Part shown: piece after piece, positions 1 to 12,296 of the stretch
Layout of the letters: each line of letters begins with the position of its first letter
Position numbering within the stretch: the stretch's first letter is position 1
Virus record (IMG/VR): IMGVR_UViG_2541047680_000005
DNA from: a virus
Lineage: Duplodnaviria; Heunggongvirae; Uroviricota; Caudoviricetes
Length of the DNA stretch: 12,296 nt
Reading direction: 5' to 3' (one strand)
The notes under the pieces: model-generated
Told to the model about the DNA's origin: nothing
The model's input: the letters and a program-made list of their open reading frames with translations, nothing else
Database searches by the model: none
Program-made: the position numbers and the translations under genes

Positions 1-1027
1 CGGTATTCCCTTTTCCTTCTGTGGCTGATTTCCGGTCATTATCCAGTGCGCAGGTGATTTTTGCCGCCGGGTACATGTTTACCAGTTGTTCCACAACATG
101 AACCATGTTGTTAGCGGATACAGCGACAACCACAGCGTCAAAGCGTTTATCTTTTTTCGTGGCAAGCCAGATGGATGCACCAGTAGCAAAACCTTCTGTA
201 ACAGCGATGTTTTGCGCCCCTTTTAGCTCACCGATAACAAAGCAGGCACCGACGAAATCGCCGCTGGTTACGGCGCTGGTCTGGTATTTTCCACCTTGTT
301 TGTCGATTCGCTGCCAACCCACAATACGACCATCGTAACGACCGTCCAGGTGAGCCAGAGGGATAGCCATATACGTGGTTGGCCCCCTGCTCCATTTTGC
401 GCTGTCGTGACTGGTCACGCGACGCACATCACACGAATTAAAAACGTCACGAATACCTTTTTTAATCGCATATGGCCACGAGCCGTCTTCTGCAGGAGCA
501 TGTTCCCACGCGCTGTGAAATGCCAGCCATCCCAGCAAACGTTCATGGTCCATTTGGTTGTTTTTCAGGTCATTAATTCGTTTTTGTTCTTCACGGCGAC
601 GACGTGCTTCGGCCTGACGTTCTATTCTTGCCCGTTCTTCTTCCGGTTGTGCGACCACGGTCGCATTATTCCGCTGTTGCTCACGGCGATATTCAGAAAA
701 CAGGAAGGAGAAACCGCTCCATGAGCCAGCATCGCTGCCTTTATGGACGAAGTTAATGAACGGATAATCAATCCCTTTGCTGTGTTCCAGCCGGGAGTAA
801 ATTTCTACGCGTCCTTTGAGGCTCTTCTCGAGAGCTTCTGGAGATGTTTTATTGTATGAAGAGTAACGCTCAACACCCCCGCGAGGGTTGAGTTGGATGT
901 TGTCGGAACAGGCAGGCCAGTTGATACCAGCCATCTGTGCCAGCTCGGTTAGTTCATCCCGTGCTGCTTCAATTAGCGAGAACGGATCGCTGCCAAAGCG
1001 ATCCGCATAGAAATCGTTTAATGTCAT
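1..1027 (-). CDS. Replication primase (Toprim / EGYATA-type, RepA-like or P4-alpha-like), N-terminal ~342 codons; the 3' end lies beyond the left window edge
   Basis: Hand translation of the minus strand from ATG at 1027..1025 (MTLNDFYADRFGSDPFSLIEAARDEL...) stays open to position 1. It is absent from the ORF track because no stop lies inside the window. Contains VTEGFATGASIW (EGYATA-like primase motif) and ITCALDNDRKS (DxD, Toprim-like). Track ORFs 105..338 and 296..724 on the plus strand are its antisense shadow. Confidence 0.7.
   Translation of the reverse strand, partial: MTLNDFYADRFGSDPFSLIEAARDELTELAQMAGINWPACSDNIQLNPRGGVERYSSYNKTSPEALEKSLKGRVEIYSRLEHSKGIDYPFINFVHKGSDAGSWSGFSFLFSEYRREQQRNNATVVAQPEEERARIERQAEARRRREEQKRINDLKNNQMDHERLLGWLAFHSAWEHAPAEDGSWPYAIKKGIRDVFNSCDVRRVTSHDSAKWSRGPTTYMAIPLAHLDGRYDGRIVGWQRIDKQGGKYQTSAVTSGDFVGACFVIGELKGAQNIAVTEGFATGASIWLATKKDKRFDAVVVAVSANNMVHVVEQLVNMYPAAKITCALDNDRKSATEGKGNT
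649..666. repeat. 18-bp palindrome copy 1 (GTGCGACCACGGTCGCAT), candidate ParB/SopB-type centromere site
   Basis: Core TGCGACC-AC-GGTCGCA read directly; lies inside the primase coding sequence, where it encodes ATVVAQ on the minus strand. Confidence 0.6.
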
Positions 1028-1076
1028 TTTTTAGCCATTCCATGCGAATTATGTTTTTTCGGGTTGAAAAAATCCG

Positions 1077-1143
1077 CAGGAGCAGCCACAATAAACGCAT
1101 CTTGAATTGACGGAATCCGTCGCGTTGTTGTGGCTGCTTCCTG
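1077..1143. repeat. Long-range inverted repeat CAGGAGCAGCCACAA / TTGTGGCTGCTTCCTG (15-16 bp arms, one-base bulge, ~36-bp loop) in the primase upstream leader
   Basis: Read directly: 1077..1091 is the reverse complement of 1128..1143 except for one extra T. Lies 50-115 bp upstream of the primase start codon. Confidence 0.5.
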
Positions 1144-1150
1144 AAAAGGA

Positions 1151-1178
1151 CCCGAGTTTGCCGACTCGGGTTTTTTTT
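1151..1178. terminator. Intrinsic terminator-like hairpin CCCGAGT-TTGCCG-ACTCGGG followed by T8
   Basis: 7-bp GC-rich stem (1151..1157 / 1164..1170) with TTTTTTTT at 1171..1178 on the plus strand. On the minus strand the same stem is followed by UCCUUUUC, so it may also insulate the repressor transcript from the primase gene. Confidence 0.55.
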
Positions 1179-1272
1179 CGTCTTTTTTCTGCTGCTGTAA
1201 CCTGAGTCAACCCACAGAACATATGCCCTGCATTAAACCAGATTTACAGCAAACAATAAACCCCGTATTAAG

Positions 1273-1869
1273 TCATCTACCCTCAACCATGAATGATTTG
1301 ATCGTTCCGACTATTTGGTGAACAAATTCAAGATCGCTTTTCCTGAAGATGGCGCGTTGTGAGTTTGTTCCATCCAGATAGTAATTTTCATCATCAAAAC
1401 GGGCCAGGCGCTGGATAGTGATATTTCCTGCAGTATCACGAACCAGAACATCCTCGCCGGGGACCAGTTCCAGCGCAGAATCGACCAGGAGAAAATCGCC
1501 TGGCTGATAGTTTCCCTGCGTAAGATTGCTGATAGTTAACGCATACACAGTATTGCGCTGGCTGATGAATGGCAGGAATCGCTCAGTATTTGGAACCTGT
1601 CCCGGCTTCCACTCTTCATCCGGCCCACTTTCAGTTGTGCCAATAACAGGAATGCGATCAGGGTCATATTCTGTCCCATATAGCACCCAATGCACTGGCT
1701 TGCGTAAGCACTTAGCCAGGGCAATACCTATCTCCAGTGACGGCATTACGTCGCCACGTTCTAAGTTTTGGACGCCTGCTATAGAGATATCGACAGCCTC
1801 AGCAACTTCTCGCAACGTCAGCTTCATCTCTAAACGGCGTGCTTTCAGTCGTTCGCCTCGTGTTTTCAT
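1273..1869 (-). CDS. CI-like prophage repressor (N-terminal HTH, C-terminal LexA/S24-like domain, probably non-cleavable)
   Basis: 198-aa ORF. N-terminus LTLREVAEAVDISIAGVQNLERG is a classic XRE-type HTH. C-terminus PGDFLLVD...GNITIQRL aligns by eye with the LexA / lambda CI S24 core, but Gln replaces the catalytic Lys and no Ala-Gly cleavage site is evident. Divergent from the cro-like gene with operators between. Confidence 0.85.
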   Translation of the reverse strand: MKTRGERLKARRLEMKLTLREVAEAVDISIAGVQNLERGDVMPSLEIGIALAKCLRKPVHWVLYGTEYDPDRIPVIGTTESGPDEEWKPGQVPNTERFLPFISQRNTVYALTISNLTQGNYQPGDFLLVDSALELVPGEDVLVRDTAGNITIQRLARFDDENYYLDGTNSQRAIFRKSDLEFVHQIVGTIKSFMVEGR

Positions 1870-1891
1870 AGCTTAATCATAAATGATCTTC

Positions 1892-1907
1892 TTATAGCTG
1901 GCTATAA
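1892..1907. promoter_or_regulatory. Operator O1: perfect palindrome TTATAGC-TG-GCTATAA
   Basis: 7-bp perfect inverted arms read directly; sits in the repressor/cro divergent intergenic region. Confidence 0.65.
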
Positions 1908-1917
1908 AATTTATTTA

Positions 1918-1933
1918 TTATAGCTGGCTTTAA
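1918..1933. promoter_or_regulatory. Operator O2: TTATAGC-TG-GCTTTAA (one mismatch to O1)
   Basis: Same half-site as O1, 26 bp downstream. Confidence 0.6.
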
Positions 1934-1940
1934 ATGCGAT

Positions 1941-1956
1941 TTATTGCTTATAATAA
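1941..1956. promoter_or_regulatory. Possible operator O3 (degenerate, TTATTGC-TT-ATAATAA) overlapping a TATAAT -10-like hexamer
   Basis: Degenerate copy of the O1 half-sites 23 bp after O2; TATAAT at 1949..1954 lies immediately upstream of the cro-like ATG at 1961. Confidence 0.35.
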
Positions 1957-1960
1957 CCGC

Positions 1961-2182
1961 ATGAAACCAGAAGAACTTATTCGCCACTTTGGCAGTGTAG
2001 AAAAAGCAGCGGCTGGGGTAGGTGTAACACCCGGTGCTGTTTACCAATGGTTAACCGCTGGAGAGATTCCTTCATTGCGGCAAAGTGATATTGAAGTTCG
2101 TACTGCTTACAAGCTGAAGAGTGACTTTACAACTCGGCGGGTAAAGCAGTCGATTAAGGAGAGCCGTAAGCGTGGAGCTTGA
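1961..2182 (+). CDS. cro: Cro-like DNA-binding protein
   Basis: Track ORF 1934..2182; from Met10 the protein MKPEELIRHFGSVEKAAAGVGVTPGAVYQWL resembles P22 Cro as I recall it (MYKKDVIDHFG...ISDAAVSQW). Start at 1961 is preferred over 1934 on that alignment; neither has a strong SD, so the message may be nearly leaderless. Confidence 0.8.
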   Translation: MKPEELIRHFGSVEKAAAGVGVTPGAVYQWLTAGEIPSLRQSDIEVRTAYKLKSDFTTRRVKQSIKESRKRGA

Positions 2183-2882
2183 GTATATACGCAGCTGCGT
2201 CTCCACGGCATTGGCTGATATTCATTATCGCCAGCGTGGCATCCTAGAGGTCCAGCTTGAGCAGATGCGTCTAGGCAGATCAGGACGCTTTAACAATAAA
2301 CCAGTCCGGTCAATCAGTGTAGGTGATGATAACTCATACGAAGTGTCCGTTCCTGCTGAGCCGGTTAGATTCCACCAGGGGAAAACATTTAAACAATCAT
2401 CAATGTTGCTCACTGATATTGATTTTCAGAGCGCCAGCTGGCGCAGGGCTATTGGTCAGTTGAATAACGAGGAATCAGCCTGGCTTTATTATTGCTACGG
2501 ATGCAAGCCTGATTACAACAATGATGTGATTGTTTGTCAGTGGTTATGGCTTGATTTTCTGGTTGCTCATTCGGGGGGCGGCTTTAAAAAAATGAAGGCC
2601 TCCACGAAAAAAGCCATGCGGAAATTGATTTATTACGCGGCACAGCAGGTTAAATCAGAACTTACGTGTGCTGAGGCAGTTGATGAGAGAGAACAGGACA
2701 GGCATCTGAGTTTTCTACTGAATATATCTATTGATAGCTGGAGACAAGATTATAAAGAACGCTGGCTTTTAATTAAGTCGCGATGTCTGAGCTTAAATCG
2801 AACTGCATTATTAAATGCGGCGGAGAAGCGCAGTGAAATCATCAAACGCCATCGGGCAGGAAGTGCCATTCTGCCTTTGTAA
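2172..2882 (+). CDS. Hypothetical early protein (236 aa) immediately after cro; possible regulator
   Basis: GTG start at 2172 with AAGGAG 11 nt upstream, overlapping the cro stop. No motif I can assign with confidence. Position matches where cII or Q-like regulators sit in some temperate phages, but that is positional only. Confidence 0.6.
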   Translation: MELEYIRSCVSTALADIHYRQRGILEVQLEQMRLGRSGRFNNKPVRSISVGDDNSYEVSVPAEPVRFHQGKTFKQSSMLLTDIDFQSASWRRAIGQLNNEESAWLYYCYGCKPDYNNDVIVCQWLWLDFLVAHSGGGFKKMKASTKKAMRKLIYYAAQQVKSELTCAEAVDEREQDRHLSFLLNISIDSWRQDYKERWLLIKSRCLSLNRTALLNAAEKRSEIIKRHRAGSAILPL

Positions 2883-3135
2883 ACAAGTTATGTTCAGGAA
2901 ACCGTCGAAGCCAGAATTAAGGTATTCGGGGGTAAGAAATGAATATGTTATCTGGTGTCCAACTTGTGGTTACAGGACACGACCAGATAGTAATAAGCAG
3001 TCTGTAATTGCCGATTGGTATTTATCAAATCAGCCAGGTAATAAGCATATAGAAAATCTTTGGATTAAGCGTTACTTGGAAATCAGAGAGGGTGCGACCG
3101 TGGTCGCACAAGAAAATGAAAATAACGCCATTTAA
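2815..3135 (+). CDS. Small Cys-rich (CxC...CxxC) putative zinc-ribbon protein
   Basis: Track ORF. Contains FCLC and CPTCGY. Start is uncertain: ATG 2815 overlaps the upstream gene by 68 nt, and the alternative ATG at 2890 lacks an SD and would drop the first Cys pair. The last 15 codons include one copy of the 18-bp palindrome. Confidence 0.4.
   Translation: MRRRSAVKSSNAIGQEVPFCLCKQVMFRKPSKPELRYSGVRNEYVIWCPTCGYRTRPDSNKQSVIADWYLSNQPGNKHIENLWIKRYLEIREGATVVAQENENNAI
3092..3109. repeat. 18-bp palindrome copy 2 (GTGCGACCGTGGTCGCAC)
   Basis: Perfect 8-bp arms with GT centre; at the 3' end of ORF 2815..3135, where it again encodes ATVVAQ. Confidence 0.6.
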
Positions 3136-3145
3136 GCAGGGGCCG

Positions 3146-3319
3146 ATGACGCATGATGAAGCAGAGCGTCTTTCAGATACTTATCGGCGGCGTGGTAAGA
3201 AAGTTCTGGTTGTTCGTTCTGATTTTTTAGGTGATGGATATTGCGTTTATGTTCATTTACCTGAATCAGAAAGAACGCCAAAACCATCCAGAACATATCA
3301 ACAGAAAATTTGGGTATAG
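3146..3319 (+). CDS. Small hypothetical protein (57 aa)
   Basis: Track ORF 3092..3319 begins at a GTG inside the palindrome (an artefact). The in-frame ATG at 3146 has GCAGGGG 4-9 nt upstream and follows the previous stop at 3135. Confidence 0.3.
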   Translation: MTHDEAERLSDTYRRRGKKVLVVRSDFLGDGYCVYVHLPESERTPKPSRTYQQKIWV

Positions 3320-3342
3320 ATAAACGTTGAGGAGAATTATTC

Positions 3343-3942
3343 GTGACTAATCAGATTATTTACGACAGGAAACGGTCTGATGTAATGATTGACCTTGAAA
3401 CAATGGGTACTAACACATGTGCTCCAATTGTTTCTATCGGGGCAGTGTTTTTTTCTCCAGAAAGTGAGGAATTAGGTCCTACTTTTTATGTACCAGTGAA
3501 TCTCAGAAGCTCGATGTTGAATGGTGGTGTCGCCGATGGTGATACCATTTTATGGTGGTTGAAACAGAGCAAGGAAGCCAGAGCCGCAATTTGTACTAAT
3601 GATGCCCTTGATATTAAGGATGCACTTTTTGAATTATCACACTTTATTACTTGCCATGCATGTAATTTAAAAAAATTGAAAGTATGGGGAAATGGAGCAA
3701 CGTTCGATAATGTGATTTTACGCGGTGCTTATGAGCGCGTTGGCTTAGCCTGTCCGTGGGAATATTTTAATGATCAGGATGTTCGAACAATCGTTAATCT
3801 TGGTCAGTTTATTGGTTTTAATCCTAAAAAAGATATGCCATTTGATGGCGAACGACACAATGCCCTGGCTGATGCTATTCATCAGGCTAAATATGTATCC
3901 GCAATTTTCTCCCGTCTTGTAAAAGGGCAAGGAGAATCGTAA
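3343..3942 (+). CDS. DEDDh-family 3'-5' exonuclease (DnaQ-like fold)
   Basis: GTG start with GAGGAG 8 nt upstream. Motifs: MIDLETMG (Exo I, D-x-E), a central Asp-containing segment, and HNALADAIH (Exo III, H-x4-D). Confidence 0.8.
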   Translation: MTNQIIYDRKRSDVMIDLETMGTNTCAPIVSIGAVFFSPESEELGPTFYVPVNLRSSMLNGGVADGDTILWWLKQSKEARAAICTNDALDIKDALFELSHFITCHACNLKKLKVWGNGATFDNVILRGAYERVGLACPWEYFNDQDVRTIVNLGQFIGFNPKKDMPFDGERHNALADAIHQAKYVSAIFSRLVKGQGES

Positions 3943-4361
3943 TGGCAAAGGCTTTTACACCAGAACAGAGGGAAGAACTGAATAAACAAATTGTGGAACT
4001 CGTGCGCCTGAATGGACGAGGAACGGTTAGACAACTTGCGGATGAAACTGGTATTAGCCGGTGTGCTGTTAGTCGTTTATCAAGAGAGCTTGCTGCCAGT
4101 GGTGATTTGTATATCTCTGGCTCCGGGATATTTCTGTCTGCACAAGCACGCAAGGACTGGCAAAACGCCCGTAAAAAACTATCAAGAGTAAAGCCGAAGA
4201 AATCGGTAGTGGTTGATCCAGACCTTATCTGGTCATTACCTGACGGAGAAATACGTCGTTACGACAGGCGCTTGAACATGATTTGTCACGATTGCCGGAA
4301 AAGTGAAGTTATGCAGCGTGTGCTGGCTTTTTATCAGGGAAATTTACAGGAGGTGGCGTAG
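3942..4361 (+). CDS. Putative helix-turn-helix DNA-binding protein
   Basis: ATG overlaps the upstream stop (TAATG). N-terminal TVRQLADETGISRCAVSRLSRELAASGDL is HTH-like. Confidence 0.65.
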   Translation: MAKAFTPEQREELNKQIVELVRLNGRGTVRQLADETGISRCAVSRLSRELAASGDLYISGSGIFLSAQARKDWQNARKKLSRVKPKKSVVVDPDLIWSLPDGEIRRYDRRLNMICHDCRKSEVMQRVLAFYQGNLQEVA

Positions 4362-4651
4362 TGAATATCGACACCACGATAACGATCGATACGGCCCTAA
4401 ATATCGGTCTGGCACTTCTCGGTTGGTTTTACATCATGTTCAGCGCAGGGAAGTGGGCGGCCACTGTTTTTCTAAAACAGTGGAAAAAACGGCGCAAACA
4501 GGAGCTACGCCAGAAGGCATTAGAAGCGTTCTATGACGCATTTGAACTTAACAGCATTGAACCAGGCACAACAGTCAGAGTGGCAACCAAAGGTGATCTG
4601 ATGATCATGATGTTCCGACAGGAGAAAGCAGAGAAAGGGGAATCCGCATGA
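4361..4651 (+). CDS. Small membrane-anchored protein (one predicted TM helix)
   Basis: GTG start overlapping the upstream stop. Hydrophobic segment LNIGLALLGWFYIMFSAG is followed by a basic stretch KQWKKRRKQELRQK. Confidence 0.55.
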   Translation: MNIDTTITIDTALNIGLALLGWFYIMFSAGKWAATVFLKQWKKRRKQELRQKALEAFYDAFELNSIEPGTTVRVATKGDLMIMMFRQEKAEKGESA

Positions 4652-5307
4652 AATTTTCCAAATTTTCTGAGTTGGTGAATCGTATCTTGTCCAACAAACA
4701 CAGCCAGCGTTGCGATATGGATGTAACAATCGTTATTCATTCGCCTGGCAGCATTGGTTCAACACCCTCAGTTGAGGTTCAGTCAATTCACGCTGGTTTT
4801 GATTGGGATTCCGGGAAAGTGCTGATTTTCCCAGCACAGCCACTGACCACGCTAACACCAGAACAGATTACTGATATTACTGATAGTGTGCGCAAAGGTC
4901 AGTCCTGGCACGCATATCAGGAATACAAGAAGCATAAAGAGCAGTTGGAAAAATTGTCGATTGAACTGGATGCTGCAAAACAGCGCGTAGCAGAACTGGA
5001 AGCCAAACCTGTAAGCCAAACTTACAAGTTAACTTTTGAGCAATGGCTGGAACAGCAGCATGACAAAATTGATGTTGATTGTGGATGTGTAAGTACTGAA
5101 ATGTTTATGCACTGGATAAGGGTCGCGTATGAGGCTGGCAACTCTCCGGTAACTCCGGATGGTCATGTTCAGTTTTCTGTTTCACTTCCTGCAGCGTTTG
5201 GTGGAGATAAATATTTTATTGATGGTGTATTTCAACCTTTGAGATATGAGCGTGACTGTGAAAGGGCGGTTGTGGCCGCTGGCGGTGTAGTTAGTTGGGT
5301 TAAGTAA
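4648..5307 (+). CDS. Hypothetical protein (219 aa) with central coiled-coil segment
   Basis: ATG overlaps the upstream stop (ATGA). Central KEQLEKLSIELDAAKQRVAELEAK is coiled-coil-like. No assignable catalytic motif. Confidence 0.65.
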   Translation: MKFSKFSELVNRILSNKHSQRCDMDVTIVIHSPGSIGSTPSVEVQSIHAGFDWDSGKVLIFPAQPLTTLTPEQITDITDSVRKGQSWHAYQEYKKHKEQLEKLSIELDAAKQRVAELEAKPVSQTYKLTFEQWLEQQHDKIDVDCGCVSTEMFMHWIRVAYEAGNSPVTPDGHVQFSVSLPAAFGGDKYFIDGVFQPLRYERDCERAVVAAGGVVSWVK

Positions 5308-5322
5308 TTTTCAGGAGGATTT

Positions 5323-5649
5323 ATGGCGCTGACACCGGCAGAACGGCAAAGGAGACGCAGGGAACGGTTGAAGAAGGAAGGCACATCAAGACGGGACTGG
5401 ATTCTAGAACCTGACGAGTTACGTATGTTGGGGGAAATTTGTGTATTGCGTAGACCAGGGCGAGTTCCATATTCGGAGAACGAAGTCATTGGTTTGCTGA
5501 TCAGGAAAAACTATAAGGAGCTGCAGAAGCAGCTATCTACTACTTGCCCGCGATGTGGTCAAAAAATGCCTGTTTCAGAATGCATTTTTGATGGCGAAGG
5601 GTCATGCCACCTTACAACCACGAGGCTGAAACTTGCGCTCAAAGTGTGA
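5323..5649 (+). CDS. Hypothetical protein with Arg-rich N-terminus and C-terminal Cys cluster
   Basis: Good SD (CAGGAGG) 6 nt before the ATG. N-terminus LTPAERQRRRRERLKK; C-terminal CPRCGQ...C...C. Confidence 0.6.
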   Translation: MALTPAERQRRRRERLKKEGTSRRDWILEPDELRMLGEICVLRRPGRVPYSENEVIGLLIRKNYKELQKQLSTTCPRCGQKMPVSECIFDGEGSCHLTTTRLKLALKV

Positions 5650-5667
5650 CTGGTCACGGAGGGATAA

Positions 5668-5910
5668 ATGGATAAAAAGGCATTGCTTTTTGAAATGATA
5701 CGAAAACGGAGCGAAAAGAGCTTTTCTGATGGTGGTGATGGGTTTGTTTTCGCTTCGATGCTTGCTTTTGATGTTGGGTTAAATAGCAGAATTGTTAAAA
5801 GGATGCTTGATTCTGCTGTCCGTACTGGACTTCTTGAGAAAGTTGATCGTGGCATAGGGAGAGAGCATAAGTATCGGGTCACACAGCAGTTTACGCAGTT
5901 AATTCATTGA
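5668..5910 (+). CDS. Hypothetical small protein (80 aa), possibly winged-helix
   Basis: SD GGAGGG 5 nt upstream of the ATG. No diagnostic motif. Confidence 0.55.
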   Translation: MDKKALLFEMIRKRSEKSFSDGGDGFVFASMLAFDVGLNSRIVKRMLDSAVRTGLLEKVDRGIGREHKYRVTQQFTQLIH

Positions 5911-5992
5911 AAATTGACCGTAAAGTTTGAGTTTTATCCTGTAATTTTATACAGTATAAAAAACCTTTTTTAGTTAAATGGTATGAGATTTA

Positions 5993-6196
5993 ATGTCTGA
6001 AGCAGCCGTATCAACTCTTGAACAACTCGATTCAAATTTGAGAGATATTGACGCCGTTCTGGATCTGGTTAGCGTCACCCTGGCTTCTCCAGAAGCCAGC
6101 CTACATATTGGTGAGGTTTCACGACTCATCAACATGTCGCGAGAGATTGCCCAGCATTGTCAGAAAACTATCGCTGTTGAGCGTTCACATCATTGA
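5993..6196 (+). CDS. Hypothetical small acidic protein (67 aa)
   Basis: Preceded by an AT-rich intergenic region with TTGACC at 5914..5919 and TATAAA-like hexamers at 5948..5961. Weak SD. Convergent with the antitoxin gene. Confidence 0.4.
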   Translation: MSEAAVSTLEQLDSNLRDIDAVLDLVSVTLASPEASLHIGEVSRLINMSREIAQHCQKTIAVERSHH

Positions 6197-6238
6197 TGCA
6201 CACCCCGCCCTTCTGGACGGGGTAGTAAAAGAGTCTAA

Positions 6239-6526
6239 TTAATAAACAGCGCGAATATCGATGGTTGCGCCGCAGGCATGAGCATATTTAGCCAAAGTTT
6301 TCATACTTGCCCCTAAAGGATTGCTTTCCAGGCGGCTGATGGCTGACGGTCGCAACCCCATTCGTTCAGCCAGAGCTGATTTCGTTAAACCTGCTCTTTC
6401 CCTCATTTCGTATAACATTTCGACCATCTCCAGCTCTTTGTCGGCCTCTTCATATCCTTTGACGGCTTCTGGAGTGTTGAGGAGTTTTTCTTTTACTTCG
6501 TTAAACGGGATGCCTTTCGCTTTCAT
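6239..6526 (-). CDS. HigA-like antitoxin (XRE-family HTH)
   Basis: 95 aa, with HTH segment LTKSALAERMGLRPSAISRLE. The start overlaps the toxin stop (ATGA at 6526) and the gene lies downstream of the toxin, the HigBA-type order. Confidence 0.8.
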   Translation of the reverse strand: MKAKGIPFNEVKEKLLNTPEAVKGYEEADKELEMVEMLYEMRERAGLTKSALAERMGLRPSAISRLESNPLGASMKTLAKYAHACGATIDIRAVY

Positions 6527-6837
6527 CAGTTCATCTCCTTCAGGCGAGTTCTGGCGATTTCGATAGCCTTCACCGGTGTTTTCTGTGTCTTTTTTACAAA
6601 TGCATGCAATAGATAAATTTCGTTACCAGTCGCGTAGGCGTACAGCGTTCTTGCGATGTTTTTATCCCCTACTCGTAGTTCAAAAAGCCCTCCACCTATT
6701 ACACGGCTATGGGGCATCTTCAGTTTGTTGCCTTCCTTCTCCAGTCGCTCAATTAATCTGGTCATGCGACCTCGCAAATCATCTGGTAGTTCAAGCAGTT
6801 CATCCAGTGCTGCAGGGTGGGTTATCACGTTAAACAT
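6526..6837 (-). CDS. RelE/ParE-superfamily toxin of the HigB / phage Gp49-like group
   Basis: 103 aa; size, toxin-first order and overall sequence resemble the Gp49-like (DUF891) killer proteins as I recall them; the family is named after phage N15 gp49. Confidence 0.75.
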   Translation of the reverse strand: MFNVITHPAALDELLELPDDLRGRMTRLIERLEKEGNKLKMPHSRVIGGGLFELRVGDKNIARTLYAYATGNEIYLLHAFVKKTQKTPVKAIEIARTRLKEMN

Positions 6838-6895
6838 ATTATAGCCTCCATAGCCATAAAATACACCAAAACAAGAAAAAAGCGCAAATTAAAAA

Positions 6896-6913
6896 TTTCA
6901 CTAAAAAGTGAAA
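6896..6913. promoter_or_regulatory. Inverted repeat TTTCAC-TAAAAA-GTGAAA in the toxin-antitoxin promoter region (candidate operator)
   Basis: 6-bp perfect arms read directly, ~60 bp upstream of the toxin start codon on the minus strand. Confidence 0.4.
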
Positions 6914-7002
6914 AATAACACTGGATGTGTTCGTTTGGCAGAGTTACAGTTCGTGTCATTGAGGGGCAATAACCCACTAACTATATGAATTTGGAGGATA
7001 TT

Positions 7003-7224
7003 ATGAATTATCAAGGTAACGAAAAAATGCGCGACGACGTTGCGGAGATAGCTAACGAACTGTATGAGTTGTGGCAGAAGGTTGAACGTTTCGAAAAGGA
7101 ATATGGTTTCAACAGTACCAACCTGGCAGACCGACTGGCTGGTCGCTTAGTTGGGACTATGGGGCCAAAACTGGCTGAGTTGAACCGCTTTATGGCTGAT
7201 GTTGATTTCCAGTTTCAAGATTGA
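7003..7224 (+). CDS. Hypothetical protein (73 aa)
   Basis: GGAGG at 6993..6997, 5 nt before ATG 7003 (track ORF starts at the earlier ATG 6985, which lacks an SD). Divergent from the toxin-antitoxin operon. Confidence 0.55.
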   Translation: MNYQGNEKMRDDVAEIANELYELWQKVERFEKEYGFNSTNLADRLAGRLVGTMGPKLAELNRFMADVDFQFQD

Positions 7225-7237
7225 TTAGAGAGGCGTT

Positions 7238-7465
7238 ATGAATATTAATGAAATTCGTGGAAATATGACTGAAGCGGCCCTGAGTGTGGAATGTGTTATG
7301 CGTGGATACCCACGCATTTCCCTGAAAGAGTTAAGCGAAGCCTGTTTTTTGAGTCAAGCTGCCGTTGAATTTATCATCGAACAGATGATCTGTTTTGGGG
7401 TTGCAAAGCGTAGCGGGTCTGGTCGATATTCTTTGACCGATGAATATAAGCAGGCAACTTTCTAA
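7238..7465 (+). CDS. Hypothetical protein (75 aa), possible small DNA-binding regulator
   Basis: SD GAGAGG 6 nt upstream. Directly followed by a palindrome copy and a structured noncoding region. Confidence 0.55.
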   Translation: MNINEIRGNMTEAALSVECVMRGYPRISLKELSEACFLSQAAVEFIIEQMICFGVAKRSGSGRYSLTDEYKQATF

Positions 7466-7470
7466 AAACT

Positions 7471-7488
7471 GTGCGACCACGGTCGCAC
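7471..7488. repeat. 18-bp palindrome copy 3 (GTGCGACCACGGTCGCAC, arms extend to 10 bp)
   Basis: Begins 6 bp after the stop of gene 7238..7465, at the head of the structured noncoding region. Confidence 0.6.
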
Positions 7489-7573
7489 AGCACAAAAACG
7501 AAAAAGCTTGGCAAAATTACGGTTTTTAGTTATTGTTTTGTTAAGTTGGGTTTTTTGTACCCAACAGCCAACA

Positions 7574-7597
7574 AGCCGCCTTTATGGCGGTTTTTTT
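7574..7597 (+). terminator. Intrinsic terminator (short GC stem CCGCC / GGCGG, loop TTTAT, then T7)
   Basis: Stem 7576..7580 / 7586..7590 followed by TTTTTTT at 7591..7597; downstream of the small-gene pair and upstream of the methyltransferase. Confidence 0.5.
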
Positions 7598-7614
7598 GTG
7601 CCTGAAAAGTGGGC

Positions 7615-7640
7615 GCAGGACAAGTTGCAGCTTGTCCTGC
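7615..7640. repeat. Perfect 10-bp inverted repeat GCAGGACAAG-TTGCAG-CTTGTCCTGC
   Basis: Read directly; no T-tract follows, so not a classic terminator. Candidate protein-binding site or RNA stem-loop. Confidence 0.5.
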
Positions 7641-7684
7641 GGTCAACCCATGCCAGAGCTATAGGCTGAACCTAAAGCCCACCC

Positions 7685-7698
7685 GCGATGCGCATCGC
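7685..7698. repeat. Perfect 14-bp palindrome GCGATGCGCATCGC
   Basis: Read directly; contains the ATG at 7688 that the ORF track uses as the methyltransferase start. Confidence 0.45.
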
Positions 7699-7732
7699 CG
7701 GGTTAGCTTACCCAGGCAAAAAAATAATAGCT

Positions 7733-8809
7733 ATGTTCAAAACCACTAATATTCATGGCGCGCAACTCGTTTGCGCAGATTCTCTGCAATTTATCAAAAC
7801 CATCCCTGATAACTCGGTCAATTTGATTGCAACAGACCCACCATACTTCGGCGTAAAGGCTAACGCATGGGATAACCAGTGGGATAGCGATGCTGACTTT
7901 TTGGGGTGGATTGATGAATTTTTGGCAGAATTTTGGCGGATATTGGCCCCTAATGGCAGCCTGTATATGTTTACCGGCTCTCGCCTTGCGTCAAAAATTG
8001 AATTATTAACTCGCGACCGTTTCAATGTTCTGAACCATATCATTTGGGCTAAACCCAGTGGTATGTGGCGCGGTTGTCATAAAGAAAGTTTAAGGGCTTA
8101 TTTTCCTGCCACTGAAAGAATATTATTTGCAGAGCATTACGGCGCGTCAGGTTATGCTAAAGGTCAGTCAGGTTATGCTTCAAAATGTGCAGATTTAAGA
8201 AAAAATATTTTTTCTCCACTAATTGATGCTTTTTCGCTGGCTCGCCGTCAGTTAGATATATCAGCCGCAGACATTAATTCAGCAACAGGAAAGCAGATGT
8301 GTTCGCACTGGTTTTCTTATTCGCAGTGGCGGCTTCCATCATTAAGTGATTTTAATAAACTATGCGAATTATTTCGCAGGAAGGCAGATTCACTCGGTGT
8401 CCCGTGTCCATATCCTTTTAATGTTGATTATTCAGAACATGAAAAGCGTTATAGCGATCTGAAATTGCGTTATGAGGAAGTAAAGAAGCAGTATGATGAT
8501 TTGAAGGCTCAGTATGAAAATTTGCGCCGCCCATTTCATGTTACTGCTGATGTACCTTATACCGATGTATGGGAGTTTCCTCCTGTGCAATATTATCCTG
8601 GCAAGCACCCATGTGAAAAACCTGCAGCGATGATGGAACATATTATAAAAAGTAGTTCCCGCTCCGGAGATATCGTTGCCGATTTCTTTATGGGATCAGG
8701 CTCTACTATTAAAGCCGCGCTGAAGTTAGGTCGTCAGGCAATCGGTATTGAGATTGAGGGTGAACGTTATCTTCAGACAGTTGATGAAGTGAAAAAGTTA
8801 TTTGAGTAA
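7733..8809 (+). CDS. Orphan beta-class DNA methyltransferase (N6-adenine or N4-cytosine)
   Basis: DPPY (motif IV) near the N-terminus in NLIATDPPYFG and FFMGSGST (motif I, AdoMet binding) near the C-terminus; this motif order defines the beta class. A coiled-coil-like insert (YSDLKLRYEEVKKQYDDLKAQYENLRR) lies between them. Start ATG 7733 chosen so DPPY sits ~35 aa from the N-terminus; the ATG at 7688 is possible. No restriction endonuclease partner is visible. Confidence 0.8.
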   Translation: MFKTTNIHGAQLVCADSLQFIKTIPDNSVNLIATDPPYFGVKANAWDNQWDSDADFLGWIDEFLAEFWRILAPNGSLYMFTGSRLASKIELLTRDRFNVLNHIIWAKPSGMWRGCHKESLRAYFPATERILFAEHYGASGYAKGQSGYASKCADLRKNIFSPLIDAFSLARRQLDISAADINSATGKQMCSHWFSYSQWRLPSLSDFNKLCELFRRKADSLGVPCPYPFNVDYSEHEKRYSDLKLRYEEVKKQYDDLKAQYENLRRPFHVTADVPYTDVWEFPPVQYYPGKHPCEKPAAMMEHIIKSSSRSGDIVADFFMGSGSTIKAALKLGRQAIGIEIEGERYLQTVDEVKKLFE

Positions 8810-8904
8810 CTGAAGAATATATTCCCCTGCCGTTTTTGATGGGGTTATTTCTCGCCGTATAGTTTCCAAGCCGAAACCTCAGCAACTATTGCGAGGTAAG
8901 AGAT

Positions 8905-9177
8905 ATGAAGATGGATGAACGATACAGCAGCGCATCTTATGGTAGTGCTGGTCTTACTGCGTTCTTTGCCAGCCTGTCATTGCAGGATTGGGGCTTCATT
9001 ATCGGTGTCGCGTTCAGCATTATCCTCGGTGTACTTACATACCGGCTCAATAAACGCGAGCAGATGAAGCGCACGAAGATATTGCAGGACATATTGGATA
9101 AAACTGATGCCAATAATATTTCCGCCACGGCGATGGTTATTGGTGAATTGGGAAAGAGAGCACCGAAGGAAATATGA
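8905..9177 (+). CDS. Class II (pinholin-like) holin with dual-start motif
   Basis: 90 aa. Begins MKMDERY (Met1-Lys2-Met3, the classic antiholin/holin dual start). Two hydrophobic segments, [12 protein letters not shown] and [18 protein letters not shown], then a charged C-terminal tail. SD GAGGT 7 nt upstream. Directly precedes a SAR endolysin and resembles phage 21 S21 as I recall it. Confidence 0.8.
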
Positions 9178-9674
9178 TGCAGTCATCATTACGCAAAGCT
9201 GTCGCAACAGCTATTGGTGGCGGGGCTATTGCCATAGCATCTGTGCTCATCTCTGGTCCGAGCGGCAACGATGGTCTGGAAGGTGTGAGACATAACCCCT
9301 ACAAAGACATCGTTGGTGTATGGACTGTATGTTACGGGCATACAGGAAAAGACATTATGCTCGGTAAAACGTATACCGAAGCAGAATGCAAAGCTCTCCT
9401 GAATAAAGACCTTGCTACTGTCGCCAGACAAATTAACCCGTACATCAAAGTCGATATACCGGAAACAACGCGTGGTGCTCTTTACTCGTTCGTTTACAAC
9501 GTGGGTGCAGGCAATTTCAGAACATCGACACTTCTTCGCAAAATCAACCAGGGCGATATCAAAGGTGCATGTGATCAACTACGTCGCTGGACATATGCTG
9601 GCGGTAAGCAATGGAAAGGGCTGATGACTCGCCGTGAGATTGAGCGTGAAGTCTGTTTGTGGGGGCAGCAATGA
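9174..9674 (+). CDS. SAR endolysin (T4-lysozyme-like, GH24)
   Basis: N-terminal Gly/Ala-rich weakly hydrophobic segment [20 protein letters not shown] (signal-arrest-release type). Catalytic E-x8-D-x5-T spacing in [17 protein letters not shown]. Start overlaps the holin stop. Confidence 0.9.
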
Positions 9675-10138
9675 GCAGAGTAACCGCAATTATCTCCGCA
9701 CTGGTTATCTGCATCATCGTCTGCCTGTCGTGGGCTGTTAATCATTACCGTGATAACGCCATCGCCTACAAAGAACAGCGTGATAAAAAAGTCAGTGAGC
9801 TGAAGCAGGCGACCGCCACCATCGCTGACATGCAGCAGCGTCAGCGTGATGTTGCTGCGCTCGATGCAAAATACACGAAGGAGTTGGCTGATGCGAAAGC
9901 TGAAAATGATGCTCTTCGGCGCAAGCTTGATAATGGTGGTCGGGTGCTCGTCAAAGGAAAATGCTCTGTGCCATCCTCAGCCGAAACCTCCAGCGCCTCC
10001 GGCATGGGCAATGATGCCACCGTCGAACTCTCTCCAGTTGCTGGACGAAACGTTCTCGGTATCCGGGACGGAATCATCAGAGACCAGACAGCACTGAGAA
10101 CGCTTCAGGAATACATCAAGACGCAATGCCCGAATTAA
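9671..10138 (+). CDS. Rz: Rz-like inner-membrane spanin
   Basis: ATG 9671 overlaps the endolysin stop, with GGGGG 5 nt upstream. N-terminal TM helix [18 protein letters not shown], then a coiled-coil-like periplasmic domain. Contains the Rz1 gene in the +1 frame. Confidence 0.85.
9891..10097 (+). CDS. Rz1: Rz1-like outer-membrane lipoprotein spanin, embedded in Rz
   Basis: [44 protein letters not shown]: lipobox VVGC and a Pro-rich mature region, closely resembling lambda Rz1 as I recall it (MLKLKMML...VVVGCTSK...PPPPPAW). AAGGAG 7 nt upstream of the ATG. Confidence 0.8.
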
Positions 10139-10179
10139 TCCCTCTGTATCAAAAACGAACTCAATTTGTTGGATAGTGA

Positions 10180-10491
10180 ATGAAAATTTATATTGCCGGG
10201 CCAATGACTGGATATGAGAACTTTAATCGTGACGCCTTTAATAAAGAGGCAGATCGTTTGTCACGACATGGTCACTCTGTCTTGAATCCAGCCACTTTGC
10301 CTAATGGTCTGACACAACGTGAATACATGGATATTTGCTTTGCAATGCTTCGTTGTGCTGATGCTATTTTGATGCTTCCTGGCTGGAAAGCGTCTGCTGG
10401 AGCAACTGCTGAGTATCATTACGCATACAAGATGGAGATGCCGGTATTCACTACGCTGAATTACCCGCCAGCTTGTTCCTCTGTAGCATAA
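10180..10491 (+). CDS. DUF4406-like protein (nucleoside 2-deoxyribosyltransferase-like fold)
   Basis: 103 aa beginning MKIYIAGPMTGYENFNRDAF, the N-terminal signature of this phage-associated family as I recall it. Function unknown. Confidence 0.6.
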   Translation: MKIYIAGPMTGYENFNRDAFNKEADRLSRHGHSVLNPATLPNGLTQREYMDICFAMLRCADAILMLPGWKASAGATAEYHYAYKMEMPVFTTLNYPPACSSVA

Positions 10492-10510
10492 AAATCTCTT
10501 TGTTTCTCGT

Positions 10511-10528
10511 GTGCGACCGTGGTCGCAC
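10511..10528. repeat. 18-bp palindrome copy 4 (GTGCGACCGTGGTCGCAC)
   Basis: 20 bp after the stop of the DUF4406-like gene. Confidence 0.6.
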
Positions 10529-10730
10529 ATTAAATACCGCGCTGCATCGTCGCCGTATTTCCGCATTAACCATGACCGTAGCCCGACGGGGAACTCCTCT
10601 GCGCGAGTGTGCGGAAATAATCAAAAACGATGCACACCGGGTTTTTACCGCGCTAATGATTCGCGGGTTTGTCCCTCATGCTCGCCAGTCCTGTGCGAGG
10701 GTGGAAGAAACAGGGCATGTATTCAGGAGC

Positions 10731-10748
10731 GTGCGACCGTGGTCGCAC
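10731..10748. repeat. 18-bp palindrome copy 5 (GTGCGACCGTGGTCGCAC)
   Basis: 24 bp upstream of the start codon of gene 10772..11632; with copy 4 it brackets a ~200-bp noncoding stretch. Confidence 0.6.
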
Positions 10749-10771
10749 GGTATCTTTGTCAGGAGGTTTTG

Positions 10772-11632
10772 ATGAAAGAGTTGCAAAAAATTAATTCAAT
10801 AATGGAAAGATTAAGTGCTCTTGAGCGTAAGCTGGACGATTGTGGAAAGCTGTGTGTTGAAAAGCAAAATGAGCTTTACCGGGAATTTTTTACAATCGTA
10901 AGTGAGCTGATGCCAATTGTTAATAACTGCCTGATGACATCCAGATTTTTTAATGTCGATGCTACTACATCCAGAAAATTTTCTGTGAAAATTCAAGAAA
11001 GAGTTTCTGGTAGTGTGACAAGAGAGATGGCTGAACAGTTGGTGGCAATGAGCAATAAAACAAAAAGAAAAAAGGCATTGCTTGTAACAGCAAATCAGCT
11101 TTCAGGGCGCGTTGACTTTCAGGTCAGACAGGGTGGGCGTGTACTGGTAAATGATGCGTTCGTTGGACGTAGCTTTAGTCCTTACTCGATAAAATATGAT
11201 GTTGATGCAGATGATCAGGATATCAGCATTTCCTGGAAATCTGAGACAGCAGGGATTGTATTAACAGCAGAGTTGTTGAGTGATGATAAAAATGATGTCC
11301 AGCATCATTTGGACGAAAAGAATCATATTTCTGAAATTTGTATGAAGCCACGCAGCGGAATGACTTTATTGTCACGCACTCTTGCTGCTGGCTTTTCTGC
11401 ACCGGAAAAACGTGTGCTTCTGGTAGTGCCTGAAGATGCAGATATTCGACCACTGAATGGCTGTGATGTTATTAGTGCAAAAACATTGCATACCCGCGTC
11501 ATTCCTGTACCGGATGTGGTCATTATTGATGATGTTGAGAAATGCAAGTCTGTTTCCTCAACTGCCACAATCAAGCGAATTTTACGTTGTAGCACGTCGG
11601 CTGTTGTATTCCGGAAGCAGTTACATAACTAA
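10772..11632 (+). CDS. Hypothetical protein (286 aa), candidate cargo gene
   Basis: Strong SD AGGAGG 5 nt before ATG 10772. The track ORF 10511..11632 starts at a GTG inside palindrome copy 4 and is rejected. N-terminal coiled-coil-like segment; no recognisable catalytic motif. The region looks more AT-rich than the rest of the window by eye. Confidence 0.7.
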   Translation: MKELQKINSIMERLSALERKLDDCGKLCVEKQNELYREFFTIVSELMPIVNNCLMTSRFFNVDATTSRKFSVKIQERVSGSVTREMAEQLVAMSNKTKRKKALLVTANQLSGRVDFQVRQGGRVLVNDAFVGRSFSPYSIKYDVDADDQDISISWKSETAGIVLTAELLSDDKNDVQHHLDEKNHISEICMKPRSGMTLLSRTLAAGFSAPEKRVLLVVPEDADIRPLNGCDVISAKTLHTRVIPVPDVVIIDDVEKCKSVSSTATIKRILRCSTSAVVFRKQLHN

Positions 11633-11755
11633 CAAGTTTTGTTTTGCAGAACATCCTCAACTAAAAGCTTATAGAAAGAGAGCCTGAGATATTTTTTCTG
11701 TCTCTCGTAGTTGTTTATTTTTCTCGAACAGGCTTACAACTTACAGGATATAAAC

Positions 11756-12205
11756 ATGCAAGAAGAAGCAAATAAAATTCTTGTTGATTTATTGAAGAAG
11801 GCCAGCGATGGAATTGATTCCGCCATTGCATTCAGTCAGGCTCAGATTCCGGATGTTGTTCATCAGTTGCTGGTATGGAATATGGTTGATAGCCTGATTA
11901 AAACATTAATAGCCATTTCAACAATCCCGCTGGTTTTCTGGTTTATGAAAAAACAGTACCAAAAAGTTGAAATTGGTATATTCGATAATGAAGGATGGTC
12001 ATGGGAGAAGGGAAAGCCTAAATACAAACCGACTATGATTTGGGAAAGTAACGGTGAGATTAGTTTTCTTATCTTACCATTAGCAGCAGTTTTTGTTCTG
12101 TGGGTAAGTTTTATTATTGCTGTAGTAACCAATATGACATGGTTAAAAATCTGGTTGGCACCTAAGTTATATCTAATCGAATACGCAGCATCACTAATTA
12201 AATAG
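11756..12205 (+). CDS. Hypothetical membrane protein (149 aa, two predicted TM helices)
   Basis: ATG 11756 with AGGA 7 nt upstream (track start 11711 is TTG). TM segments LIKTLIAISTIPLVFWFM and ISFLILPLAAVFVLWVSFIIAVV. Visibly AT-rich. Confidence 0.6.
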   Translation: MQEEANKILVDLLKKASDGIDSAIAFSQAQIPDVVHQLLVWNMVDSLIKTLIAISTIPLVFWFMKKQYQKVEIGIFDNEGWSWEKGKPKYKPTMIWESNGEISFLILPLAAVFVLWVSFIIAVVTNMTWLKIWLAPKLYLIEYAASLIK

Positions 12206-12249
12206 TCCATTACAAAAGCCATTCGCTACTGAGTGCTGATGAATCCCCT

Positions 12250-12271
12250 AATGATTTTGGTAAAAATCATT
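12250..12271. repeat. AT-rich palindrome AATGATTTT-GGTA-AAAATCATT
   Basis: 9-bp perfect arms read directly, 45 bp after the stop of the last gene. Confidence 0.45.
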
Positions 12272-12296
12272 AAGTTAAGGTAGATACACATCTTGT

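Follow-up and report, generated by a model that had tools for sequence, protein, structure and literature searches.

The centromere sites of phage N15, IR1–IR4, are SopB-binding inverted repeats (Ravin and Lane 1999, as cited in PMC7205306). In the record of phage phiKO2 (NC_005857), four misc_features named "putative plasmid partitioning sites" mark positions within repA, after Q, ahead of the late-promoter −35 and behind the DUF4406-like gp58. Each half-site has one position (4/4′) at which N15 and F differ, with specificity mapping to the SopB helix-turn-helix (PMC2910045), and N15 sites are not used by F SopB (PMC7205306). The IncFIB plasmid that served as our reference for F-type sopC carries 12 tandem copies of TGGGACCACGGTCCCA at 43-bp spacing after sopB. 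Multiple scattered palindromes, some of them at promoters, are also found as the ParB/KorB-type sites of RK2 and pMF1 and as chromosomal parS; however, the sequences and ParB subfamilies of those systems are unrelated to the ones considered here.

The DNA analysed here (the window, 12,296 nt) shares 99.3% identity with Escherichia phage PhiR46_1, a 46-kb phage-plasmid of the linear N15-like type with telL/telR, a protelomerase and SopA/SopB. Judged by this comparison, the window is an N15-like element and a close E. coli relative of N15. The sopAB genes, the protelomerase gene and telL/telR lie outside the window and are found in PhiR46_1, where telL/telR are annotated; since sopAB is absent from the window itself, we infer the cognate genes from the 99%-identical relatives. 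SopA, SopB and the protelomerase (TelN) of PhiR46_1 are 93%, 74% and 77% identical to those of N15. The partition pair (type Ia ParA/ParB), protelomerase and telomeres which the initial annotation had proposed to look for elsewhere on the element are all present on this near-identical relative. The plasmids examined from E. albertii, E. coli (pAH01-1) and E. fergusonii likewise carry sopAB. Towards its end, the window contains an IS10 end at 12236, and no record spanning this junction was found in the collections searched.

By motif scan, the 18-bp palindrome GTGCGACC-NN-GGTCGCAC occurs in the window at 649, 3092, 7471, 10511 and 10731, the five positions that the initial annotation had given. 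Four of the five copies are perfect. The exception is the copy at 649, GTGCGACCACGGTCGCAT, which departs from the palindrome in its last, outermost base (T) and keeps the 16-bp core intact. Allowing up to three mismatches, 0.03 matches are expected by chance and none of 200 shuffles reaches five, which upholds the earlier claim that this number of copies exceeds chance. The central dinucleotide is AC or GT, the same site being read on opposite strands. A count across the whole replicon, as suggested earlier, places all five sites in the part of PhiR46_1 equivalent to the window, with no further copy in its 46 kb. An Rfam scan of the window gave no match. The sites and their surroundings are as follows.

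1–1027, minus strand: 5′ part of repA (primase/replicase, homologue of N15 gene 37), which holds site 1
649–666: site 1, orthologue of N15 IR1, GTGCGACCACGGTCGCAT, inside the 5′ part of repA, where it reads ATVVAQ
2815–3135, plus strand: conserved 106-aa ORF, overlapping the 3′ end of Q and containing site 2
3092–3109: site 2, orthologue of N15 IR2, perfect, downstream of Q at the 3′ end of the 106-aa ORF
7471–7488: site 3, orthologue of N15 IR3, perfect, intergenic, 19 bp upstream of the late-promoter −35
7508–7536, plus strand: late promoter-like site, TTGGCA-17-TATTGT, just downstream of site 3
7573–7593, plus strand: terminator after the late promoter-like site
10180–10491, plus strand: DUF4406 gene, preceding site 4, as also in phiKO2 and KpLi5
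10511–10528: site 4, perfect, orthologous by position to the fourth site of phiKO2 and KpLi5, intergenic, 19 nt after the DUF4406 gene
10539–10749, plus strand: segment S, 211 bp, copied from lambdoid DNA immediately before cos; it separates sites 4 and 5, with site 5 at its end
10731–10748: site 5, an extra, lineage-specific site, perfect, intergenic, at the end of segment S and 23 nt before ATG 10772

The N15 genome contains the same motif four times within 12.1 kb, and the oligonucleotides given for the N15 SopB sites IR1–IR4 in Table 4 of PMC7205306 match it. The arms, GTGCGACC-NN-GGTCGCAC, are identical in the two elements, and in both the sites are dispersed rather than in tandem. The initial annotation had likened the repeats to dispersed Sop sites of the N15 type on a phage-plasmid, and both the identity of the motif with the N15 IR sites and the N15-like nature of PhiR46_1 agree with that. 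It had also considered their density worthy of note; however, five sites in roughly 10 kb are not unusually dense, given the four that N15 carries over 12.1 kb of the same region. Sites 1–3 align with N15 IR1–IR3, with homologous flanks and in the same context (in repA, after Q and upstream of the late promoter), and sites 1–4 align with the four annotated phiKO2 sites, which occupy the same positions, the fourth right after gp58, and share the core. More broadly, N15, phiKO2, MStein-2023a and KpLi5, which were picked by homology and not by the motif, have a site at every orthologous position. N15 has four sites and the window five; the right-most N15 site follows gene 58, whereas site 4 of the window directly follows the DUF4406 gene; site 5, in a duplicated lambdoid pre-cos segment, belongs to the window and has no counterpart in N15 or phiKO2. 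The central dinucleotides also differ from those of N15, and in site 1 the two elements have their mismatched base at opposite ends. In phiKO2, whose host is Klebsiella, the flanks are about 75% identical.

Site 1 matches the N15 site at 33479 and the annotated phiKO2 site in the replicase gene in both position and flanks, and the peptide ATVVAQ encoded there is common to the window and N15. The same peptide is encoded at site 2, as the initial annotation had stated for the two coding copies. The 106-aa ORF around site 2, at whose equivalent place phiKO2 has an annotated partition site, is without annotation in PhiR46_1 and in the N15 RefSeq record; its coding status is supported by the pattern of third-codon-position conservation and by a protein that aligns in five genomes. 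The product has a zinc-ribbon-like CxC...CPxC motif and a weak Lar-like Pfam match, below the cut-off. The distance from site 3 to the late-promoter −35, which lies downstream of it, is 19 bp in the window and in phiKO2 and 20 bp in N15, and the layout of late promoter and terminator is as annotated in those two phages. Two ORFs that would cover sites 4 and 5 (10473–10772 and 10511–11632) were rejected as genes, the annotated start being ATG 10772 behind a GGAGG; sites 4 and 5 are intergenic. All five sites fall between repA and cos, within the third of the genome given to regulation and late control.

F sopC is likewise a 16-bp palindrome, bound by a homologous SopB, and has the same AC centre, with TGGGACC in F and TGCGACC in the window. 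This is the one symmetric substitution per half-site that the initial annotation had described, and the IncFIB repeat confirms it. Unlike in F, where the repeats are tandem and directly downstream of sopB, the window's sites are scattered across 10 kb, at a distance of more than 25 kb from sopAB. A scan found no F-type sopC site in the window, and an F-type sopC centromere was rejected: the sites are dispersed, are off by one base per half-site and form no tandem 43-bp repeats. The protein side agrees with this distinction. SopB matches F SopB crystal structures, keeps the ADGSRRRK arginine patch and conserves the other contact arginines. Around the conserved recognition arginine its residues are D-R-N, as in N15, against S-R-K in F, but a few residues of the recognition helix differ from N15 (IISRCI vs IVNRCM). 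By its sequence, the helix-turn-helix is predicted to be of the N15 specificity type.

We also found the sites to be conserved beyond their surroundings. Across five homology-selected genomes, 44 of 48 columns in the arms are invariant, against 94 of 180 in the flanks (Fisher p = 1.3e-7), a difference that points to selection at the DNA level.

The identity with the N15 IR sites, the four syntenic positions, the conservation of the arms, the confinement to one region and the presence of SopAB on relatives together indicate that the five palindromes are very probably parS-type centromere sites on which the Sop partition system of a linear N15-like phage-plasmid acts. By analogy with N15 and F, a SopB dimer would bind each 16-bp core, TGCGACC-NN-GGTCGCA, through its helix-turn-helix, and the site would load more SopB onto adjacent DNA as CTP-dependent clamps. 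The resulting partition complexes would stimulate the ATPase of nucleoid-bound SopA, which would move plasmid copies to both sides of the division plane. Multiple dispersed sites would confer redundancy, visible as the turnover of sites 4, 5 and 6 among relatives. For site 3 a second role is likely, in that its conserved placement 19–20 bp from the late −35 suggests that bound SopB may dampen late transcription in the prophage state.

ParB-type proteins spread and silence, and the sites might act mainly as SopB-dependent silencers or regulators of late and lytic genes, with partition secondary. We regard this emphasis, which is compatible with a centromere, as a tentative possibility. The constant spacing of site 3 from the late −35 in the window, N15 and phiKO2 speaks for it, as do the position of site 2 after the Q antiterminator gene and the position of all sites in the regulatory and late-control third. 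However, the N15 IR sites function as centromeres, and sites 1 and 2 lie inside genes, not at promoters. Global regulation is documented for KorB; for the window's sites, regulation is a role that we infer. We found no open paper on SopB silencing of N15 late genes, and the idea draws on the spacing of site 3.

To place the motif in a wider context, we compared its occurrence in viral contigs, bacterial genomes and prophages. Among viral-contig stretches with the motif, 91 of 120 are similar to N15 or PhiR46_1, a similarity that includes lambda-like head and lysis genes. In a scan of a genome collection, 118 of the 120 matches listed are isolated copies in unrelated taxa, most of them GC-rich, in line with chance, and the non-chance matches among those listed are two phage-related enterobacterial contigs. 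By arithmetic, 16 fixed bases are expected about 0.001 times per 5 Mb. Of 5426 E. coli genomes, 40 have the unit of site 4, segment S and site 5; slightly more than half of the 40 listed records are chromosomal, and where checked the unit lies within lambdoid prophages. The DNA shared between plasmids and chromosomes is 98.9% identical and has the same site alleles. The motif occurs at one or two sites per 5 Mb in prophage-bearing chromosomes, compared with five per 46 kb in the element. With respect to the host-chromosome check raised in the initial annotation, the motif is not a generic host repeat, but neither is it wholly absent from chromosomes, as some lambdoid prophages carry sites 4 and 5.

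In these integrated lambdoid prophages sites 4 and 5 are orphaned, with no sopAB in the 40 kb examined, and the presence of the sites alone is therefore no proof of centromere use. A cassette of DUF4406, site 4, segment S and site 5 could conceivably be moving between N15-like plasmid prophages and lambdoid prophages, with the orphan putative SopB sites acting on a co-resident phage-plasmid through incompatibility or SopB titration, or with SopB silencing the lambdoid cos-proximal late region. We consider this unlikely; if true, the orphan sites would constitute a channel of competition between two prophage lifestyles.

The cos-proximal end is where the sites vary. Segment S shares 94% identity with the final 300 bp upstream of cos in lambdoid phage 2B8, and PhiR46_1 has a second copy at 19604–19775. 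Considered as a structured RNA, S gives a consensus fold over 16 sequences that forms long helices but contains a single compensatory pair. Among close relatives, site 4 is exact, reads TTGCGACC... or is degraded to GTGCGATC...GCTC, and in an E. fergusonii relative sites 4 and 5 have collapsed into one, whose left flank is that of site 4 and whose right flank is that of site 5. On these alignments, the number of sites is not fixed but ranges from four to six: near cos, sites have been gained, have decayed or have collapsed. Site 5 may be redundant. The hybrid-flanked site, together with the loss of homology to N15 about 40 bp after site 2 and to 2B8 at site 5, could suggest that the repeats are primarily junctions for module exchange, or a generic repeat of host or phage, instead of sites bound by a protein. 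This we judge very unlikely: homology runs unbroken across sites 1–3 in all relatives, a length of 18 bp is small for homologous recombination, and, by the matches listed above, the motif is no host repeat. Recombination at the repeats is more plausibly a by-product.

That the palindromes are hairpin terminators or RNA-stability elements is scarcely credible and, after terminator scans, the terminator reading was rejected: the N15 record does mark IR4 (45560–45584) as a stem_loop and putative rho-independent terminator, site 5 does pass a lenient terminator scan and 2B8 does carry a symmetric double variant, GTGCAACCGTGGTTGCAC, in which pairing is retained, but other lambdoid variants are asymmetric, only site 5 among those scanned has even a weak T tail, two sites are in coding sequence, one on each strand, a hairpin loop would have just 2 nt, and the sequence, not merely the pairing, is invariant across genomes about 75% identical.

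Taken as centromere sites, the repeats are the known N15 partition-site system, correctly rediscovered with one extra site, and a reader with the sequence alone was able to recognise a plasmid centromere. The analysis supplies unannotated partition sites for the widespread N15-like phage-plasmids of E. coli, Shigella and E. albertii, of use for annotation, phage-plasmid typing and SopB-based DNA-labelling tools. For the biology of these elements it adds little beyond N15 and phiKO2; its additions are modest, namely that the number of sites varies from four to six and that two of them travel with the late-gene module into integrated lambdoid prophages.

Searching the window with GTGCGACCNNGGTCGCAC, allowing up to 3 mismatches, returned exactly five matches, at 649, 3092, 7471, 10511 and 10731 (sites 1–5). 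Chance would give 0.03, and none of 200 shuffles of the window reached five; the initial annotation, which had placed five copies at these positions and held them to be beyond chance, was right on both counts. Four of the five 18-bp palindromes are perfect copies, while the one at 649 has a final T for C that leaves the 16-bp core unaffected. AC or GT forms the centre, the two being one site seen from either strand.

Positions 1–12235 are 99.3% identical to the Escherichia phage PhiR46_1 (PV340565), in which the window corresponds to 7283–19578, and the same 99.3% match extends to about 25 plasmids of 42–50 kb from E. coli, Shigella, E. albertii and E. fergusonii. Identity to N15, phiKO2 and Klebsiella and Enterobacter relatives is about 75%. 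Genes in the window are repA (5′ part), the immunity and antitermination set cB-cro-Q, early genes, a RelE/ParE pair, a methylase, lysis genes and two genes of no assigned function, along with the late promoter. PhiR46_1 is linear, with annotated telL and telR, and encodes a 633-aa protein with 77% identity to the N15 protelomerase, as well as SopA and SopB proteins 93% and 74% identical to their N15 counterparts. The last 61 bases of the window (12236–12296, CTGATGAATCCCCTAATGATTTTGGTAAAAATCATTAAG...) are absent from PhiR46_1 and are, we presume, an IS10/Tn10 terminal repeat; the element would thus carry an IS10 insertion after ORF 11756–12205, and this IS10 end accounts for thousands of short plasmid matches. 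Since no record in the sequence collections searched spans the junction at 12236, we infer sopAB and telN on the window's own replicon from its near-identical relatives, rather than having seen them there; the sopA/sopB, telN and telRL that the initial annotation had proposed looking for are all present in PhiR46_1.

N15 carries the motif four times:
33479, inside gene 37 (repA)
35930, after Q
41124, 20 bp ahead of the annotated late-promoter −35
45561, after gene 58
These are the SopB-binding centromere sites IR1–IR4. At 33479, the published IR1 oligonucleotide (PMC7205306 Table 4) reads GTGCGACC... where RefSeq has GAGCGACC...; the two sequences may disagree, or the oligonucleotide may have been idealised on purpose. 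The GenBank record of phiKO2 annotates four "putative plasmid partitioning sites":
within the replicase gene
after Q
19 bp upstream of the late-promoter −35
immediately past the DUF4406-like gp58
Sites 1–4 of the window stand at these positions. The distance from the DUF4406 gene to site 4 is 19 nt, and a promoter-like TTGGCA-17-TATTGT, followed by a terminator, begins 19 bp beyond site 3, reproducing the layout of N15 and phiKO2. PhiR46_1 has an annotated 53-aa CDS here (14790–14951; window 7508–7669, + strand) that begins at the late-promoter −35, reads across the promoter and the terminator at 7573–7593, and is probably not a gene. Five sites in 12 kb had been thought unusually dense; N15 fits four into 12.1 kb of the corresponding region, and the claim does not hold. 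F-type sopC differs, with 12 tandem copies of TGGGACCACGGTCCCA at 43-bp spacing just after sopB (checked in an IncFIB plasmid), and TGGGACCACGGTCCCA does not occur in the window. The F and N15 centromeres are one nucleotide apart per half-site, with specificity carried by SopB residues 179–200 in N15 numbering (PMC2910045); N15 SopB forms foci on a 4×IR array, and F SopB does not use N15 IR sites (PMC7205306).

Conservation was assessed in relatives picked by homology, not by motif: N15, phiKO2, MStein-2023a (Enterobacter) and KpLi5 (Klebsiella). All four have a site at each orthologous position. Anchored on sites 1–3, the palindrome arms are invariant at 44 of 48 columns and the flanks at 94 of 180 (Fisher p=1.3e-7). 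In this comparison of sites 1–3, GCGACC-NN-GGTCGC is unchanged throughout, the two central bases vary freely, and all four mismatches fall in the outer two positions. A count over the complete 46-kb PhiR46_1 replicon finds the motif at the five window positions only. When viral contigs were scanned, 91 of 120 motif-bearing stretches were similar to N15 or PhiR46_1, and the centre was AC or GT in 147 of 157 sites. Of the 120 matches listed from a 596-Gb genome collection, 118 are lone sites in unrelated taxa, most of them GC-rich, roughly the chance level for that much sequence. The other two come from a 46-kb Pseudocitrobacter contig resembling PhiR46_1/N15 and from an Escherichia prophage. 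These distributions exclude a generic host repeat.

Sites 4 and 5 border about 200 bp, and segment S (10539–10749), a copy of the lambdoid region just upstream of cos, closes with site 5. S shares 94% identity with the sequence that immediately precedes cos in the integrative lambdoid phage 2B8 (NC_049952.1), is found in phage Ayreon too, and occurs, very conserved, in 3181 of the 5426 complete E. coli genomes; its predicted consensus fold has long helices and only one compensatory pair, and any structural role is tentative. PhiR46_1 has a second copy, without the site, at its own pre-cos position (19604–19775). The S copies of this lineage (~170–210 bp, non-coding) flank two genes situated downstream of site 5 and ahead of the IS10 end:
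10772–11632, + strand, 286-aa gene
11756–12205, + strand, 149-aa gene
Neither product has a Pfam match.

Six sites, all perfect or nearly so, occur in an E. albertii plasmid, one of them in the pre-cos copy. In an S. sonnei plasmid and in pAH01-1 this sixth site is present, but site 4 is degraded (GTGCGATC...GCTC). The 220-bp unit is absent from the E. fergusonii plasmid NZ_CP055678.1 (L361, 27517), where one site combines the left flank of site 4 with that to the right of site 5; this arrangement fits either recombination between the 18-bp repeats or the pre-insertion state. Palindromes serving as recombination junctions would account for this collapse and leave sites 1–3, where homology is continuous, unexplained. 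On a 46-kb Pseudocitrobacter vendiensis contig (L039), sites at 7651 and 7832, 181 bp apart, stand at its IR4 locus, in what seems to be a fifth site gained independently at that end of the genome. From these differences among complete relatives and Pseudocitrobacter, site number ranges from 4 to 6 overall (5 to 6 in close relatives), with turnover at the cos-proximal end, which fits redundancy among centromere sites.

Parts of this region also occur in integrated lambdoid prophages, where the late module runs from the lysis end through the DUF4406 gene, site 4, S and site 5 to the two unassigned genes. In the E. coli VTB96815v chromosome (NZ_CP178648.1), a prophage adjoining zur carries window 9669–12235 at 98.9% identity (L362, 17970–20536), with sites 4 and 5 exact and no sopAB in the 40 kb examined. 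Most of the site 4–S–site 5 unit is present in 40 of the 5426 complete E. coli genomes; slightly more than half of the 40 listed records are chromosomes, and the 286-aa and 149-aa genes accompany this cassette into the chromosomal prophages. Six further chromosomal copies (L364–L369) share their site alleles with the plasmids: site 5 is exact in 4/4, and site 4 either is degraded or carries a single outer mismatch. This indicates recent module exchange, not independent selection. An unbiased sample of lambdoid pre-cos segments contains exact palindromes, asymmetrically mutated ones, deletions and one symmetric change. Phage 2B8, with an integrase and O/P replication genes and no ParAB, has just one copy, a symmetric variant GTGCAACCGTGGTTGCAC at the site 5 position (L248, 48654–48671), about 90 bp before cos, that keeps the palindrome; because asymmetric mutation or loss is what other lambdoid copies show, this change may be chance. 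We read the prophage copies as orphan sites brought along by recombination, with a function in trans as a possible candidate role.

The initial annotation correctly described two copies as coding and reading ATVVAQ: site 1 in repA, where N15 also has ATVVAQ, and site 2 in an unannotated reading frame:
2815–3135, + strand, 106-aa ORF overlapping the last 68 nt of Q
This ORF has no annotation in PhiR46_1 or the N15 RefSeq, and is 'orf QD1' of the old N15 record U45242. Upstream of site 2, variation falls at every third base, in its frame. The product can be aligned in all five genomes with its CxC...CPxC motif kept, its stop is conserved in four, and it has a weak, below-cut-off Pfam match to Lar-like (restriction alleviation) proteins; in KpLi5 the stop codon is made by an outer-base change of the site. 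ORF 2815–3135 is a real gene overlapping the end of Q. Terminator hairpins are an unlikely account of the palindromes, as even a weak T tail is found at site 5 only, two sites lie inside genes on opposite strands, and sequence, not pairing, is conserved.

For the sites, what was observed directly is their identity, synteny, conservation and confinement, together with cognate genes in relatives; a mechanism can be proposed by homology. SopB dimers would bind the 16-bp core via a helix-turn-helix. PhiR46_1 SopB matches F SopB structures, retains the ADGSRRRK arginine patch and shares with N15 the D-R-N around the recognition arginine, which is S-R-K in F. The F centromere site turns ParB into CTP-dependent clamps (PMC12477601). 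Such clamps would likewise spread and nucleate a partition complex, after which SopA would position the plasmids. Grigoriev and Lobocka in 2001 and Dorokhov et al. in 2010 reportedly found that one IR is enough for circular mini-N15 and that linear N15 is helped by several dispersed sites. The gap between site 3 and the late-promoter −35, conserved at 19–20 bp in the window, N15 and phiKO2, suggests that SopB at site 3 may also dampen late transcription in the prophage; we found no paper in the open literature testing this.

The reading of the palindromes as an N15-type dispersed Sop centromere is thus supported in almost all its details. The side observations are the turnover of sites, the orphan sites that integrated prophages carry and the unannotated gene overlapping Q; the main finding rediscovers a known system, the N15-type dispersed Sop centromere, in an E. 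coli relative that carries no annotation.

Follow-up and report, generated by a model that had tools for sequence, protein, structure and literature searches.

Among the described systems closest to the locus reported here is phage N15, in which RepA primes replication, replication initiates within repA itself, a centromere site is also contained in that gene, and copy number is raised by AntA (PMC2847241). An origin inside repA, and an autonomously replicating clone carrying repA only, have been reported both for N15 (PMC2847241) and for the Yersinia phage PY54 (PMC10612081). The sequences of the N15 inverted repeats IR1–4 are given in PMC7205306, and binding of the prophage repressor CB to OL represses repA and lowers copy number in N15 as well as in phiKO2 (PMC4997575).

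The whole 12,296-nt stretch of DNA analysed here (the window; Table 1) is collinear with Escherichia phage PhiR46_1 (PV340565) at 99.3% identity over 12,235 of its 12,296 bases, the last 61 bases (12236–12296) falling beyond the aligned PhiR46_1 stretch. YDC107_1 (CP025712) matches across the whole window at 99.0% identity with gene order unchanged, and PhiR46_1, YDC107_1 and approximately 17 E. coli plasmid records of ∼46 kb are essentially the same element. By megablast, positions 3–2272 are 77% identical to a stretch of N15 in which genes 37 (repA), 38 (cB), 39 (cro) and 40 (Q) have matching order and orientation, and this collinearity upholds the N15-like layout proposed in a preliminary description of the sequence, with repA and cB leftward and cro rightward. 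At the DNA level N15 (AF064539, U45242, U63085) is nevertheless only ∼77% identical to the window, as is phiKO2 across repA-cB-cro-Q. The replication and immunity layout of the window is also that of Klebsiella phage phiKO2, its relatives NAR688, KpLi5 and 48ST307, and PY54. The window, which begins inside repA, can confidently be labelled as the right arm of an E. coli telomere phage (an N15-like linear plasmid prophage, with hairpin ends), and its five palindromes as SopB centromere sites. The layout is already known, being textbook for phage N15, and databases already contain the sequence itself, under phage PhiR46_1 and under E. coli plasmids of ∼46 kb; as a discovery the layout matters little, and its value lies in the annotation of the window.

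Table 1 Features annotated in the window, in order of position
Feature	Position	Strand	Basis or remark
5′ part of repA, codons 1–342 of ∼1331	1–1027	minus	open frame, homology
DND, Toprim DxD metal-binding motif, aa 329–331	35–43	minus	P4 alpha alignment
EGFATG, EGYATA-motif variant with Toprim glutamate, aa 278–283	179–196	minus	P4 alpha alignment
SopB-site palindrome 1, TGCGACCACGGTCGCA, inside repA	650–665		N15 IR1; encodes ATVVAQ, aa 122–127
repA ribosome-binding region	1032–1044	minus	mapped from N15 U45242
Pinc-like promoter, TTGAAA-17-CACAAT, for putative RNA antisense to repA leader	1064–1092	plus	
Long imperfect leader mRNA hairpin, variable apical loop	1078–1141	minus	arms 1078–1097/1122–1141, ∼20 nt
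Leader inverted repeat, as DNA	1081–1094/1125–1138		14-nt arms, 93% complementary, 30 nt apart
Putative countertranscript, ∼80 nt: 5′ tail, stem-loop I, terminator	1099–1178	plus	promoter and terminator positions
Bidirectional rho-independent terminator hairpin in repA leader, 16 pairs	1143–1178		N15, phiKO2 annotation
OL1, putative 16-bp CB operator	1221–1236		mapped from N15 U45242
Putative repA promoter PL	−10 1232–1237, −35 1255–1260	minus	overlapped by OL1/OL2
OL2, putative 16-bp CB operator	1244–1259		mapped from N15 U45242
cB, prophage repressor, 198 aa	1273–1869	minus	Pfam HTH_3 E 3e-11, weak Peptidase_S24
OR operator region between cB and cro	1892–1956		repeat; position matches N15 OR1–3
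OR candidate site, TTATAGCTGGCTATAA	1892–1907		
OR candidate site, TTATAGCTGGCTTTAA	1918–1933		
cro	1934–2182	plus	Pfam P22_Cro E 2e-22
Third OR candidate	1941–1956		picked by eye
Q antiterminator, directly after cro	2172–2882	plus	Pfam Phage_antiter_Q E 2e-84
SopB-site palindrome 2	3093–3108		positional counterpart of N15 IR2 and second phiKO2 site
SopB-site palindrome 3	7472–7487		
SopB-site palindrome 4	10512–10527		
SopB-site palindrome 5	10732–10747		

The leftmost reading frame of the window is almost certainly the start of repA, the N15-type replication gene. It opens with an ATG at 1027 and continues without a stop until it leaves the window at its left end; the part inside the window codes for the N-terminal region together with the greater part of the Toprim primase domain. 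A Toprim/EGYATA-type primase running leftward behind the repressor had been recognised in the preliminary description, correctly so given the minus-strand frame and its alignment with the alpha protein of P4, in which AEGYATA and DRD of P4 alpha pair with EGFATG and DND of RepA (BLASTP, E 1e-6, 26% identity over 115 aa). EGFATG is nearly invariant among the aligned homologues. The fragment is 99.7% identical to the ‘primase protein’ of PhiR46_1, 84% identical to N15 gp37 over 345 aa, and 83.5% and 50% identical to the RepA proteins of phiKO2 and PY54, respectively. PHROG 4913 (‘replication’) matches it at E 3e-146 over profile positions 4–327 of 1290, and PHROG DNA primase families match down to E 3e-23. 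Homologues of the RepA domain are found in 21 phage records, comprising N15, phiKO2, PY54, P840, VP882, phiHAP-1 and Klebsiella, Enterobacter and Escherichia relatives, and those of the 21 that could be checked against annotation or papers are telomere phages.

Against the Pfam Toprim_3 model (PF13362, gathering threshold 27.2 bits) both the fragment (19.4 bits) and full-length PhiR46_1 RepA (22.4 bits) score below threshold, the weak match spanning aa 274–334 with DND included, and a precomputed PF13362 hit is present in two database homologues. We assign the Toprim domain from its motifs, the alignment with P4 alpha and the fold matches, and not from the Toprim_3 model. Only 14 proteins, mostly truncated, were returned by the homologue search behind structure prediction, which accounts for the shallow alignment and the poor AlphaFold model of the fragment (pLDDT 63, pTM 0.42, low confidence); the best PDB fold matches, to the T7 gp4 primase-helicase (E 3e-3), are for that reason only supportive. 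A sequence search of the PDB gave nothing significant, the best match being herpesvirus UL9 (E 0.22). Primase, helicase and origin-binding functions are reported within one polypeptide both for P4 alpha and for N15 RepA. P4 alpha and the RepA of the window share a homologous Toprim primase core, with the EGYATA-like and DxD motifs aligned, but BLASTP detected no second significant segment between P4 alpha and the fragment, and the C-terminal region of P4 alpha is not matched by the helicase part of N15-type RepA, which matches Herpes_ori_bp and CyRepA1 instead.

The helicase, origin, telN, telRL and sopAB lie outside the window, and for the helicase, telN and sopAB we draw on near-identical genomes as proxies. 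In PhiR46_1 the RepA ORF extends to 1331 aa and includes a helicase region with the Walker A and B motifs GMGSGKST and DEAT, scoring 25.2 bits against Pfam Herpes_ori_bp (cutoff 20) and 258.9 bits against NCBIfam CyRepA1 (cutoff 200, E 1e-76). The fragment had been predicted to be the N-terminal domain of a large RepA-like primase-helicase, and the leftward continuation into a helicase domain is found as predicted, in a genome 99.3% identical to the window rather than in the source contig. PhiR46_1 likewise supplies the protelomerase and telomeres anticipated for an N15-like element: a 633-aa protelomerase with the TelK/ResT Pfam domains (TelK_N, muzzle, catalytic and stirrup, E 1e-25 to 1e-50), annotated telL and telR, and ParA/ParB. 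A short ORF, in an element with an integrase and with neither protelomerase nor partition locus, is the opposite of what PhiR46_1 shows, and no integrase is found among its 64 annotated features.

We propose that a single gene, repA, is responsible for replication of an N15-like linear plasmid prophage whose ends are hairpins, its ∼1331-aa product probably consisting of an N-terminal Toprim primase of P4-alpha/EGYATA type, then a central Walker A/B helicase and then a C-terminal region, the latter two encoded beyond the window. As in N15, RepA would start bidirectional replication from an origin inside its own gene, and the protelomerase TelN would then resolve the replicated telomeres.

The immunity, Q and lysis genes are of lambdoid type and the primase domain is distantly homologous to that of P4 alpha, as would also be expected of an integrated lambdoid prophage, or of a P4-like integrative element, in which an acquired P4-alpha-type primase-helicase had replaced O/P and which resided in the chromosome by means of an integrase; P4 itself integrates, with an integrase and attP. 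We regard this as highly improbable. The sequence is carried by 18 of 5,426 complete E. coli genomes, at 22 places, every one of them on a plasmid and not one on a chromosome, and the collinear genome has the protelomerase, telL/telR and ParA/ParB with no annotated integrase. The fragment is far closer to N15 RepA than to P4 alpha (84% identity versus 26% over 115 aa), and the window holds five N15-type SopB sites. Since every E. coli match falls in a record labelled plasmid, and the name given to the gene by PGAP is ‘plasmid replication protein, CyRepA1 family’, one might alternatively think of a circular non-phage plasmid with a CyRepA1-family replication protein, its phage-like genes being remnants. 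This we find scarcely credible: the nearest record was deposited as a phage genome and has telL/telR together with a full lambda-like head, tail and terminase gene set; Q, holin, lysozyme and Rz are intact in the window; and the record sizes of ∼46 kb match N15.

The lambda O/P module occupies the same functional niche as repA, that of early replication genes beside the immunity region, but lies downstream of cro, whereas repA, transcribed leftward, is found left of the repressor. Where lambda has cII-O-P the window has Q directly after cro, and a RepA/TelN route taking the place of the lambda O/P-DnaB route would explain this. The Pfam scan found no O, P, DnaB-like or DnaC-like family in any ORF of the window, in agreement with the earlier remark that no such genes follow cro; to the right of cro it identified Q, Lar-like, exonuclease, DUF977 and DUF4752 ORFs, a toxin-antitoxin pair and a methylase, as well as holin, lysozyme, Rz and DUF4406. 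The repressor itself is 78% identical to N15 CB.

The palindrome TGCGACCACGGTCGCA occurs five times in the window, against 0.09 copies expected by chance. Its form, TGCGACC-NN-GGTCGCA, agrees with the core of N15 IR1–4. The copy inside the primase ORF, already seen in the preliminary description, is flanked by sequence matching the N15 IR1 oligonucleotide (PMC7205306, Table 4), and is situated 362–377 nt from the repA ATG, compared to 365–380 nt in N15; the corresponding spot in the phiKO2 record is annotated as a ‘putative plasmid partitioning site’. Judged by its sequence, the repA palindrome is a SopB-binding centromere site equivalent to N15 IR1, which, as one of five in the window, would serve SopAB partition. 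N15 is described with four SopB sites in its whole genome, whereas this window alone holds five.

The promoter of repA would lie immediately past the end of cB and drive leftward transcription. The positions of OL1 and OL2 and their T-A-N10-T-A form are conserved with N15, although the sequences differ. Since both operators overlap the putative repA promoter, the prophage repressor would also set plasmid copy number, and we infer such control of repA by CB in the window element from homology and position.

Within the 200-nt repA leader the terminator hairpin would be transcribed first and the long hairpin next. The terminator is strong on the plus strand; on the minus strand its U-run is weaker. 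It does not vary among the related loci (n=49). The inverted repeat beyond it had been described with 15-bp arms and a ∼36-bp loop, which is approximately right, the arms measuring 14–20 nt and the loop 24–30 nt. All 20 distinct variants retain the long hairpin, at ΔG of −27 to −40 kcal/mol and z of −3.2 to −7.6 relative to shuffles of the variable part. These values derive from per-sequence folds and shuffles, used in place of RNAalifold, which missed the long hairpin when run on 29 leaders aligned with MAFFT, since the variable arm is misaligned by indels; the alternative that RNAalifold offered, a pairing between invariant segments, is beyond covariation testing and was set aside. Pairing of the invariant UCC of the hairpin loop with the repA Shine-Dalgarno sequence was also considered, and dropped as it gives only 3–5 bp.

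The PY54 leader has the same architecture of promoter, terminator hairpin, 15-nt inverted repeat with a 29-nt loop, and Shine-Dalgarno sequence, and carries a TACAAT hexamer in the proximal arm of its hairpin. Beyond the GCYACAAT motif in that arm, no nucleotide similarity between the PY54 and window leaders is apparent by eye.

Hairpin stability is alike on both strands (mean −33.3 versus −31.9 kcal/mol), the sense strand being the more stable in 18 of 29, so strand-specific selection for an RNA is not demonstrated. This similarity, together with the invariance of one repeat arm in 49 of 49 loci, would suit a site acting as DNA, a cruciform or a binding site for a protein such as RepA or CB, in place of an antisense-coupled RNA hairpin. 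We consider a DNA site unlikely, however, as the −10 of a conserved antisense promoter falls on the invariant arm, and the distal arm shows bulges and indels that an RNA helix would tolerate but that would upset a symmetric site for a protein. The PY54 leader, moreover, unalignable by eye, keeps both the order of terminator then hairpin and the TACAAT in the proximal arm.

On the strand opposite the repA leader, the N15 record U45242 carries annotation of a putative Pinc and an antisense terminator. Both elements are present in the window, identical base for base to the N15 annotation, and Pinc was found independently by a consensus scan (9/12 matches). The Pinc hexamers are invariant in the 49 related loci, and the −10 sits in that arm of the inverted repeat which is nearer to repA. 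This promoter and the plus-strand terminator would yield a putative countertranscript of ∼80 nt, whose body, ∼45 bp, varies among the 49 loci between invariant flanks, with at least 19 distinct sequences. The predicted topology is the same in 19 of 19 distinct variants, and thermodynamic support for the fold is weak (z +0.2 to −2.8). Chimeras of non-cognate halves of stem-loop I are nearly as stable as the cognate forms (−10.4 versus −11.5 kcal/mol), and in view of this lack of cognate preference and the weak z scores we do not claim covariation of stem-loop I. Rfam gave no match at gathering score for the putative countertranscript; the sub-threshold matches, among them miRNA precursors and NsiR1, involve families with no connection to phage or plasmid replication and are most likely due to chance. 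A search of the literature other than the N15 repA study of Mardanov and Ravin (2006) returned no description of the countertranscript, which appears never to have been characterised, its only annotation being as ‘putative’ in a 1996 GenBank record.

The mosaic of invariant and variable leader segments and the putative countertranscript suggest that telomere phages have a hitherto unexamined form of copy-number control. Tentatively, and with the greater weight of probability against it, a real ∼80-nt countertranscript might form a second layer of copy-number control beside CB, in which the ∼45-bp body would act in target recognition and its variants could define specificities of replication control, with an effect on which telomere phages can live together in one cell. 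Control through the leader bears on N15-derived linear cloning vectors (pJAZZ) and on phage co-residence. A role of the variable segment as the incompatibility determinant was considered and rejected, since Sop or CB could be responsible instead. PhiR46_1 differs from the window by a few point changes, two of which fall in the distal arm of the hairpin in the leader; in N15 the hairpin loop and distal arm are of another sequence type than in the window, and the phiKO2 group and PY54, which have other hosts, carry variable leader segments different from that of the window element.

The minus-strand open reading frame at the left end of the window is the beginning of repA; the window itself represents the right arm of a linear plasmid prophage of the N15 type, already deposited at 99% identity. 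In megablast alignments, positions 1–2300 are 99.0% identical to Escherichia phage PhiR46_1 and 98.0% identical to YDC107_1, with N15 and phiKO2 aligning at ~77%. PhiR46_1 is collinear with the entire window (99.3% over 12,235 of 12,296 bases); the alignments to PhiR46_1 and YDC107_1 both stop at position 12235, leaving the last 61 bases (12236–12296) outside. The preliminary description had likened the layout to that of N15, and the alignment bears this out: N15 genes 37 (repA), 38 (cB), 39 (cro) and 40 (Q) align in the same order and orientation, the RepA fragment being 84% identical in protein sequence to N15 RepA over 345 residues and the repressor adjoining repA 78% identical to N15 CB. 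In Pfam the repressor ORF is a cI-type HTH protein with a weak S24 match, Cro is P22-type and the Q antiterminator is matched at E 2e-84. Lambda O/P-like and DnaC/DnaB-like genes had been described as absent, and indeed Pfam scans of the remaining window ORFs match no lambda O/P, DnaB-like or DnaC-like family; these ORFs comprise Lar-like, exonuclease, DUF977, DUF4752, DNA methylase, holin, lysozyme, Rz, DUF4406 and unmatched proteins, and a Gp49/HTH toxin-antitoxin pair with counterparts in N15 genes 49 and 48.

Features of the window, with strand where assigned
Feature	Position (nt)	Strand	Remark
repA 5' part	1-1027	minus	open frame exits window at left
DND within ALDNDR	35-43		RepA fragment aa 329-331
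EGFATG within VTEGFATGAS	179-196		RepA fragment aa 278-283
Palindrome 1 (SopB-site type)	650-665		inside repA ORF
Pinc hexamers	1064-1069/1087-1092		mapped from U45242
Terminators	1140-1178		mapped from U45242
OL1	1221-1236		mapped from U45242
Putative PL hexamers	1232-1237 and 1255-1260		mapped from U45242
OL2	1244-1259		mapped from U45242
Palindrome 2 (SopB-site type)	3093-3108
Toxin-antitoxin-like pair	6239-6837	minus	Gp49/RelE-like (PF05973, E 2e-29), then HTH_3 protein
Palindrome 3 (SopB-site type)	7472-7487
Palindrome 4 (SopB-site type)	10512-10527		non-coding stretch after DUF4406 gene
Palindrome 5 (SopB-site type)	10732-10747		non-coding stretch after DUF4406 gene

Translation of positions 1–1027 gives 342 uninterrupted codons from the ATG at 1027 to the window end. 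The assignment of this frame to an 'EGYATA-type' primase stands up to a BLASTP comparison with P4 alpha, in the variant form EGFATG: fragment residues 220–331 align with P4 alpha residues 162–262 (E 1e-6, 26% identity), placing AEGYATALT of P4 alpha opposite TEGFATGAS and ADRD opposite LDND. PHROG DNA primase families also match the fragment (E 3e-23, 2e-19 and 1e-9). The Pfam model Toprim_3 stays under its gathering score of 27.2 for both the fragment (19.4 bits) and full-length PhiR46_1 RepA (22.4 bits), and no NCBIfam model matches the primase half of RepA, so routine annotation leaves the primase domain at the N terminus of telomere-phage RepA unrecognised. A PDB sequence search found no close relative with a solved structure. 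An AlphaFold2 model of modest quality (pLDDT 63, pTM 0.42), built from a shallow alignment of 11 sequences, has T7 gp4 primase-helicase as its top two PDB fold matches (E 3e-3, ~155 aligned columns), which is weakly consistent with the primase assignment.

The helicase, protelomerase and partition locus lie beyond the window and were examined in the near-identical complete genome of PhiR46_1. Rather than ending shortly beyond the window, the repA ORF there is 1331 aa long, with a Walker A motif (GMGSGKST) at about residue 533 and a DEAT box at about residue 623; Herpes_ori_bp matches above the Pfam cutoff, and the NCBIfam CyRepA1-family plasmid replication protein matches residues 525–1034 (E 1e-76). 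The PGAP name for repA, 'plasmid replication protein, CyRepA1 family', comes from a model matching only these residues. The first PhiR46_1 gene, annotated merely as 'hypothetical', encodes a protelomerase of 633 aa in which all four Pfam domains of TelK/ResT are matched (E 1e-25 to 1e-50). The record places telL and telR at the ends, with ParA/ParB adjoining telR. Its head, tail and terminase genes form a complete lambda-like set, and its 64 annotated features include no integrase. Among 5,426 complete E. coli genomes, a 2.3-kb query is present in 18, and all 22 places lie on plasmid records, mostly of ~46 kb, with none on a chromosome. Homologues of the N-terminal 342 residues are encoded by 21 phage records, namely N15, phiKO2, PY54, P840, VP882, phiHAP-1 and their Klebsiella, Enterobacter and Escherichia relatives. 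Gene content, plasmid-only places and the homologues in these phages together support the N15-type interpretation; the preliminary description is correct in observation and interpretation, and the biology is already known.

Several records carry the repA region twice, often inverted, and some of them exceed ~46 kb (61–92 kb). They are the E. coli plasmid records H29, H32, H33 and H36 and the IMG/VR contigs with the locus pairs L007/L038, L010/L041, L015/L020, L029/L033 and L040/L048, together with a duplicated site within L016. Assembly that runs through a hairpin telomere would be expected to give such records, as would replicative dimers joined head to head.

Five copies of the palindrome TGCGACCACGGTCGCA occur in the window, against 0.09 expected from shuffles, one of them within the primase ORF as initially described; copies 4 and 5 are just 220 bp apart. 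The entire PhiR46_1 genome contains the same five and no others, whereas four sites are described genome-wide in N15, whose centromere consists of inverted repeats IR1–IR4 with the common core GTGCGACC-NN-GGTCGCAC (PMC7205306 Table 4). Positions 637–649 match the flanks of the N15 IR1 oligonucleotide CTTCTTCCGGCTG... (PMC7205306 Table 4), and the copy inside repA lies 362–377 nt from the repA ATG, compared with 365–380 nt for N15 IR1. A centromere site within repA is reported for N15 (PMC2847241), and phiKO2 has a 'putative plasmid partitioning site' annotated at the same place in repA and a second after Q. From the match in core and flanks, the corresponding position and the phiKO2 and N15 records, the palindrome at 650–665 is an IR1-type, SopB-binding centromere (partition) site that lies within coding sequence, where it specifies ATVVAQ (residues 122–127); the pLDDT of the structure model in this stretch is below 50.

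Leader features were placed by alignment to the N15 immB record U45242, in which the cB-repA interval holds OL1 and OL2 overlapping the putative repA promoter PL, a leader terminator, an antisense-RNA terminator, and Pinc, the promoter of a putative antisense RNA. The Pinc hexamers and terminator of N15 are identical to those of the window, and a generic promoter/terminator scan independently recovers TTGAAA-17-CACAAT and the terminator. In N15 and phiKO2, experiments have shown binding of CB to the OL sites, together with repression of repA and a lower copy number (PMC4997575), and the AntA antirepressor raises copy number about tenfold (PMC2847241); by homology, the same would apply to the window phage. 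Relative to N15, OL1 (ATATGCCCTGCATTAA) differs at 8 of 16 positions and OL2 (TTACAGCAAACAATAA) at 4 of 16; the OR sites, TTATAGCTGGCT(A/T)TAA, closely resemble those of N15. Given the OL differences and a CB of 78% identity, immunity specificity might be partly unlike that of N15.

The inverted repeat described in the repA leader is present, and is part of the control region already annotated in N15, but its dimensions are revised from 15-bp arms with a ~36-bp loop to 14-nt arms (1081–1094 and 1125–1138; 93% complementary) spaced 30 nt apart. In the mRNA it is predicted to form a long hairpin, the fold widening to imperfect ~20-nt arms (1078–1097 and 1122–1141) with the Pinc -10 in the repA-proximal arm; the full 201-nt leader folds at z = -4.2. 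Exact-match scans of IMG/VR, anchored on the Pinc block and independently on the terminator, gave essentially the same loci (48 and 47, 49 in total). The Pinc/proximal-arm block and the terminator are invariant in 32 unique leader sequences; the loop and distal arm (1100–1140, ~45 bp) vary in sequence and length among the 49 loci, in at least 19 distinct versions, around an invariant TCC triplet (plus strand GGA) in the loop. All 20 distinct variants retain the long hairpin (dG -27 to -40 kcal/mol; z -3.2 to -7.6 when the variable part is shuffled for comparison), indicating that pairing is maintained, while similar stability on both strands means that selection on RNA rather than DNA cannot be shown. 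RNAalifold (leader alignment A3, window 1036–1195; columns 36–53 versus 140–155 and 156–199) additionally proposes other partners for the invariant proximal arm, among them an A-rich segment, likewise invariant, on the 5' side of the terminator and, for the UCC that ends the arm, the GGA of the repA SD region; these pairings are beyond the reach of covariation because every position is invariant.

On the opposite strand, a plus-strand RNA of ~1099–1178 is predicted to have one shape in 19/19 distinct variants, with a 12-nt tail leading into a single stem-loop and then the terminator. This stem-loop is barely above shuffles (z +0.2 to -2.8), and half-swaps between variants cost it little energy; an ~80-nt countertranscript is plausible but unproven. 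No Rfam family covers the leader arrangement, and we found no study testing it or the antisense RNA in the accessible literature. N15 and phiKO2 are reported to be incompatible (PMC4488713) despite unlike variable leader segments, so the segment, if it determines incompatibility at all, does not do so alone. What is left of interest is the putative countertranscript with its variable body.

PY54, whose RepA is only 50% identical to that of the window, has a leader (1266–1500 of its locus) in which similarity by eye is limited to one short motif. The order of elements is nevertheless that of the N15 type: promoter, GC-rich hairpin (the antisense-strand terminator), then an inverted repeat of 15 nt with a 29-nt loop, carrying TACAAT in the repA-proximal arm in place of the N15-type CACAAT. 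That this order is kept despite the dissimilar leader sequence speaks for a conserved function.

Follow-up and report, generated by a model that had tools for sequence, protein, structure and literature searches.

The 12,296-nt stretch of viral DNA analysed here (the window; IMG/VR record IMGVR_UViG_2541047680_000005) carries in its left quarter the genes repA, cB, cro and Q, in an order and orientation (repA<-cB<- OR ->cro->Q) that match phage N15. The 5' part of the primase/replicase gene repA occupies positions 1..1027 on the minus strand, as placed by mapping CDS 4314..8309(-) of phage PhiR46_1 onto the window, and cB, coding for a prophage repressor of 198 aa, lies at 1273..1869 on the same strand. 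On the plus strand, cro (1961..2182) codes for a lytic repressor of 73 aa of the all-alpha P22/N15 Cro type (Pfam P22_Cro, E=1.7e-22), and its 3' end is overlapped by the late antiterminator gene Q (2172..2882, plus strand; Pfam Phage_antiter_Q, E=2e-84), the two following each other as genes 39 and 40 do in N15. The upstream in-frame ATG at 1934 had been proposed as the start of cro, but N15 Cro (PDB 2HIN) aligns with the protein from residue 1 (E=2.2e-32), which places the start at 1961. The start of CB was set at MKTRG because this is conserved in all relatives and the start annotated for N15 CB (MIKG-), which lies four codons further upstream, is not in frame in the window. An ORF antisense to cB (1526..1876, plus strand), which is labelled 'unknown' in the N15 annotation, is probably non-coding.

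A megablast search of phage records matched the window over 100% of its length, at 99.3% identity, to Escherichia phage PhiR46_1 (PV340565.1; host E. coli ECOR13), and window coordinates are those of PhiR46_1 minus 7282. The annotation of PhiR46_1 includes telL and telR ends, ParA/ParB and a 4-kb primase gene, and the element is therefore an N15-like linear phage-plasmid. The telomere phages N15 and phiKO2 matched the left quarter, repA-cB-cro-Q, with ~75-76% identity in the same search. The region is the counterpart of the primary immunity region (immB) in an N15-like linear phage-plasmid of E. coli. N15-like repA-telN loci made up the majority of the loci surveyed by Silpe et al. 2023 (PMC10432266).

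Operators and promoters around cB

Three 16-bp operators lie between cB and cro. OR3 (TTATAGCTGGCTATAA, 1892..1907) is a perfect 7-2-7 palindrome of the form TTATAGC-NN-GCTATAA and is identical to OR3 of N15 and phiKO2, OR2 (TTATAGCTGGCTTTAA, 1918..1933) has 1 mismatch to the palindrome and differs at 2 bases from N15 OR2 (TTATACCTAGCTTTAA), with which it aligns, and OR1 (TTATTGCTTATAATAA, 1941..1956) aligns with N15 OR1 (TTATTGATTATAATAA) with one base different. Sites with no more than 1 mismatch are expected 0.01 times by chance in the window, and none of 200 shuffles reached two. OR1, with 4 mismatches, is not significant alone, and it occupies the exact position of OR1 in N15. The start-to-start spacings of OR3, OR2 and OR1, 26 and 23 bp, are the same as in N15, and the CB-binding sites OR3, OR2 and OR1 of the N15 immB sequence (U45242) align base for base with the three sites in the window. 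In N15, CB footprints cover OR1-3 and OL1-2 (PMC4488713, Hammerl 2015), and the three sites are the counterparts of these footprinted operators. Among the 27 distinct OR sequences of 53 loci, OR3 hardly changes and OR2 and OR1 show good conservation, in contrast to the variable spacers. Within the 24 distinct N15-like OR sequences OR3 is unchanged in all but one, where a single central base is altered, and more distant CB relatives have co-varying palindromes.

The sequence-only reading had described a tripartite operator with one perfect and two degenerate copies at spacings of 26 and 23 bp. The three OR sites and their spacing proved to be real, but the full set is five, as two further operators, OL1 and OL2, are found in the window downstream of cB and in front of repA. 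OL1 (ATATGCCCTGCATTAA, 1221..1236), upstream of repA, aligns with OL1 of N15 (GTATAGATCGGATTAA) and of phiKO2 (TTATAGACCGCATTAA), and OL2 (TTACAGCAAACAATAA, 1244..1259) aligns with the second N15 OL site (TTATAGTCAGCAATAA, U45242 237-252). Both keep the TA-N10-TA motif that, in the accounts of Hammerl 2015/2016 summarising and extending Lobocka 1996, is given for all five 16-bp operators (PMC4488713, PMC4997575). OL2 has 3 mismatches to the palindrome and by homology overlaps the -35 of the repA promoter. In N15 and phiKO2, repA is transcribed less and plasmid copy number falls when CB is bound at OL (PMC4488713, PMC4997575), and by analogy the repA promoter in the window would be under CB control through OL1 and OL2. 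This control could be weaker here, since OL1 and OL2, which differ from the N15 sites at 6 and 4 positions, have diverged further from the palindrome than those of N15.

Binding to these sites has been measured in phiKO2, whose CB binds all five operators, OR1 most strongly, and the N15 operators too, whereas its Cro binds OR3 only (PMC4997575); by homology, OR3 would be the sole Cro-bound site in the window. A consensus scan placed a leftward promoter-like site for cB at 1876..1904 on the minus strand (TAGCCA-17-TATGAT), a position that matches the cB promoter P2 of phiKO2 (PMC4997575). Its -35 lies inside OR3, so that Cro at OR3 would shut off cB. The TATAAT -10 of the cro-proximal rightward promoter (1949-1954) lies inside OR1, and the corresponding -35 is placed inside OR2 by the N15 annotation. 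The leftward and the rightward -10 hexamer each end 7 nt short of their ATG, and the cB and cro mRNAs are therefore probably leaderless; leaderless mRNAs have been reported for PY54 (PMC4488713).

The C-terminal domain of CB

CB is 78% identical to N15 CB (gp38) over its full length and combines an N-terminal HTH_3 domain with a C-terminal domain that is S24-like and appears catalytically dead. The helix-turn-helix described from the letters alone was recovered by Pfam HTH_3 at residues 8-61 (E=3.3e-11). The LexA/S24-like character of the C-terminal domain also held, though the Peptidase_S24 match (PF00717) is partial, covering CB residues 99-171 and profile positions 29-97 of 116, and at 21.3 bits it does not reach the gathering cut-off of 23.3 bits. 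The structure was modelled with confidence by AlphaFold2 from 25 family members (pLDDT 88.7); the top Foldseek matches of this model in the PDB are lambda CI, LexA and UmuD (3bdn, 8gmu, 3k2z, 1jhe), and by these matches the C-terminal domain has the S24 beta-fold. Searches of PDB sequences with phmmer and a family profile were convincing over the HTH only; the S24 matches were weak (E 0.02-0.8) and were not used for residue mapping.

Residues were mapped instead with three MAFFT alignments (A1, A3 and A8) of CB and its relatives against E. coli LexA, UmuD, lambda CI and P0054, a relative with an intact dyad. The CB segment NITIQRL stands opposite VTVKRL of LexA, FTVKKL of UmuD, FTFKKL of CI and VMVKRL of P0054, and in every alignment Gln153 of CB falls at the position of the catalytic Lys (LexA K156, CI K192), as the sequence-only reading had judged by eye. 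Across 52 related viral loci, position 153 is Gln in 49, Leu in 2 and Gly in 1, and never Lys; N15 CB has the same Gln. The Ala-Gly cleavage site, which had also been reported as not evident, is replaced at the homologous bond: VIGTTES-GPD of CB aligns with LVGRVAA-GEP of LexA, LVQC-GFP of UmuD, VQA-GMF of CI and NTQA-GPD of P0054, so that the counterpart of the scissile bond is Ser81-Gly82 instead of Ala-Gly (or Cys-Gly), with Ser-Gly or Thr-Gly in relatives. A loss that had gone unnoticed is that of the GxSM serine motif, which is absent in CB when aligned with LexA, UmuD, CI and P0054, the segment reading TISNLTQGN, and which was found in the segment 109-125 in 0 of the 52 related loci. Opposite the catalytic Ser (Ser119) stands Thr117 (A1, A3) or Leu116 (A8), a one-position ambiguity of gap placement in a serine loop that is 1-2 residues shorter in CB than in P0054; at the Ser-equivalent position N15 has Ile. 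An ungapped by-eye alignment from the GD motif gave Asn115 as the Ser counterpart; it was set aside for the MAFFT alignments, in which P0054 serves as anchor.

Judged by these alignments, the Ser/Lys dyad of CB is gone and not merely shifted. It could be supposed that CB still cleaves itself with substitute residues, for instance with Ser114 or Thr117, hydroxyl residues near the catalytic Ser position, as nucleophile and a cut at Ser81-Gly82, which would make induction lambda-like; the S24 fold has been kept, and so has the cleavage-loop motif PVIGTTxxGPD, which is almost invariant and in which Gly82 is invariant. We regard this as scarcely credible, because position 153 offers neither Lys nor another general base in any of the 52 related loci and because the candidate nucleophiles vary: at position 117, 7 loci have Thr, 8 that otherwise show 99.5% identity have Ala and the N15-like ones have Ile/Val, and Ser114 is Gly in N15. 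Moreover, the N15 repressor, with the same Gln, was not proteolysed after ciprofloxacin/SOS induction in the gel of Silpe 2023 (PMC10432266, Fig. 1b), and in CB of N15 and phiKO2 the RecA cleavage site and the essential Ser and Lys 'were not detected' (Hammerl 2016, PMC4997575). The missing Lys, Ser motif and Ala-Gly bond in CB, together with the behaviour of its 78%-identical N15 homologue, thus support the earlier proposal of a non-cleavable repressor, and CB would be unable to cut itself.

A LexA box and an antC-like gene 4 kb from cB

With self-cleavage lost, induction had been expected to follow another route, such as an antirepressor, and a candidate for a LexA-controlled antirepressor gene is present in the window. 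The LexA box was searched for with the half-site pattern CTGT-N8-ACAG in place of the 20-mer consensus, to which no match with 3 or fewer mismatches exists in the window. The pattern occurs only once in the window, at 5939-5954 (CTGTAATTTTATACAG), where it forms the perfect core of a plus-strand 20-mer (TCCTGTAATTTTATACAGTA, 5937..5956) that agrees with the consensus at 16 of 20 positions, having 4 mismatches; with an AT-only spacer, 0.03 such sites are expected by chance. The box lies in the promoter region of a 67-aa ORF (5993..6196, plus strand) that starts 38 nt after the end of the box and that we consider an antC-like gene for a putative SOS-induced antirepressor.

The CTGT-N8-ACAG pattern has 3 sites in N15, one in the tape-measure gene with a GC-rich spacer, one before the umuD-like gene 26 and one at 39564-39579, in an unannotated gap between genes 47 and 48, which is followed by a 70-aa ORF (39619-39831); the AT-rich sites of N15 are only those before the umuD-like gene and the antC-like ORF. 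The 67-aa protein is 56% identical to the product of the 70-aa N15 ORF (E=6e-25) and its gene has the same neighbours as in N15, gp46- and gp47-like genes and a toxin-antitoxin pair. It also matches PHROG 10889 'anti-repressor' (E=6e-8), is 42% identical in BLASTP to the PY54 'antirepressor AntA' and is related to gp31 of the N15 immA anti-immunity operon. The PY54 homologue was missed by tblastn with AntC and was found with a small HMM and BLASTP. In a protein homologue search, AntC matched nothing but near-identical proteins without a name; neither Pfam nor NCBIfam has a model for it, and its database copies are all called 'hypothetical protein'. A previous study cited in two later papers identified AntC as a LexA-controlled antirepressor whose expression starts N15 induction (Mardanov & Ravin 2007, cited by Lemire et al. 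2011, PMC3121763, and Hammerl 2015, PMC4488713). On the evidence of its LexA box, its position and its homology to proteins annotated as antirepressors, N15 ORF 39619-39831 is likely to be antC.

N15 and phiKO2 have the LexA box at the corresponding place, with conserved half-sites and diverged flanks. In 49 of 53 viral contigs, a CB relative is accompanied by an AntC homologue with a LexA box, 3.5-6 kb away on the opposite strand, and in these 49 loci the LexA 20-mer begins 56-61 nt ahead of the antC start codon. Of the 4 exceptions, two are loci that end early on the antC side.

It might still be that the 67-aa ORF does not inactivate CB, and that induction depends mainly on another factor (for example the AntA-like paralogue that the same element has in its immA-equivalent locus, outside the window) or that the element lacks SOS inducibility. 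PhiR46_1 has a second AntC/AntA-like gene (L001:2311-2544(-)), a separate system of anti-immunity, immA, is known in N15 (PMC4488713), and the 67-aa protein is unnamed in databases. We find this improbable, as the immA-like paralogue at L001:2311-2544 has no LexA box upstream and its N15 counterpart belongs to the separate, RNA-controlled anti-immunity system, whereas the pair of LexA box and antC goes with CB at a fixed distance in 49 of 53 loci, its half-sites are conserved against diverged flanks, and antC expression starts induction in N15 according to the work cited above. The most likely agent that switches CB off is therefore this small antirepressor under SOS control, whose gene lies 4 kb from cB.

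Proposed induction route and related switches

What the analysis shows directly are the sequence features with their homology to N15 and phiKO2, the replaced residues and the joint occurrence of CB, LexA box and antC; on these we base our explanation of the whole region by the immB and AntC system, a reading to which we give a probability of about 0.9. DNA binding, lack of cleavage, control by LexA and binding of AntC to CB would hold in this element by analogy with N15 and phiKO2 experiments. In the lysogen, CB dimers or oligomers on OR3, OR2 and OR1 would block the rightward cro and Q promoters and keep the lytic and late genes silent, while CB on OL1 and OL2 over the repA promoter would limit plasmid copy number. 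With neither the Ser/Lys dyad nor the Ala-Gly bond left, CB should not respond to RecA by cleavage, and DNA damage would be sensed indirectly: cleavage of host LexA would free the box at 5939-5954, the 67-aa AntC would be made, and AntC would bind CB non-covalently and remove it from the operators. Inactivation of CB would then allow expression of Cro and Q, with Cro binding OR3, which overlaps the cB promoter, to shut off repressor synthesis, and Q leading to late transcription.

For N15 and phiKO2, the literature already describes the layout of the switch, the repressor that is not cleaved and the antirepressor route under SOS control, and the element itself has been deposited as the sequenced phage PhiR46_1. 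The finding is a correct rediscovery of the N15 immB/antC design from raw sequence and has little weight as a discovery. Its value is more in annotation. The AntC-like protein is present on >1000 E. coli contigs, everywhere as a 'hypothetical protein' and without a Pfam or NCBIfam model, and the RefSeq name of N15 gp38, 'LexA family transcriptional regulator', suggests that it cuts itself, which it does not. If prophage inducibility is predicted from an S24 match, as some pipelines do, the whole N15-like group of phage-plasmids would be misclassified.

P0054, which is 42% identical to CB, keeps Ala-Gly, GDSM and Lys. Its locus is telomere-phage-like, with a cI-cro-Q-methylase-lysis array and a PY54-type operator (GTATAGCTAGCTATAC). 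The 9 kb sequenced rightward of the P0054 repressor, on a partial contig, contain no LexA box and no AntC-like ORF, the latter also by a recheck with an HMM, and a search of the viral contigs found no P0054 relatives. In all N15-like relatives the dyad is lost and the LexA box and antC are present. The comparison with this one partial contig hints that loss of self-cleavage may be coupled to acquisition of antC. The picture of a coupling is not clean, since PY54 combines a CI that bears the Lys with an AntA behind a LexA box. We suggest, quite tentatively, that the CB clade records a move of SOS sensing from repressor to antirepressor, and that the PVIGTTxxGPD loop of the dead domain may have been kept as a surface for AntC docking or oligomerisation.

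Among known systems, N15 resembles the window in CB, in Cro (~86% identity over 63 residues), in its two OL sites before repA, in the Gln at the Lys position and in the location of the LexA box and the antC homologue, which are flanked by the gp47-like gene and the toxin-antitoxin pair. It differs in its Ile at the position where CB of the window has Thr (or Leu), in an AntC that is only 56% identical and in the genes between Q and gp46, which are mosaic. The Klebsiella phage phiKO2 shares five 16-bp TA-N10-TA operators, an identical OR3 and a CB that lacks the cleavage site, Ser and Lys (PMC4997575), and its AntC homologue, Gp47, is encoded behind a LexA-like box; its host differs, and one LexA half-site has ATGT for CTGT. 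PY54, a telomere phage of Yersinia, has the same cI/cro layout and an AntA operon behind a LexA box, but a single operator with G...C ends and a CI that is ~34% identical and keeps Lys at the catalytic position.

Lambda CI, LexA and UmuD have the S24 beta-fold in common with CB, in a two-domain repressor, but Ser, Lys and Ala-Gly are all replaced in CB, and its Pfam S24 match is sub-threshold. In lambda, as in the window, cI and cro genes diverge with three operators between them. The lambda operators are 17 bp, however, against 16 bp here, Cro of the window would by homology bind OR3 only, and the second operator set lies at PL-N in lambda and at a plasmid replication gene in the window. Phage 186, with Tum, and the Gifsy phages, with GfoA/GftA, follow the same logic of a non-cleavable repressor and a small LexA-boxed antirepressor gene outside the immunity region (PMC3121763); their repressors come from other families, and the likeness of their antirepressors to AntC noted here is one of logic.

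Putative antirepressor genes and their association with the repressor

PhiR46_1 (L001), the Escherichia phage 99.3% identical to the window, harbors beyond the region covered by the window a second AntC/AntA-like gene (2311-2544(-); HMM E=5.5e-9), which adjoins telN in the immA-equivalent locus and shows no LexA box. The corresponding paralogue in N15 is gp31 and, given this second gene and its counterpart, AntA and AntC appear to be members of one protein family. Among the viral contigs holding relatives of the prophage repressor CB (L019-L033), loci whose CB is 100% or 99.5% identical to that of the window code for an AntC that is 100%, 98.5% or just 76-78% identical to the window protein. 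The variability of AntC alongside a nearly constant CB indicates that repressor and antirepressor genes are reassorted between elements. In the window, antC is convergent with a toxin-antitoxin pair in which the antitoxin is of the HTH_3 type and the toxin is Gp49/HigB-like (6239-6526 and 6526-6837, both on the minus strand), the counterparts of which in N15 are genes 48 and 49.

P0054, a CB relative with 42% identity encoded on contig L072, has Ala-Gly, GDSM and Lys all intact, and the operator of this contig is of the PY54 type, GTATAGCTAGCTATAC. Neither a LexA box nor an AntC-like ORF could be observed in the 9 kb to the right of the P0054 repressor.

Annotation of cro and of the cB-repA region

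In the PhiR46_1 annotation, cro begins at an ATG at 1934, between the operators OR2 and OR1 (window 1934-1960). The deposited gene is probably 9 codons too long, because the sequence of the N15 Cro crystal structure has as its first residue the one encoded at window position 1961. On the other side of the operators, a 116-aa ORF runs antisense to cB (1526-1876(+)) and matches an N15 ORF annotated as 'unknown' inside cB (U45242 580-942); it is probably not a gene. The repA leader contains a promoter-like site, TTGAAA-17-CACAAT (1064-1092(+)), whose N15 counterpart is 'Pinc', a promoter annotated there for a putative antisense RNA. The leader also contains a strong stem-loop terminator with a 16-pair stem followed by a T run (1143-1178), which corresponds to the repA-leader terminator of N15, a bidirectional one.

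Partition-like sites, probable late promoter and IS insertion

Five places in the window (649-666, 3092-3109, 7471-7488, 10511-10528 and 10731-10748) carry an 18-bp palindrome, GTGCGACCACGGTCGCAC, or an inverse nearly identical to it; the palindrome is identical to sites annotated in phiKO2 as 'putative plasmid partitioning site'. These copies would represent parS/sopC-like centromere sites scattered over the linear plasmid prophage. The segment at 7489-7600, located after the parS-like site at 7471-7488, is conserved with N15 both at the annotated late promoter (-35/-10) and at the hairpin terminator beyond it, GCCGCCTTTATGGCGGTTTTTTT. It is probable that this segment is a Q-dependent late promoter with a read-through terminator, preceding the methylase and lysis genes.

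The match to PhiR46_1 ends at 12235, and the last ~65 bases of the window (~12229-12296) form the terminus of an IS10/ISVsa5-like element of the IS4 family, which indicates that this copy of the phage-plasmid bears an IS insertion absent from PhiR46_1. The same terminal sequence is present in >3000 plasmids, often in several copies per record, and in R478 it adjoins an ISVsa5 transposase gene.

Follow-up and report, generated by a model that had tools for sequence, protein, structure and literature searches.

In the phages N15 and phiKO2, the CB repressor binds the OR sites and in vivo the Q protein influences lysis as well as lysogeny (PMC4997575). The repressor of N15 is non-proteolytic, its removal proceeding through antirepression (PMC10432266). 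N15 AntC is a LexA-controlled antirepressor which is encoded outside the immunity region (PMC3121763; PMC4488713). The Pfam family PF06323 represents the Q82 family of Q proteins, the mechanism of which is itself still open (PMC9388147).

We compared these systems to a window of 12,296 nucleotides, the whole of the DNA analysed here, from IMG/VR virus record IMGVR_UViG_2541047680_000005. The window shared 99.3% DNA identity with Escherichia phage PhiR46_1 (PV340565) and 99.0% with YDC107_1 (CP025712), and its gene order was syntenic with N15 genes 37-59. Positions 2172-5910 very probably belong to a linear plasmid-prophage of E. coli of the N15-like (Ravinvirus) type and form its early rightward operon. 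Among 5426 complete E. coli genomes, 17 carried this operon on ~46 kb plasmids. PhiR46_1, YDC107_1 and the ~46 kb plasmids (e.g. NZ_CP101200) were 98-99% identical over the whole operon with identical gene calls and are essentially the same element, differing in annotation alone. In PhiR46_1, Q is annotated as "hypothetical protein", the exonuclease as "exodeoxyribonuclease VIII" and the 219-aa protein as "Ea22"; the last of these is named "pmgU domain protein" in YDC107_1 and "DUF551 domain-containing" by PGAP. When Ea22, pmgU and DUF551 were tested directly as labels for the 219-aa protein, none of the three passed.

The order matched in N15, across its immB region and right-arm early operon, runs from repA, OL, cB, OR1-3, cro, Q and QD1 through the centromere palindrome IR2, a small ORF and a DEDDh exonuclease and, further along, to gp46, gp47, an antC-like ORF, a convergent toxin-antitoxin pair, gp50 and gp51, ending at the right with IR3, the late promoter and terminator, the methylase and the lysis genes. 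Protein identities to N15 were 67% for Q (gp40 in N15, from gene 40), 78% for QD1, 79% for gp46 and 68% for gp47. The initial annotation had described a rightward early operon beginning at cro, and this holds, with the following features:

1961-2182, + strand: cro, 73 aa, first gene of the operon (PF14549 P22_Cro, E = 2.4e-22)
2172-2882, + strand: Q, late-gene antiterminator of the Q82 family (PF06323), previously described as a "236-aa protein after cro"
2833-3135, + strand: QD1, Lar-like Cys4 zinc ribbon of 100 aa, or 106 aa from ATG 2815 (phrog_6795)
3092-3109, no strand assigned: IR2-type SopB centromere palindrome GTGCGACCGTGGTCGCAC, matching published N15 sites
3116-3319, + strand: 67-aa protein (phrog_1212), with alternative starts at GTG 3092 and ATG 3146
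3343-3942, + strand: DEDDh 3'-5' exonuclease, Rv2179c-like, 199 aa (PF16473, E = 4.4e-68)
3942-4361, + strand: DUF977/lambda-Ren-like protein, 139 aa, with an N-terminal winged-helix motif (PF06163, E = 3.9e-29)
4361-4651, + strand: DUF4752 protein, 96 aa, with one hydrophobic helix at residues ~12-38 (PF15944, E = 4.3e-41)
4648-5307, + strand: 219-aa modular protein (phrog_6026 over residues 1-113; phrog_368)
5323-5649, + strand: N15 gp46 homologue, 108 aa
5668-5910, + strand: N15 gp47 homologue, 80 aa, last gene of the operon

The initial annotation counted seven or eight ORFs, whereas we counted nine, the conserved ORF from ATG 3116 to 3319 having been overlooked. As a further correction, the start of cro which is kept in N15 and phiKO2 is ATG 1961 rather than 1934.

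Besides the operon from cro, the DEDDh exonuclease and the suggestion that one of the proteins may be the late antiterminator also stood. The view that only the exonuclease could be confidently called did not, as Q was the strongest call of all, with a full-length HMM match to PF06323 (283 bits, cut-off 25; E = 2e-84) and a match to phrog_304 (E = 2.4e-72). The exact Q sequence is named "bacteriophage antitermination protein Q" by NCBI. Compared with N15, Q showed 0.19 non-synonymous (pN) and 0.69 synonymous (pS) differences per site. No solved structure matching Q by sequence was found. The region downstream which Q is predicted to act upon contains the following:

7471-7599, + strand: predicted Q target (promoter and terminator scans)
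7471-7488: IR3 centromere palindrome, within the predicted Q target region
7508-7513 and 7531-7536, + strand: predicted late promoter, TTGGCA and TATTGT separated by 17 nt
7542-7547, + strand: TAAGTT, within a conserved initial transcribed block
7573-7599, + strand: predicted intrinsic terminator

Matching promoter and terminator elements are annotated in N15, and phiKO2 carries the label "putative late promoter". Six telomere phages, including PY54, have kept the late promoter together with the initial transcribed block and the terminator. It is likely that the promoter and terminator at 7508-7599 are the target of Q, and their conservation suggests that Q-binding and pause elements lie there. 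A late promoter with a close intrinsic terminator before the lysis genes is shared with the lambdoid Q proteins of the Q82 family. However, unlike these, the Q of the window comes second in the early operon, immediately behind cro and without an N-dependent delay; 4.6 kb separate it from its presumed target, which lambdoid Q adjoins, and a SopB centromere site flanks that target.

QD1 matched the "Lar-like" phrog_6795 (E = 1.5e-45). It shares this PHROG and a Cys4 zinc-ribbon signature with the restriction alleviation protein Lar of Rac, but fell under the curated cut-offs for Lar in Pfam (21.1 bits, cut-off 28.6) and in NCBIfam (TIGR03655, 19.2 bits, cut-off 39.6). Its CxC...CxxC motif is kept in N15 and phiKO2, to which it had 72-78% amino-acid identity (pN 0.12-0.16, pS 0.67-0.77). 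The following 67-aa protein matched phrog_1212 (E = 1.8e-25), the profile beginning at the M encoded by 3116, and the motif MKxTPFKQGPM is kept in N15 and phiKO2 (pN 0.30, pS 0.72). Between the two, IR2 lies within the last codons of QD1, 7 nt before the ATG of the next ORF. Five copies of the SopB centromere palindrome were found in the window against 0 expected, compared to four in the aligned stretch of N15. The palindrome core matches the N15 IR1-IR4 oligonucleotides (PMC7205306 Table 4), and the phiKO2 equivalent of IR2 is annotated "putative plasmid partitioning site". Judged by these matches, a SopB partition site, IR2, is embedded within the early operon.

The exonuclease contains all five DEDDh residues (D17, E19, D122, H172 and D177). 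Its closest solved relative by sequence was 8kel, "Exodeoxyribonuclease" (E = 1.4e-7), and homologues were found in 722 phage records, including that of the Yersinia telomere phage P840 (61% identity). The DUF977 protein had an HTH_24 match (5.7e-4) and reached the "Ren-like" phrog_142 at E = 9.7e-42, as lambda Ren itself does at 1.6e-41. It shares the C-terminal CRxSxxMxRVLAxY with lambda Ren, which provides resistance to Rex exclusion, although BLASTP aligned only the C-terminal 20 aa of the two (E = 9e-6), lambda Ren is 96 aa in length compared with 139 aa, and Pfam DUF977 is not matched by lambda Ren. The hydrophobic helix of the DUF4752 protein gave a Kyte-Doolittle 19-residue maximum of 1.55 at residues 12-30, and its gene had 87-91% DNA identity to P1-like phage-plasmids. 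In the 219-aa protein, an N-terminal domain is followed by a coiled coil (residues ~85-120) and then by a C-terminal part which is variable. Its N-terminal 120 aa shared 92% identity with gp60 of Punavirus Ro157c2YLVW, likewise encoded behind a DUF4752 gene, and approximately its first 180 aa are common to E. coli prophage proteins with DUF551 C-termini.

The gp46 homologue is predicted to be a DNA-binding regulator in which a ribbon-helix-helix core lies between a basic helix at the N-terminus and a Cys4 zinc ribbon at the C-terminus. Compared to the ribbon-helix-helix regulators (CopG/Arc/MetJ), it would add the basic helix and a CxxC...C...C zinc ribbon. Pfam RHH_1 was not matched by the gp46 family (1 of 56 members, at E = 0.07), which is small (~106 clusters at 50% identity) and was found in gamma-proteobacterial prophages only. 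The gp47 homologue matched phrog_13995 (E = 1.9e-47; pN 0.21, pS 0.87) and is possibly a winged helix, the matches of this type all being weak. The initial annotation regarded several of these proteins as unassignable, but the DUF977/Ren-like protein, DUF4752, gp46 and gp47 all belong to defined families. Not every ORF of the operon matched a well-characterised replication or recombination protein. Neither an antirepressor nor an Icd-like division inhibitor, both of which it had raised as possibilities, was found inside 2172-5910.

Between the small ORF and gp46, N15 carries gp41 (a fusion of an RNase_T exonuclease with a Lar domain) and gp42-45.1, whereas the window carries the Rv2179c-type exonuclease, the DUF977/Ren-like protein, DUF4752 and the 219-aa protein. 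In phiKO2 the exonuclease position is occupied by gp39, a DnaQ-like exonuclease. By this comparison, QD1, the 67-aa protein, a DEDDh exonuclease (in position, not family), gp46 and gp47 are the core common to N15 and phiKO2, and the four genes which the window carries here can be regarded as a swappable insert which came from the pool of E. coli prophages. The operon genes behind Q are accessory genes which public records already contain, few of them with an experimentally tested function.

It is possible, if rather unlikely, that the genes behind Q form an anti-defence or host-takeover island which mainly disarms host or prophage defences, type I restriction being the target of the Lar-like protein, Rex-type exclusion that of the Ren-like protein, and nucleic-acid signals or host DNA that of the exonuclease. 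This is hinted at solely by the family labels of phrog_6795, "Lar-like restriction alleviation", against which the sub-threshold Lar scores speak, and of phrog_142, "Ren-like exclusion protein", which includes lambda Ren despite a pairwise likeness limited to 20 residues. Like accessory islands, the stretch which separates the 67-aa ORF from gp46 is exchanged among relatives. One distant prophage has an Acb2/Tad1-type gene two genes away from an Rv2179c-like exonuclease, the early operon which holds them having a gp46-like last gene. However, N15, phiKO2 and the window all have a DEDDh exonuclease fixed at this position, a pattern less suited to an arms-race gene than to a core phage DNA function. 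No PADLOC-DB model was significant, but this library comprises defence-system proteins without anti-defence models and so does not test the idea.

We view with some doubt a second reading, in which the exonuclease, zinc-ribbon and small proteins serve phage replication, proofreading or end processing. Three different DEDDh exonucleases follow Q and IR2 in N15, phiKO2 and the window, the gene at this position was originally annotated "dnq" (DnaQ-like epsilon subunit) in N15, and the relative 8kel was deposited as an exodeoxyribonuclease. The N15 fusion also physically joins an exonuclease with a Lar-type zinc ribbon, but no similarity was detectable between the zinc ribbon of QD1 and the Lar domain of gp41. 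Moreover, repA alone is described as a replication gene in N15-type phages, and Pfam and PHROG profile searches found no polymerase or recombinase among the genes of the block.

As for the early operon itself, the ORFs of 2172-5910 form a densely packed chain on the + strand. Read directly from the sequence, all three stop/start overlaps were found where they had previously been placed: TAATG at 3940-3944 (exonuclease stop and next start), TAGTG at 4359-4363 and ATGA at 4648-4651. There is an 11 nt overlap between cro and Q, and the remaining intergenic gaps range from -4 to +23 nt. It should also be noted, as a correction to the initial annotation, that the zinc-ribbon ORF starts within the 3' end of Q in a different frame, overlapping it by 50 nt from GTG 2833 or 68 nt from ATG 2815. 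Shine-Dalgarno-like motifs (GAGGAG, AGGAGA, GGAGGTGG, AGGAGGA and GGAGGG) lie 6-8 nt before most starts, and GC skew was above 0 over the entire block. The six ORFs common to N15 and/or phiKO2 had 0.12-0.34 non-synonymous versus 0.67-0.87 synonymous differences per site; they are under purifying selection, and because non-synonymous differences were the fewer, their translation is supported. The other four ORFs had strong family HMM matches. It is very improbable that the operon consists of cro and Q only, with QD1 onward in separate transcription units or partly untranslated, as pN was far below pS in every shared ORF, the start of QD1 within Q means that a separating terminator or promoter would have to sit in coding sequence, the terminator scan (Rho-dependent sites being outside its scope) found no strong + strand intrinsic terminator and the promoter scan no cluster better than chance in 2172-5910, and the N15 record U45242 has no terminator annotated after Q.

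Elements which may control the operon were found on either side of it:

1892-1907, 1918-1933 and 1941-1956, no strand assigned: candidate CB operators OR3 (TTATAGCTGGCTATAA), OR2 and OR1, from alignment with N15 and phiKO2
5939-5954, no strand assigned: predicted LexA box CTGTAATTTTATACAG, in the 82-nt gap after gp47
5993-6196, + strand: 67-aa AntC-type ORF (phrog_6301, E = 1.8e-35), beyond 5910

The candidate operators map onto those annotated in U45242, OR3 being identical to that of N15, and overlap the rightward early promoter(s) upstream of 2172-5910. The LexA box is the sole CTGT-N8-ACAG within the window; its position is kept in N15, PhiR46_1 and YDC107_1, while phiKO2 differs by one mismatch. 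The ORF which follows had phrog_10889, "anti-repressor" (6e-8), as its second-best PHROG match after phrog_6301, and it shares 56% identity with an N15 ORF at the equivalent place which is unannotated. Its product is probably an AntC-type SOS-controlled antirepressor, with its own LexA box, which would complete the switch.

From homology and the N15 literature we infer CB repression, antirepression, co-transcription of the operon and Q-dependent read-through. In the lysogen, CB on OR1-OR3 (1892-1956) would hold the operon off. Following DNA damage, LexA would leave its box, the AntC-like antirepressor would be made and CB would be inactivated. Transcription from the OR region would then proceed via cro, Q and eight further genes, to at least 5910, without an internal terminator, and Cro would turn off cB. 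As Q accumulates, it may load on RNA polymerase at the late promoter at 7508-7536, allowing the polymerase to continue past the 7573-7599 terminator, through the methylase and lysis genes and beyond.

We found that the gene block at 2172-5910 is an ordinary N15-type early operon which has already been deposited and is already known. When the whole window was compared to phage records by megablast, PhiR46_1 matched across its full length at 99.3% identity, YDC107_1 (genus Ravinvirus) matched at 99.0% identity, and N15, phiKO2 and Klebsiella telomere phages matched the left third at ~75% identity. In the annotation of these relatives the N15 right arm runs repA, cB, cro, Q, small genes and a convergent toxin-antitoxin pair, and continues with gp50, gp51, a DNA methylase and then holin, lysozyme and Rz. 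Taken together, these identities and the N15-type gene order indicate that the window is part of an N15-like linear plasmid-prophage. The initial annotation was right to read the block as a rightward early operon. Of 5426 complete E. coli genomes, 17 have the block almost intact, carried by plasmids of ~46 kb on which PGAP has named its products “bacteriophage antitermination protein Q”, “3'-5' exonuclease”, “DUF977 family”, “DUF4752 family”, “DUF551 domain-containing” and “hypothetical”. It should be noted that plasmids H97 and H103-H106, which are otherwise 97-98% identical, have a further ~830 bp inserted into the operon, so that the match falls in two pieces spanning 4555-4570 bp vs 3739. 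Searches of the window found nothing above the threshold of any Rfam family and no tRNA.

The chain of plus-strand ORFs is real, and the three overlaps originally reported in it could be read directly from the sequence (TAATG at 3940-3944, TAGTG at 4359-4363 and ATGA at 4648-4651). One gene had been missed from the original list of ORFs, the 67-aa ORF at 3116-3319. The genes, together with two features lying just past the end of the operon, are as follows.

Features of the early operon and of the region immediately downstream, with the evidence for each
2172-2882, plus strand: Q antiterminator of the Q82 family (PF06323, homology to N15 Q, name at NCBI)
2833-3135, plus strand: QD1, a “Lar-like” Cys4 zinc ribbon (PHROG 6795)
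3116-3319, plus strand: 67-aa protein with no assigned function (phrog_1212)
3343-3942, plus strand: Rv2179c-type DEDDh 3'-5' exonuclease (PF16473, catalytic residues)
3942-4361, plus strand: DUF977, lambda-Ren-like protein (PF06163, 3.9e-29; PHROG 142)
4361-4651, plus strand: DUF4752 protein with one hydrophobic helix (PF15944; hydropathy)
4648-5307, plus strand: 219-aa modular protein (phrog_6026, phrog_368)
5323-5649, plus strand: homologue of N15 gp46 (79% identical)
5668-5910, plus strand: homologue of N15 gp47 (68% identical)
5939-5954, in the 82-nt gap after gp47: perfect LexA box, CTGT-N8-ACAG (only copy in 12.3 kb)
5993-6196, plus strand: antC-like ORF of 67 aa (LexA box upstream, N15 homology)

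Cro and Q share 11 nt, and the zinc-ribbon ORF starts inside Q by 50 nt (GTG 2833) or 68 nt (ATG 2815). The other intergenic gaps are +10 to +23 nt, with clear ribosome-binding motifs in most. A pattern scan found no strong plus-strand intrinsic terminator within 2172-5910, and GC skew was positive throughout the gene block. A statement that cro and Q alone form the operon would conflict with co-transcription of the genes downstream, and the overlap of Q with QD1 argues against it. Six ORFs of this N15-type operon are shared with N15 and/or phiKO2 and diverge at 0.12-0.34 non-synonymous vs 0.67-0.87 synonymous changes per site, indicating selection at the protein level.

The exonuclease had been thought the only protein of the block to allow a confident call, but Q is also a confident one and several of the “unassignable” proteins belong to defined families. 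Q, which had been described as a 236-aa protein after cro, matched PF06323 at 283.1 bits (cut-off 25, E = 2e-84), with residues 2-229 on profile positions 2-219/220, and phrog_304 at E = 2.4e-72. According to PMC9388147, PF06323 corresponds to the Q82 family among Q antiterminators. The suggestion that an antiterminator might be found among these genes was correct. Q is 67% identical to N15 Q and its exact sequence already carries the name Q at NCBI. Searching the PDB by sequence with Q, QD1, the 67-aa ORF, the DUF4752 protein, the 219-aa protein or gp47 returned no meaningful relative.

The predicted target of Q lies after the gp51 homologue and ahead of the methylase gene, where a centromere palindrome is followed by three late elements.

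Features of the late control region, with the evidence for each
7508-7536, plus strand: late promoter, TTGGCA-17-TATTGT (promoter scan; annotated in relatives)
7542-7547, plus strand: -10-like TAAGTT in a short conserved transcribed block (alignment)
7573-7599, plus strand: terminator, hairpin and run of seven T (terminator scan)

The same -35, -10 and terminator are annotated in the N15 record, and the phiKO2 record has a “putative late promoter”. Six telomere phages, Yersinia PY54 among them, could be aligned over the whole of this late cassette, and the stem of the terminator shows compensatory changes. TAAGTT (TATGTT in phiKO2) followed by GG, just after the -10, was kept in all six phages, a conservation which may hint at a sigma-dependent pause element and a Q-binding element in the early transcribed region. 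By homology with lambdoid Q systems (PMC9388147), Q should load at the promoter at 7508-7536 and take polymerase past the terminator and on into the genes for the methylase and lysis. In contrast to lambda, Q is here the second early gene and lies 4.6 kb from its predicted target instead of adjacent to it.

Between the late terminator and the start of the methylase, the leader (7594-7732) was also conserved across the six telomere phages including PY54. It supports a four-helix RNA in which 93.9% of cells were paired vs 13-42% when the partners were slid, and nine pairs had changes on both sides vs ≤ 1 in the slid controls, with two or three independent lineages sampled; no Rfam family matched this leader. 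The start of the methylase (7688/7733-8809) is annotated at the equivalent of 7688 in PhiR46_1 and of 7733 in YDC107_1. The ATG common to all six phages is 7733, and the N15 RefSeq start is ~230 nt further in. Among the lysis genes, the Rz-like spanin gene at 9659-10138 has an ORF embedded in another frame (9846-10097), whose lipobox-like LIMVVGC and proline-rich tail are what one would expect of Rz1.

The palindrome GTGCGACC-NN-GGTCGCAC was found at the positions of the N15 SopB centromere sites (IR1-IR4), and its core is the same as that of the published N15 IR oligonucleotides (PMC7205306, Table 4). GTGCGACCRYGGTCGCAC occurs five times in the window, with 0 expected, at 649-666, 3092-3109, 7471-7488, 10511-10528 and 10731-10748, whereas N15 has four palindromes at matching positions in the aligned stretch. 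Two of the copies (10511 and 10731) are only 220 bp apart and stand in place of the single IR4 of N15. In phiKO2 the equivalent palindromes are annotated as partition sites. Judged by sequence, those of the window are N15-type SopB centromere sites with putative SopB binding. The copy at 3092-3109 lies inside the operon, where it forms part of the closing codons of QD1 (G-A-T-V-V-A), 7 nt upstream of the 67-aa ORF. A T-rich tail comes after the 10731 copy, which also scores as terminator-like. At the IR3 position of the N15 group, upstream of the late promoter, PY54 has a different palindrome, TGGGACCATGGTCCCA (~95-110), whose half-sites we take to be similar to the SopB-binding repeat of F sopC; a centromere site beside the late promoter would thus be kept though its sequence differs. 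A 2008 paper that PMC11652158 cites has a title stating that late gene expression is facilitated by the Sop system of N15.

Similarity to N15 DNA extends from the left end of the window to ~3150, is absent beyond that point and returns at gp46. QD1 falls before this break, and its zinc-binding cysteines (CxC, CxxC) and most of its sequence are kept in the window, N15 and phiKO2. It strongly matched the “Lar-like” PHROG 6795 (1.5e-45) and scored under the curated Lar cut-offs (PF14354, 21.1 bits vs 28.6; TIGR03655, 19.2 bits vs 39.6). No similarity could be detected between QD1 and the Lar domain of N15 gp41. The start of the 67-aa ORF was placed at ATG 3116 on the basis of its PHROG profile and of MKxTPFKQGPM, which is conserved in N15 and phiKO2.

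The exonuclease call was upheld by a match to PF16473 (228.9 bits, cut-off 27, E = 4.4e-68) and by the presence of all five catalytic residues (D17-x-E19, D122 and H172-x4-D177). Pfam calls this family an exoribonuclease, and the closest solved sequence (8kel) was deposited as “Exodeoxyribonuclease”. Between ~3150 and gp46, the place of the window genes is taken in N15 by gp41, in which an RNase_T exonuclease is fused to a Lar domain (47.5 bits), and after it by gp42-45.1; phiKO2 has there a DnaQ-like exonuclease together with a methyltransferase and others. A DEDDh exonuclease is thus fixed in position and not in family. The window exonuclease is not similar to gp41, and pairwise comparison of the three exonucleases detected no similarity. 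QD1, the 67-aa protein and this interchangeable exonuclease may possibly act jointly as one module, an idea drawn from fold prediction and gene position. In a distant prophage (L014, 4138-4944 and 3667-4050), the early operon, which ends with a gp46-like gene, has an Rv2179c-like exonuclease. A gene of the Acb2/Tad1-hairpin (anti-CBASS/Thoeris) type lies two genes from this exonuclease, and a DUF4406 gene adjoins the exonuclease; DUF4406 is also present in the window at 10180-10491.

The swappable insert between the 67-aa ORF and gp46 has stretches of 87-91% identity to P1-like phage-plasmids. PHROG 142 matched the Ren-like protein at 9.7e-42 and lambda Ren at 1.6e-41; by BLASTP only 20 C-terminal residues of the two proteins aligned (E = 9e-6), and a Pfam scan of lambda Ren gave no hit. 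Over residues 1-120, the 219-aa protein has 92% identity to a protein from a P1-like phage, and in that phage too the gene comes after a DUF4752 gene. The 219-aa protein is not similar to lambda Ea22 (BLASTP, E = 18), N15 gp45 or phiKO2 gp44, and has no PF04448 match, DUF551 being found only in relatives with another C-terminus. Roles in anti-defence, which had been proposed for some of the small proteins, are suggested solely by the Lar-like and Ren-like family names. A PADLOC scan returned only insignificant hits, and an NCBIfam scan added nothing except the sub-threshold Lar match.

The cB-cro spacer could be aligned with N15 and phiKO2 and contains three 16-bp operators of the CB repressor as annotated in N15 (OR1-OR3, 1892-1956), of which OR3 is identical to N15 and OR2 and OR1 have one to two changes. 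CB binds its operators and represses the cro promoters in N15 and phiKO2 (PMC4997575). The N15 repressor is non-self-cleaving and is removed by antirepression (PMC10432266), with induction started by AntC, a LexA-controlled antirepressor whose gene is outside the immunity region (PMC3121763, PMC4488713). An antirepressor had been thought possible within the operon; none was found among its listed ORFs, and a probable one lies just past its end at 5993-6196. The LexA box is conserved at the same place in N15, where an unannotated ORF is 56% identical to that of the window, and the second-best PHROG of the latter is “anti-repressor” (6e-8). These features suggest that the ORF, named “hypothetical protein” in every public record examined, is probably an AntC homologue. 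A hairpin after it (6200-6226) is weak (z = -1.8), has no U-tract and is not counted here as a terminator. Facing it on the minus strand (6239-6837) is a convergent pair homologous to N15 genes 48 and 49, with a 1-nt overlap, whose products are a 95-aa antitoxin-like HTH protein and a 103-aa toxin of the RelE/ParE type; the pair ends head-on to the antC-like ORF, with the weak hairpin alone between them.

Three of the ORFs have counterparts in N15 (NC_001901) which are conserved and under selection and are absent from the reference annotation.

ORFs absent from the N15 reference annotation (NC_001901 coordinates)
5672-5974: QD1
5955-6158: 67-aa ORF
9614-9832: antC-like ORF

The only library name for gp46 was the PHROG label “transcriptional regulator”. 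An exhaustive profile search found relatives in ~106 clusters at 50% identity, nearly all of 105-120 aa, with named members from Aeromonas, Yersinia, Photobacterium and Vibrio; R8, C75 and C78 are invariant in the family and C95 is almost so. AlphaFold2 with 15 close homologues gave an unusable model (pLDDT 53.7) and we used the prediction made from 40 diverse sequences, in which the beta-alpha-alpha fold of ribbon-helix-helix proteins was present. In the prediction, gp46 has a ribbon-helix-helix core flanked by a basic helix and a Cys4 zinc ribbon. When Foldseek was run against viral predicted structures the zinc finger alone was matched, and gp46 is not a sequence member of Pfam RHH_1, to which one of 56 family members matched at E = 0.07. 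A DksA/TraR zinc finger was rejected: a profile search against the PDB reached TraR and YbiI only at E = 0.03, PF01258 was absent from a Pfam scan of the 56 members, and the cysteine spacing is different.

In all five distant contexts examined the gp46-like gene was in a prophage early region, and in three of the five it was near the 3' end of the early genes. The small terminase gene follows it immediately in a prophage of Yersinia. In a P2-like prophage of Aeromonas it comes after the replication gene and ahead of ogr and portal, and a third contig has it shortly ahead of a lambda-type terminase; in a fourth no further gene separates it from the contig end, and in a Photobacterium contig it is apart from any late genes. 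From this position and the predicted fold, gp46 proteins could be unrecognised small phage developmental regulators, perhaps a second early/late timing switch beside or instead of Q, a reading which we consider unlikely.

The discovery value of the operon is small, as the element, the gene order and the Q gene are already in GenBank/RefSeq and follow the N15 model. The practical gain is in corrected annotation: Q has been recognised in the 236-aa protein of unknown function, the 219-aa protein carries labels (Ea22, pmgU and DUF551) that lack support, and gp46 is given a fold-level prediction. N15-type phage-plasmids are frequent in E. coli and Klebsiella and bear a Q82-family antiterminator. 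This is the only Q family with a mechanism still to be solved, and the compact and conserved pair of Q and late promoter may offer a substrate on which it could be tested.

Follow-up and report, generated by a model that had tools for sequence, protein, structure and literature searches.

A 103-aa toxin ORF and an overlapping 95-aa antitoxin ORF lie on the minus strand of the window (the whole stretch of DNA that was analysed, 12,296 nucleotides), with the coordinates and lengths given in the initial annotation, and are preceded by a putative promoter and a short palindrome. The features of the locus are as follows.

6239..6526, minus strand: antitoxin gene, orthologue of N15 gp48 (Ata / HigA-like), 95-aa ORF
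6526..6837, minus strand: toxin gene, orthologue of N15 gp49 (Tad / Gp49-type HigB), 103-aa ORF, RelE fold
6535..6540, minus strand: Shine-Dalgarno sequence AAGGAG of the antitoxin gene, within the end of the toxin gene, read from the sequence and kept in N15 and phiKO2
6845..6849, minus strand: Shine-Dalgarno GGAGG for the toxin gene, located 7 nt ahead of its ATG and likewise read from the sequence
6858..6887, minus strand: putative sigma-70 promoter of the operon, with a -35-like TTGCGC (6887..6882), an 18-nt spacer and a -10-like TATTTT (6863..6858)
6896..6913, no strand: 18-bp palindrome TTTCACT-TTTT-AGTGAAA (minus-strand reading), probable antitoxin operator
6202..6223, no strand: G+C-rich hairpin (inverted repeat) between the convergent antitoxin and gp47-like genes

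The whole window matches the N15-like linear plasmid-prophage PhiR46_1, an Escherichia phage, at 100% identity, and the plasmid lifestyle suggested for the element is borne out by its telL/telR ends, its ParA/ParB and an N15-type RepA; among E. coli complete genomes, all 16 carriers of the cassette (16/16) have it on plasmids of 36–75 kb. The toxin carries the Gp49/DUF891/COG4679 domain that characterises the Tad–Ata group, matching Pfam Gp49 (PF05973) over 90 of 90 profile positions (E=2.5e-29, 101.6 bits for a cut-off of 23.9). At E≤0.01 no Pfam family besides Gp49 was matched, and hence no canonical HigB, and an NCBIfam scan returned no toxin family. The antitoxin consists of an N-terminal segment followed by the XRE helix-turn-helix (residues ~36-92) of the group's antitoxins; it matches HTH_3 over residues 38-90 (E=2.8e-12) and, weakly, the solved antitoxins HigA2 (7ewc) and S. 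pneumoniae HigA (6af3_B), while the NCBIfam scan gave generic weak HTH matches only. The designation HigB/HigA-type first given to the pair is right as regards architecture and fold, yet the toxin is a member of the Gp49/Tad branch and not of the Pfam family of Rts1 HigB. We assign the locus, with a probability of about 0.9, to the gp49–gp48 type II toxin–antitoxin cassettes (Tad–Ata, the Gp49 branch of HigBA-like systems), a figure that covers the identity of the module as a toxin–antitoxin cassette; whether the palindrome serves as operator is graded separately below. The earlier proposal of a toxin-first type II module is confirmed in its Gp49/XRE-HTH form, orthologous to the experimentally tested N15 gp49–gp48.

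Both genes are arranged as one toxin-first operon on the minus strand, the toxin running from 6837 to 6526 and the antitoxin from 6526 to 6239. One base is shared between the stop codon of the toxin (TGA, 6528..6526) and the start codon of the antitoxin (ATG, 6526..6524), and this TGATG overlap, together with the internal Shine-Dalgarno AAGGAG, suggests that translation of the antitoxin is probably coupled to that of the toxin. The GGAGG in front of the toxin gene is unchanged across all aligned homologues. Both genes bear the mark of purifying selection, with 41 synonymous and 8 non-synonymous codon differences from N15 in the toxin, and 42 and 14, respectively, in the antitoxin. With regard to the flanks, the description of the module as inserted was misleading, the cassette being present throughout the N15/phiKO2 group at the same site and in the same orientation. 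Its supposed convergence with the neighbouring genes applies to the antitoxin end, facing the gp47-like gene (5993..6196, plus strand), but at the other end the toxin gene points away from the gp50-like gene (7003..7224, plus strand). Downstream, the hairpin at 6202..6223 (-19.4 kcal/mol, z=-3.4, in minus-strand RNA), which has no U-tract after it and was not called by the terminator scan, probably marks the transcript end or acts as a terminator; N15 has a different hairpin with a T-run at this place.

We infer the operon promoter at 6858..6887 as a conserved candidate before the toxin gene, albeit weak by consensus in the window. At the aligned position N15 carries TTGTGT-17-TATATT and a Salmonella plasmid copy TTTACA-18-TATAAT (11/12), the -10 being TGTATTTT in the window and TATATTTT in N15. 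A consensus promoter scan of the window called no site upstream of the toxin gene, the putative promoter being sub-threshold; the sole minus-strand site of the scan, TTCATA-16-TATAGT at 7007..6980, is not conserved in relatives. The N15 pair is said to possess two promoters, one each before the toxin and antitoxin genes; a consensus scan of eight homologues found no conserved internal promoter for the antitoxin.

The initial annotation also pointed to an inverted repeat upstream of the operon as a plausible autoregulatory operator. The repeat is present and slightly longer than noted, with 7-nt arms (TTTCACT/AGTGAAA) and 4 nt between them, forming a perfect inverted repeat 59–76 nt upstream of the toxin ATG. 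Within 1 kb there are 23 short inverted repeats, this one included; taken alone it is therefore not beyond chance, and it is its conservation, together with two-sided changes in relatives, that sets it apart. It is kept in N15, phiKO2 and other relatives, and 27 of its 30 exact copies in IMG/VR stand 57–59 nt before a Gp49 start. Two arm positions vary on both sides together (94.8% of cells complementary), as in the symmetry-preserving variants TTTCAT/ATGAAA and TTTCTC/GAGAAA. The TTTCTC variant is paired with the recognition helix PSAITRLE of the antitoxin, and TTTCAC with PSAISRLE, a motif invariant within the N15 clade. Distant Gp49 operons have different palindromes of 18–22 bp just before the toxin gene, and in a close relative from Pseudocitrobacter the left arm is degenerate. 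The palindrome has a single match in the window and is unique in the 46-kb phage, across which a second copy, as for a wider regulon, was sought and not found. A direct repeat (D1, 6858-6880 versus 6893-6915, 74% identical) places a degenerate second copy of the motif over the -10 region.

Conservation, two-sided arm changes and single-copy occurrence favour the palindrome as the operator of the antitoxin, a role that we consider moderately likely. Its position speaks against it: counted from the inferred start site, predicted near 6851, the palindrome spans about -62 to -45 and so lies beyond the likely -35 on the upstream side, which would be unusual for a simple repressor site, and the palindromes of distant homologues lie over the -10 or start region. 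The palindrome might instead be a weak intrinsic terminator, or an insulator, against leftward transcripts entering the toxin gene, with the antitoxin binding elsewhere, for example at the -10 region, which the degenerate D1 copy overlaps. The N15 record indeed annotates it as a putative rho-independent terminator, TTTTT follows the hairpin in the window (-6.2 kcal/mol, z=-2.7), and an RNA stem, like a protein site, would also be preserved by both-sided changes. We nevertheless judge this unlikely: the stem is weak, A+T-rich and not called by the terminator scan, N15, phiKO2 and pCoo do not keep the T-run, and the pCoo palindrome is no better folded than shuffled sequence (z=-0.16). Moreover, no conserved promoter was found that would feed transcripts into the palindrome, and its 18-bp size fits the palindromes upstream of distant Gp49 operons. 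Read as an operator, the palindrome offers a concrete candidate site for studies of Tad–Ata autoregulation.

The comparison with plasmids defines a mobile unit made up of palindrome, promoter, toxin and antitoxin. In the cassettes of conjugative plasmids, similarity to the window begins at the palindrome, which marks the 5' edge of the cassette, and stops at the antitoxin stop. The unit is common to N15-like phage-plasmids and conjugative IncF/IncI plasmids; the window allele, at 83% nucleotide identity to that of pCoo, for example, is slightly closer to conjugative-plasmid copies than to the N15 allele (80% and 77%). On conjugative plasmids the cassette is common and lies beside replication and other stability genes, a setting that argues for plasmid maintenance as its role. 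Prophage toxin–antitoxin systems can, on the other hand, act in phage defence or in lytic-cycle control, and abortive infection had been considered for this pair at the outset. That the pair serves mainly such ends, and not plasmid addiction, would be in keeping with its antisense position relative to the early rightward operon, so that lytic transcription could interfere with it. It would also agree with the related pair s044–s045 of SXT, the deletion of which left maintenance of the native element unaffected, without increased loss (PMC2654960); stabilisation of a test plasmid therefore need not hold in the native context. We regard a main role in defence or lytic control as improbable, given that the N15 orthologue gp49–gp48 is presented as a stabilising Tad–Ata-type toxin–antitoxin system by the title of Dziewit et al. 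(2007), as cited in PMC2701414, PMC5906591, PMC3581621 and PMC12977533. A search of PADLOC-DB leaves abortive infection without support, as no defence model was fully matched: the search yielded a match of 53 residues at the end of the 293-position NsnC profile (E=2.6e-7), far from full length, and generic HTH matches.

N15-like phages have two almost unchanging blocks, CTCAACGACACGAACTGTAACTCTG and ACACATCCAG, upstream of the palindrome. They could belong to a small RNA gene resembling RyhB, situated between the gp50-like and toxin genes (about 6975..6889, minus strand) and terminated by the palindrome; equally, they could be control sequences of the gp50-like gene. A full-length match to Rfam RyhB does exist at 6889..6960 (minus strand; 26.3 bits, E=0.039 in a 2-kb search), but it is sub-threshold, the gathering score of RF00057 being 55, and the promoter-like TTCATA-16-TATAGT that would precede the gene has a -10 that is not conserved. 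As the alignment fold shows no covariation outside the palindrome (consensus energy -5.7 kcal/mol), and plasmid, Xenorhabdus and Erwinia cassettes have the palindrome without the upstream blocks, we consider such a gene very unlikely. A broader proposal holds that either the palindrome is a specificity-determining operator of the Ata type, placed unusually upstream of the -35, or the strongly conserved adjoining 60 nt form an unrecognised RyhB-like small RNA with the palindrome as terminator. We give it a slim chance; if true, it would reveal an undescribed regulatory layer in N15-like phage-plasmids.

The AF2 model of the toxin (pLDDT 86.5) has the element order E-H-H-E-E-E-E-H and displays the RelE fold, in which helices flank a sheet of four antiparallel strands. 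In Foldseek, HigB1, HigB, RelE, YoeB and YafQ were all retrieved at probability 1.00, the top PDB matches being two ribosome-dependent mRNA nucleases, HigB1 of M. tuberculosis (7nbu_Y, TM 0.77) and HigB of S. pneumoniae; the HigBA structure 5ycl from Shigella flexneri comes low in the ranking (E≥0.067). The functional residues of HigB1 are K58, E66, R68, N73, R77, F93, K95, Q98 and K99 (PMC9098466). Their counterparts in the toxin are, in the same order, R45, E53, R55, N60, R63, F80, K82, Q85 and K86, as mapped by sequence alignment and not by superposition, with R63 one position off. The toxin accordingly has an equivalent of the basic/acidic catalytic pocket formed by K58, E66, R68, N73, R77, K95 and K99 of HigB1. 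Among 33 homologues, E53, R55, R63, F80, K82 and R/K45 are either unchanged or replaced conservatively, and N60, Q85 and K86 are kept only in the closest relatives and variable in more distant ones. Fold and conserved pocket residues together suggest that the toxin is most likely an mRNA nuclease entering the ribosomal A site. That it is a ParE-like gyrase poison or an inactive relic, as its RefSeq name of just 'RelE/ParE family toxin' and the lack of toxicity of the M. tuberculosis Gp49-type HigB2 and HigB3 (PMC9098466) might suggest, is highly improbable, since ParE chains match the model much worse (TM 0.41–0.51, E>0.02) than HigB1, HigB or RelE (TM 0.55–0.77), K58, N73, F93 and K99, which are absent from the non-toxic HigB2/HigB3, are here represented by R45, N60, F80 and K86, purifying selection is strong, and the one relative without the antitoxin also has its toxin truncated.

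We can propose the following mode of action. The product of the first gene, with its RelE fold, would enter the ribosomal A site and cut mRNA, thereby stopping translation. The N15 toxin reportedly inhibits growth, and its antitoxin is said to neutralise it; for the window pair, purifying selection and the relative in which a missing antitoxin is accompanied by a truncated toxin give indirect support for this. In the window, the antitoxin would be made by translational coupling via the TGATG overlap; its N-terminal part would cover the toxin, and a dimer of its C-terminal XRE HTH would bind DNA, the likeliest site being the palindrome TTTCACT-N4-AGTGAAA just upstream of the operon -35, resulting in autoregulation. 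Since the operon reads against the rightward early genes, it could be expressed in the plasmid (lysogenic) state. Upon loss of the prophage, the presumably unstable antitoxin would no longer be made and the leftover toxin would kill or arrest the cell, a post-segregational killing that would stabilise the plasmid-prophage. Toxicity and plasmid stabilisation are taken here from the literature on the N15 orthologue.

The cassette is an ordinary module, already described in N15-like linear plasmid-prophages, and no discovery; what is new is limited to the comparative support for the repeat as a part of the cassette, probably its operator. The Gp49 toxin family has the N15 gp49–gp48 pair as its founding example, and it is this orthologue that has already been tested experimentally. 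Pfam PF05973 is named after gp49. The assignment is of value for annotation, as the PhiR46_1 GenBank record calls both cassette genes hypothetical proteins; in RefSeq, identical copies are annotated as a type II toxin and an HTH regulator. The same GenBank record has a 44-aa CDS, probably spurious, across the promoter. The corresponding ORF of 44–50 aa (6825..6977, minus strand; 6825..6959 in PhiR46_1) was rejected as a gene, its frame being broken by 1-nt indels in N15 and phiKO2.

Among known systems, N15 gp49–gp48 (Dziewit et al. 2007, J Bacteriol 189:1983) is the closest counterpart considered here, with 92.2% amino-acid identity for the toxin and 85.4% for the antitoxin, and genes of 312 and 288 nt in both. 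The two share the toxin-first order, the one-base stop/start overlap (TGATG in the window, TAATG in N15), the upstream palindrome and the location between gp47 and gp50 homologues in the same orientation. They differ at about 20–23% of nucleotides, mainly at synonymous sites, and in the downstream hairpin. The group prototype, Tad–Ata of Paracoccus aminophilus pAMI2, combines a COG4679/DUF891 toxin with a COG5606/COG1396 antitoxin (PMC2701414). It resembles the cassette, as likened by description, in its Gp49/DUF891 toxin family, XRE-HTH antitoxin, toxin-first order and plasmid-stabilising role, but, borne by an alphaproteobacterial plasmid, it is likely to be only distantly related.

M. tuberculosis HigB1 (HigB-TAC, Rv1955; PDB 7NBU/7AWK) resembles the toxin in structure (TM 0.77), in the long C-terminal helix that Gp49-like toxins typically have and in the pocket residues, but is only about 27% identical to it, and the M. 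tuberculosis system requires a SecB-like chaperone as third component, for which the window has no gene. The HigBA of S. pneumoniae (PDB 6AF3/6AF4), whose chain 6af3_A is the top PDB sequence match of the toxin (E=5.5e-5), and the HigBA2 of A. baumannii pAB120 likewise consist of a Gp49-type toxin followed by an XRE-HTH antitoxin. For A. baumannii HigBA2, plasmid stabilisation, an RNase toxin and repression of the promoter by the antitoxin with the toxin as corepressor complete the picture. Both are about 20–25% identical to the cassette proteins and have unrelated operators. Gp49-type toxins are little similar to HigB of the Rts1 / Proteus vulgaris type (PMC5906591). Although the canonical Rts1 / P. 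vulgaris HigBA shares with the cassette the toxin-first order, a RelE-superfamily toxin and an HTH antitoxin, the window toxin matches Gp49 only and has no canonical HigB Pfam match. In Phd–Doc of the phage-plasmid P1, the proteins are unrelated to those of the cassette, Doc being a Fic-family kinase, and the gene order is antitoxin before toxin. The likeness lies in the setting, as Phd–Doc, too, is an addiction module of a plasmid-maintained prophage (PMC12977533).

The gene pair is the known N15 gp49–gp48 addiction cassette, a Gp49-type HigBA module of the Tad–Ata group, and its initial annotation as toxin–antitoxin was essentially right. The two open reading frames lie where they had been placed, on the minus strand, and overlap by one base, which belongs both to the stop codon of the toxin (TGA, 6528..6526) and to the start codon of the antitoxin (ATG, 6526..6524).

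Features of the gene pair and its upstream region
6526..6837, minus strand: toxin open reading frame, 103 aa (ORF reading)
6239..6526, minus strand: antitoxin open reading frame, 95 aa (ORF reading)
6540..6535, minus strand: AAGGAG, within the end of the toxin gene (read from the sequence)
6849..6845, minus strand: GGAGG, 7 nt 5' of the toxin ATG (read from the sequence)
6896..6913: inverted repeat TTTCACT / AGTGAAA, 4 nt between the arms

Profile searches agreed with the proposed Gp49-like toxin and HTH antitoxin. The toxin covers the whole Pfam Gp49 profile (PF05973, E=2.5e-29), a family named after N15 gp49, and the antitoxin matches HTH_3 (E=2.8e-12), with an XRE helix-turn-helix at residues ~36–92. 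Comparison of its sequence with solved structures gave weak matches, the nearest being to M. tuberculosis HigA2, HipB and S. pneumoniae HigA. The PSAISRLE stretch of the antitoxin, unchanged in every N15-clade antitoxin examined, is expected to be the recognition helix.

The source of the window is an N15-like linear plasmid-prophage. The region shares 100% identity with Escherichia phage PhiR46_1 (E. coli ECOR13), 99.8% with phage YDC107_1 and 77% at the DNA level with Klebsiella phage phiKO2. The PhiR46_1 record harbours telL and telR ends, ParA/ParB and a 4-kb primase/RepA gene, in addition to a repressor of the cI type and structural genes that resemble those of lambda. These plasmid functions bear out the plasmid lifestyle suggested previously, as does the distribution of the cassette in E. 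coli, where it is found (at least 91% identity) in 16 of 5,426 complete genomes, each time on a plasmid of 36–75 kb. The toxin is 92.2% identical to N15 gp49 and 91.3% to phiKO2 Gp49, and the antitoxin 85.4% to N15 gp48. The pair occupies the identical place and orientation in N15, phiKO2, KpLi5 and an Enterobacter phage-plasmid, reading leftward with homologues of gp47 and gp50 reading rightward on either side. At the nucleotide level the toxin gene is only 80% and the antitoxin gene 77% identical to N15, and the codon differences are mostly synonymous (41 synonymous and 8 non-synonymous for the toxin, 42 and 14 for the antitoxin), indicating that both genes are under purifying selection.

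According to Dziewit et al., the N15 pair reportedly stabilised heterologous replicons, its toxin is said to be bactericidal in E. coli on overexpression, and two promoters were reported. Several papers cite Dziewit et al. for work on loci that include this pair, among them PMC2701414 and PMC12977533, the latter counting them as phage-plasmid addiction modules. The PhiR46_1 record lists both genes as hypothetical proteins; correcting this annotation is one of three additions made here, the others being a mobile unit defined by comparison and a well-supported operator candidate.

With regard to mobility, the cassette is present on conjugative plasmids at 82–84% identity, next to replication genes in pCoo (IncFIA/IncI) and next to another stability pair in an E. 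fergusonii IncI plasmid. Similarity to these plasmids runs from 6914 to 6241, so that the shared span starts with the palindrome, or no more than some 10 nt ahead of it, and ends with the stop codon of the antitoxin, and the Xenorhabdus and Erwinia copies have nothing in common with the window upstream of the palindrome. These edges define a mobile unit made of palindrome, promoter, toxin and antitoxin. The cassette had been described as inserted, which does not hold in the sense of a recent event, as it is fixed across the N15/phiKO2 group. In promoter details and several residues, the window allele matches the conjugative-plasmid lineage and not N15: they share the loss of one base from the promoter region, GGTGTATTT where N15 has TAGTATATTT, GGAGGCTATAATATG before and at the start codon, and toxin L15, T70 and the KAIE stretch. 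Since the allele is nearer to the plasmid copies (83–86% identity) than to N15 (77–80%), cassette alleles have likely been exchanged between phage-plasmids and conjugative plasmids.

Three situations are consistent with the way addiction modules usually decay. In Klebsiella phage Kpn74 (N15-like, from river water; L007, 1501-1773), the toxin gene is truncated, with 87 of 103 residues matched, and the antitoxin gene is absent; antitoxin loss appears to go with toxin inactivation. A Pantoea stewartii contig from IMG/VR (L116, 46,532 bp) retains an exact copy of the palindrome (1010-1029) and what is left of the promoter beside the gp50-side gene, while a rightward hexapeptide-repeat (acetyltransferase-like) gene replaces the toxin–antitoxin coding region; a Gp49 protein reported from a P. 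stewartii contig of equal length (P0044) is not encoded 3' of this palindrome. On many large plasmids of E. coli and Salmonella (130–195 kb, H49-H59), all that matches is a 230-bp fragment (window 6316-6546, 83.5% identity) spanning the greater part of the antitoxin gene; no gene is annotated there, and the fragments look like orphan antitoxin remnants.

The inverted repeat proposed as an autoregulatory operator is real, each arm being one base longer than first claimed. Since the kilobase around it contains 23 short inverted repeats, itself included, its significance must rest on comparison with relatives. It is the best conserved intergenic block in N15, phiKO2, Kpn74 and the Enterobacter element; KpLi5 shows one mismatch, and the left arm is degenerate in Pseudocitrobacter. 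Symmetry is kept in the plasmid lineage (TTTCAT…ATGAAA) and in Xenorhabdus and Erwinia (TTTCTC…GAGAAA). Among 11 aligned homologues, found by homology and not by motif, 94.8% of arm cells are complementary, with both-sided changes at two positions and a covariation score reached by none of 500 shuffles; shifting the partner arm by 1–3 columns lowers pairing to 22–51%. The palindrome has a single copy in the window and in the whole 46-kb phage, and 27 of 30 exact 20-mer copies in IMG/VR are located 57–59 nt 5' of a Gp49 start codon. Distant Gp49 operons (~45–50% identity) possess unrelated 18–22 bp palindromes right before the toxin gene, such as CATAACTT-AA-AAGTTATG in Haemophilus. Conservation, boundary, symmetry, co-variation, uniqueness and the distant palindromes together favour a candidate operator for a dimeric antitoxin, to which we assign a probability of roughly 0.6. 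PSAITRLE accompanies TTTCTC…GAGAAA in the Xenorhabdus (L014) and Erwinia (L015) loci, and PSAISRLE accompanies TTTCAC…GTGAAA; such co-variation of palindrome and recognition helix, in one or two lineages, is only suggestive.

Two points speak against a simple repressor. The palindrome precedes the likely promoter of the toxin gene, as aligned (TTGYGY-17/18-TATWTT; TTTACA-18-TATAAT in the Salmonella copy), and would therefore sit at about -62 to -45. The second is the N15 annotation, which calls the palindrome a putative terminator. A terminator or insulator is nevertheless improbable, since the RNA hairpin is weak (-6.2 kcal/mol in the window), that of pCoo folds no better than shuffled sequence, the following T-run is not conserved among relatives, and a terminator scan makes no call there. 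A RyhB-like small RNA using the palindrome as its terminator is a lead only: the full-length match (6889..6960, minus strand) is sub-threshold (26.3 bits, with the gathering score at 55), and the region has neither a conserved promoter among N15-like relatives nor covariation supporting a structured RNA. The 60 nt adjoining the palindrome are strikingly conserved in N15-like phages, where the blocks CTCAACGACACGAACTGTAACTCTG and ACACATCCAG beside this match are nearly invariant; these blocks may serve to control the gp50-like gene. A 44-aa CDS recorded in PhiR46_1 over the palindrome and promoter (6825-6959, minus strand) is probably a spurious call, because its frame is lost to single-base indels in N15 and phiKO2. 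KpLi5 has a similar small CDS.

As to function, defence-system models gave no full match to the pair, which leaves the suggested role in abortive infection unsupported. Deletion of the SXT homologue caused no rise in element loss (PMC2654960), a result that cautions against assuming strong stabilisation in the native context.

Several other sites were observed in the window. The 18-bp palindrome GTGCGACCACGGTCGCAC has five dispersed copies (649-666, 3092-3109, 7471-7488, 10511-10528 and 10731-10748), one of them with a single mismatch and inside the repA gene; phiKO2 annotates it as 'putative plasmid partitioning site', so the copies look like scattered centromere sites of the N15 type. The methylase gene (7688..8809) is closely preceded by a promoter-like TTGGCA-17-TATTGT (7508-7536, plus strand) and, after it, a strong hairpin terminator that has a T-run (7573-7593, plus strand). 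N15 and phiKO2 annotate a late promoter and terminator at the equivalent of 7508-7593, probably a Q-like antiterminator target. The gp47-like protein (67 aa, 5993-6196, plus strand), whose gene is convergent with that of the antitoxin, gives a weak PHROG match to an anti-repressor family (phrog_10889, E=6e-8) and also matches its own PHROG family of unknown function.

Relatives of the toxin in the protein collection number 835, all with PF05973. In a 33-relative alignment, P42, S44, G50, F52, E53, L54, R55, I61, R63, Y66, L77, F80, K82, K83, P88, A95 and R98 are invariant. The AlphaFold2 model built from it is confident (mean pLDDT 86.5, pTM 0.80) and predicts a RelE-type arrangement with a long C-terminal helix.

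Foldseek comparison of the toxin model with PDB structures (TM-score)
M. tuberculosis HigB1 (TAC toxin), ribosome-bound, 7nbu_Y: 0.77
S. pneumoniae HigB: 0.72–0.75
RelE, YoeB, YafQ: 0.48–0.65
ParE toxins: 0.41–0.51

A PDB sequence search again returned HigB1 and S. pneumoniae HigB as the nearest two. Mansour et al. described HigB1 as a ribosome-dependent RNase whose toxicity requires K58, R68, N73, R77, K95 and K99, with a contribution of E66, F93 being a core residue (PMC9098466). The HMMER alignment matches HigB1 K58, E66, R68 and N73 with toxin R45, E53, R55 and N60, R77, F93 and K95 with R63 (one position off), F80 and K82, and Q98 and K99 with Q85 and K86. Together with the fold matches, retention of these pocket residues suggests that the toxin most likely cleaves mRNA in the ribosomal A site. 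K58, N73, F93 and K99 are missing from HigB2 and HigB3, M. tuberculosis paralogues that are not toxic (PMC9098466), whereas the toxin retains these positions.

Follow-up and report, generated by a model that had tools for sequence, protein, structure and literature searches.

A plus-strand late switch and a conserved domain with candidate minus-strand RNA structure upstream of the methylase gene in N15-like phage-plasmids

The stretch of 12,296 nucleotides analyzed in this study (the window) belongs to Ravinvirus, that is, to an N15-like telomere phage-plasmid, and at the locus considered here it is 100% identical to the phages YDC107_1 and PhiR46_1. The noncoding interval 7466-7732 lies between the gene gp51 and the first late gene, the gp52 homolog encoding an N6/N4 DNA methyltransferase (7733..8809, plus strand; PF01555, E = 5.4e-46; annotated in YDC107_1), which is followed by the holin, lysozyme, and Rz genes. 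The position of the interval upstream of methyltransferase and lysis genes, as given by an earlier reading made from the sequence only, was thus confirmed. The gene order gp50, gp51, interval, methylase, lysis genes is common to the window and the N15 and phiKO2 records, and positions 7471-7746 can be aligned with positions 41124-41400 of N15 at 83.5% identity over 276 nt. The Q antiterminator gene (2172..2882, plus strand; PF06323 Phage_antiter_Q, E = 2e-84; "phage antitermination Q family protein" in the YDC107_1-type annotation) is not adjacent to the interval but located kilobases upstream, with 4.6 kb between its end at 2882 and the start of the late promoter at 7508, and N15 is arranged likewise. 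No detectable similarity to the Q protein (PF06323) was found in any of the solved protein chains compared with it. The neighboring gp51 has weak winged-helix matches only, and a scan of genome contigs with gp51 yielded two loci, in genomes labelled Novosphingobium and Limoniibacter. A tRNA/tmRNA scan found no such genes.

The methylase start at ATG 7733 is kept in every aligned sequence that reaches this column, and it has no Shine-Dalgarno sequence. The N15 record puts the start of gene 52 229 nt downstream of this conserved ATG. Another ATG, at 7688 within a palindrome, was considered as the methylase start and rejected; phiKO2-type sequences read ATT at this position. The N15 and phiKO2 records have no feature annotated over 7598-7732, and the PhiR46_1 annotation calls ORFs across the same region.

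The density of structure in the interval is indeed beyond chance, as had been proposed: its 267 bp contain two hairpins whose perfect stems reach 9 bp or more, and 1000 dinucleotide shuffles gave 0.02 such hairpins on average and never more than 1. Of the individual elements in the sequence-only reading, the palindrome copy with 10-bp arms at 7469..7490 and the perfect 14-bp palindrome, GCGATGCGCATCGC at 7685-7698, were found as described, and the terminator placed at 7574..7597 was recovered within 1 nt (stem 7573-7593 followed by T7 at 7591-7597). The inverted repeat reported at 7615..7640 is present, its arms being 11 bp rather than 10 bp long and its span 7614-7641. The same reading had considered the interval to be a late promoter and antitermination control region with a terminated short leader. 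This explanation holds for 7466-7597, where it agrees with the N15 and phiKO2 annotation and with the presence of the Q gene, but it does not cover all four palindromes: the last two (7614-7641 and 7685-7698) sit in a separate conserved domain downstream of the terminator.

The first palindrome, CTGTGCGACC-AC-GGTCGCACAG (7469-7490, no strand assigned), has perfect 10-bp arms and is predicted to be a SopB (ParB)-binding centromere inverted repeat, the positional homolog of N15 IR3. Its 16-bp core GTGCGACC-AC-GGTCGCAC (7471-7488) is an exact match to the N15 core GTGCGACC-NN-GGTCGCAC and is identical to the cores of N15 IR1-IR4 (Table 4 of PMC7205306), and the homologous site in the phiKO2 record is labelled "putative plasmid partitioning site". 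The 20-nt palindrome motif occurs in five copies in the window (0.00 expected), and the whole PhiR46_1 genome also contains five dispersed inverted-repeat copies (0 expected), compared to four sites in N15; the ParA and ParB genes are found at 43667-45822 of PhiR46_1, beyond the window. These dispersed single sites, at which SopB is predicted to bind, differ from sopC of the F plasmid, which consists of 10 tandem repeats, and PY54 has an F-like TGGGACC core in place of the N15-type core. Judged by its sequence, the 7469-7490 palindrome is a SopB partition (centromere) site and not a part of the antitermination device.

The predicted late promoter, the homolog of N15 p52, was identified by a promoter scan at 7508..7536 on the plus strand (-35 box TTGGCA at 7508-7513, 17-nt spacer, -10 box TATTGT at 7531-7536). 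In N15 and phiKO2 the annotation gives these hexamers with identical spacing, the scan recovered them there too, and they are kept in an alignment of 15 sequences (A1). The phiKO2 record (AY374448) labels the homologous signals "putative late promoter", and in the GenBank records of both N15 and phiKO2 the -35 and -10 signals and a rho-independent terminator occupy homologous positions. The predicted start site is overlapped by a mostly invariant -10-like element, TAAGTTGGG (7542..7550, plus strand), seven of whose nine positions (T98, A99, and G101-G105 of A1) are identical in 15/15 sequences, including PY54. By analogy with the lambdoid pR', this element is a candidate sigma70-dependent pause or Q-loading signal; its bases also belong to a predicted leader RNA hairpin (GUUGGGU/ACCCAAC, 7545..7565, plus strand) within the ~55-nt transcript running from p52 to the terminator. 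In all 23 distinct homologs the plus-strand version of this hairpin is the more stable one, with 21 G·U pairs on the plus strand versus 1 on the minus strand. The intrinsic terminator of the late leader (7573..7597, plus strand) is the sole terminator-like site detected by a scan of 6800-8200, and its homologs were recovered by the scan in phiKO2, N15, and PY54. All 15 sequences of A1 have the same GGCGG-T7 block (7586-7597), the variation being in the 5' arm and the loop.

The 7466-7597 part of the interval is almost certainly a homolog of the N15/phiKO2 late control region. The DNA is homologous to the region of N15 that contains IR3, p52, and the terminators before gene 52, as well as to that of phiKO2 (AY374448), and the order of gp51, the SopB inverted repeat, the TTGGCA-17-TATnnT promoter, the terminator, the methylase gene, and the lysis genes is the same as in these two phages. 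This half, the late switch, is already known in N15-type phages and is not new. In N15, Ravin, Rech and Lane (2008, J Bacteriol 190:3538) reportedly demonstrated by experiment the p52 promoter, Q-dependent antitermination, and the terminators that precede the first ORF downstream of p52, and a mutation in IR3 is said to have led to later lysis. The homology to N15 suggests that 7508-7597 is likewise Q-dependent. The arrangement also resembles the lambdoid pR'-qut-tR' module, in which a promoter closely precedes an intrinsic terminator overridden by Q and a short leader RNA arises as a by-product, for instance, the 6S RNA of lambda and the StxS sRNA of Stx phages (PMC7547250). The -10-like element overlapping the start site is a further likeness to pR'. 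Unlike the lambdoid module, the Q gene is 4.6 kb away, the leader is only ~55 nt long, and a partition site lies beside the promoter; no Q-binding element could be recognized from the sequence at 7508-7597.

Downstream of the terminator, the entire 7598-7732 region is alignable across the N15, phiKO2, and PY54 lineages, and in all sampled enterobacterial telomere phages the domain is present between the terminator and the first late gene. This stretch, from the terminator to the ATG, is featureless in the N15 and phiKO2 records, whereas here it has a conserved structure that is best read on the minus strand as three hairpins. Hairpin A (7614..7641, minus strand) has perfect 11-bp arms (7614-7624 and 7631-7641) and a 6-nt loop, and its minus-strand stem is uninterrupted (10-12 bp) in 19 of the 21 distinct sequences. 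Hairpin C (7642..7672, minus strand) reads GGUUCAGCCUAU...AUGGGUUGACC on that strand. The long hairpin B (7675..7709, minus strand) includes the 14-bp palindrome 7685-7698 and has a base helix AAGCU/GGCUU. Two more distant pairings, with no strand assigned, were also observed. The tentative closing helix P1, GCCTG at 7600-7604 with CAGGC at 7713-7717, has one covarying pair (G-C in 20 sequences versus U-A in 17), is degenerate in PY54 and in the lineages L025 and L053, and is absent from L017. The alternative long-range helix M4, GTGGGC at 7609-7614 with GCCCAC at 7677-7682, overlaps the base of hairpin B; at one of its pairs, 20 sequences have A-U, 3 have G·U, and 19 have G-C, and none has a mismatch. 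Finally, hairpin B is separated from the methylase ATG (7733) by an A/U-rich spacer without a Shine-Dalgarno sequence (7710..7732, no strand assigned), which is divergent in sequence and exactly 23 nt long in six lineage representatives (N15, phiKO2, PY54, L025, L053, and L017). Such a fixed distance to the ATG could fit a translational role on the plus strand.

A covariance model of the domain has one match per locus, with scores of 94-181 bits, and the conservation counts were made on the covariance-model alignment. In this alignment 89.4% of cells pair, compared to 78.9 ± 0.5 in shuffles (0/500 reach the observed value) and 32-45% when the partners are slid, the pair counts leaning to the minus strand because the alignment was fitted to a minus-strand model. 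Compensatory changes occur in 25 of the 47 pairs, versus 18.7 ± 1.6 in shuffles (0/500) and 5-8 with the partners slid, and many of these "compensatory" cells are inherited rather than independent, since the ~40 distinct sequences fall mostly into three groups (N15-, phiKO2-, and PY54-like). They were seen at 8/11 pairs of hairpin A, 7/12 pairs of hairpin C, and 6/8 upper pairs of hairpin B, where one pair switches between G-C (22 sequences) and A-U (19 sequences). The fold of 7543-7745 is significantly stable as well (z = -4.76; 0/200 shuffles equal it). The conservation of the inverted repeat and the 14-bp palindrome in relatives, which the sequence-only reading had proposed to check, takes the form of pairing: hairpins A and B, to which they belong, are kept across the N15, phiKO2, and PY54 lineages.

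The strand was addressed by a test that uses no alignment and so escapes the minus-strand bias of the covariance-model alignment. Of the 59 distinct sequences of hairpins A, B, and C, 55 form the more stable structure on the minus strand, namely, 20/21 for hairpin A, 21/21 for hairpin C (mean -11.7 versus -6.8 kcal/mol), and 14/17 for hairpin B. The three hairpins together have 80 G·U pairs on the minus strand and 16 on the plus strand (38 versus 6 in hairpin C, 21 versus 4 in hairpin B), and one U·G pair of hairpin B, kept in 41/41 sequences, corresponds to C·A when the plus strand is read. The z-score of the whole domain is better on the minus strand in eight of ten lineages. This bias flips at the terminator, since the leader hairpin, an upstream control, shows the reverse (23/23 plus). 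We regard it as quite probable that the structure of the 7598-7732 domain is genuinely conserved and that selection has acted on its minus-strand form.

The same counts bear on the possibility that the palindromes 7614-7641 and 7685-7698 are duplex operators for a dimeric protein, for instance, the winged-helix gp51 or gp50, a controller of the methylase gene, or the CB/Cro repressors. Although both palindromes are near-perfect and gp51 has its weak winged-helix matches, a preference for G·U over A·C on one strand (80 versus 16) cannot arise from duplex sites. Further, the arm sequences are almost wholly different between lineages with pairing kept over 11-12 bp, and the CB/Cro operator motif TTATAGCTGGCTATAA is confined to 1892-1933, with none near the methylase start. 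We consider an operator function highly improbable.

A structured 5' untranslated region of the plus-strand late mRNA, acting as a stabilizer, an RNase III processing site, a standby platform for methylase-translating ribosomes, or a put-like element of terminator resistance, would make the minus-strand bias incidental. The plus-strand fold is significantly stable too (z = -3.85 to -5.04, with -4.8 to -5.0 in the window), this strand is known to be transcribed after Q acts, and the alternative pairing of (G/A)UGGG with CCCAU, G·U in 19 sequences, is possible on the plus strand only. Moreover, the P1 helix and the constant 23-nt spacing set the domain at the 5' edge of the ribosome-binding region of the methylase gene, which is devoid of a Shine-Dalgarno sequence. 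On the other hand, A·C mismatches break the plus-strand hairpins A and C in most lineages, 41/42 distinct sequences of these two hairpins are less stable on this strand, the plus-strand minimum-energy folds differ among lineages, and the centroid does not coincide with the minimum-energy fold. The leader hairpin shows that plus-strand RNA at this locus does leave a plus-strand G·U signature. Given both sides, the untranslated-region explanation is unlikely.

No convincing sigma70 promoter was found by scanning the minus strand of the window and of phiKO2, N15, and PY54, including the region near 7720-7800. Inspection by hand produced lineage-specific candidates only, and a minus-strand TATTAT at 7729-7724 is kept only in the N15 group. 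The terminator hairpin, when read on the minus strand, is followed by UUGU or UUAU only. Hairpin A is followed on the minus strand by CCCA(C/U)UUUU and has a terminator-like score in N15 alone, hairpin B has such a score in phiKO2 and PY54, and each of these terminator-like minus-strand hairpins precedes a U-rich tract. As possible ends of a minus-strand transcript, these features are weak and differ from lineage to lineage. Literature searches for transcript data on N15-like phages retrieved none.

These signals would suit an insulator, that is, a stack of hairpins halting stray leftward transcription from the late genes before it reaches the late promoter and terminator; in that case no dedicated RNA regulator would be involved. 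Such a function would account for minus-strand hairpin selection without any nearby promoter, in line with the negative promoter scan, as well as for the terminator-like scores just described and the U-rich tracts behind these hairpins. Yet conservation extends to loops and linkers (for example, GCGCCCA, GGCAUGGG, and the UGCGC loop), as would be needless in a simple terminator, and the U-tracts are short and do not adjoin the stems. Three hairpins with fixed spacing and a fixed distance to the ATG exceed the needs of termination, and the insulator is in our opinion distinctly unlikely.

In phage and plasmid collections no similarity to the domain was detected outside N15-like elements, the matching plasmid records being mostly phiKO2-like plasmids of clinical Klebsiella (173/210), and it is absent from two loci with gp51 homologs at 55% identity (L141 and L142). 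A loose pattern matched 120 stretches in metagenomes, and screening of 80 loci with the covariance model left one true match (L208). No Rfam family, including isrK, C4, and ctRNA, matched the whole window at the gathering thresholds. Sub-threshold Rfam matches from permissive scans of the interval and five relatives were rejected as chance matches; they rest largely on the terminator hairpin, most clearly in the cases of AgrB and isrK. Their scores were 27.3 for AgrB (40 needed), 22.9 for ctRNA_pGA1 (45 needed), and 14-22 for isrK (50 needed).

One more explanation places the hairpins in the minus strand as single-stranded DNA, where they could load a primase or primosome, in the manner of three-stem-loop ssi signals, during plasmid or lytic replication. 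Signals of this type are known from the phage G4 origin and from plasmids, and the row of three stem-loops within about 110 nt looks like those of the G4 type. The strand bias also fits, as DNA hairpins can accommodate G·T pairs as well. This explanation is harder to reconcile with the lack of similarity beyond N15-like elements in phage and plasmid collections and with the fact that these elements encode their own primase-helicase, RepA. A rightward fork from the repA origin would probably expose the plus strand, not the minus strand, as the lagging-strand template, and the tight position between the late terminator and the methylase ATG is left unexplained. A replication signal of this kind seems quite improbable.

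Taking these observations together, we suggest that the interval consists of two units meeting at the terminator, a plus-strand late switch of the N15 type and a minus-strand structured antisense RNA, and we give this explanation a probability of roughly 55%. In the first unit, a sigma70 late promoter just downstream of the SopB site would produce the ~55-nt leader RNA with its 5' hairpin. Unmodified RNA polymerase would end the leader at the intrinsic terminator, and polymerase modified by Q, which is encoded 4.6 kb upstream, would proceed to the methylase, lysis, and virion genes. In the second unit (~7598-7720), hairpins B, C, and A would be formed in an RNA transcribed leftward from near the methylase start. 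Both the existence and the function of this minus-strand transcript are inferred, and the conserved structure and the strand bias were observed. The RNA would be antisense to the section of the late transcript that is made only when polymerase passes the terminator. It would most likely pair with leaky read-through transcripts in the plasmid-prophage state, neutralizing them or directing their processing; alternatively, it could set a threshold for late and methylase expression.

The sequence-only reading had also mentioned a small structured RNA as an alternative. It is supported in spirit, since the substitution pattern points to selection on the opposite strand; the predicted RNA is antisense to the direction assumed there and is distinct from the terminated leader. 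The identification of the second unit as an antisense regulatory RNA is tentative, with somewhat less than even odds in our estimate.

Cis-antisense RNAs are known from phages and plasmids, examples being the anti-Q paQ RNA and the oop RNA of lambda, sar of P22, and multi-hairpin RNAs of the CopA/RNAI type. The candidate RNA is similar to them in being a multi-hairpin RNA of ~110-150 nt opposite a regulated transcript and near a control point of the lytic cycle, and its 6-nt loops would suit kissing contacts, as in these RNAs. In contrast to known antisense RNAs, its target would be an untranslated leader made after antitermination and not a coding region or ribosome-binding site, and it shares no sequence or Rfam family with paQ, oop, sar, or the CopA/RNAI-type RNAs. 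As a more speculative generalization, telomere phage-plasmids of the N15/phiKO2/PY54 group might encode this unnoticed antisense RNA of ~110-150 nt, converging on the late terminator, complementary only to transcripts that have escaped it, and acting as a fail-safe or threshold on Q-dependent expression of the late methylase and lysis genes in a plasmid prophage of several copies.

The late-switch half of the interval confirms the N15 switch in a widespread phage-plasmid of E. coli and is useful for annotation. The new part is the domain downstream of the terminator, which has neither an annotated feature in the N15 and phiKO2 records nor an Rfam family, and whose substitution pattern points to the strand that was not supposed to be transcribed. 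More generally, the flip of the G·U versus A·C bias at the terminator provides a simple diagnostic of the place where two transcription units converge. If the domain does encode an antisense RNA, the locus would contain two small convergent transcription units sharing one terminator, and a post-termination layer would be added to the textbook antitermination switch, which could help to explain how lysis genes are kept silent in a multicopy plasmid prophage.

The noncoding interval between gp51 and the methylase gene (7466-7732) consists of two dissimilar halves. The left one (7466-7597) is, judging from its sequence, the late-control device known from N15 and phiKO2, and the right one (7598-7732) carries a conserved domain of three hairpins, A, C, and B, with selection having most likely acted on a minus-strand nucleic acid. 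All four structures claimed in the sequence-only reading were found, namely the palindrome CTGTGCGACC-AC-GGTCGCACAG (7469-7490), a classic intrinsic terminator (stem 7573-7593, T7 7591-7597), a perfect 14-bp palindrome (7685-7698), and a perfect inverted repeat (7614-7641), whose arms are 11 bp long instead of the reported 10 bp. Their density is indeed beyond chance, with two perfect hairpins (stem of at least 9 bp) in 267 bp versus 0.02 expected and a maximum of one in 1000 shuffles; the RNA fold of the region has z = -4.76. The proposal of a late-promoter and antitermination region holds for the left half, where such a region had already been described for N15 and phiKO2. Of the palindromes, the first is a putative partition site, and the last two are part of the separate three-hairpin domain.

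The 2-kb stretch around the interval is shared at 100% identity with two Escherichia phages, PhiR46_1 and YDC107_1 (genus Ravinvirus); 28 plasmid records of E. coli, Shigella, E. albertii, and E. fergusonii match it at 95.7-100%, and Enterobacter relatives and the Klebsiella phage phiKO2 match it at 74-75%. Because of these identities, we assign the window to an N15-like linear "telomere" phage-plasmid. According to the YDC107_1 annotation (locus coordinate = window + 101) and Pfam, it contains the repressor (1273-1869, minus strand), cro (1934-2182), the Q antiterminator (2172-2882; PF06323, E = 2e-84), a toxin-antitoxin pair (6239-6837, minus strand) homologous to gp48 and gp49 (in relatives, by annotation, a toxin of the RelE/ParE family and an HTH antitoxin), gp50 (7003-7224), gp51 (7238-7465), and, directly past the interval, the N6/N4 DNA methylase (7733-8809), followed by holin, lysozyme, and Rz. 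The toxin-antitoxin pair is convergently oriented, with a promoter-like site at 7007-6980 on the minus strand. At 28021-46299, the YDC107_1 record (CP025712.1) has the look of an assembly that doubled back at the hairpin telomere: the protelomerase, repA, and neighbours are present twice, inverted, and the record lists no parA or parB.

The core of the first palindrome, GTGCGACC-NN-GGTCGCAC, is the same as in the four SopB-binding inverted repeats of N15 (Table 4 in PMC7205306). Five copies are present in the window (648-667, 3091-3110, 7470-7489, 10510-10529, and 10730-10749); one of them is within repA, another follows closely after Q, and two, 220 bp apart, lie past the lysis genes. The whole 46-kb genome of PhiR46_1, which encodes ParA and ParB, has exactly five versus 0 expected, whereas N15 is described with four. 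Two Klebsiella relatives, the K. pneumoniae INF116 plasmid (locus L014, 442-520) and phage 48ST307 (locus L005, 470-560), have, upstream of the late promoter, the partition palindrome in two tandem copies spaced by about 45 bp, in place of one.

In a sensitive search, 7471-7746 matched N15 41124-41400 (83.5% identity), and 7442-7616 matched phiKO2. The N15 record has an annotated -35, -10, and rho-independent terminator at the homologous place; in phiKO2, gene 52 is preceded, in order, by a "putative plasmid partitioning site", a "putative late promoter" (-35, -10), and a terminator. The same signals are found here, with the late promoter formed by TTGGCA (-35, 7508-7513) and, after 17 nt, TATTGT (-10, 7531-7536), followed by the terminator. 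The N15 and phiKO2 loci show both these promoter signals and the terminator, and PY54 shows the terminator. The late promoter of N15 is reportedly p52, with terminators said to sit between it and the first ORF and a Q analogue that is said to antiterminate; mutation of IR3, the SopB-binding repeat adjoining p52, reportedly delays lysis. By analogy, the arrangement could work like the lambdoid pR'-tR' unit, described in PMC7547250 as a constantly active promoter with a stop just downstream in lysogens, which yields a short RNA such as StxS.

The predicted leader RNA is about 55 nt long; its 5' hairpin (7545-7565) is conserved, with the G·U pairs falling on the plus strand. In TAAGTTGGG (7542-7550), seven of nine positions are the same throughout the 15-sequence alignment. 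The motif resembles a -10 element and lies across the start site, from which we infer a candidate signal for sigma-dependent pausing or Q loading. In IMG/VR contig 3300036846_000707, the ORF of an IS3-family transposase (5605-6330) ends within the late terminator and takes the place of promoter, leader, and the 5' half of the terminator's stem, with the three-hairpin domain and methylase intact. Many phiKO2-like Klebsiella plasmids (e.g., NZ_CP031794.1 and NZ_CP102549.1) have two to three separate matches to the partition-site/promoter/terminator segment (query 17-177), candidates for second late promoters, tandem inverted repeats, or assembly duplications.

No feature is annotated over 7598-7732 in the N15 and phiKO2 records, and PhiR46_1 places only ORF calls there. 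These are a 53-aa ORF over the promoter, terminator, and hairpin A (14790-14951 in its locus, L267) and a methylase start at an ATG within the 14-bp palindrome (14970; window 7688). The whole region aligns across the N15, phiKO2, and PY54 lineages and contains invariant blocks; the conservation sought for the inverted repeat and the 14-bp palindrome is one of complementarity, the arm sequences themselves differing between lineages. About 40 distinct sequences were obtained by a pattern scan of viral contigs and from the phage and plasmid loci, and a minus-strand covariance model has one match per locus (94-181 bits). In its alignment, 89.4% of cells are paired, versus 78.9 ± 0.5 after shuffling (0/500 as high) and 32-45% with slid partners, and compensatory changes occur at 25 of 47 pairs, versus 18.7 ± 1.6 (0/500) and 5-8, respectively. 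Rfam contains no family matching the element. A long-range helix, (A/G)UGGGC with GCCCA(U/C), contains one pair that is A-U in 20, G·U in 3, and G-C in 19 sequences and mismatched in none; the helix overlaps the base of hairpin B, and therefore both may be alternative conformations. In the closing helix, which is GCCUG/CAGGC or, in phiKO2 types, GCCUU/AAGGC, one pair covaries; this helix decays in PY54-like sequences. In the species-representative genome collection, gp51 homologs occur only in two assemblies of Alphaproteobacteria, both from a single culture collection, L089 and L090, with contigs labelled Novosphingobium arvoryzae and Limoniibacter endophyticus; contamination seems likely for L090, since it carries a Klebsiella-type copy of the element (176 bits).

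When each hairpin was folded separately on both strands, alignment-free, the minus strand was more stable in 20 of 21 distinct sequences for hairpin A (7614-7641; G·U pairs 21 on minus vs 6 on plus), 21 of 21 for C (7642-7672; 38 vs 6), and 14 of 17 for B (7675-7709; 21 vs 4), in total 55 of 59 (80 vs 16). Hairpin A forms an uninterrupted 10-12 bp stem on the minus strand in 19 of 21 distinct sequences, and its plus-strand fold has A·C mismatches where the minus strand has G·U. Over the whole domain, the z-score is better on the minus strand for 8 of 10 diverse representatives (means -3.97 and -3.31), with one common architecture among minus-strand folds and none among plus-strand ones. As the decisive control, the hairpin of the leader, which lies immediately upstream of the terminator, has the reverse bias (plus strand more stable in 23 of 23 distinct sequences; G·U 21 vs 1); such a flip at the terminator is expected if two transcription units converge there. 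Protein operators, ranked last, are very improbable, as a double-stranded binding site cannot produce a strand-specific G·U pattern. A single-stranded DNA signal would agree with the strand bias, but ranks fourth and is improbable. An insulator against leftward transcription ranks third and is unlikely. Candidate 3' ends for a minus-strand transcript are hairpin A followed by CCCACUUUUU, which scores terminator-like in N15 only, and the shared terminator hairpin, whose U-tract is poor on this strand.

Between hairpin B and the methylase ATG (7710-7735 region) lies an A/U-rich spacer that, by hand count, is exactly 23 nt long in all six lineage representatives checked, even with its sequence diverged; in most lineages the start codon is without a Shine-Dalgarno. 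A plus-strand structure of the 5' UTR, which would fit this constant spacing and against which the strand bias runs, ranks second and is rather unlikely. The annotated start of N15 gene 52 lies 229 nt downstream of the ATG conserved in all relatives (locus L003, 1769 vs 1998). Methylase codons 1-9, about the first 27 nt (ATGGAAAACACTGTAAAAATAAACAGT), are identical in PY54 and phiKO2 (e.g., loci L001, 3839-3866, and L008, 803-830), which otherwise are highly diverged (gp51 31% identical); window 7733-7760 differs from this sequence. The stretch holds the inverted repeat CACTGT-N8-ACAGTG and could be a promoter or other minus-strand signal.

A promoter scan of the window and the phiKO2, N15, and PY54 loci found no credible leftward sigma70 promoter, TATTAT at 7729-7724 (minus strand) being specific to the N15 group; a literature search found no expression data for this locus type. 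ORF62 of Yersinia phage vB_YenS_P840 (PMC10612081) would be notable if the lysis genes rely on read-through from the same promoter. The first-ranked explanation of the three-hairpin domain, with a probability of about 0.4, is that it may act as a cis-antisense RNA against read-through late transcripts.

Follow-up and report, generated by a model that had tools for sequence, protein, structure and literature searches.

We found that the gene at positions 7733..8809 of a 12,296-nucleotide stretch of phage DNA (the whole stretch analysed, called the window here) encodes a solitary beta-class DNA methyltransferase, and that a conserved structured RNA leader ends at its start codon. The enzyme is probably a late, non-specific N6-adenine methyltransferase of the M.EcoGII family, which would modify progeny DNA against restriction. 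The gene is an ordinary phage DNA adenine methyltransferase gene of an already known kind and, as one more member of a family already used as a laboratory tool (M.EcoGII), changes little; the leader RNA could matter more than the methyltransferase.

The features of the gene and its product are the following.

7733..8809, + strand: DNA N6-adenine methyltransferase gene, 358 aa plus stop (N15 gene 52 ortholog, M.EcoGII family)
7835..7846, + strand: catalytic motif IV DPPY, residues 35-38 (read from the sequence)
8174..8521, + strand: all-helical central region, residues 148-263 (AlphaFold2 secondary structure)
8450..8530, + strand: heptad-patterned helix YSDLKLRYEEVKKQYDDLKAQYENLRR, residues 240-266
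8684..8707, + strand: AdoMet-binding motif I FFMGSGST, residues 318-325 (read from the sequence)

The + strand reading frame is open over 7688..8809, and the family-wide start, the ATG at 7733, gives the protein of 358 residues. GenBank PV340565 and protein cluster P0001 use a start codon at 7688, which was rejected: family alignments open at the Met of 7733, and the ATG at 7688, which phiKO2 has as ATT, is part of leader helix P4b, in its conserved UGCGCA loop. Annotation gains accordingly: the start in PV340565 is 45 nt too early, and that of gene 52 in the N15 record is 234 nt too late.

In Pfam profile searches, residues 29-346 matched PF01555 (N6_N4_Mtase; E 5.4e-46, 157.8 bits against a cut-off of 26.7), and the protein also matched the PHROG 67 'DNA methyltransferase' profile (E 8.8e-89). 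DPPY precedes FFMGSGST; the order of motif IV before motif I is therefore that of the beta class, as the sequence-only reading had proposed, and the helical region that holds the recognition domain (148-263) lies between the two motifs, as this class requires. In an alignment of 55 sequences, DPPY is invariant, as are F319, M320, G321, S322, and G323 of motif I. The best Foldseek matches were solved beta-class enzymes (CcrM, MboIIA, BceJIV, and RsrI; E 8e-15 to 1e-11), obtained with an AlphaFold2 model of moderate confidence (mean pLDDT 80.4; about 50-65 at residues 101-150 and 261-290). The product is thus a beta-class amino-methyltransferase and a member of PF01555. It is not of the Dam type (alpha class, GATC): the motif order is reversed, and no Dam family was among the Pfam and NCBIfam matches.

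The window comes from an N15-like linear plasmid-prophage, of which it forms the right arm. A complete 46.7-kb element, 99.9% identical, encodes a protelomerase, SopA, a ParB-family (SopB-like) protein, and RepA; together with the dispersed SopB palindromes, these genes define an N15-like telomere phage-plasmid (Ravinvirus and relatives). Clinical and animal E. coli carry plasmid-prophages of the N15 type (16 of 5426 complete genomes), and the 16 E. coli plasmid-prophages that have the methyltransferase gene conserve it at 98-99.9%. The neighbouring genes are as follows.

7238..7465, + strand: small winged-helix ORF, counterpart of N15 gp51 (weak winged-helix Pfam matches)
8905..10138, + strand: lysis cassette (holin 8905-9177, lysozyme 9174-9674, Rz 9659-10138)
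9846-10097, + strand: Rz1-like embedded ORF with a lipobox-like LIMVVGC, read by eye only

The methyltransferase stop codon is at 8809, and the holin, lysozyme, and Rz genes come next, so that the gene is directly upstream of the lysis cassette, as described from the sequence at first. The lysozyme and Rz assignments rest on PF00959 (E 5e-48) and PF03245 (E 6.5e-31), the Pfam holin families scored slightly under their cut-offs, and the cassette agrees with the annotation of relatives. On the other side, the winged-helix ORF is distantly alignable to SfV orf47 and to an ORF of phage 1720a-02, with an MTE.A motif in common. It accompanies the methyltransferase gene in several phage types, and a similar ORF precedes a Vibrio-type methyltransferase gene. 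No family was recognisable for the downstream ORFs at 10772-11632 and 11756-12205.

Pfam and PADLOC gave no nuclease or defence match among the neighbouring ORFs of the window, and no endonuclease is annotated in the near-identical 46.7-kb element. The methyltransferase is therefore solitary, with no cognate endonuclease in its neighbourhood or element; the adjacent endonuclease gene of a type II restriction-modification system is absent, and the orphan status noticed originally holds.

As for specificity, the protein is 83% identical to N15 gp52 (full-length gene 52 ORF), 56% identical to M.EcoGII (end to end, without large gaps), and 55% identical to phiARM81ld p56. With the reconstructed ancestors, it shares 61% (Anc284) and 69% (Anc250) identity, and the proteins of phiP27 and IME1369_02, stated homologs of OS31 p25, are 57-58% identical. 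M.EcoGII methylates adenine whatever the context and is silent in the lysogen (PMC5778455). The p56 protein, from another linear plasmid-prophage, is a reported m6A methyltransferase without sequence specificity; p25 of Serratia phage OS31 is reported to produce m6A in many contexts; and every ancestor that yielded purified protein on expression, Anc284 and Anc250 among them, methylated both DNA and RNA. As these tested relatives lack any recognition sequence, a discrete motif is not expected, and the window enzyme is most likely an M.EcoGII-family, non-specific adenine methyltransferase, judging from its homologs. Identities of 55-56% may leave scope for altered specificity, above all in the recognition domain.

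The main competing reading is an orphan adenine methyltransferase that recognises a specific sequence, in the manner of Dam or with another short motif, and that would protect from one restriction enzyme or regulate phage promoters or packaging. Most PF01555 enzymes are site-specific, the helix-turn-helix of the recognition domain could in principle read bases, and RefSeq names the protein 'site-specific DNA-methyltransferase'. There are also matches to the site-specific NCBIfam equivalogs PRK11524 and CcrM, but these are weak (scores of 117 and 66, with cut-offs of 292 and 830), so the protein is not a member of either. Moreover, the natural relatives tested at such identity (M.EcoGII, M.EcoGI, phiARM81ld p56, and OS31 p25) are all non-specific. 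Among site-specific enzymes the nearest is M.PflMI, which shares only 27% identity with M.EcoGII; it lacks the charged linker that sets the non-specific clade apart (PMC11551740), a feature that is present and conserved in the window protein. We thus consider a site-specific enzyme unlikely and the RefSeq label probably wrong.

The linker belongs to the central region, in which the AlphaFold2 secondary structure places long linker helices (148-174 and 233-263) on both sides of the recognition domain and its helix-turn-helix. About 135 residues here take the place of about 25 in M.RsrI. The predicted helices (148-174, 178-185, 190-193, 204-221, and 233-263) agree in number, order, and length with those published for M.EcoGII, and the region fits the description of M.EcoGII in PMC11551740 (2024), a charged two-helix linker beside a helix-turn-helix recognition domain.

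Part of this region had been read as an unusual coiled-coil insert. The helix is real and heptad-patterned: in YSDLKLRYEEVKKQYDDLKAQYENLRR, every 'a' position is Tyr and every 'd' position is Leu or Val, and the segment falls in the predicted 31-residue helix at 233-263. The insertion did not stand, since the helix is kept throughout a phage family of several thousand proteins (3316 listed at E<=1e-10), N15 gp52 is equal in length, and M.EcoGII and the reconstructed ancestors have a matching helix. In the family alignment of 55 sequences, L257, R265, and R266 do not vary, and Y254, Y261, and L264 hardly do; the two most frequent length classes, 52 and 59, are exactly 7 residues apart. The helix is unusual only against other beta-class enzymes, e.g., M.RsrI and M.PflMI.

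Upstream of the gene, the window contains the elements of a late transcription unit.

2172..2882, + strand: Q antiterminator (PF06323 Phage_antiter_Q, E 2e-84; PGAP annotation agrees)
7471..7488, no strand assigned: SopB-binding centromere palindrome GTGCGACCACGGTCGCAC, ~20 bp upstream of the late promoter
7508..7536, + strand: late promoter (-35 TTGGCA, 17-nt spacer, -10 TATTGT; consensus scan)
7573..7600, + strand: intrinsic terminator directly after the late promoter (8-bp stem, then a T run; terminator scan)

In alignment, the promoter coincides with the -35 and -10 marked in the N15 record and with what is annotated in phiKO2 as a 'putative late promoter'. The terminator has the position of lambda tR', is annotated likewise in N15 and phiKO2, and is conserved in all five aligned telomere phages. 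The methyltransferase gene is the first beyond the promoter and its terminator; therefore, it probably stays off in the lysogen and is turned on by Q, which, by the lambda/N15 model and the record annotations, would be needed to read through the terminator. Similar orders occur in SfV (Q, terminator, methyltransferase, lysis genes) and in phage 1720a-02 (Q, methyltransferase, stx2A). The proposal that the enzyme might time late events was not borne out, as its gene is itself a late gene.

A possible link between the enzyme's target and the repeated palindromes had also been raised. The palindromes are ruled out as methylation targets because they are N15-type SopB centromere sites, and annotation gains from reading them as partition sites. 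The N15 SopB centromere repeat IR1-IR4 is GTGCGACC(AC/GT)GGTCGCAC (PMC7205306 Table 4); the palindrome at 7471..7488, GTGCGACCACGGTCGCAC, is identical to IR1 and IR4 in that table, and five copies of GTGCGACCNNGGTCGCAC within the window match the N15 IRs exactly. The phiKO2 record has a 'putative plasmid partitioning site' where 7471..7488 lies. The SopB site at 7471 may be linked to late promoter activity; a J Bacteriol study from 2008 is reported to deal with Sop and the expression of late genes in N15.

Taken with the properties of the tested relatives, this arrangement suggests the following course of events. In the lysogen, polymerase from the late promoter would halt at the terminator, and therefore the enzyme would not be made. 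Upon induction, Q would render the polymerase resistant to termination, and the methyltransferase would be the first protein from the late transcript, before the lysis genes, as the gene order shows, and presumably before the terminase and structural genes. By the standard chemistry of the family, the Rossmann core with DPPY and FxGxG would flip adenines out and transfer the methyl group from AdoMet. Judging from M.EcoGII, p56, p25, and the ancestors, the helix-turn-helix domain and the positively charged two-helix linker, heptad helix included, would grip DNA without base reading, and adenines would therefore be methylated in most or all contexts. Progeny genomes would then be packaged with heavy m6A modification and be protected in the next host against many restriction systems. 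Restriction protection, one of the roles first suggested for the gene, thus appears to be the most likely one, and a non-specific methylase switched on by induction would help N15-type plasmid-prophages cross the restriction barriers between strains.

The interval between the terminator and the gene is occupied by the leader.

7605..7732, + strand: conserved structured RNA leader, about 130 nt, with helices P1, P2, P3, P4a, and P4b, ending at the methyltransferase start codon

The covariance model of the leader (R1) scores 139 bits at 7605..7732. An R1 search of 85 sources gave 55 matches, every one on the + strand and immediately 5' of the methyltransferase gene or of a preceding Com-like ORF: 53 of the 55 stop within a few bases of the methyltransferase start, and the other two (L080 and L086) stop at a Com-like ORF that precedes the methyltransferase gene. 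In a separate search, phiARM81ld showed the same layout of leader, Com-like ORF, and methyltransferase gene as these two. With filters off, R1 matched none of 24 loci from Vibrio- and Aeromonas-type relatives.

Covariation argues for a folded RNA. In the alignment, 81.7% of cells are paired compared with 67.0% in shuffles, compensatory changes occur at 21 of 30 pairs, and covariation over the 55 phage loci is strong in P1, P2, and P4. The G-U pairs are sensible only in RNA of the sense strand. No conserved reading frame was found in the leader, and a coding explanation was rejected: the 46-codon frame at 7609-7749 has only 5 codons in phiKO2, and the indels are not in multiples of three. Most sequences, folded singly, also form an alternative hairpin, P5, that would mask the AAGG ahead of the start in competition with P4a. 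However, its share of paired cells, 64.4%, is the same as the mean of the shuffles; as P5 lacks covariation support, we do not claim an RNA switch.

Rfam gave no matches in the window at gathering thresholds. At E<=10, the region 7480-7780 gave only weak matches, the best of which, AgrB (27 bits, cut-off 40), lies on the RNA of the promoter-proximal terminator and does not include the leader. We also found no published description of a conserved folded leader before this gene.

There is no good Shine-Dalgarno sequence at normal spacing before the methyltransferase start, so expression of the methyltransferase may depend on the leader. Our tentative proposal, which we would put somewhat short of an even chance, is that the leader represents an undescribed class of cis-acting regulatory RNA on genes for toxic non-specific adenine methyltransferases, setting their translation from a very abundant late transcript. 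It might act through a bound protein, with the methyltransferase itself, the neighbouring winged-helix protein, or, in some relatives, Com as candidates; alternatively, the leader might respond to its own m6A modification. If translation is under the control of the leader, this would account for the way in which phages restrain an enzyme that damages the cell, and it would provide a means of expressing M.EcoGII-type enzymes, whose production is difficult.

The leader also bears on the question of whether the main substrate in vivo could be RNA, with m6A placed on late phage or host transcripts or on the leader. In vitro, RNA is a substrate of M.EcoGII and of every ancestor tested, with up to 69% of the adenines of one RNA modified by Anc284, and a conserved structured RNA precedes the gene. 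However, the initial velocity of M.EcoGII is about 90-fold higher on DNA than on RNA (PMC11551740 Table S3), the position of the family at the start of the late operon suits DNA modification before packaging, and there is no in vivo evidence for RNA methylation in bacteria; RNA as the main substrate is therefore very improbable. Inactive or decaying cargo, or an N4-cytosine methyltransferase, is scarcely credible: PF01555 includes both N6A and N4C enzymes, and gene 52 is annotated in truncated form, without DPPY, in the N15 record, but the ORF is intact here and in N15 with the same start, the catalytic and AdoMet-binding motifs are all invariant over 55 homologs, DPPY is typical of N6-adenine enzymes (N4C enzymes usually have SPPY), M.EcoGII and Anc284 were shown to make m6A, and the gene is conserved as noted among the 16 E. 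coli plasmid-prophages.

Among the closest known systems are the telomere phages N15, phiKO2, and PY54, whose proteins (gp52, gp52, and the product of gene 60) have full-length identities of 83%, 62%, and 59%. They share the layout of the window, namely winged-helix ORF, SopB site, late promoter, terminator, methyltransferase, holin, lysozyme, and Rz. The heptad helix of N15 falls in the length class of the window protein; N15 has a Dcm-like gene 58 downstream, which the window lacks.

M.EcoGII and M.EcoGI, from prophages of E. coli O104:H4 (PMC5778455), are solitary and prophage-borne like the window enzyme, but their hosts are integrated lambdoid prophages and not a linear plasmid-prophage. 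M.EcoGII has the motif order, helix-turn-helix recognition domain, and charged linker helix predicted for the window protein; its linker is 9 residues shorter, a difference of one heptad and a 2-residue loop. Closely related M.EcoGII-type genes have Q on one side and the late genes on the other. The genes for phiARM81ld p56 and OS31 p25 are immediately upstream of the holin gene, as in the window. ARM81ld is a protelomerase phage-plasmid with the same leader RNA motif, but a Com-like zinc-ribbon ORF, absent from the window, lies between its leader and the methyltransferase gene and overlaps the methyltransferase start.

M.RsrI, M.MboIIA, CcrM, and M.BceJIV share the Rossmann core and motif order with an identity of only 18-21%, and differ in being site-specific, with short or unrelated recognition regions. 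The com-mom system of phage Mu is comparable by analogy only: Mom is not a methyltransferase and has no sequence similarity to the window enzyme, and the window has no Com gene. In both cases, however, a toxic, non-specific DNA-modifying late function lies behind a structured mRNA leader, and a Com-like protein is present in some relatives of the window gene.

The ORF at 7688-8809 (+ strand) encloses the interval 7733-8809, which the sequence-only reading had described as an orphan beta-class DNA methyltransferase gene. The product from the ATG at 7733 (358 aa) matched Pfam PF01555, N6_N4_Mtase, over residues 29-346 (E 5.4e-46, 157.8 bits; cut-off 26.7) and PHROG 67, 'DNA methyltransferase' (E 8.8e-89). 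The following features were read from the sequence.

7835-7846, + strand, motif IV DPPY (residues 35-38)
8450-8530, + strand, heptad-like stretch (residues 240-266)
8684-8707, + strand, motif I FFMGSGST (residues 318-325)

As motif IV lies ahead of motif I, the protein has the beta-class order. The description of the gene was correct, far beyond chance. The start at 7688, given in GenBank PV340565 and also in protein cluster P0001, was rejected as 45 nt too early. In the case of N15, gene 52 is annotated from 41621 in NC_001901, and thus the DPPY half is lost; the frame is open from the ATG at 41387 (record 41387-42475, or 6001-7089 of our N15 locus, L003), giving a full-length enzyme of 362 aa.

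The gene was also placed correctly upstream of the lysis cassette, and its surroundings were as follows.

6239-6837, - strand, toxin-antitoxin pair: Gp49/HigB-RelE-type toxin (PF05973, E 2e-29) and HTH_3 antitoxin
8905-9177, holin, downstream of the methyltransferase gene
downstream of the holin, phage lysozyme (PF00959, E 5e-48)
downstream of the methyltransferase gene, Rz (PF03245, E 6.5e-31)
10180-10491, + strand, DUF4406 (nucleoside 2-deoxyribosyltransferase-like) gene, after the lysis cassette

Searches of the flanking ORFs gave no hit to any nuclease family or PADLOC defence model, and no endonuclease is annotated in a complete relative. The reading of a solitary phage methyltransferase was thus borne out by the PF01555 match, the motif order and the absence of an endonuclease nearby. 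The ORFs at 10772-11632 and 11756-12205, downstream of the lysis genes, belong to no recognisable family, so either might conceivably encode a novel nuclease. The only module nearby is the toxin-antitoxin pair of the opposite strand (RelE/HigB-type toxin, HTH antitoxin), which corresponds to N15 genes 48 and 49. A DUF4406 gene follows the lysis cassette in N15, phiKO2 and PY54, as in the window; it is followed in N15 by a Dcm-like cytosine methyltransferase (gene 58), whereas in the window it is followed by the ORF at 10772-11632 (+ strand, 286 aa), which matched nothing in Pfam or PADLOC. In the near-identical plasmid pPEC1013-3, a shorter ORF occupies this place, apparently a variable slot for cargo with SopB sites at its ends.

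Escherichia phages PhiR46_1 and YDC107_1 share 99.9% identity with the region. Among 5426 complete E. coli genomes, 16 gave matches (98-99.9% identity), all on plasmids, mostly of about 46 kb, and no chromosome matched. The complete relative encodes a protelomerase, SopA, a ParB-family (SopB-like) protein and a large RepA-type replication protein, together with a lambda-like head and tail set, a CI-like repressor, Cro and Q. The window represents the right arm of a linear plasmid-prophage of the N15 type. The early right operon also contains a 3'-5' exonuclease gene of the Rv2179c-like family (3343-3942, + strand; PF16473, E 4e-68), labelled 'exodeoxyribonuclease VIII' in one record.

An 18-bp palindrome, GTGCGACC(AC/GT)GGTCGCAC, occurs five times in the window.

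648-665, palindrome
3091-3108, palindrome
about 7470-7488, palindrome
10510-10527, palindrome
10730-10747, palindrome

Oligonucleotides from which the N15 centromere was rebuilt define IR1-IR4 as GTGCGACCACGGTCGCAC and variants with changes confined to the central dinucleotide (PMC7205306, Table 4). The palindromes are identical to these SopB centromere sites, and N15 has copies at corresponding places. Judged by this identity, they are SopB partition sites, and a possible link between them and the target of the methyltransferase is abandoned. The window has five in 12.3 kb, whereas four are described for the entire N15 genome. Two lie on either side of the interval that separates the DUF4406 gene from the ORF at 10772, and another (about 7470-7488) precedes the late promoter by about 20 bp. 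By the title of a 2008 paper, the N15 Sop system reportedly facilitates late gene expression.

A full-length relative of the methyltransferase was found in 93 phage records (tblastn, E<=1e-60). Identity to the window protein was 83% for N15 gene 52, 62% for phiKO2 gp52, 59% for PY54 gene 60, and 55-57% for Stx2 phages, phiP27, 1720a-02 and SfV orf48 (tblastn). In a large protein collection, 3316 relatives reached E<=1e-10; the top 120 were all at least 54% identical, and nearly all of these had query coverage of 95-100%. The 1720a-02 enzyme is very similar to M.EcoGII, a non-specific adenine methyltransferase (Murray et al., PMC5778455). M.EcoGII itself (sequence from Table S1 of PMC11551740) was 56% identical to the window protein end to end (200/359 positions, E 2e-142), and the reconstructed ancestors Anc284 ('SUPREM') and Anc250 were 61% and 69% identical. 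All the expressible and purifiable ancestors, including these two, methylated DNA and RNA, and M.PflMI, the closest site-specific enzyme, is only 27% identical to M.EcoGII (PMC11551740). Serratia phage OS31 p25 protected against many m6A-sensitive enzymes, and Aeromonas phiARM81ld p56 was described as lacking sequence specificity (PMC7556043). The latter is 55% identical to the window protein, and ARM81ld is likewise a protelomerase plasmid-prophage. Against the NCBIfam equivalogs for site-specific enzymes, the window protein scored far under the cut-offs. By these scores and the 55-69% identities to tested relatives and ancestors, the protein belongs to the M.EcoGII family and is the ortholog of N15 gp52; its predicted activity is of a known, well-studied kind. 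Its role is probably anti-restriction, and its methylome would most likely show methylation without a motif.

The heptad-like stretch had been regarded as an unusual coiled-coil insert. In an alignment with M.RsrI, the conserved halves (query 15-112 and 248-338) are separated by about 135 residues in the window protein versus about 25 in RsrI; thus, compared with classical beta-class enzymes, there is a large additional region. Within its own family, nothing is inserted. M.EcoGII carries the corresponding helix, HHQLVSTYSELNRKYMELLSEYKNLRR; QYDDLKAQYENLRRPF is identical in Anc250 and the window protein; and in 55 homologs L257, R265 and R266 never vary, and Y254, Y261 and L264 almost never do. 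The heptad is a true one: 'a' is Tyr, 'd' is Leu or Val, and the remaining positions are charged. Across the window protein and 115 homologs (116 family members in all), the spacing from the HWF..QW.LP motif to LRR.F fell into classes of 52, 53, 55, 58, 59, 61 and 62 residues. Exactly one heptad separates the commonest short class from the commonest long one, and the window protein and N15 are both in the 61-residue class. Between the halves of the Rossmann core, the AlphaFold2 model (mean pLDDT 80.4), with CcrM, MboIIA, BceJIV and RsrI as closest structural matches, has helices at 148-174, 178-185, 190-193, 204-221 and 233-263. On this model, the helix appears to be the returning half of an M.EcoGII-type linker. 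In M.EcoGII, this charged linker of two helices lies beside a helix-turn-helix recognition domain; it is missing in site-specific M.PflMI, and non-specific nucleic-acid binding is its proposed role (PMC11551740).

The region 7466-7745 aligns with N15, Enterobacter phage MStein-2023a, phiKO2 and PY54. The N15 and phiKO2 records give the order -35/-10 'putative late promoter', terminator, methyltransferase, second terminator and lysis genes; the partition site before the promoter is annotated in phiKO2 and present, unannotated, in N15. Besides the palindrome at about 7470-7488, the window has the following elements.

2172-2882, Q antiterminator (PF06323, E 2e-84)
7238-7465, + strand, small winged-helix ORF, counterpart of N15 gp51
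7508-7513, + strand, late promoter -35, TTGGCA
7531-7536, + strand, late promoter -10, TATTGT
7573-7600, + strand, terminator

This arrangement is the same as in lambda PR'-tR'. From the annotation and the lambda model, we infer that a short RNA would be made constitutively and that Q would be needed to read on into the methyltransferase gene. Silence in the lysogen would agree with the report that M.EcoGII is silent in a lysogen and harms cells when expressed (PMC5778455). The predicted constitutive RNA (7508-7600, + strand; about 60 nt), with a first hairpin at about 7546-7565 followed by the terminator hairpin, resembles lambda 6S RNA or StxS of Stx phages; a weak, sub-threshold Rfam AgrB match over it (27 bits versus 40) is probably due to chance. 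SfV has the same order (Q, terminator, small ORF, methyltransferase, terminator, S-R-Rz), and phage 1720a-02 has Q, small ORF, methyltransferase and stx2A.

Winged-helix ORFs (64-76 aa, common MTE.A motif) lie just upstream of the methyltransferase gene in telomere and lambdoid phages and one Vibrio-type locus, with only 22-31% identity between groups; the protein may work with the enzyme or regulate it. Those outside the telomere phages are at L005:3657-3851 (SfV), L004:3620-3850 (1720a-02) and L040:1230-1424 (Vibrio-type).

The stretch between the terminator and the start codon is better conserved than its flanks and shows paired substitutions between N15-type, phiKO2, PY54 and SfV sequences. 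A covariance model (six sequences, hand-set structure, 30 pairs) was searched against the window and 84 loci with related methyltransferase genes (360 kb, both strands, E<=0.01). It gave 55 matches in the 85 sources, all on the sense strand directly upstream of the methyltransferase gene, and 53 of them stop no more than a few bases from its start. Copies include the following, the one in phiARM81ld coming from a separate search.

7605-7732, + strand, window
L003:5873-6003, N15
L007:2370-2503, phiKO2
L008:2369-2503, PY54
L005:3868-4003, SfV
L090:13875-14003, phiARM81ld

For 46 distinct sequences, standard pairs filled 81.7% of pair cells versus 67.0 +/- 0.7% in shuffles (0/500 reached the observed value), slid partners paired at 34-47%, both-sided changes occurred in 21/30 pairs, and the covariation score was 0.429 versus 0.198, in an alignment that favours the structure because it was fitted to the model. 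P1 (UGGG with CCCA) is 100% paired, P2 varies freely in sequence while keeping its pairs, and P4a shows an A-U to G-C swap (13 versus 26 sequences); P3 was misaligned by the model and was read by eye only. We argue that the signal is real, given the low pairing of slid partners and the varied sequence of P2. On the opposite strand the G-U pairs would become A-C, which assigns the structure to the sense RNA. The leader has no conserved reading frame and no Rfam family match. The motif is missing in 24 loci, whose methyltransferases resemble those of Vibrio-hosted phages, a likeness judged from the enzymes, not the hosts.

The methyltransferase gene has no Shine-Dalgarno sequence at normal spacing, the sole AAGG being 12-14 nt upstream. 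A hairpin hiding this AAGG, which folds in single sequences, was rejected for want of covariation. In two loci (L080 and L086), about 145-170 nt separate the end of the leader match from the methyltransferase gene, and the match ends where a preceding Com-like ORF begins (at about 1304 and 1325, respectively); in phiARM81ld the motif ends at the ATG of such an ORF (34 bits, E 2e-8). The phiARM81ld ORF (L090:14001-14216; zinc ribbon, PF10122, 27.9 bits) separates the leader from the methyltransferase gene, whose start it overlaps. The Com-like ORFs recall the translational activator of the Mu mom gene; by analogy with the com-mom system of Mu, control over translation of a harmful enzyme would be the likeliest role for the leader.

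Follow-up and report, generated by a model that had tools for sequence, protein, structure and literature searches.

The closest described counterparts of the sites analysed here are IR1-IR4 of the phage-plasmid N15, four SopB-binding inverted repeats which are relatives of F sopC and which are dispersed rather than clustered. One lies within repA, the next follows Q, the third precedes the late promoter and the last comes behind the lysis segment. On the N15 genome (L006), IR1 is located at 33479 inside gene 37, IR2 at 35930 after gene 40, IR3 at 41124 and IR4 at 45561 after gene 58, where it is annotated as a putative terminator. IR3 stands 38 bp ahead of the annotated late-promoter -35, and the -35/-10 elements occupy 41162-41190. 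Silencing of nearby genes by ParB/SopB is established for F and P1 with the protein in excess; in N15, facilitation of late expression reportedly proceeds through IR2 and IR3.

Two further groups of lambdoid systems bear on the DNA that the sites enclose at the present locus. The lambdoid cis-acting RNAs (sib, put) and the prophage sRNAs of Rfam are, as the element described below would be, phage-encoded folded RNAs with a conserved position in the operon, and the element is found in Stx phages and in lambda. The element differs from them in its location: it follows the lysis genes, not a promoter, int or the Q/PR' region. Its likeness to the lambda sib retroregulator and the HK022 put antitermination RNAs is an analogy that we assume. 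The prophage sRNAs of the literature (anti-sRNAs, Tree 2014; Pas sRNAs) also sit near Q/PR' and not after the lysis genes. The moron or cargo cassettes of lambdoid phages resemble our locus in that a variable two-gene cassette is placed between the lysis and packaging modules, with conserved flanks that are common to differing phages, and in that a recombinant without the cassette exists. Here, however, the flanks are a direct repeat of a candidate structured noncoding element, and a partition site is present at the 5' edge of the cassette.

We compared these systems with a window of 12,296 nucleotides, meaning the whole stretch of DNA that was analysed. It presents a known arrangement in a new variant, namely N15-family sites with a candidate new RNA motif inside that belongs to no curated RNA family.

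The window and its replicon

Bases 9000-12296 of the window match E. coli 'plasmids' of ~46 kb and Escherichia phage PhiR46_1 at 99.8-100%. The gene layout of these relatives is of the N15 type (protelomerase, a 1331-aa RepA, cB/cro/Q, a RelE-type toxin pair, methylase, holin-lysozyme-Rz and DUF4406), with lambda-like terminase, head and tail genes followed by sopA/sopB on the 3' side of the DUF4406 region. The order repA, cB, cro, Q, methylase, lysis genes, DUF4406 is shared by the window and its relatives. Judged by its sequence, the window comes from an N15-like linear phage-plasmid of E. coli, of which it represents the right arm from the 5' end of repA to the cargo genes ahead of cos. The plasmid copy in the window is broken between cargo and cos because of an IS10-like insertion at 12236. 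In the relatives, cargo gene 2 is followed by a hairpin, AAAAGCCATTCGCTACTGAGTGGCTTT, and it is into this hairpin that the IS10-like element has inserted. A RelE/ParE toxin gene and an HTH antitoxin gene (6239-6837, minus strand) lie in the middle of the early/late region, in the manner of N15 genes 48/49. The landmarks of the late region are as follows.

7508-7593, plus strand: p52-like late promoter TTGGCA-17-TATTGT (7508-7536) and terminator-like hairpin (7573-7593), from the promoter/terminator scan and the N15 layout
10761-10774, plus strand: Shine-Dalgarno AGGAGG (10761-10766) and ATG (10772) of cargo gene 1, from the sequence and the relatives' annotation
10772-12205, plus strand: two-gene cargo cassette, encoding 286 aa (10772-11632) and 149 aa (11756-12205)
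12236-12296, plus strand: end of an IS10-like element (IS4 family, ISVsa5), which interrupts the plasmid after the cargo cassette

The interval under study, 10492-10771, fills the whole space from the stop codon of the DUF4406 gene (10180-10491) to the ATG of cargo gene 1 at 10772.

The palindromes as N15-type SopB sites

Two palindromes of the sequence GTGCGACCGTGGTCGCAC are present in the interval. They are identical at 18 of 18 positions, including the asymmetric central GT, lie 220 bp apart from start to start and bracket 202 bp in which there is no credible ORF. The identical pair around a stretch with no convincing ORF, which the initial annotation had described, is thereby confirmed. 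Allowing up to one mismatch, five copies of the motif are found in the window (at 649, 3092, 7471, 10511 and 10731), as against 0.00 expected from 200 dinucleotide-preserving shuffles. We refer to them by their N15 equivalents.

649-666, no strand: IR1 equivalent inside repA, with one mismatch
3092-3109, no strand: IR2 equivalent, 209 bp downstream of Q (2172-2882)
7471-7488, no strand: IR3 equivalent, just 5' of the late promoter-like site
10511-10528, no strand: IR4a, N15-type SopB-binding inverted repeat with the core of N15 IR1-IR4; predicted RNA hairpin of about -14 kcal/mol
10731-10748, no strand: IR4b, second identical inverted repeat, 24 nt before the cargo start codon; predicted RNA hairpin of about -15 kcal/mol

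The earlier suggestion that these palindromes might be ParB-type sites is borne out by the comparison with N15. The core GTGCGACC-NN-GGTCGCAC is matched without mismatch at both 10511-10528 and 10731-10748, and the oligonucleotides used for IR1-IR4 in N15 centromere arrays carry exactly this core (PMC7205306). The 16 specified bases (GTGCGACCNNGGTCGCAC), the dispersed arrangement and the positions relative to repA, Q, the late promoter and the lysis segment are all the same as in N15, and the N15 IR4 is syntenic with the pair at 10511/10731. The 99.8%-identical plasmid NZ_CP101200.1 carries genes for a protelomerase, for SopA and for a ParB/SopB with 74% identity to N15 SopB; sopB is thus located on a near-identical relative, outside the window. 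The near-identical full plasmid has exactly the five sites of the window and none besides. Because of the core identity, the synteny with N15 and the cognate SopB on the relative, we take the pair to be a doubled IR4. Both palindromes are accordingly N15-type centromere SopB sites as far as sequence, synteny and cognate protein define them, and SopB is inferred to bind at IR4a and IR4b. IR4a and IR4b would most likely load SopB for partition as IR1-IR3 do, adding to the dispersed centromere.

The palindromes as such are known biology. The new detail is a fifth site in a lineage of N15-like E. coli plasmids: where N15 has four sites, the window has five, and the site at the IR4 position is doubled, 220 bp apart, around foreign (lambdoid) DNA. 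N15 itself has its IR4 between a cytosine methylase gene and gene 59 and is devoid of the lambdoid element.

If transcribed, all of the repeats are predicted to form RNA hairpins of -12 to -16 kcal/mol. IR4b received a terminator-like score, with an 8-bp stem containing 6 GC pairs and the tail GUAUCUUUGU, in which the U-tract is interrupted and poor; the tail scored behind the hairpin is GTATCTTTGT.

N15-like relatives are 93-95% identical overall, and in them the unit of repeat, element and repeat is almost invariant. The repeats of N15-like loci are perfect or deviate at the outermost base only, whereas the copies in integrase-type lambdoids are often decayed, being truncated or mutated. This pattern agrees with the sites being under selection only in the presence of SopB; it also fits an exchange of repeat-tagged cassettes between plasmid-prophages and integrating phages. 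Single IR-like palindromes occur beside the element or beside cargo genes in integrating lambdoids that lack a Sop system (L253, which is phage 2B8, and contigs L013, L016, L029, L071, L093 and L120). Phage 2B8, an ordinary integrase/N/O/P phage, has one such copy (L253 48654-48671), GTGCAACCGTGGTTGCAC, where a symmetric double change keeps the palindrome intact.

Coding potential of the interval

The stretch was initially described as noncoding, and the comparison with homologues agrees. Two ORFs cross the interval, 10473-10772 with a TTG start and 10511-11632 with a GTG start inside IR4a, and neither has a Pfam match. Their frames are broken in the homologues by 1-nt indels between clades (CTCC-TCTG versus CTCCTTCTG, a +1/-1 pair in lambda, and a G-run of variable length). 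Since these indels separate the clades, no reading frame is conserved across the element.

The only PHROG signal, obtained with ORF 10511-10771, is a 23-residue match (E = 3e-8) to phrog_6954, a family labelled 'Rz-like spanin'. Its counterpart is an 81-aa ORF lying over the element in 933W (L248 1992-2237); the match in the window falls at 10580-10648. A small protein of this family might be proposed for the stretch on account of this match, of the 81-aa ORF that covers the 933W element and of the hypothetical proteins annotated at the element in some records. However, the match is partial (profile positions 18-40 of 81), the frame shifts between clades and meets a stop in lambda and the majority type, the window copy has neither a Shine-Dalgarno sequence nor an ATG and has no Pfam match, and the sequence of the ORF, rich in Cys and Arg, does not look like that of a protein. 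Since lambda and the majority type do not keep its frame open, the phrog_6954 family is probably spurious, and the 'Rz-like spanin' labels that RefSeq gives at the element are, like the family, probably artefacts. In frame conservation, start signal and family match alike, the interval 10492-10771 does not behave as protein-coding DNA, and a small protein is almost certainly not what the stretch encodes.

A lambdoid element between the palindromes

The DNA between the two palindromes is a copy of an element common to lambdoid phages.

10539-10727, plus strand: copy A of the lambdoid noncoding element, candidate structured RNA, matching over 400 phage records at 85-96% identity

A BLAST search of phage genomes with 10529-10729 returned 424-428 records, every match being on the plus strand, and these are mostly Stx-converting and other lambdoid phages of Escherichia and Shigella. 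By megablast the element is present in 3181 of 5426 complete E. coli genomes (~59%), in up to six copies per genome, and the PGAP annotation under these copies consists of nothing or of hypothetical ORFs only. A covariance model of the element, R1, matches 10539-10645 at 130 bits; in N15 it found no diverged copy.

In lambda, 933W, POCJ13, Stx1_14744, mEp460 and 2B8, the element is always located between the lysis genes, or the morons behind them, and cos/terminase. The lambda copy (match 46869-46974) lies between bor and lambdap78, the 933W copy between bor and the small terminase gene, the Stx1_14744 copy starts 12 nt after Rz, and the copies of mEp460 and 2B8 are 100-300 bp from the right cohesive end. 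The distance to the terminase genes varies from ~0.2 to 1.7 kb, which counts against the reading preferred below. The orientation of the phage copies is that of late transcription, whatever the packaging system.

The boundaries of the element were analysed in 120 IMG/VR contigs. The left junction of homology is sharp at 10539 in nearly every case, and at least six unrelated upstream sequences are joined to it. The right end falls at 10607, 10644, 10717 or ~10745. The short forms and lambda retain a downstream hairpin of the P6 type described below (GTCCGGT...GGAAGAA ACCGGAC).

A few further occurrences were recorded. The 5' domain of the element is present on pVM01 (L254 1501-1596) and on about 600 IncF/ColV plasmids, ~170 bp from iss, the plasmid homologue of lambda bor; this copy is evidently a lambdoid fragment carried with iss. 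When genome_contigs was scanned for the pattern GACGGGGAACTN{2,4}TCTGC, nearly all matches were due to chance. Three were real, lambda-like and ~82% identical, and are probably lambda DNA in assemblies. A link between ylcI and the element was considered and rejected, ylcI being on the opposite strand and adjoining the element with an overlap of only 7 nt.

A predicted conserved fold on the plus strand

The element can be drawn as two domains of helices on the plus strand.

10544-10633, plus strand: 5' domain, with P1 (10544-10550/10627-10633) and P2 (10556-10565/10610-10619)
Within 10544-10633, plus strand: inner helices of the 5' domain, P3 (10577-10581/10599-10603) and P4 (10582-10584/10589-10591)
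10639-10716, plus strand: 3' domain, with a GGG/CCC helix (10639-10641/10673-10675) and P5 (10648-10652/10662-10666)
10688-10694/10710-10716, plus strand: P6 hairpin of the 3' domain, with the conserved loop motif GGAAGAA
10681-10685 with 10695-10699, plus strand: possible pseudoknot in the 3' domain; pair 49/69 is CG in 17 sequences and GU in 6

Alignments of 34 distinct sequences for the 5' domain (A1) and of 24 sequences for the 3' domain (A2) were used to evaluate these helices. In the four nested helices of the 5' domain, 98.1% of the cells of A1 are paired; with the partners slid, the share does not exceed 64%. Three pairs of this domain are changed on both sides, a number reached by only one of 500 shuffles. 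Single pairs show series of states, namely C-G / U.G / U-A at pair 7/95 and C-G / U.G / G-C at pair 26/74. In the POCJ13-type clade, the apical hairpin is precisely deleted while the stem beneath it is retained. The 3' domain is paired in 96.8% of the cells of A2, with pair 60/82 of P6 being UA in 16, GC in 5 and GU in 2 sequences, but two-sided changes of its pairs are not significantly numerous (65/500). For the full element, RNAalifold recovers the same helices de novo, at -53.1 on the plus strand versus -33.6 on the minus strand.

The kind of mismatch that the helices tolerate also depends on the strand. Read in the plus sense, G.U occurs at 18 pair positions (113 cells) and A.C, the equivalent of a G.U pair in the opposite strand, at 6 (9 cells). 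This asymmetry argues for an RNA of the plus strand, in the sense of late transcription, and against a constraint on duplex DNA. The element varies little (88-91% mean column identity; effective sequence number 1.12 in the covariance model) and therefore the covariation rests on few independent events. The energy of single-sequence folding is unremarkable (z = -1.1), and it is not significant on either strand. Compensatory and wobble changes together with strand asymmetry, as looked for in structured RNAs generally, are thus both found, at low diversity and more weakly in the 3' domain. In the IncF-plasmid copy beside iss, outside the late operon, the pairing has partly decayed.

Known RNA families do not account for the fold. 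Rfam 15 gave nothing in the interval at E <= 1 in a search of the whole window, and with lax filters over 10480-10790 only two noise matches (12-14 bits) at E <= 10. Rfam 15 includes the prophage sRNAs AgvB, AsxR, Esr41 and STnc100, and none of them matches the element. ARAGORN predicted no tRNA or tmRNA, and a limited literature search returned no description of an RNA at the position of the element. The initial annotation had offered a small RNA as an alternative for this stretch. What stands of it is the conserved plus-strand fold, which makes an RNA plausible; what does not stand is an RNA with a promoter of its own or a convincing terminator.

The cargo cassette and a second copy of the element

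The cargo proteins belong to phrog_2571 and phrog_3054, phage families of unknown function. They have no match in Pfam or PADLOC, PHROGs gave no functional lead, and the scan found no promoter belonging to the cassette. The gene for the 149-aa protein is also seen directly 5' of the element in lambdoid contigs such as L029.

Near-identical relatives of the window carry a second copy of the element (copy B), ~92% identical to copy A, located ~120 bp after the cargo cassette and ~100 bp before cos, behind an upstream flank typical of lambdoid phages. In the window, the place of copy B is cut off by the IS10-like insertion.

19562-19733 of L007: copy B
6008-6178 of L010: copy B
2540-2711 of L117: hybrid of copies A and B
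10742-10853 of L015: truncated copy B

Because copy B lies just ahead of cos, IR4b and the two cargo genes are placed between direct repeats. In L015, copy B is truncated and followed by a third inverted repeat that adjoins cos. In L117, the order is DUF4406, IR4a, element and cos; the 5' part of the element is that of copy A and its 3' part that of copy B, and both IR4b and the cargo are absent. L117 is either the expected product of recombination between the repeats or else the ancestral state. In L093, L111 and 2B8, a lambdoid flank is followed by the element, an inverted repeat and then other cargo or cos. Homologous recombination within the element probably brought the cassette in and can remove it again. 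Cargo cassettes would in this way be exchanged between plasmid-prophages and integrating lambdoids, and such an exchange would explain the stray relics of partition sites in phages that have no partition system.

Transcription and possible function of the element

The initial annotation had envisaged that the palindromes, if they were of ParB type and flanked a promoter region, could silence or insulate the downstream cassette. The sites are indeed of genuine SopB type, IR4b lies 24 nt before the cargo start codon, the 220-bp spacing corresponds to ~21 helical turns and, as noted above, silencing is known for F and P1 with excess protein; bridging of the two sites by SopB, or its spreading over a promoter between them, may be considered. 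However, within 10492-10771 neither strand shows a sigma-70-like site in the promoter/terminator scan, and homology starts abruptly at 10539 with unrelated DNA upstream. The DNA between the sites is a phage-wide element that occurs also without palindromes, and the arrangement of element plus inverted repeat is also found in integrase phages without a Sop system. The spacing would allow bridging, but what sets it is how long the pre-existing element is. The N15 precedent, too, points the other way as far as its title tells, since the title of the N15 Sop paper speaks of facilitation of late gene expression (reference 39 in PMC11652158). Silencing or insulation of the cargo by SopB therefore finds no support here, and we consider it very unlikely. 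An independent sRNA gene, which would start near IR4a, end at the IR4b hairpin and give a stable trans-acting RNA of ~200-240 nt, has several points in its favour: the plus-strand fold is conserved, IR4b has a terminator-like score, hairpins at both ends would protect the RNA, and the A-rich single strand AAUAAUCAAAAAC resembles the ARN motifs of Hfq. Against such a gene, no promoter-like site is present upstream and the upstream flanks of the carriers are unrelated; in most carriers the element is followed by neither a hairpin nor a U-tract, IR4b being there only in the lineage of the window and followed by a poor U-tract; and no known prophage sRNA in Rfam matches. Given flanks that vary so from carrier to carrier, the element has no conserved promoter. 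What would mark an Hfq-type sRNA gene, a promoter and a Rho-independent terminator belonging to it, is not convincingly present in the interval. Having no promoter of its own, the element is most simply part of the late transcript, and an independent sRNA gene looks less fitting and is, in our estimate, unlikely.

It is also conceivable that the element is conserved as DNA, either as a linker for module recombination or as a protein site linked to packaging, with the fold being incidental. Its sharp homology boundaries adjoin many different neighbours, it lies 100-300 bp from cos in many phages, the cargo is enclosed by direct repeats of it and a recombinant form occurs. Constraint at this level would not lead one to expect the strand asymmetry of the mismatches (18 versus 6 positions; 113 versus 9 cells), nor compensatory changes in helices whose strands lie ~45-80 nt apart. 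Moreover, the element accompanies three unrelated terminase/cos systems and is 1.5 kb from cos in lambda, and the copy on IncF plasmids beside iss has lost pairing outside the late operon. We regard conservation purely as DNA as decidedly unlikely.

The locus as a whole is probably best explained by SopB sites, a captured RNA element of the late transcript and a recombination-borne cassette. The element would be a captured copy of the lambdoid noncoding element, 189 bp between SopB sites, at a module junction in the late operon. The function that we prefer for it would be that of a cis-acting 'punctuation' element for processing or stability of the transcript where lysis genes give way to packaging genes; the next option would be a processed RNA that acts in trans. 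More tentatively, and with somewhat less than even confidence, it may be hypothesized that 10539-10727 represents an undescribed family of functional structured RNAs that marks the lysis/packaging boundary of the lambdoid late transcript, and that its enclosure by SopB sites in N15-like plasmids could couple assembly of the partition complex to expression of the RNA and the cargo. The element is discrete and sharp-edged, it is common to lambda, Stx-converting phages and ~59% of complete E. coli genomes, and it has so far been unannotated or hidden under doubtful small ORFs, and it bears the signature of a plus-strand RNA fold. If real, it would mean that the best-studied of all phage late operons has an RNA feature that went unrecognised, and lambda offers a direct test of this.

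The late transcript of the window would start at the p52-like promoter (7508-7536), after IR3, in a Q-dependent manner, and would cross the element. By analogy with N15 and lambda biology, polymerase modified by Q would read through to it. The counterpart of 7471-7593 in N15 has the same order as the window: first IR3, then the annotated -35/-10 of the late promoter ahead of gene 52, then its terminator. Hairpins of this region also give weak Rfam matches at noise level (AgrB, ctRNA_pGA1).

Follow-up and report, generated by a model that had tools for sequence, protein, structure and literature searches.

We analysed a 12,296-nucleotide stretch of tailed-phage DNA, referred to here as the window, and focused on two adjacent genes near its right end, gene 1 and gene 2. 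Comparison with related genomes assigns the window to an N15-like (Ravinvirus) E. coli phage-plasmid. An intact relative, PhiR46_1, is 99.8% identical to it, with the identity stopping at window position 12235-12236. The features of the locus are as follows.

10180..10491, + strand: DUF4406 gene (nucleoside 2-deoxyribosyltransferase-like), PF14359, E = 3.7e-34
10511..10528, no strand assigned: predicted N15-type SopB centromere site (IR palindrome), identical to N15 IR1/IR4
10539..10725, no strand assigned: lambdoid pre-cos copy 1, the left direct repeat, 85-94% identity to lambda-like phages
10731..10748, no strand assigned: second predicted N15-type SopB centromere site, 23 bp 5′ of gene 1, identical to N15 IR1/IR4
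10772-11632, + strand: gene 1, 286-aa soluble protein, phrog_2571 (open reading frame and PHROG profile)
11633..11755, + strand: AT-rich spacer with a weak hairpin, between gene 1 and gene 2
11756-12205, + strand: gene 2, 149-aa membrane protein, phrog_3054 (open reading frame and PHROG profile)
12237..12296, + strand: terminal 60 bp of an IS10/ISVsa5 element, a tail that matches many E. coli sites

The gene order leading to the pair is holin (8905), lysozyme (9174), Rz (9659) and DUF4406 (10180), and in PhiR46_1 the pair lies ∼360 bp before cos and ∼550 bp before Nu1. The pair thus sits between the lysis genes with DUF4406 on one side and cos on the other, in agreement with the moron position proposed in the initial annotation. 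The DUF4406 gene is a conserved anchor 5′ of a variable cargo site and is also found in N15 (gp57), in a related plasmid with an empty site and in other carriers of the cassette, including one (L023) in which its stop codon overlaps the gene 1 start. The insertion sequence at the right edge lies 31 bp past the gene 2 stop, outside the cassette, and the E. coli sites matching its tail adjoin an IS4-like ISVsa5 transposase gene. The AT-richness of the pair, previously judged by eye, was borne out by calculation: positions 10772-12205 are the lowest-GC stretch of the window, with 38.6% GC compared to 45.3% in the rest, a value as low as that being reached in only 0.4% of equal-sized windows. Gene 2 (36.2%) has the lowest GC content among the 22 tabulated genes, while gene 1 (40.5%) falls within the range of the other genes (39.8-52.7%), and both have a GC3 of 35%, where the mean is 43% and the lowest value 30.5%. 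The AT enrichment of the pair is real yet modest. An Rfam scan of the whole window gave no match.

Gene 1 is preceded by an AGGAGG motif 7 nt 5′ of its ATG, and homologues of the protein begin at the same ATG. Its earlier description as a 286-aa soluble protein without a recognisable motif stands: the open reading frame was confirmed, there is no hydrophobic segment (maximum 19-residue Kyte-Doolittle score 1.15), and the only match is to phrog_2571 (E = 6.7e-164 across residues 1-286), a family annotated ‘unknown function’. The protein has no match in Pfam, NCBIfam or PADLOC, and the family profile found nothing among PDB sequences. A HMMER search of 1.84 billion representative proteins returned a single full-length cluster plus fragments, along with one match to the beta domain at 32% identity (P0145), a remote homologue encoded between the Q and holin genes of another prophage. 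Gene 1 is an orphan confined to Escherichia lambdoid and N15-like phages. Its AlphaFold2 model, of low confidence (pLDDT 58.9), contains a coiled-coil hairpin (residues 1-55), a beta domain (99-169) and an alpha/beta domain (199-280). Foldseek matched the model to generic beta-sandwiches, all weakly (E of at least 1.7e-3, TM of at most 0.2), and these included the FlgD hook cap, a phage nozzle/fibre, a phage central spike and carbohydrate-binding modules. As modelled, gene 1 would encode a young, lineage-specific soluble protein whose coiled coil is joined by a beta-sandwich of generic type and a small alpha/beta domain.

One reading of this architecture is that gene 1 encodes a virion or assembly accessory, for example a decoration or binding protein expressed late, with gene 2 as unrelated cargo. 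The late position beside cos and Nu1 and the combination of a coiled coil with a beta-sandwich that draws generic beta-sandwich matches are consistent with such a role. However, those matches are all weak and come from a model with a pLDDT of 59, gene 1 is absent or truncated in close relatives, and its remote beta-domain homologue lies between Q and holin genes rather than in a structural module. We regard a virion role as very unlikely.

The second gene matches phrog_3054 (E = 8.1e-59 across residues 1-149), likewise annotated ‘unknown function’, and its homologues also begin at the same ATG. The two transmembrane helices previously ascribed to this 149-aa protein were recovered at residues ∼47-63 and ∼105-121 of the confirmed open reading frame. 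The family extends over 178 phage records and 488 proteins. No match to the protein was found in Pfam or NCBIfam, nothing in PADLOC beyond a hydrophobic match at E = 0.049, and nothing among PDB sequences with the family profile; 56 family members searched against Pfam gave scattered transmembrane noise only. Its AlphaFold2 model, also of low confidence (pLDDT 65), retrieved only uncharacterised family members from BFVD with Foldseek. Family members share conserved motifs at the N and C termini but vary in between, and in 54 of the 56 members lysine and arginine are concentrated in the loop between the helices. Gene 2 most likely forms an inner-membrane hairpin that works alone, with the loop in the cytoplasm. 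In this N-out/C-out topology, predicted solely from the charge distribution by the positive-inside rule, a conserved acidic N-terminal helix and a conserved C-terminal amphipathic helix would face the periplasm. An N-out arrangement demands translocation of a 46-residue N-terminal tail without a signal peptide.

Both genes are real and under purifying selection, as their dN/dS ratios are 0.25 (gene 1) and 0.15-0.18 (gene 2). These values, at dS of 0.4-0.8, bear directly on whether the two frames are decaying or non-functional hitch-hiking DNA without a role. Deletions and truncations are frequent, with gene 1 truncated in 7 of the 36 complete E. coli genomes that carry it, an IS10 element has inserted right after gene 2 in the window, and gene 1 has essentially no relatives, all of which would be expected of decay. 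Nevertheless, the frames are intact with good ribosome-binding sites in many lineages, and gene 2 keeps invariant motifs across phages ranging from those of Vibrio to those of Escherichia. Together with the selection estimates, this makes decay extremely unlikely.

The palindrome GTGCGACCGTGGTCGCAC occurs at positions 10511, 10731, 649, 3092 and 7471 of the window, where none is expected by chance; four copies are exact and one, at 649, is near-exact with one mismatch. The N15 IR1/IR4 sequence is GTGCGACCACGGTCGCAC (PMC7205306 Table 4). The window palindrome is identical to it and fits the 18-bp form of N15 IR1-IR4, GTGCGACC-NN-GGTCGCAC (PMC7205306 Table 4). It differs from the sopC sequence of F (CTGGGACCACGGTCCCAC) at position 4/4′, as described for N15. 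By sequence identity, then, the palindromes are predicted to be N15 SopB centromere sites, not cassette boundaries. There are five such sites in the 12.3-kb window compared to four in the entire N15 genome, two of those in the window bracket a duplicated pre-cos segment, and the sopAB genes lie outside the window. The site at 10731, which can fold as a terminator-like hairpin, accompanies gene 1 in a lambdoid contig (L007), while in TUM9803 a SopB site sits 5′ of gene 2. In an integrated chromosomal prophage, the spacing from DUF4406 to gene 1 is identical to that in the window, which suggests that the SopB sites are carried in the integrated prophage too.

The sequence between the two palindromes had been described as a noncoding stretch upstream of the cassette. 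Two palindromes do flank it, but it is not an anonymous spacer; it is a copy of the pre-cos sequence, as seen when compared with the last 100-300 bp before cos of lambda-like phages. The same sequence repeats after gene 2 at L001 7823-8010 (86-98% identity), and in PhiR46_1 a second pre-cos copy comes after gene 2. Small open reading frames on both strands of the bracketed stretch gave no Pfam match, and a YlcI/YnfO-like or other known small protein was rejected as no candidate frame had such a match. A candidate 66-codon frame on the + strand (10571-10772) has a stop codon that overlaps the gene 1 ATG.

In PhiR46_1, the SopB site, gene 1 and gene 2 form a block of ∼1.78 kb flanked by pre-cos direct repeats of ∼190 bp. 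Homologous recombination at these repeats, or with other lambdoid phages, adds or removes the block. The corresponding empty site is found in the phage-plasmid pZ1323HEC0355-3 (NZ_CP148365), which precisely lacks the pair between flanks that are 99.3% identical and retains a single hybrid pre-cos sequence, part copy 1 and part copy 2. Other natural variants carry gene 1 alone (L007), gene 2 alone at the same locus (TUM9803), both genes, neither, or a deletion fusion (YDC107_1, in which 833 bp are deleted between 7-bp ACGCAGC repeats). Presence or absence of the pair thus differs between otherwise near-identical phages, as is characteristic of morons. The view of the pair as accessory, non-core cargo is upheld by its absence from the 99.3%-identical sibling, by the natural deletion variants and by its mildly atypical composition. 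An identical cassette is present in an integrated chromosomal lambdoid prophage, and in L023 the cassette lies beside a different terminase.

Each gene is also mobile alone. This applies to gene 2 especially, which is found in many unrelated phage contexts as a bare open reading frame with its ribosome-binding site. Without gene 1, it is present after N/sieB in the early PL operon of P22-like and lambdoid prophages and in virulent phages (Vibrio, N4-like and phi92-like); in a Vibrio myophage it stands by itself between tail and head genes, encoded on the opposite strand. Among complete E. coli genomes, gene 1 is present in 36 and gene 2 in 215, and only 28 of the latter also have gene 1. These distributions show two accessory genes that are dispensable and independent of each other, placed just before cos where the lysis/late unit is farthest from its promoter. 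An obligate two-gene unit was rejected on the occurrence of each gene alone and on the 28 of 215 count, and a toxin-antitoxin or toxin-immunity pair was rejected as natural genomes maintain each gene singly and also a truncated gene 1 that lacks gene 2.

The initial annotation had proposed a soluble effector and a small membrane protein acting in phage defence. In its explicit form, gene 1 would be an effector or sensor and gene 2 its membrane partner in a joint abortive-infection or exclusion system that protects the lysogen. Such a partnership is consistent with the position and low GC of the pair, with its co-travel into different phage backgrounds and with the linkage of the genes in complete E. 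coli genomes, where all 28 full-length copies of gene 1 have gene 2 ∼124 bp downstream. Shared ancestry of a young orphan gene accounts for the linkage equally well, and gene 1 is probably tied to gene 2 mainly through descent. Further, both genes occur naturally alone, ∼87% of gene 2-positive E. coli genomes lack gene 1, strictly virulent phages often carry gene 2, and gene 1 can be 99.9% identical where gene 2 alleles are only 90.4% identical, which indicates recombination between the two genes. PADLOC gave no match and no promoter for expression in the lysogen was found. With separable genes, no PADLOC match and no promoter detected, the proposed defence system does not hold up well, and we consider it quite improbable.

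On the + strand 5′ of gene 1 and gene 2, no sigma-70-like promoter was called in a crude consensus scan, which weak or non-sigma-70 sites could escape, and such a site could allow expression in the lysogen. The intergenic spacer, scanned for a terminator or structured RNA, folds no better than shuffled sequence (z = −0.10), and the only terminator-like signal flagged is the IR hairpin. Since the scan gave neither gene a promoter, read-through from the lysis genes, as part of the late operon, most likely accounts for their transcription, which would not take place in the lysogen. Homology between gene 2 contexts starts only ∼15 bp before the ATG, and this, with the lack of a detected promoter, means that expression in the lysogen is not indicated.

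In another reading, the pair are lysis accessories, with gene 2 as a holin, antiholin or timing protein and gene 1 as a soluble helper of lysis, co-expressed with S, R, Rz and Rz1. Both genes come right after the lysis cassette and point the same way, the two-helix layout of gene 2 is like that of class II holins, and 2 of 56 family members match Phage_holin_3_6, although weakly (E = 0.02). Yet the phage already has its own holin (8905-9177), endolysin and Rz/Rz1, the lysis genes are unchanged in phage-plasmids that lack the cassette, and most phages keep their gene 2 homologues far from lysis genes. A holin would act too soon from the early PL operon, the place of gene 2 in P22-like prophages. 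Proximity to endolysin genes and similarity to a holin family are not general features of the gene 2 family, and a lysis function is distinctly unlikely.

Comparison with known systems places the pair among accessory genes of this region. A literature search on the accession numbers and PHROG identifiers found nothing. Among lambda-type morons towards the end of the late region are bor and lambda p78/p79, between Rz and cos, with lom in the tail region. The pair resembles lambda-type morons in its Rz-cos slot, variable presence, lower GC than its neighbours and dispensability, and iss/bor occupies the slot in related E. coli prophages. Classical morons come with a promoter and a terminator of their own, and the lysogen expresses them; the pair, in contrast, has no promoter that was found and follows the orientation of the late operon. 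It shares no sequence similarity with Bor, Lom or Iss. N15 itself has the same order of Rz, DUF4406, cargo, a SopB IR site 5′ of the last gene, and cos. The cargo there is gp58 (a Dcm-type methyltransferase) and gp59, proteins unrelated to the pair; N15 thus has different cargo at this locus, a point that the initial annotation had asked to be checked. N15 gp59 was rejected as a diverged homologue of gene 1 or gene 2 (BLASTP E of at least 2).

RexA and RexB of lambda offer a superficial likeness, as the gene for a soluble protein there too precedes one for a small membrane protein. The rex genes are transcribed from the immunity region of the lysogen, and RexB crosses the membrane with four helices. 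Unlike RexAB, the pair is separable, lies in the late region, has no PADLOC match and includes a membrane gene that is found in virulent phages. T4 Imm and the HK97 gp15 moron are small, single-gene inner-membrane superinfection-exclusion proteins, carried as stand-alone inserts by virulent and temperate phages. Gene 2 would be like them as a small inner-membrane protein and stand-alone insert, and in the Vibrio myophage it is a lone opposite-strand gene in the structural module, as is gp15 in HK97. It has no detectable sequence or fold similarity to either, however, and has conserved N- and C-terminal motifs of its own.

Overall, we lean towards reading the pair as ordinary moron-type cargo, in which two separable genes are expressed with the late operon and gene 2 probably acts as a stand-alone protein at the inner membrane. 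The presence of gene 2 after every full-length copy of gene 1 (28 of 28) sits less easily with this reading and would fit a functional partnership. Tentatively, by analogy with T4 Imm and HK97 gp15, gene 2 may work in lytic growth on the periplasmic side of the inner membrane, perhaps as a block to the entry of genomes from superinfecting phages. Exclusion in particular finds no support in homology or in structural matches. It is also conceivable, though unlikely, that phrog_3054 is a widespread stand-alone envelope-control family, serving in superinfection exclusion or in neutralising membrane-based defence, to which gene 1 is a recent Escherichia-specific partner that modifies or targets that activity. 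Such a family would span temperate and virulent phages of Gammaproteobacteria, with periplasm-facing conserved termini.

The locus provides a well-documented case of cargo turnover between Rz and cos in lambdoid and N15-like phages. Recombination at the short, conserved pre-cos sequence brings about the exchange, and phage-plasmids and integrated prophages have the same block in common. As a true orphan, gene 1 is of interest chiefly for studies of gene birth. Gene 2 is the more useful lead, representing hundreds of proteins of temperate and virulent phages, with strongly conserved termini but without a Pfam family, a solved structure or a known function. A simple genetic test on gene 2 could give the whole family a function.

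Between positions 10500 and 12235 the window shares 99.8% identity with Escherichia phage PhiR46_1, and related records carry a Ravinvirus classification and N15 gene names in their annotation. On this basis the window is identified, by sequence, as a piece of an N15-like linear phage-plasmid. The features discussed here are listed below.

Features of the window
7688-8809, DNA methylase
8905-9177, holin
9174-9674, lysozyme
9659-10138, Rz, with an Rz1-like frame embedded
10180-10491, DUF4406
between DUF4406 and gene 1, a stretch of ~280 bp without an assigned gene
10772-11632, gene 1
11756-12205, gene 2
649-666, 3092-3109, 7471-7488, 10511-10528 and 10731-10748, IR palindromes

The frame embedded in Rz (9846-10097, + strand) has a lipoprotein-like N terminus (...LIMVVGCSS...) and is consistent with a nested Rz1 o-spanin. 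On the minus strand, 6239-6837 holds a RelE/ParE-family toxin gene (6526-6837) and an HTH antitoxin gene (6239-6526), which match N15 genes 49 and 48. At the far left, upstream of a CI-like repressor gene (1273-1869, - strand), GC exceeds 50% and the longest ORF in 1-1270 is at most 142 aa. An Rfam scan of the entire window found no RNA family. In PhiR46_1, cos lies ~360 bp and Nu1 ~550 bp past gene 2; the cos site reads ...CTACG|GGGCGGAAGGCG... and is colinear with lambda cos. The window itself closes (12237-12296) with 60 bp from the start of an IS10/ISVsa5 (IS4-family) element, inserted 31 bp past the gene 2 stop inside a small hairpin and absent from PhiR46_1 and other relatives. This element comes between the lysis and cargo genes on one side and cos and the terminase genes on the other, and so might exert polarity on late transcription or be a sign of a larger transposon insertion.

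Both genes are real. Their homologues share the same ATG starts, AGGAGG sits 7 nt 5′ of the gene 1 start, and dN/dS values of 0.25 for gene 1 and 0.15-0.18 for gene 2 (against homologues at dS 0.4-0.8) indicate that both are maintained as proteins. The initial annotation described a soluble 286-aa protein followed by a 149-aa protein with two transmembrane helices, and the sequences agree: no hydrophobic segment was found in gene 1, and gene 2 has two (~47-63 and ~105-121). It had also seen no recognisable motif, and searches of Pfam, NCBIfam and PADLOC were likewise blank, the sole family matches being phrog_2571 (gene 1) and phrog_3054 (gene 2), both annotated ‘unknown function’. The AT-richness judged by eye is borne out by computation, at 38.6% GC for the interval of both genes versus 45.3% elsewhere in the window, and just 0.4% of windows of equal size reach a value as low; most of the effect comes from gene 2 (36.2%), with gene 1 (40.5%) inside the range of other genes. 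A consensus scan of the + strand upstream of either gene found no sigma-70-like promoter and flagged the IR hairpin at 10731 alone as terminator-like, and the spacer between the genes folded no better than shuffled sequence. At L023, another locus compared, the DUF4406 stop overlaps the gene 1 start. We infer that both genes are transcribed as the tail of a late lysis transcript running across cos into the terminase genes.

The palindrome GTGCGACCGTGGTCGCAC occurs five times in the window, where chance predicts none. Its sequence exactly matches IR1 and IR4, GTGCGACCACGGTCGCAC, of the N15 centromere (PMC7205306 Table 4), and differs from F sopC (CTGGGACCACGGTCCCAC) solely at position 4/4′, as is reported for the N15 SopB sites (PMC2910045). 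N15 also has such an IR at the equivalent place, directly 5′ of its last gene before cos. Because of this identity and position, the palindromes are predicted partition sites and not cassette ends; the two copies bracketing the stretch before gene 1 are present as first described. The 12.3-kb window has five copies, compared with four in the whole N15 genome. A further copy precedes gene 1 in a lambdoid contig (L007, 5960-5977), and a degenerate copy lies 5′ of gene 2 in the TUM9803 chromosomal prophage; these copies point to a traffic of putative partition sites between phage-plasmids and other lambdoid phages.

The bracketed stretch, originally called noncoding, exists, but is a copy of lambdoid pre-cos sequence: 10539-10725, between the palindromes, is 85-94% identical to the final 100-300 bp before cos in lambda-like phages. 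In PhiR46_1 this sequence is doubled (L001 coordinates 6040-6226 and, after gene 2, 7823-8010; 86-98% identity), so that a 1.78-kb block of IR, gene 1 and gene 2 is flanked by ~190-bp direct repeats. Within the first copy is a 66-codon ORF (10571-10772, + strand) that ends in a TGA overlapping the ATG of gene 1 (TGATG). Pfam gave no match for this ORF, which could be fortuitous, arising in duplicated non-coding sequence, or a short ORF with coupling to gene 1.

The two genes have been gained and lost at this locus. In the 45.9-kb sibling phage-plasmid NZ_CP148365, 99.3% identical across lysozyme, Rz and DUF4406, the DUF4406 gene is followed by one IR and one pre-cos copy, and then directly by cos and a terminase gene. 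The left portion of that copy matches the one before gene 1 and its right portion the one after gene 2, a hybrid that is the exact product expected of recombination between the repeats. At the equivalent locus N15 carries different cargo, a Dcm-type methylase and gp59; gp59 was considered as a relative of gene 1 or gene 2 and rejected, the proteins being unrelated. Phage YDC107_1 has lost 833 bp between two 7-bp copies of ACGCAGC (window positions 11350-11356 and 12183-12189), a deletion that removes gene 2 and leaves a gene 1 stump of 198 aa. Four complete E. coli genomes have this type of deletion, and three more keep the first 353 bp of gene 1 alone. The two genes are dispensable cargo, and the moron-type accessory character first proposed is supported by the empty site, the N15 genes and the deletion variants. 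The nucleoside 2-deoxyribosyltransferase-like DUF4406 gene (window 10180-10491; L023 3630-4001) is constant 5′ of the varying cargo; it overlaps the Dcm methylase gene in N15 and the start of gene 1 in L023. This gene may have a functional link with the cargo or be a mere edge marker of a recombination hotspot.

Whether the cargo is one system or two genes can be judged from its distribution. Gene 1 is an orphan as far as homology searches reach: a word-indexed search of 5.8 billion proteins gave 15 matches, all in Escherichia and all at least 71% identical, and an exhaustive HMMER search, covering 1.84 billion representatives, gave one full-length cluster, fragments, and a match of 32% identity confined to the central domain (P0145). 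It is present in 36 of 5,426 complete E. coli genomes. P0145, the sole remote homologue of the beta domain in gene 1, lies in a lambdoid prophage (L021 2109-5001) between the Q and holin genes, preceded by a 2.9-kb stretch in which no genes were called; in Stx phages this position is occupied by stx and tRNA genes. The distribution of gene 2 is sharply unlike that of gene 1, with 488 relatives in the protein collection, 178 phage records and 215 complete E. coli genomes. In P22-like and lambdoid prophages, homologues at 74-76% identity are lone genes of the early PL operon, placed immediately 3′ of N/sieB and ahead of cIII, kil and recombination genes. More distant ones are single genes in a Klebsiella siphophage and an N4-like Salmonella phage. 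Others occur in phi92-like myophages, as Phi92_gp220, and in a Vibrio myophage gene 2 is a lone gene on the opposite strand between tail-completion and head-closure genes. Across the different contexts shared homology starts only ~15 bp 5′ of the ATG, which argues that gene 2 travels with nothing beyond the ORF and its ribosome-binding site.

All four natural states are seen: both genes (this window and the loci L023, L024 and L027), gene 1 without gene 2 (L007, ahead of Nu1), gene 2 without gene 1 (TUM9803, same locus, joined straight to the IR site) and neither (NZ_CP148365). Gene 1 at 99.9% identity is also found beside a gene 2 allele at only 90.4%, and thus recombination has occurred between them. 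Favouring a linked pair, all 28 full-length copies of gene 1 in complete E. coli genomes adjoin gene 2, ~124 bp downstream. This one-way association fits a young gene arisen beside gene 2 and does not prove functional dependence. The two-component defence module suggested by the initial annotation is therefore not supported, given separable genes, four natural states, recombination between them and different distributions.

The gene 2 model is a helical hairpin (pLDDT 65), with uncharacterised relatives as its only matches in BFVD. In the family alignment the ends are conserved (N-terminal GID..x..F.QA.LPDVV.QLL.W; C-terminal W[LI].IW[IL]APK[IL][WY]L[IM]EYA) and the helices and inter-helix loop vary. 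Helix-flanking Lys/Arg occur in the loop in 54/56 members, with means of 4.0 in the loop, 0.5 in the N flank and 0.9 in the C flank, and the N-tail is net acidic. Because Lys/Arg are concentrated in the loop, the positive-inside rule predicts a cytoplasmic loop and periplasmic conserved termini. Gene 2 would then be a stand-alone inner-membrane protein facing the periplasm, common to virulent and temperate phages, with expression that is probably early in certain phages and late in others; for these reasons it is most simply read as an envelope-level factor. The favoured guess for its role, at low confidence, is superinfection exclusion at DNA entry, with lysis modulation and counter-defence as alternatives. 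The locus is an ordinary kind of feature, and the gene 2 family is the sole part worth experimental follow-up.
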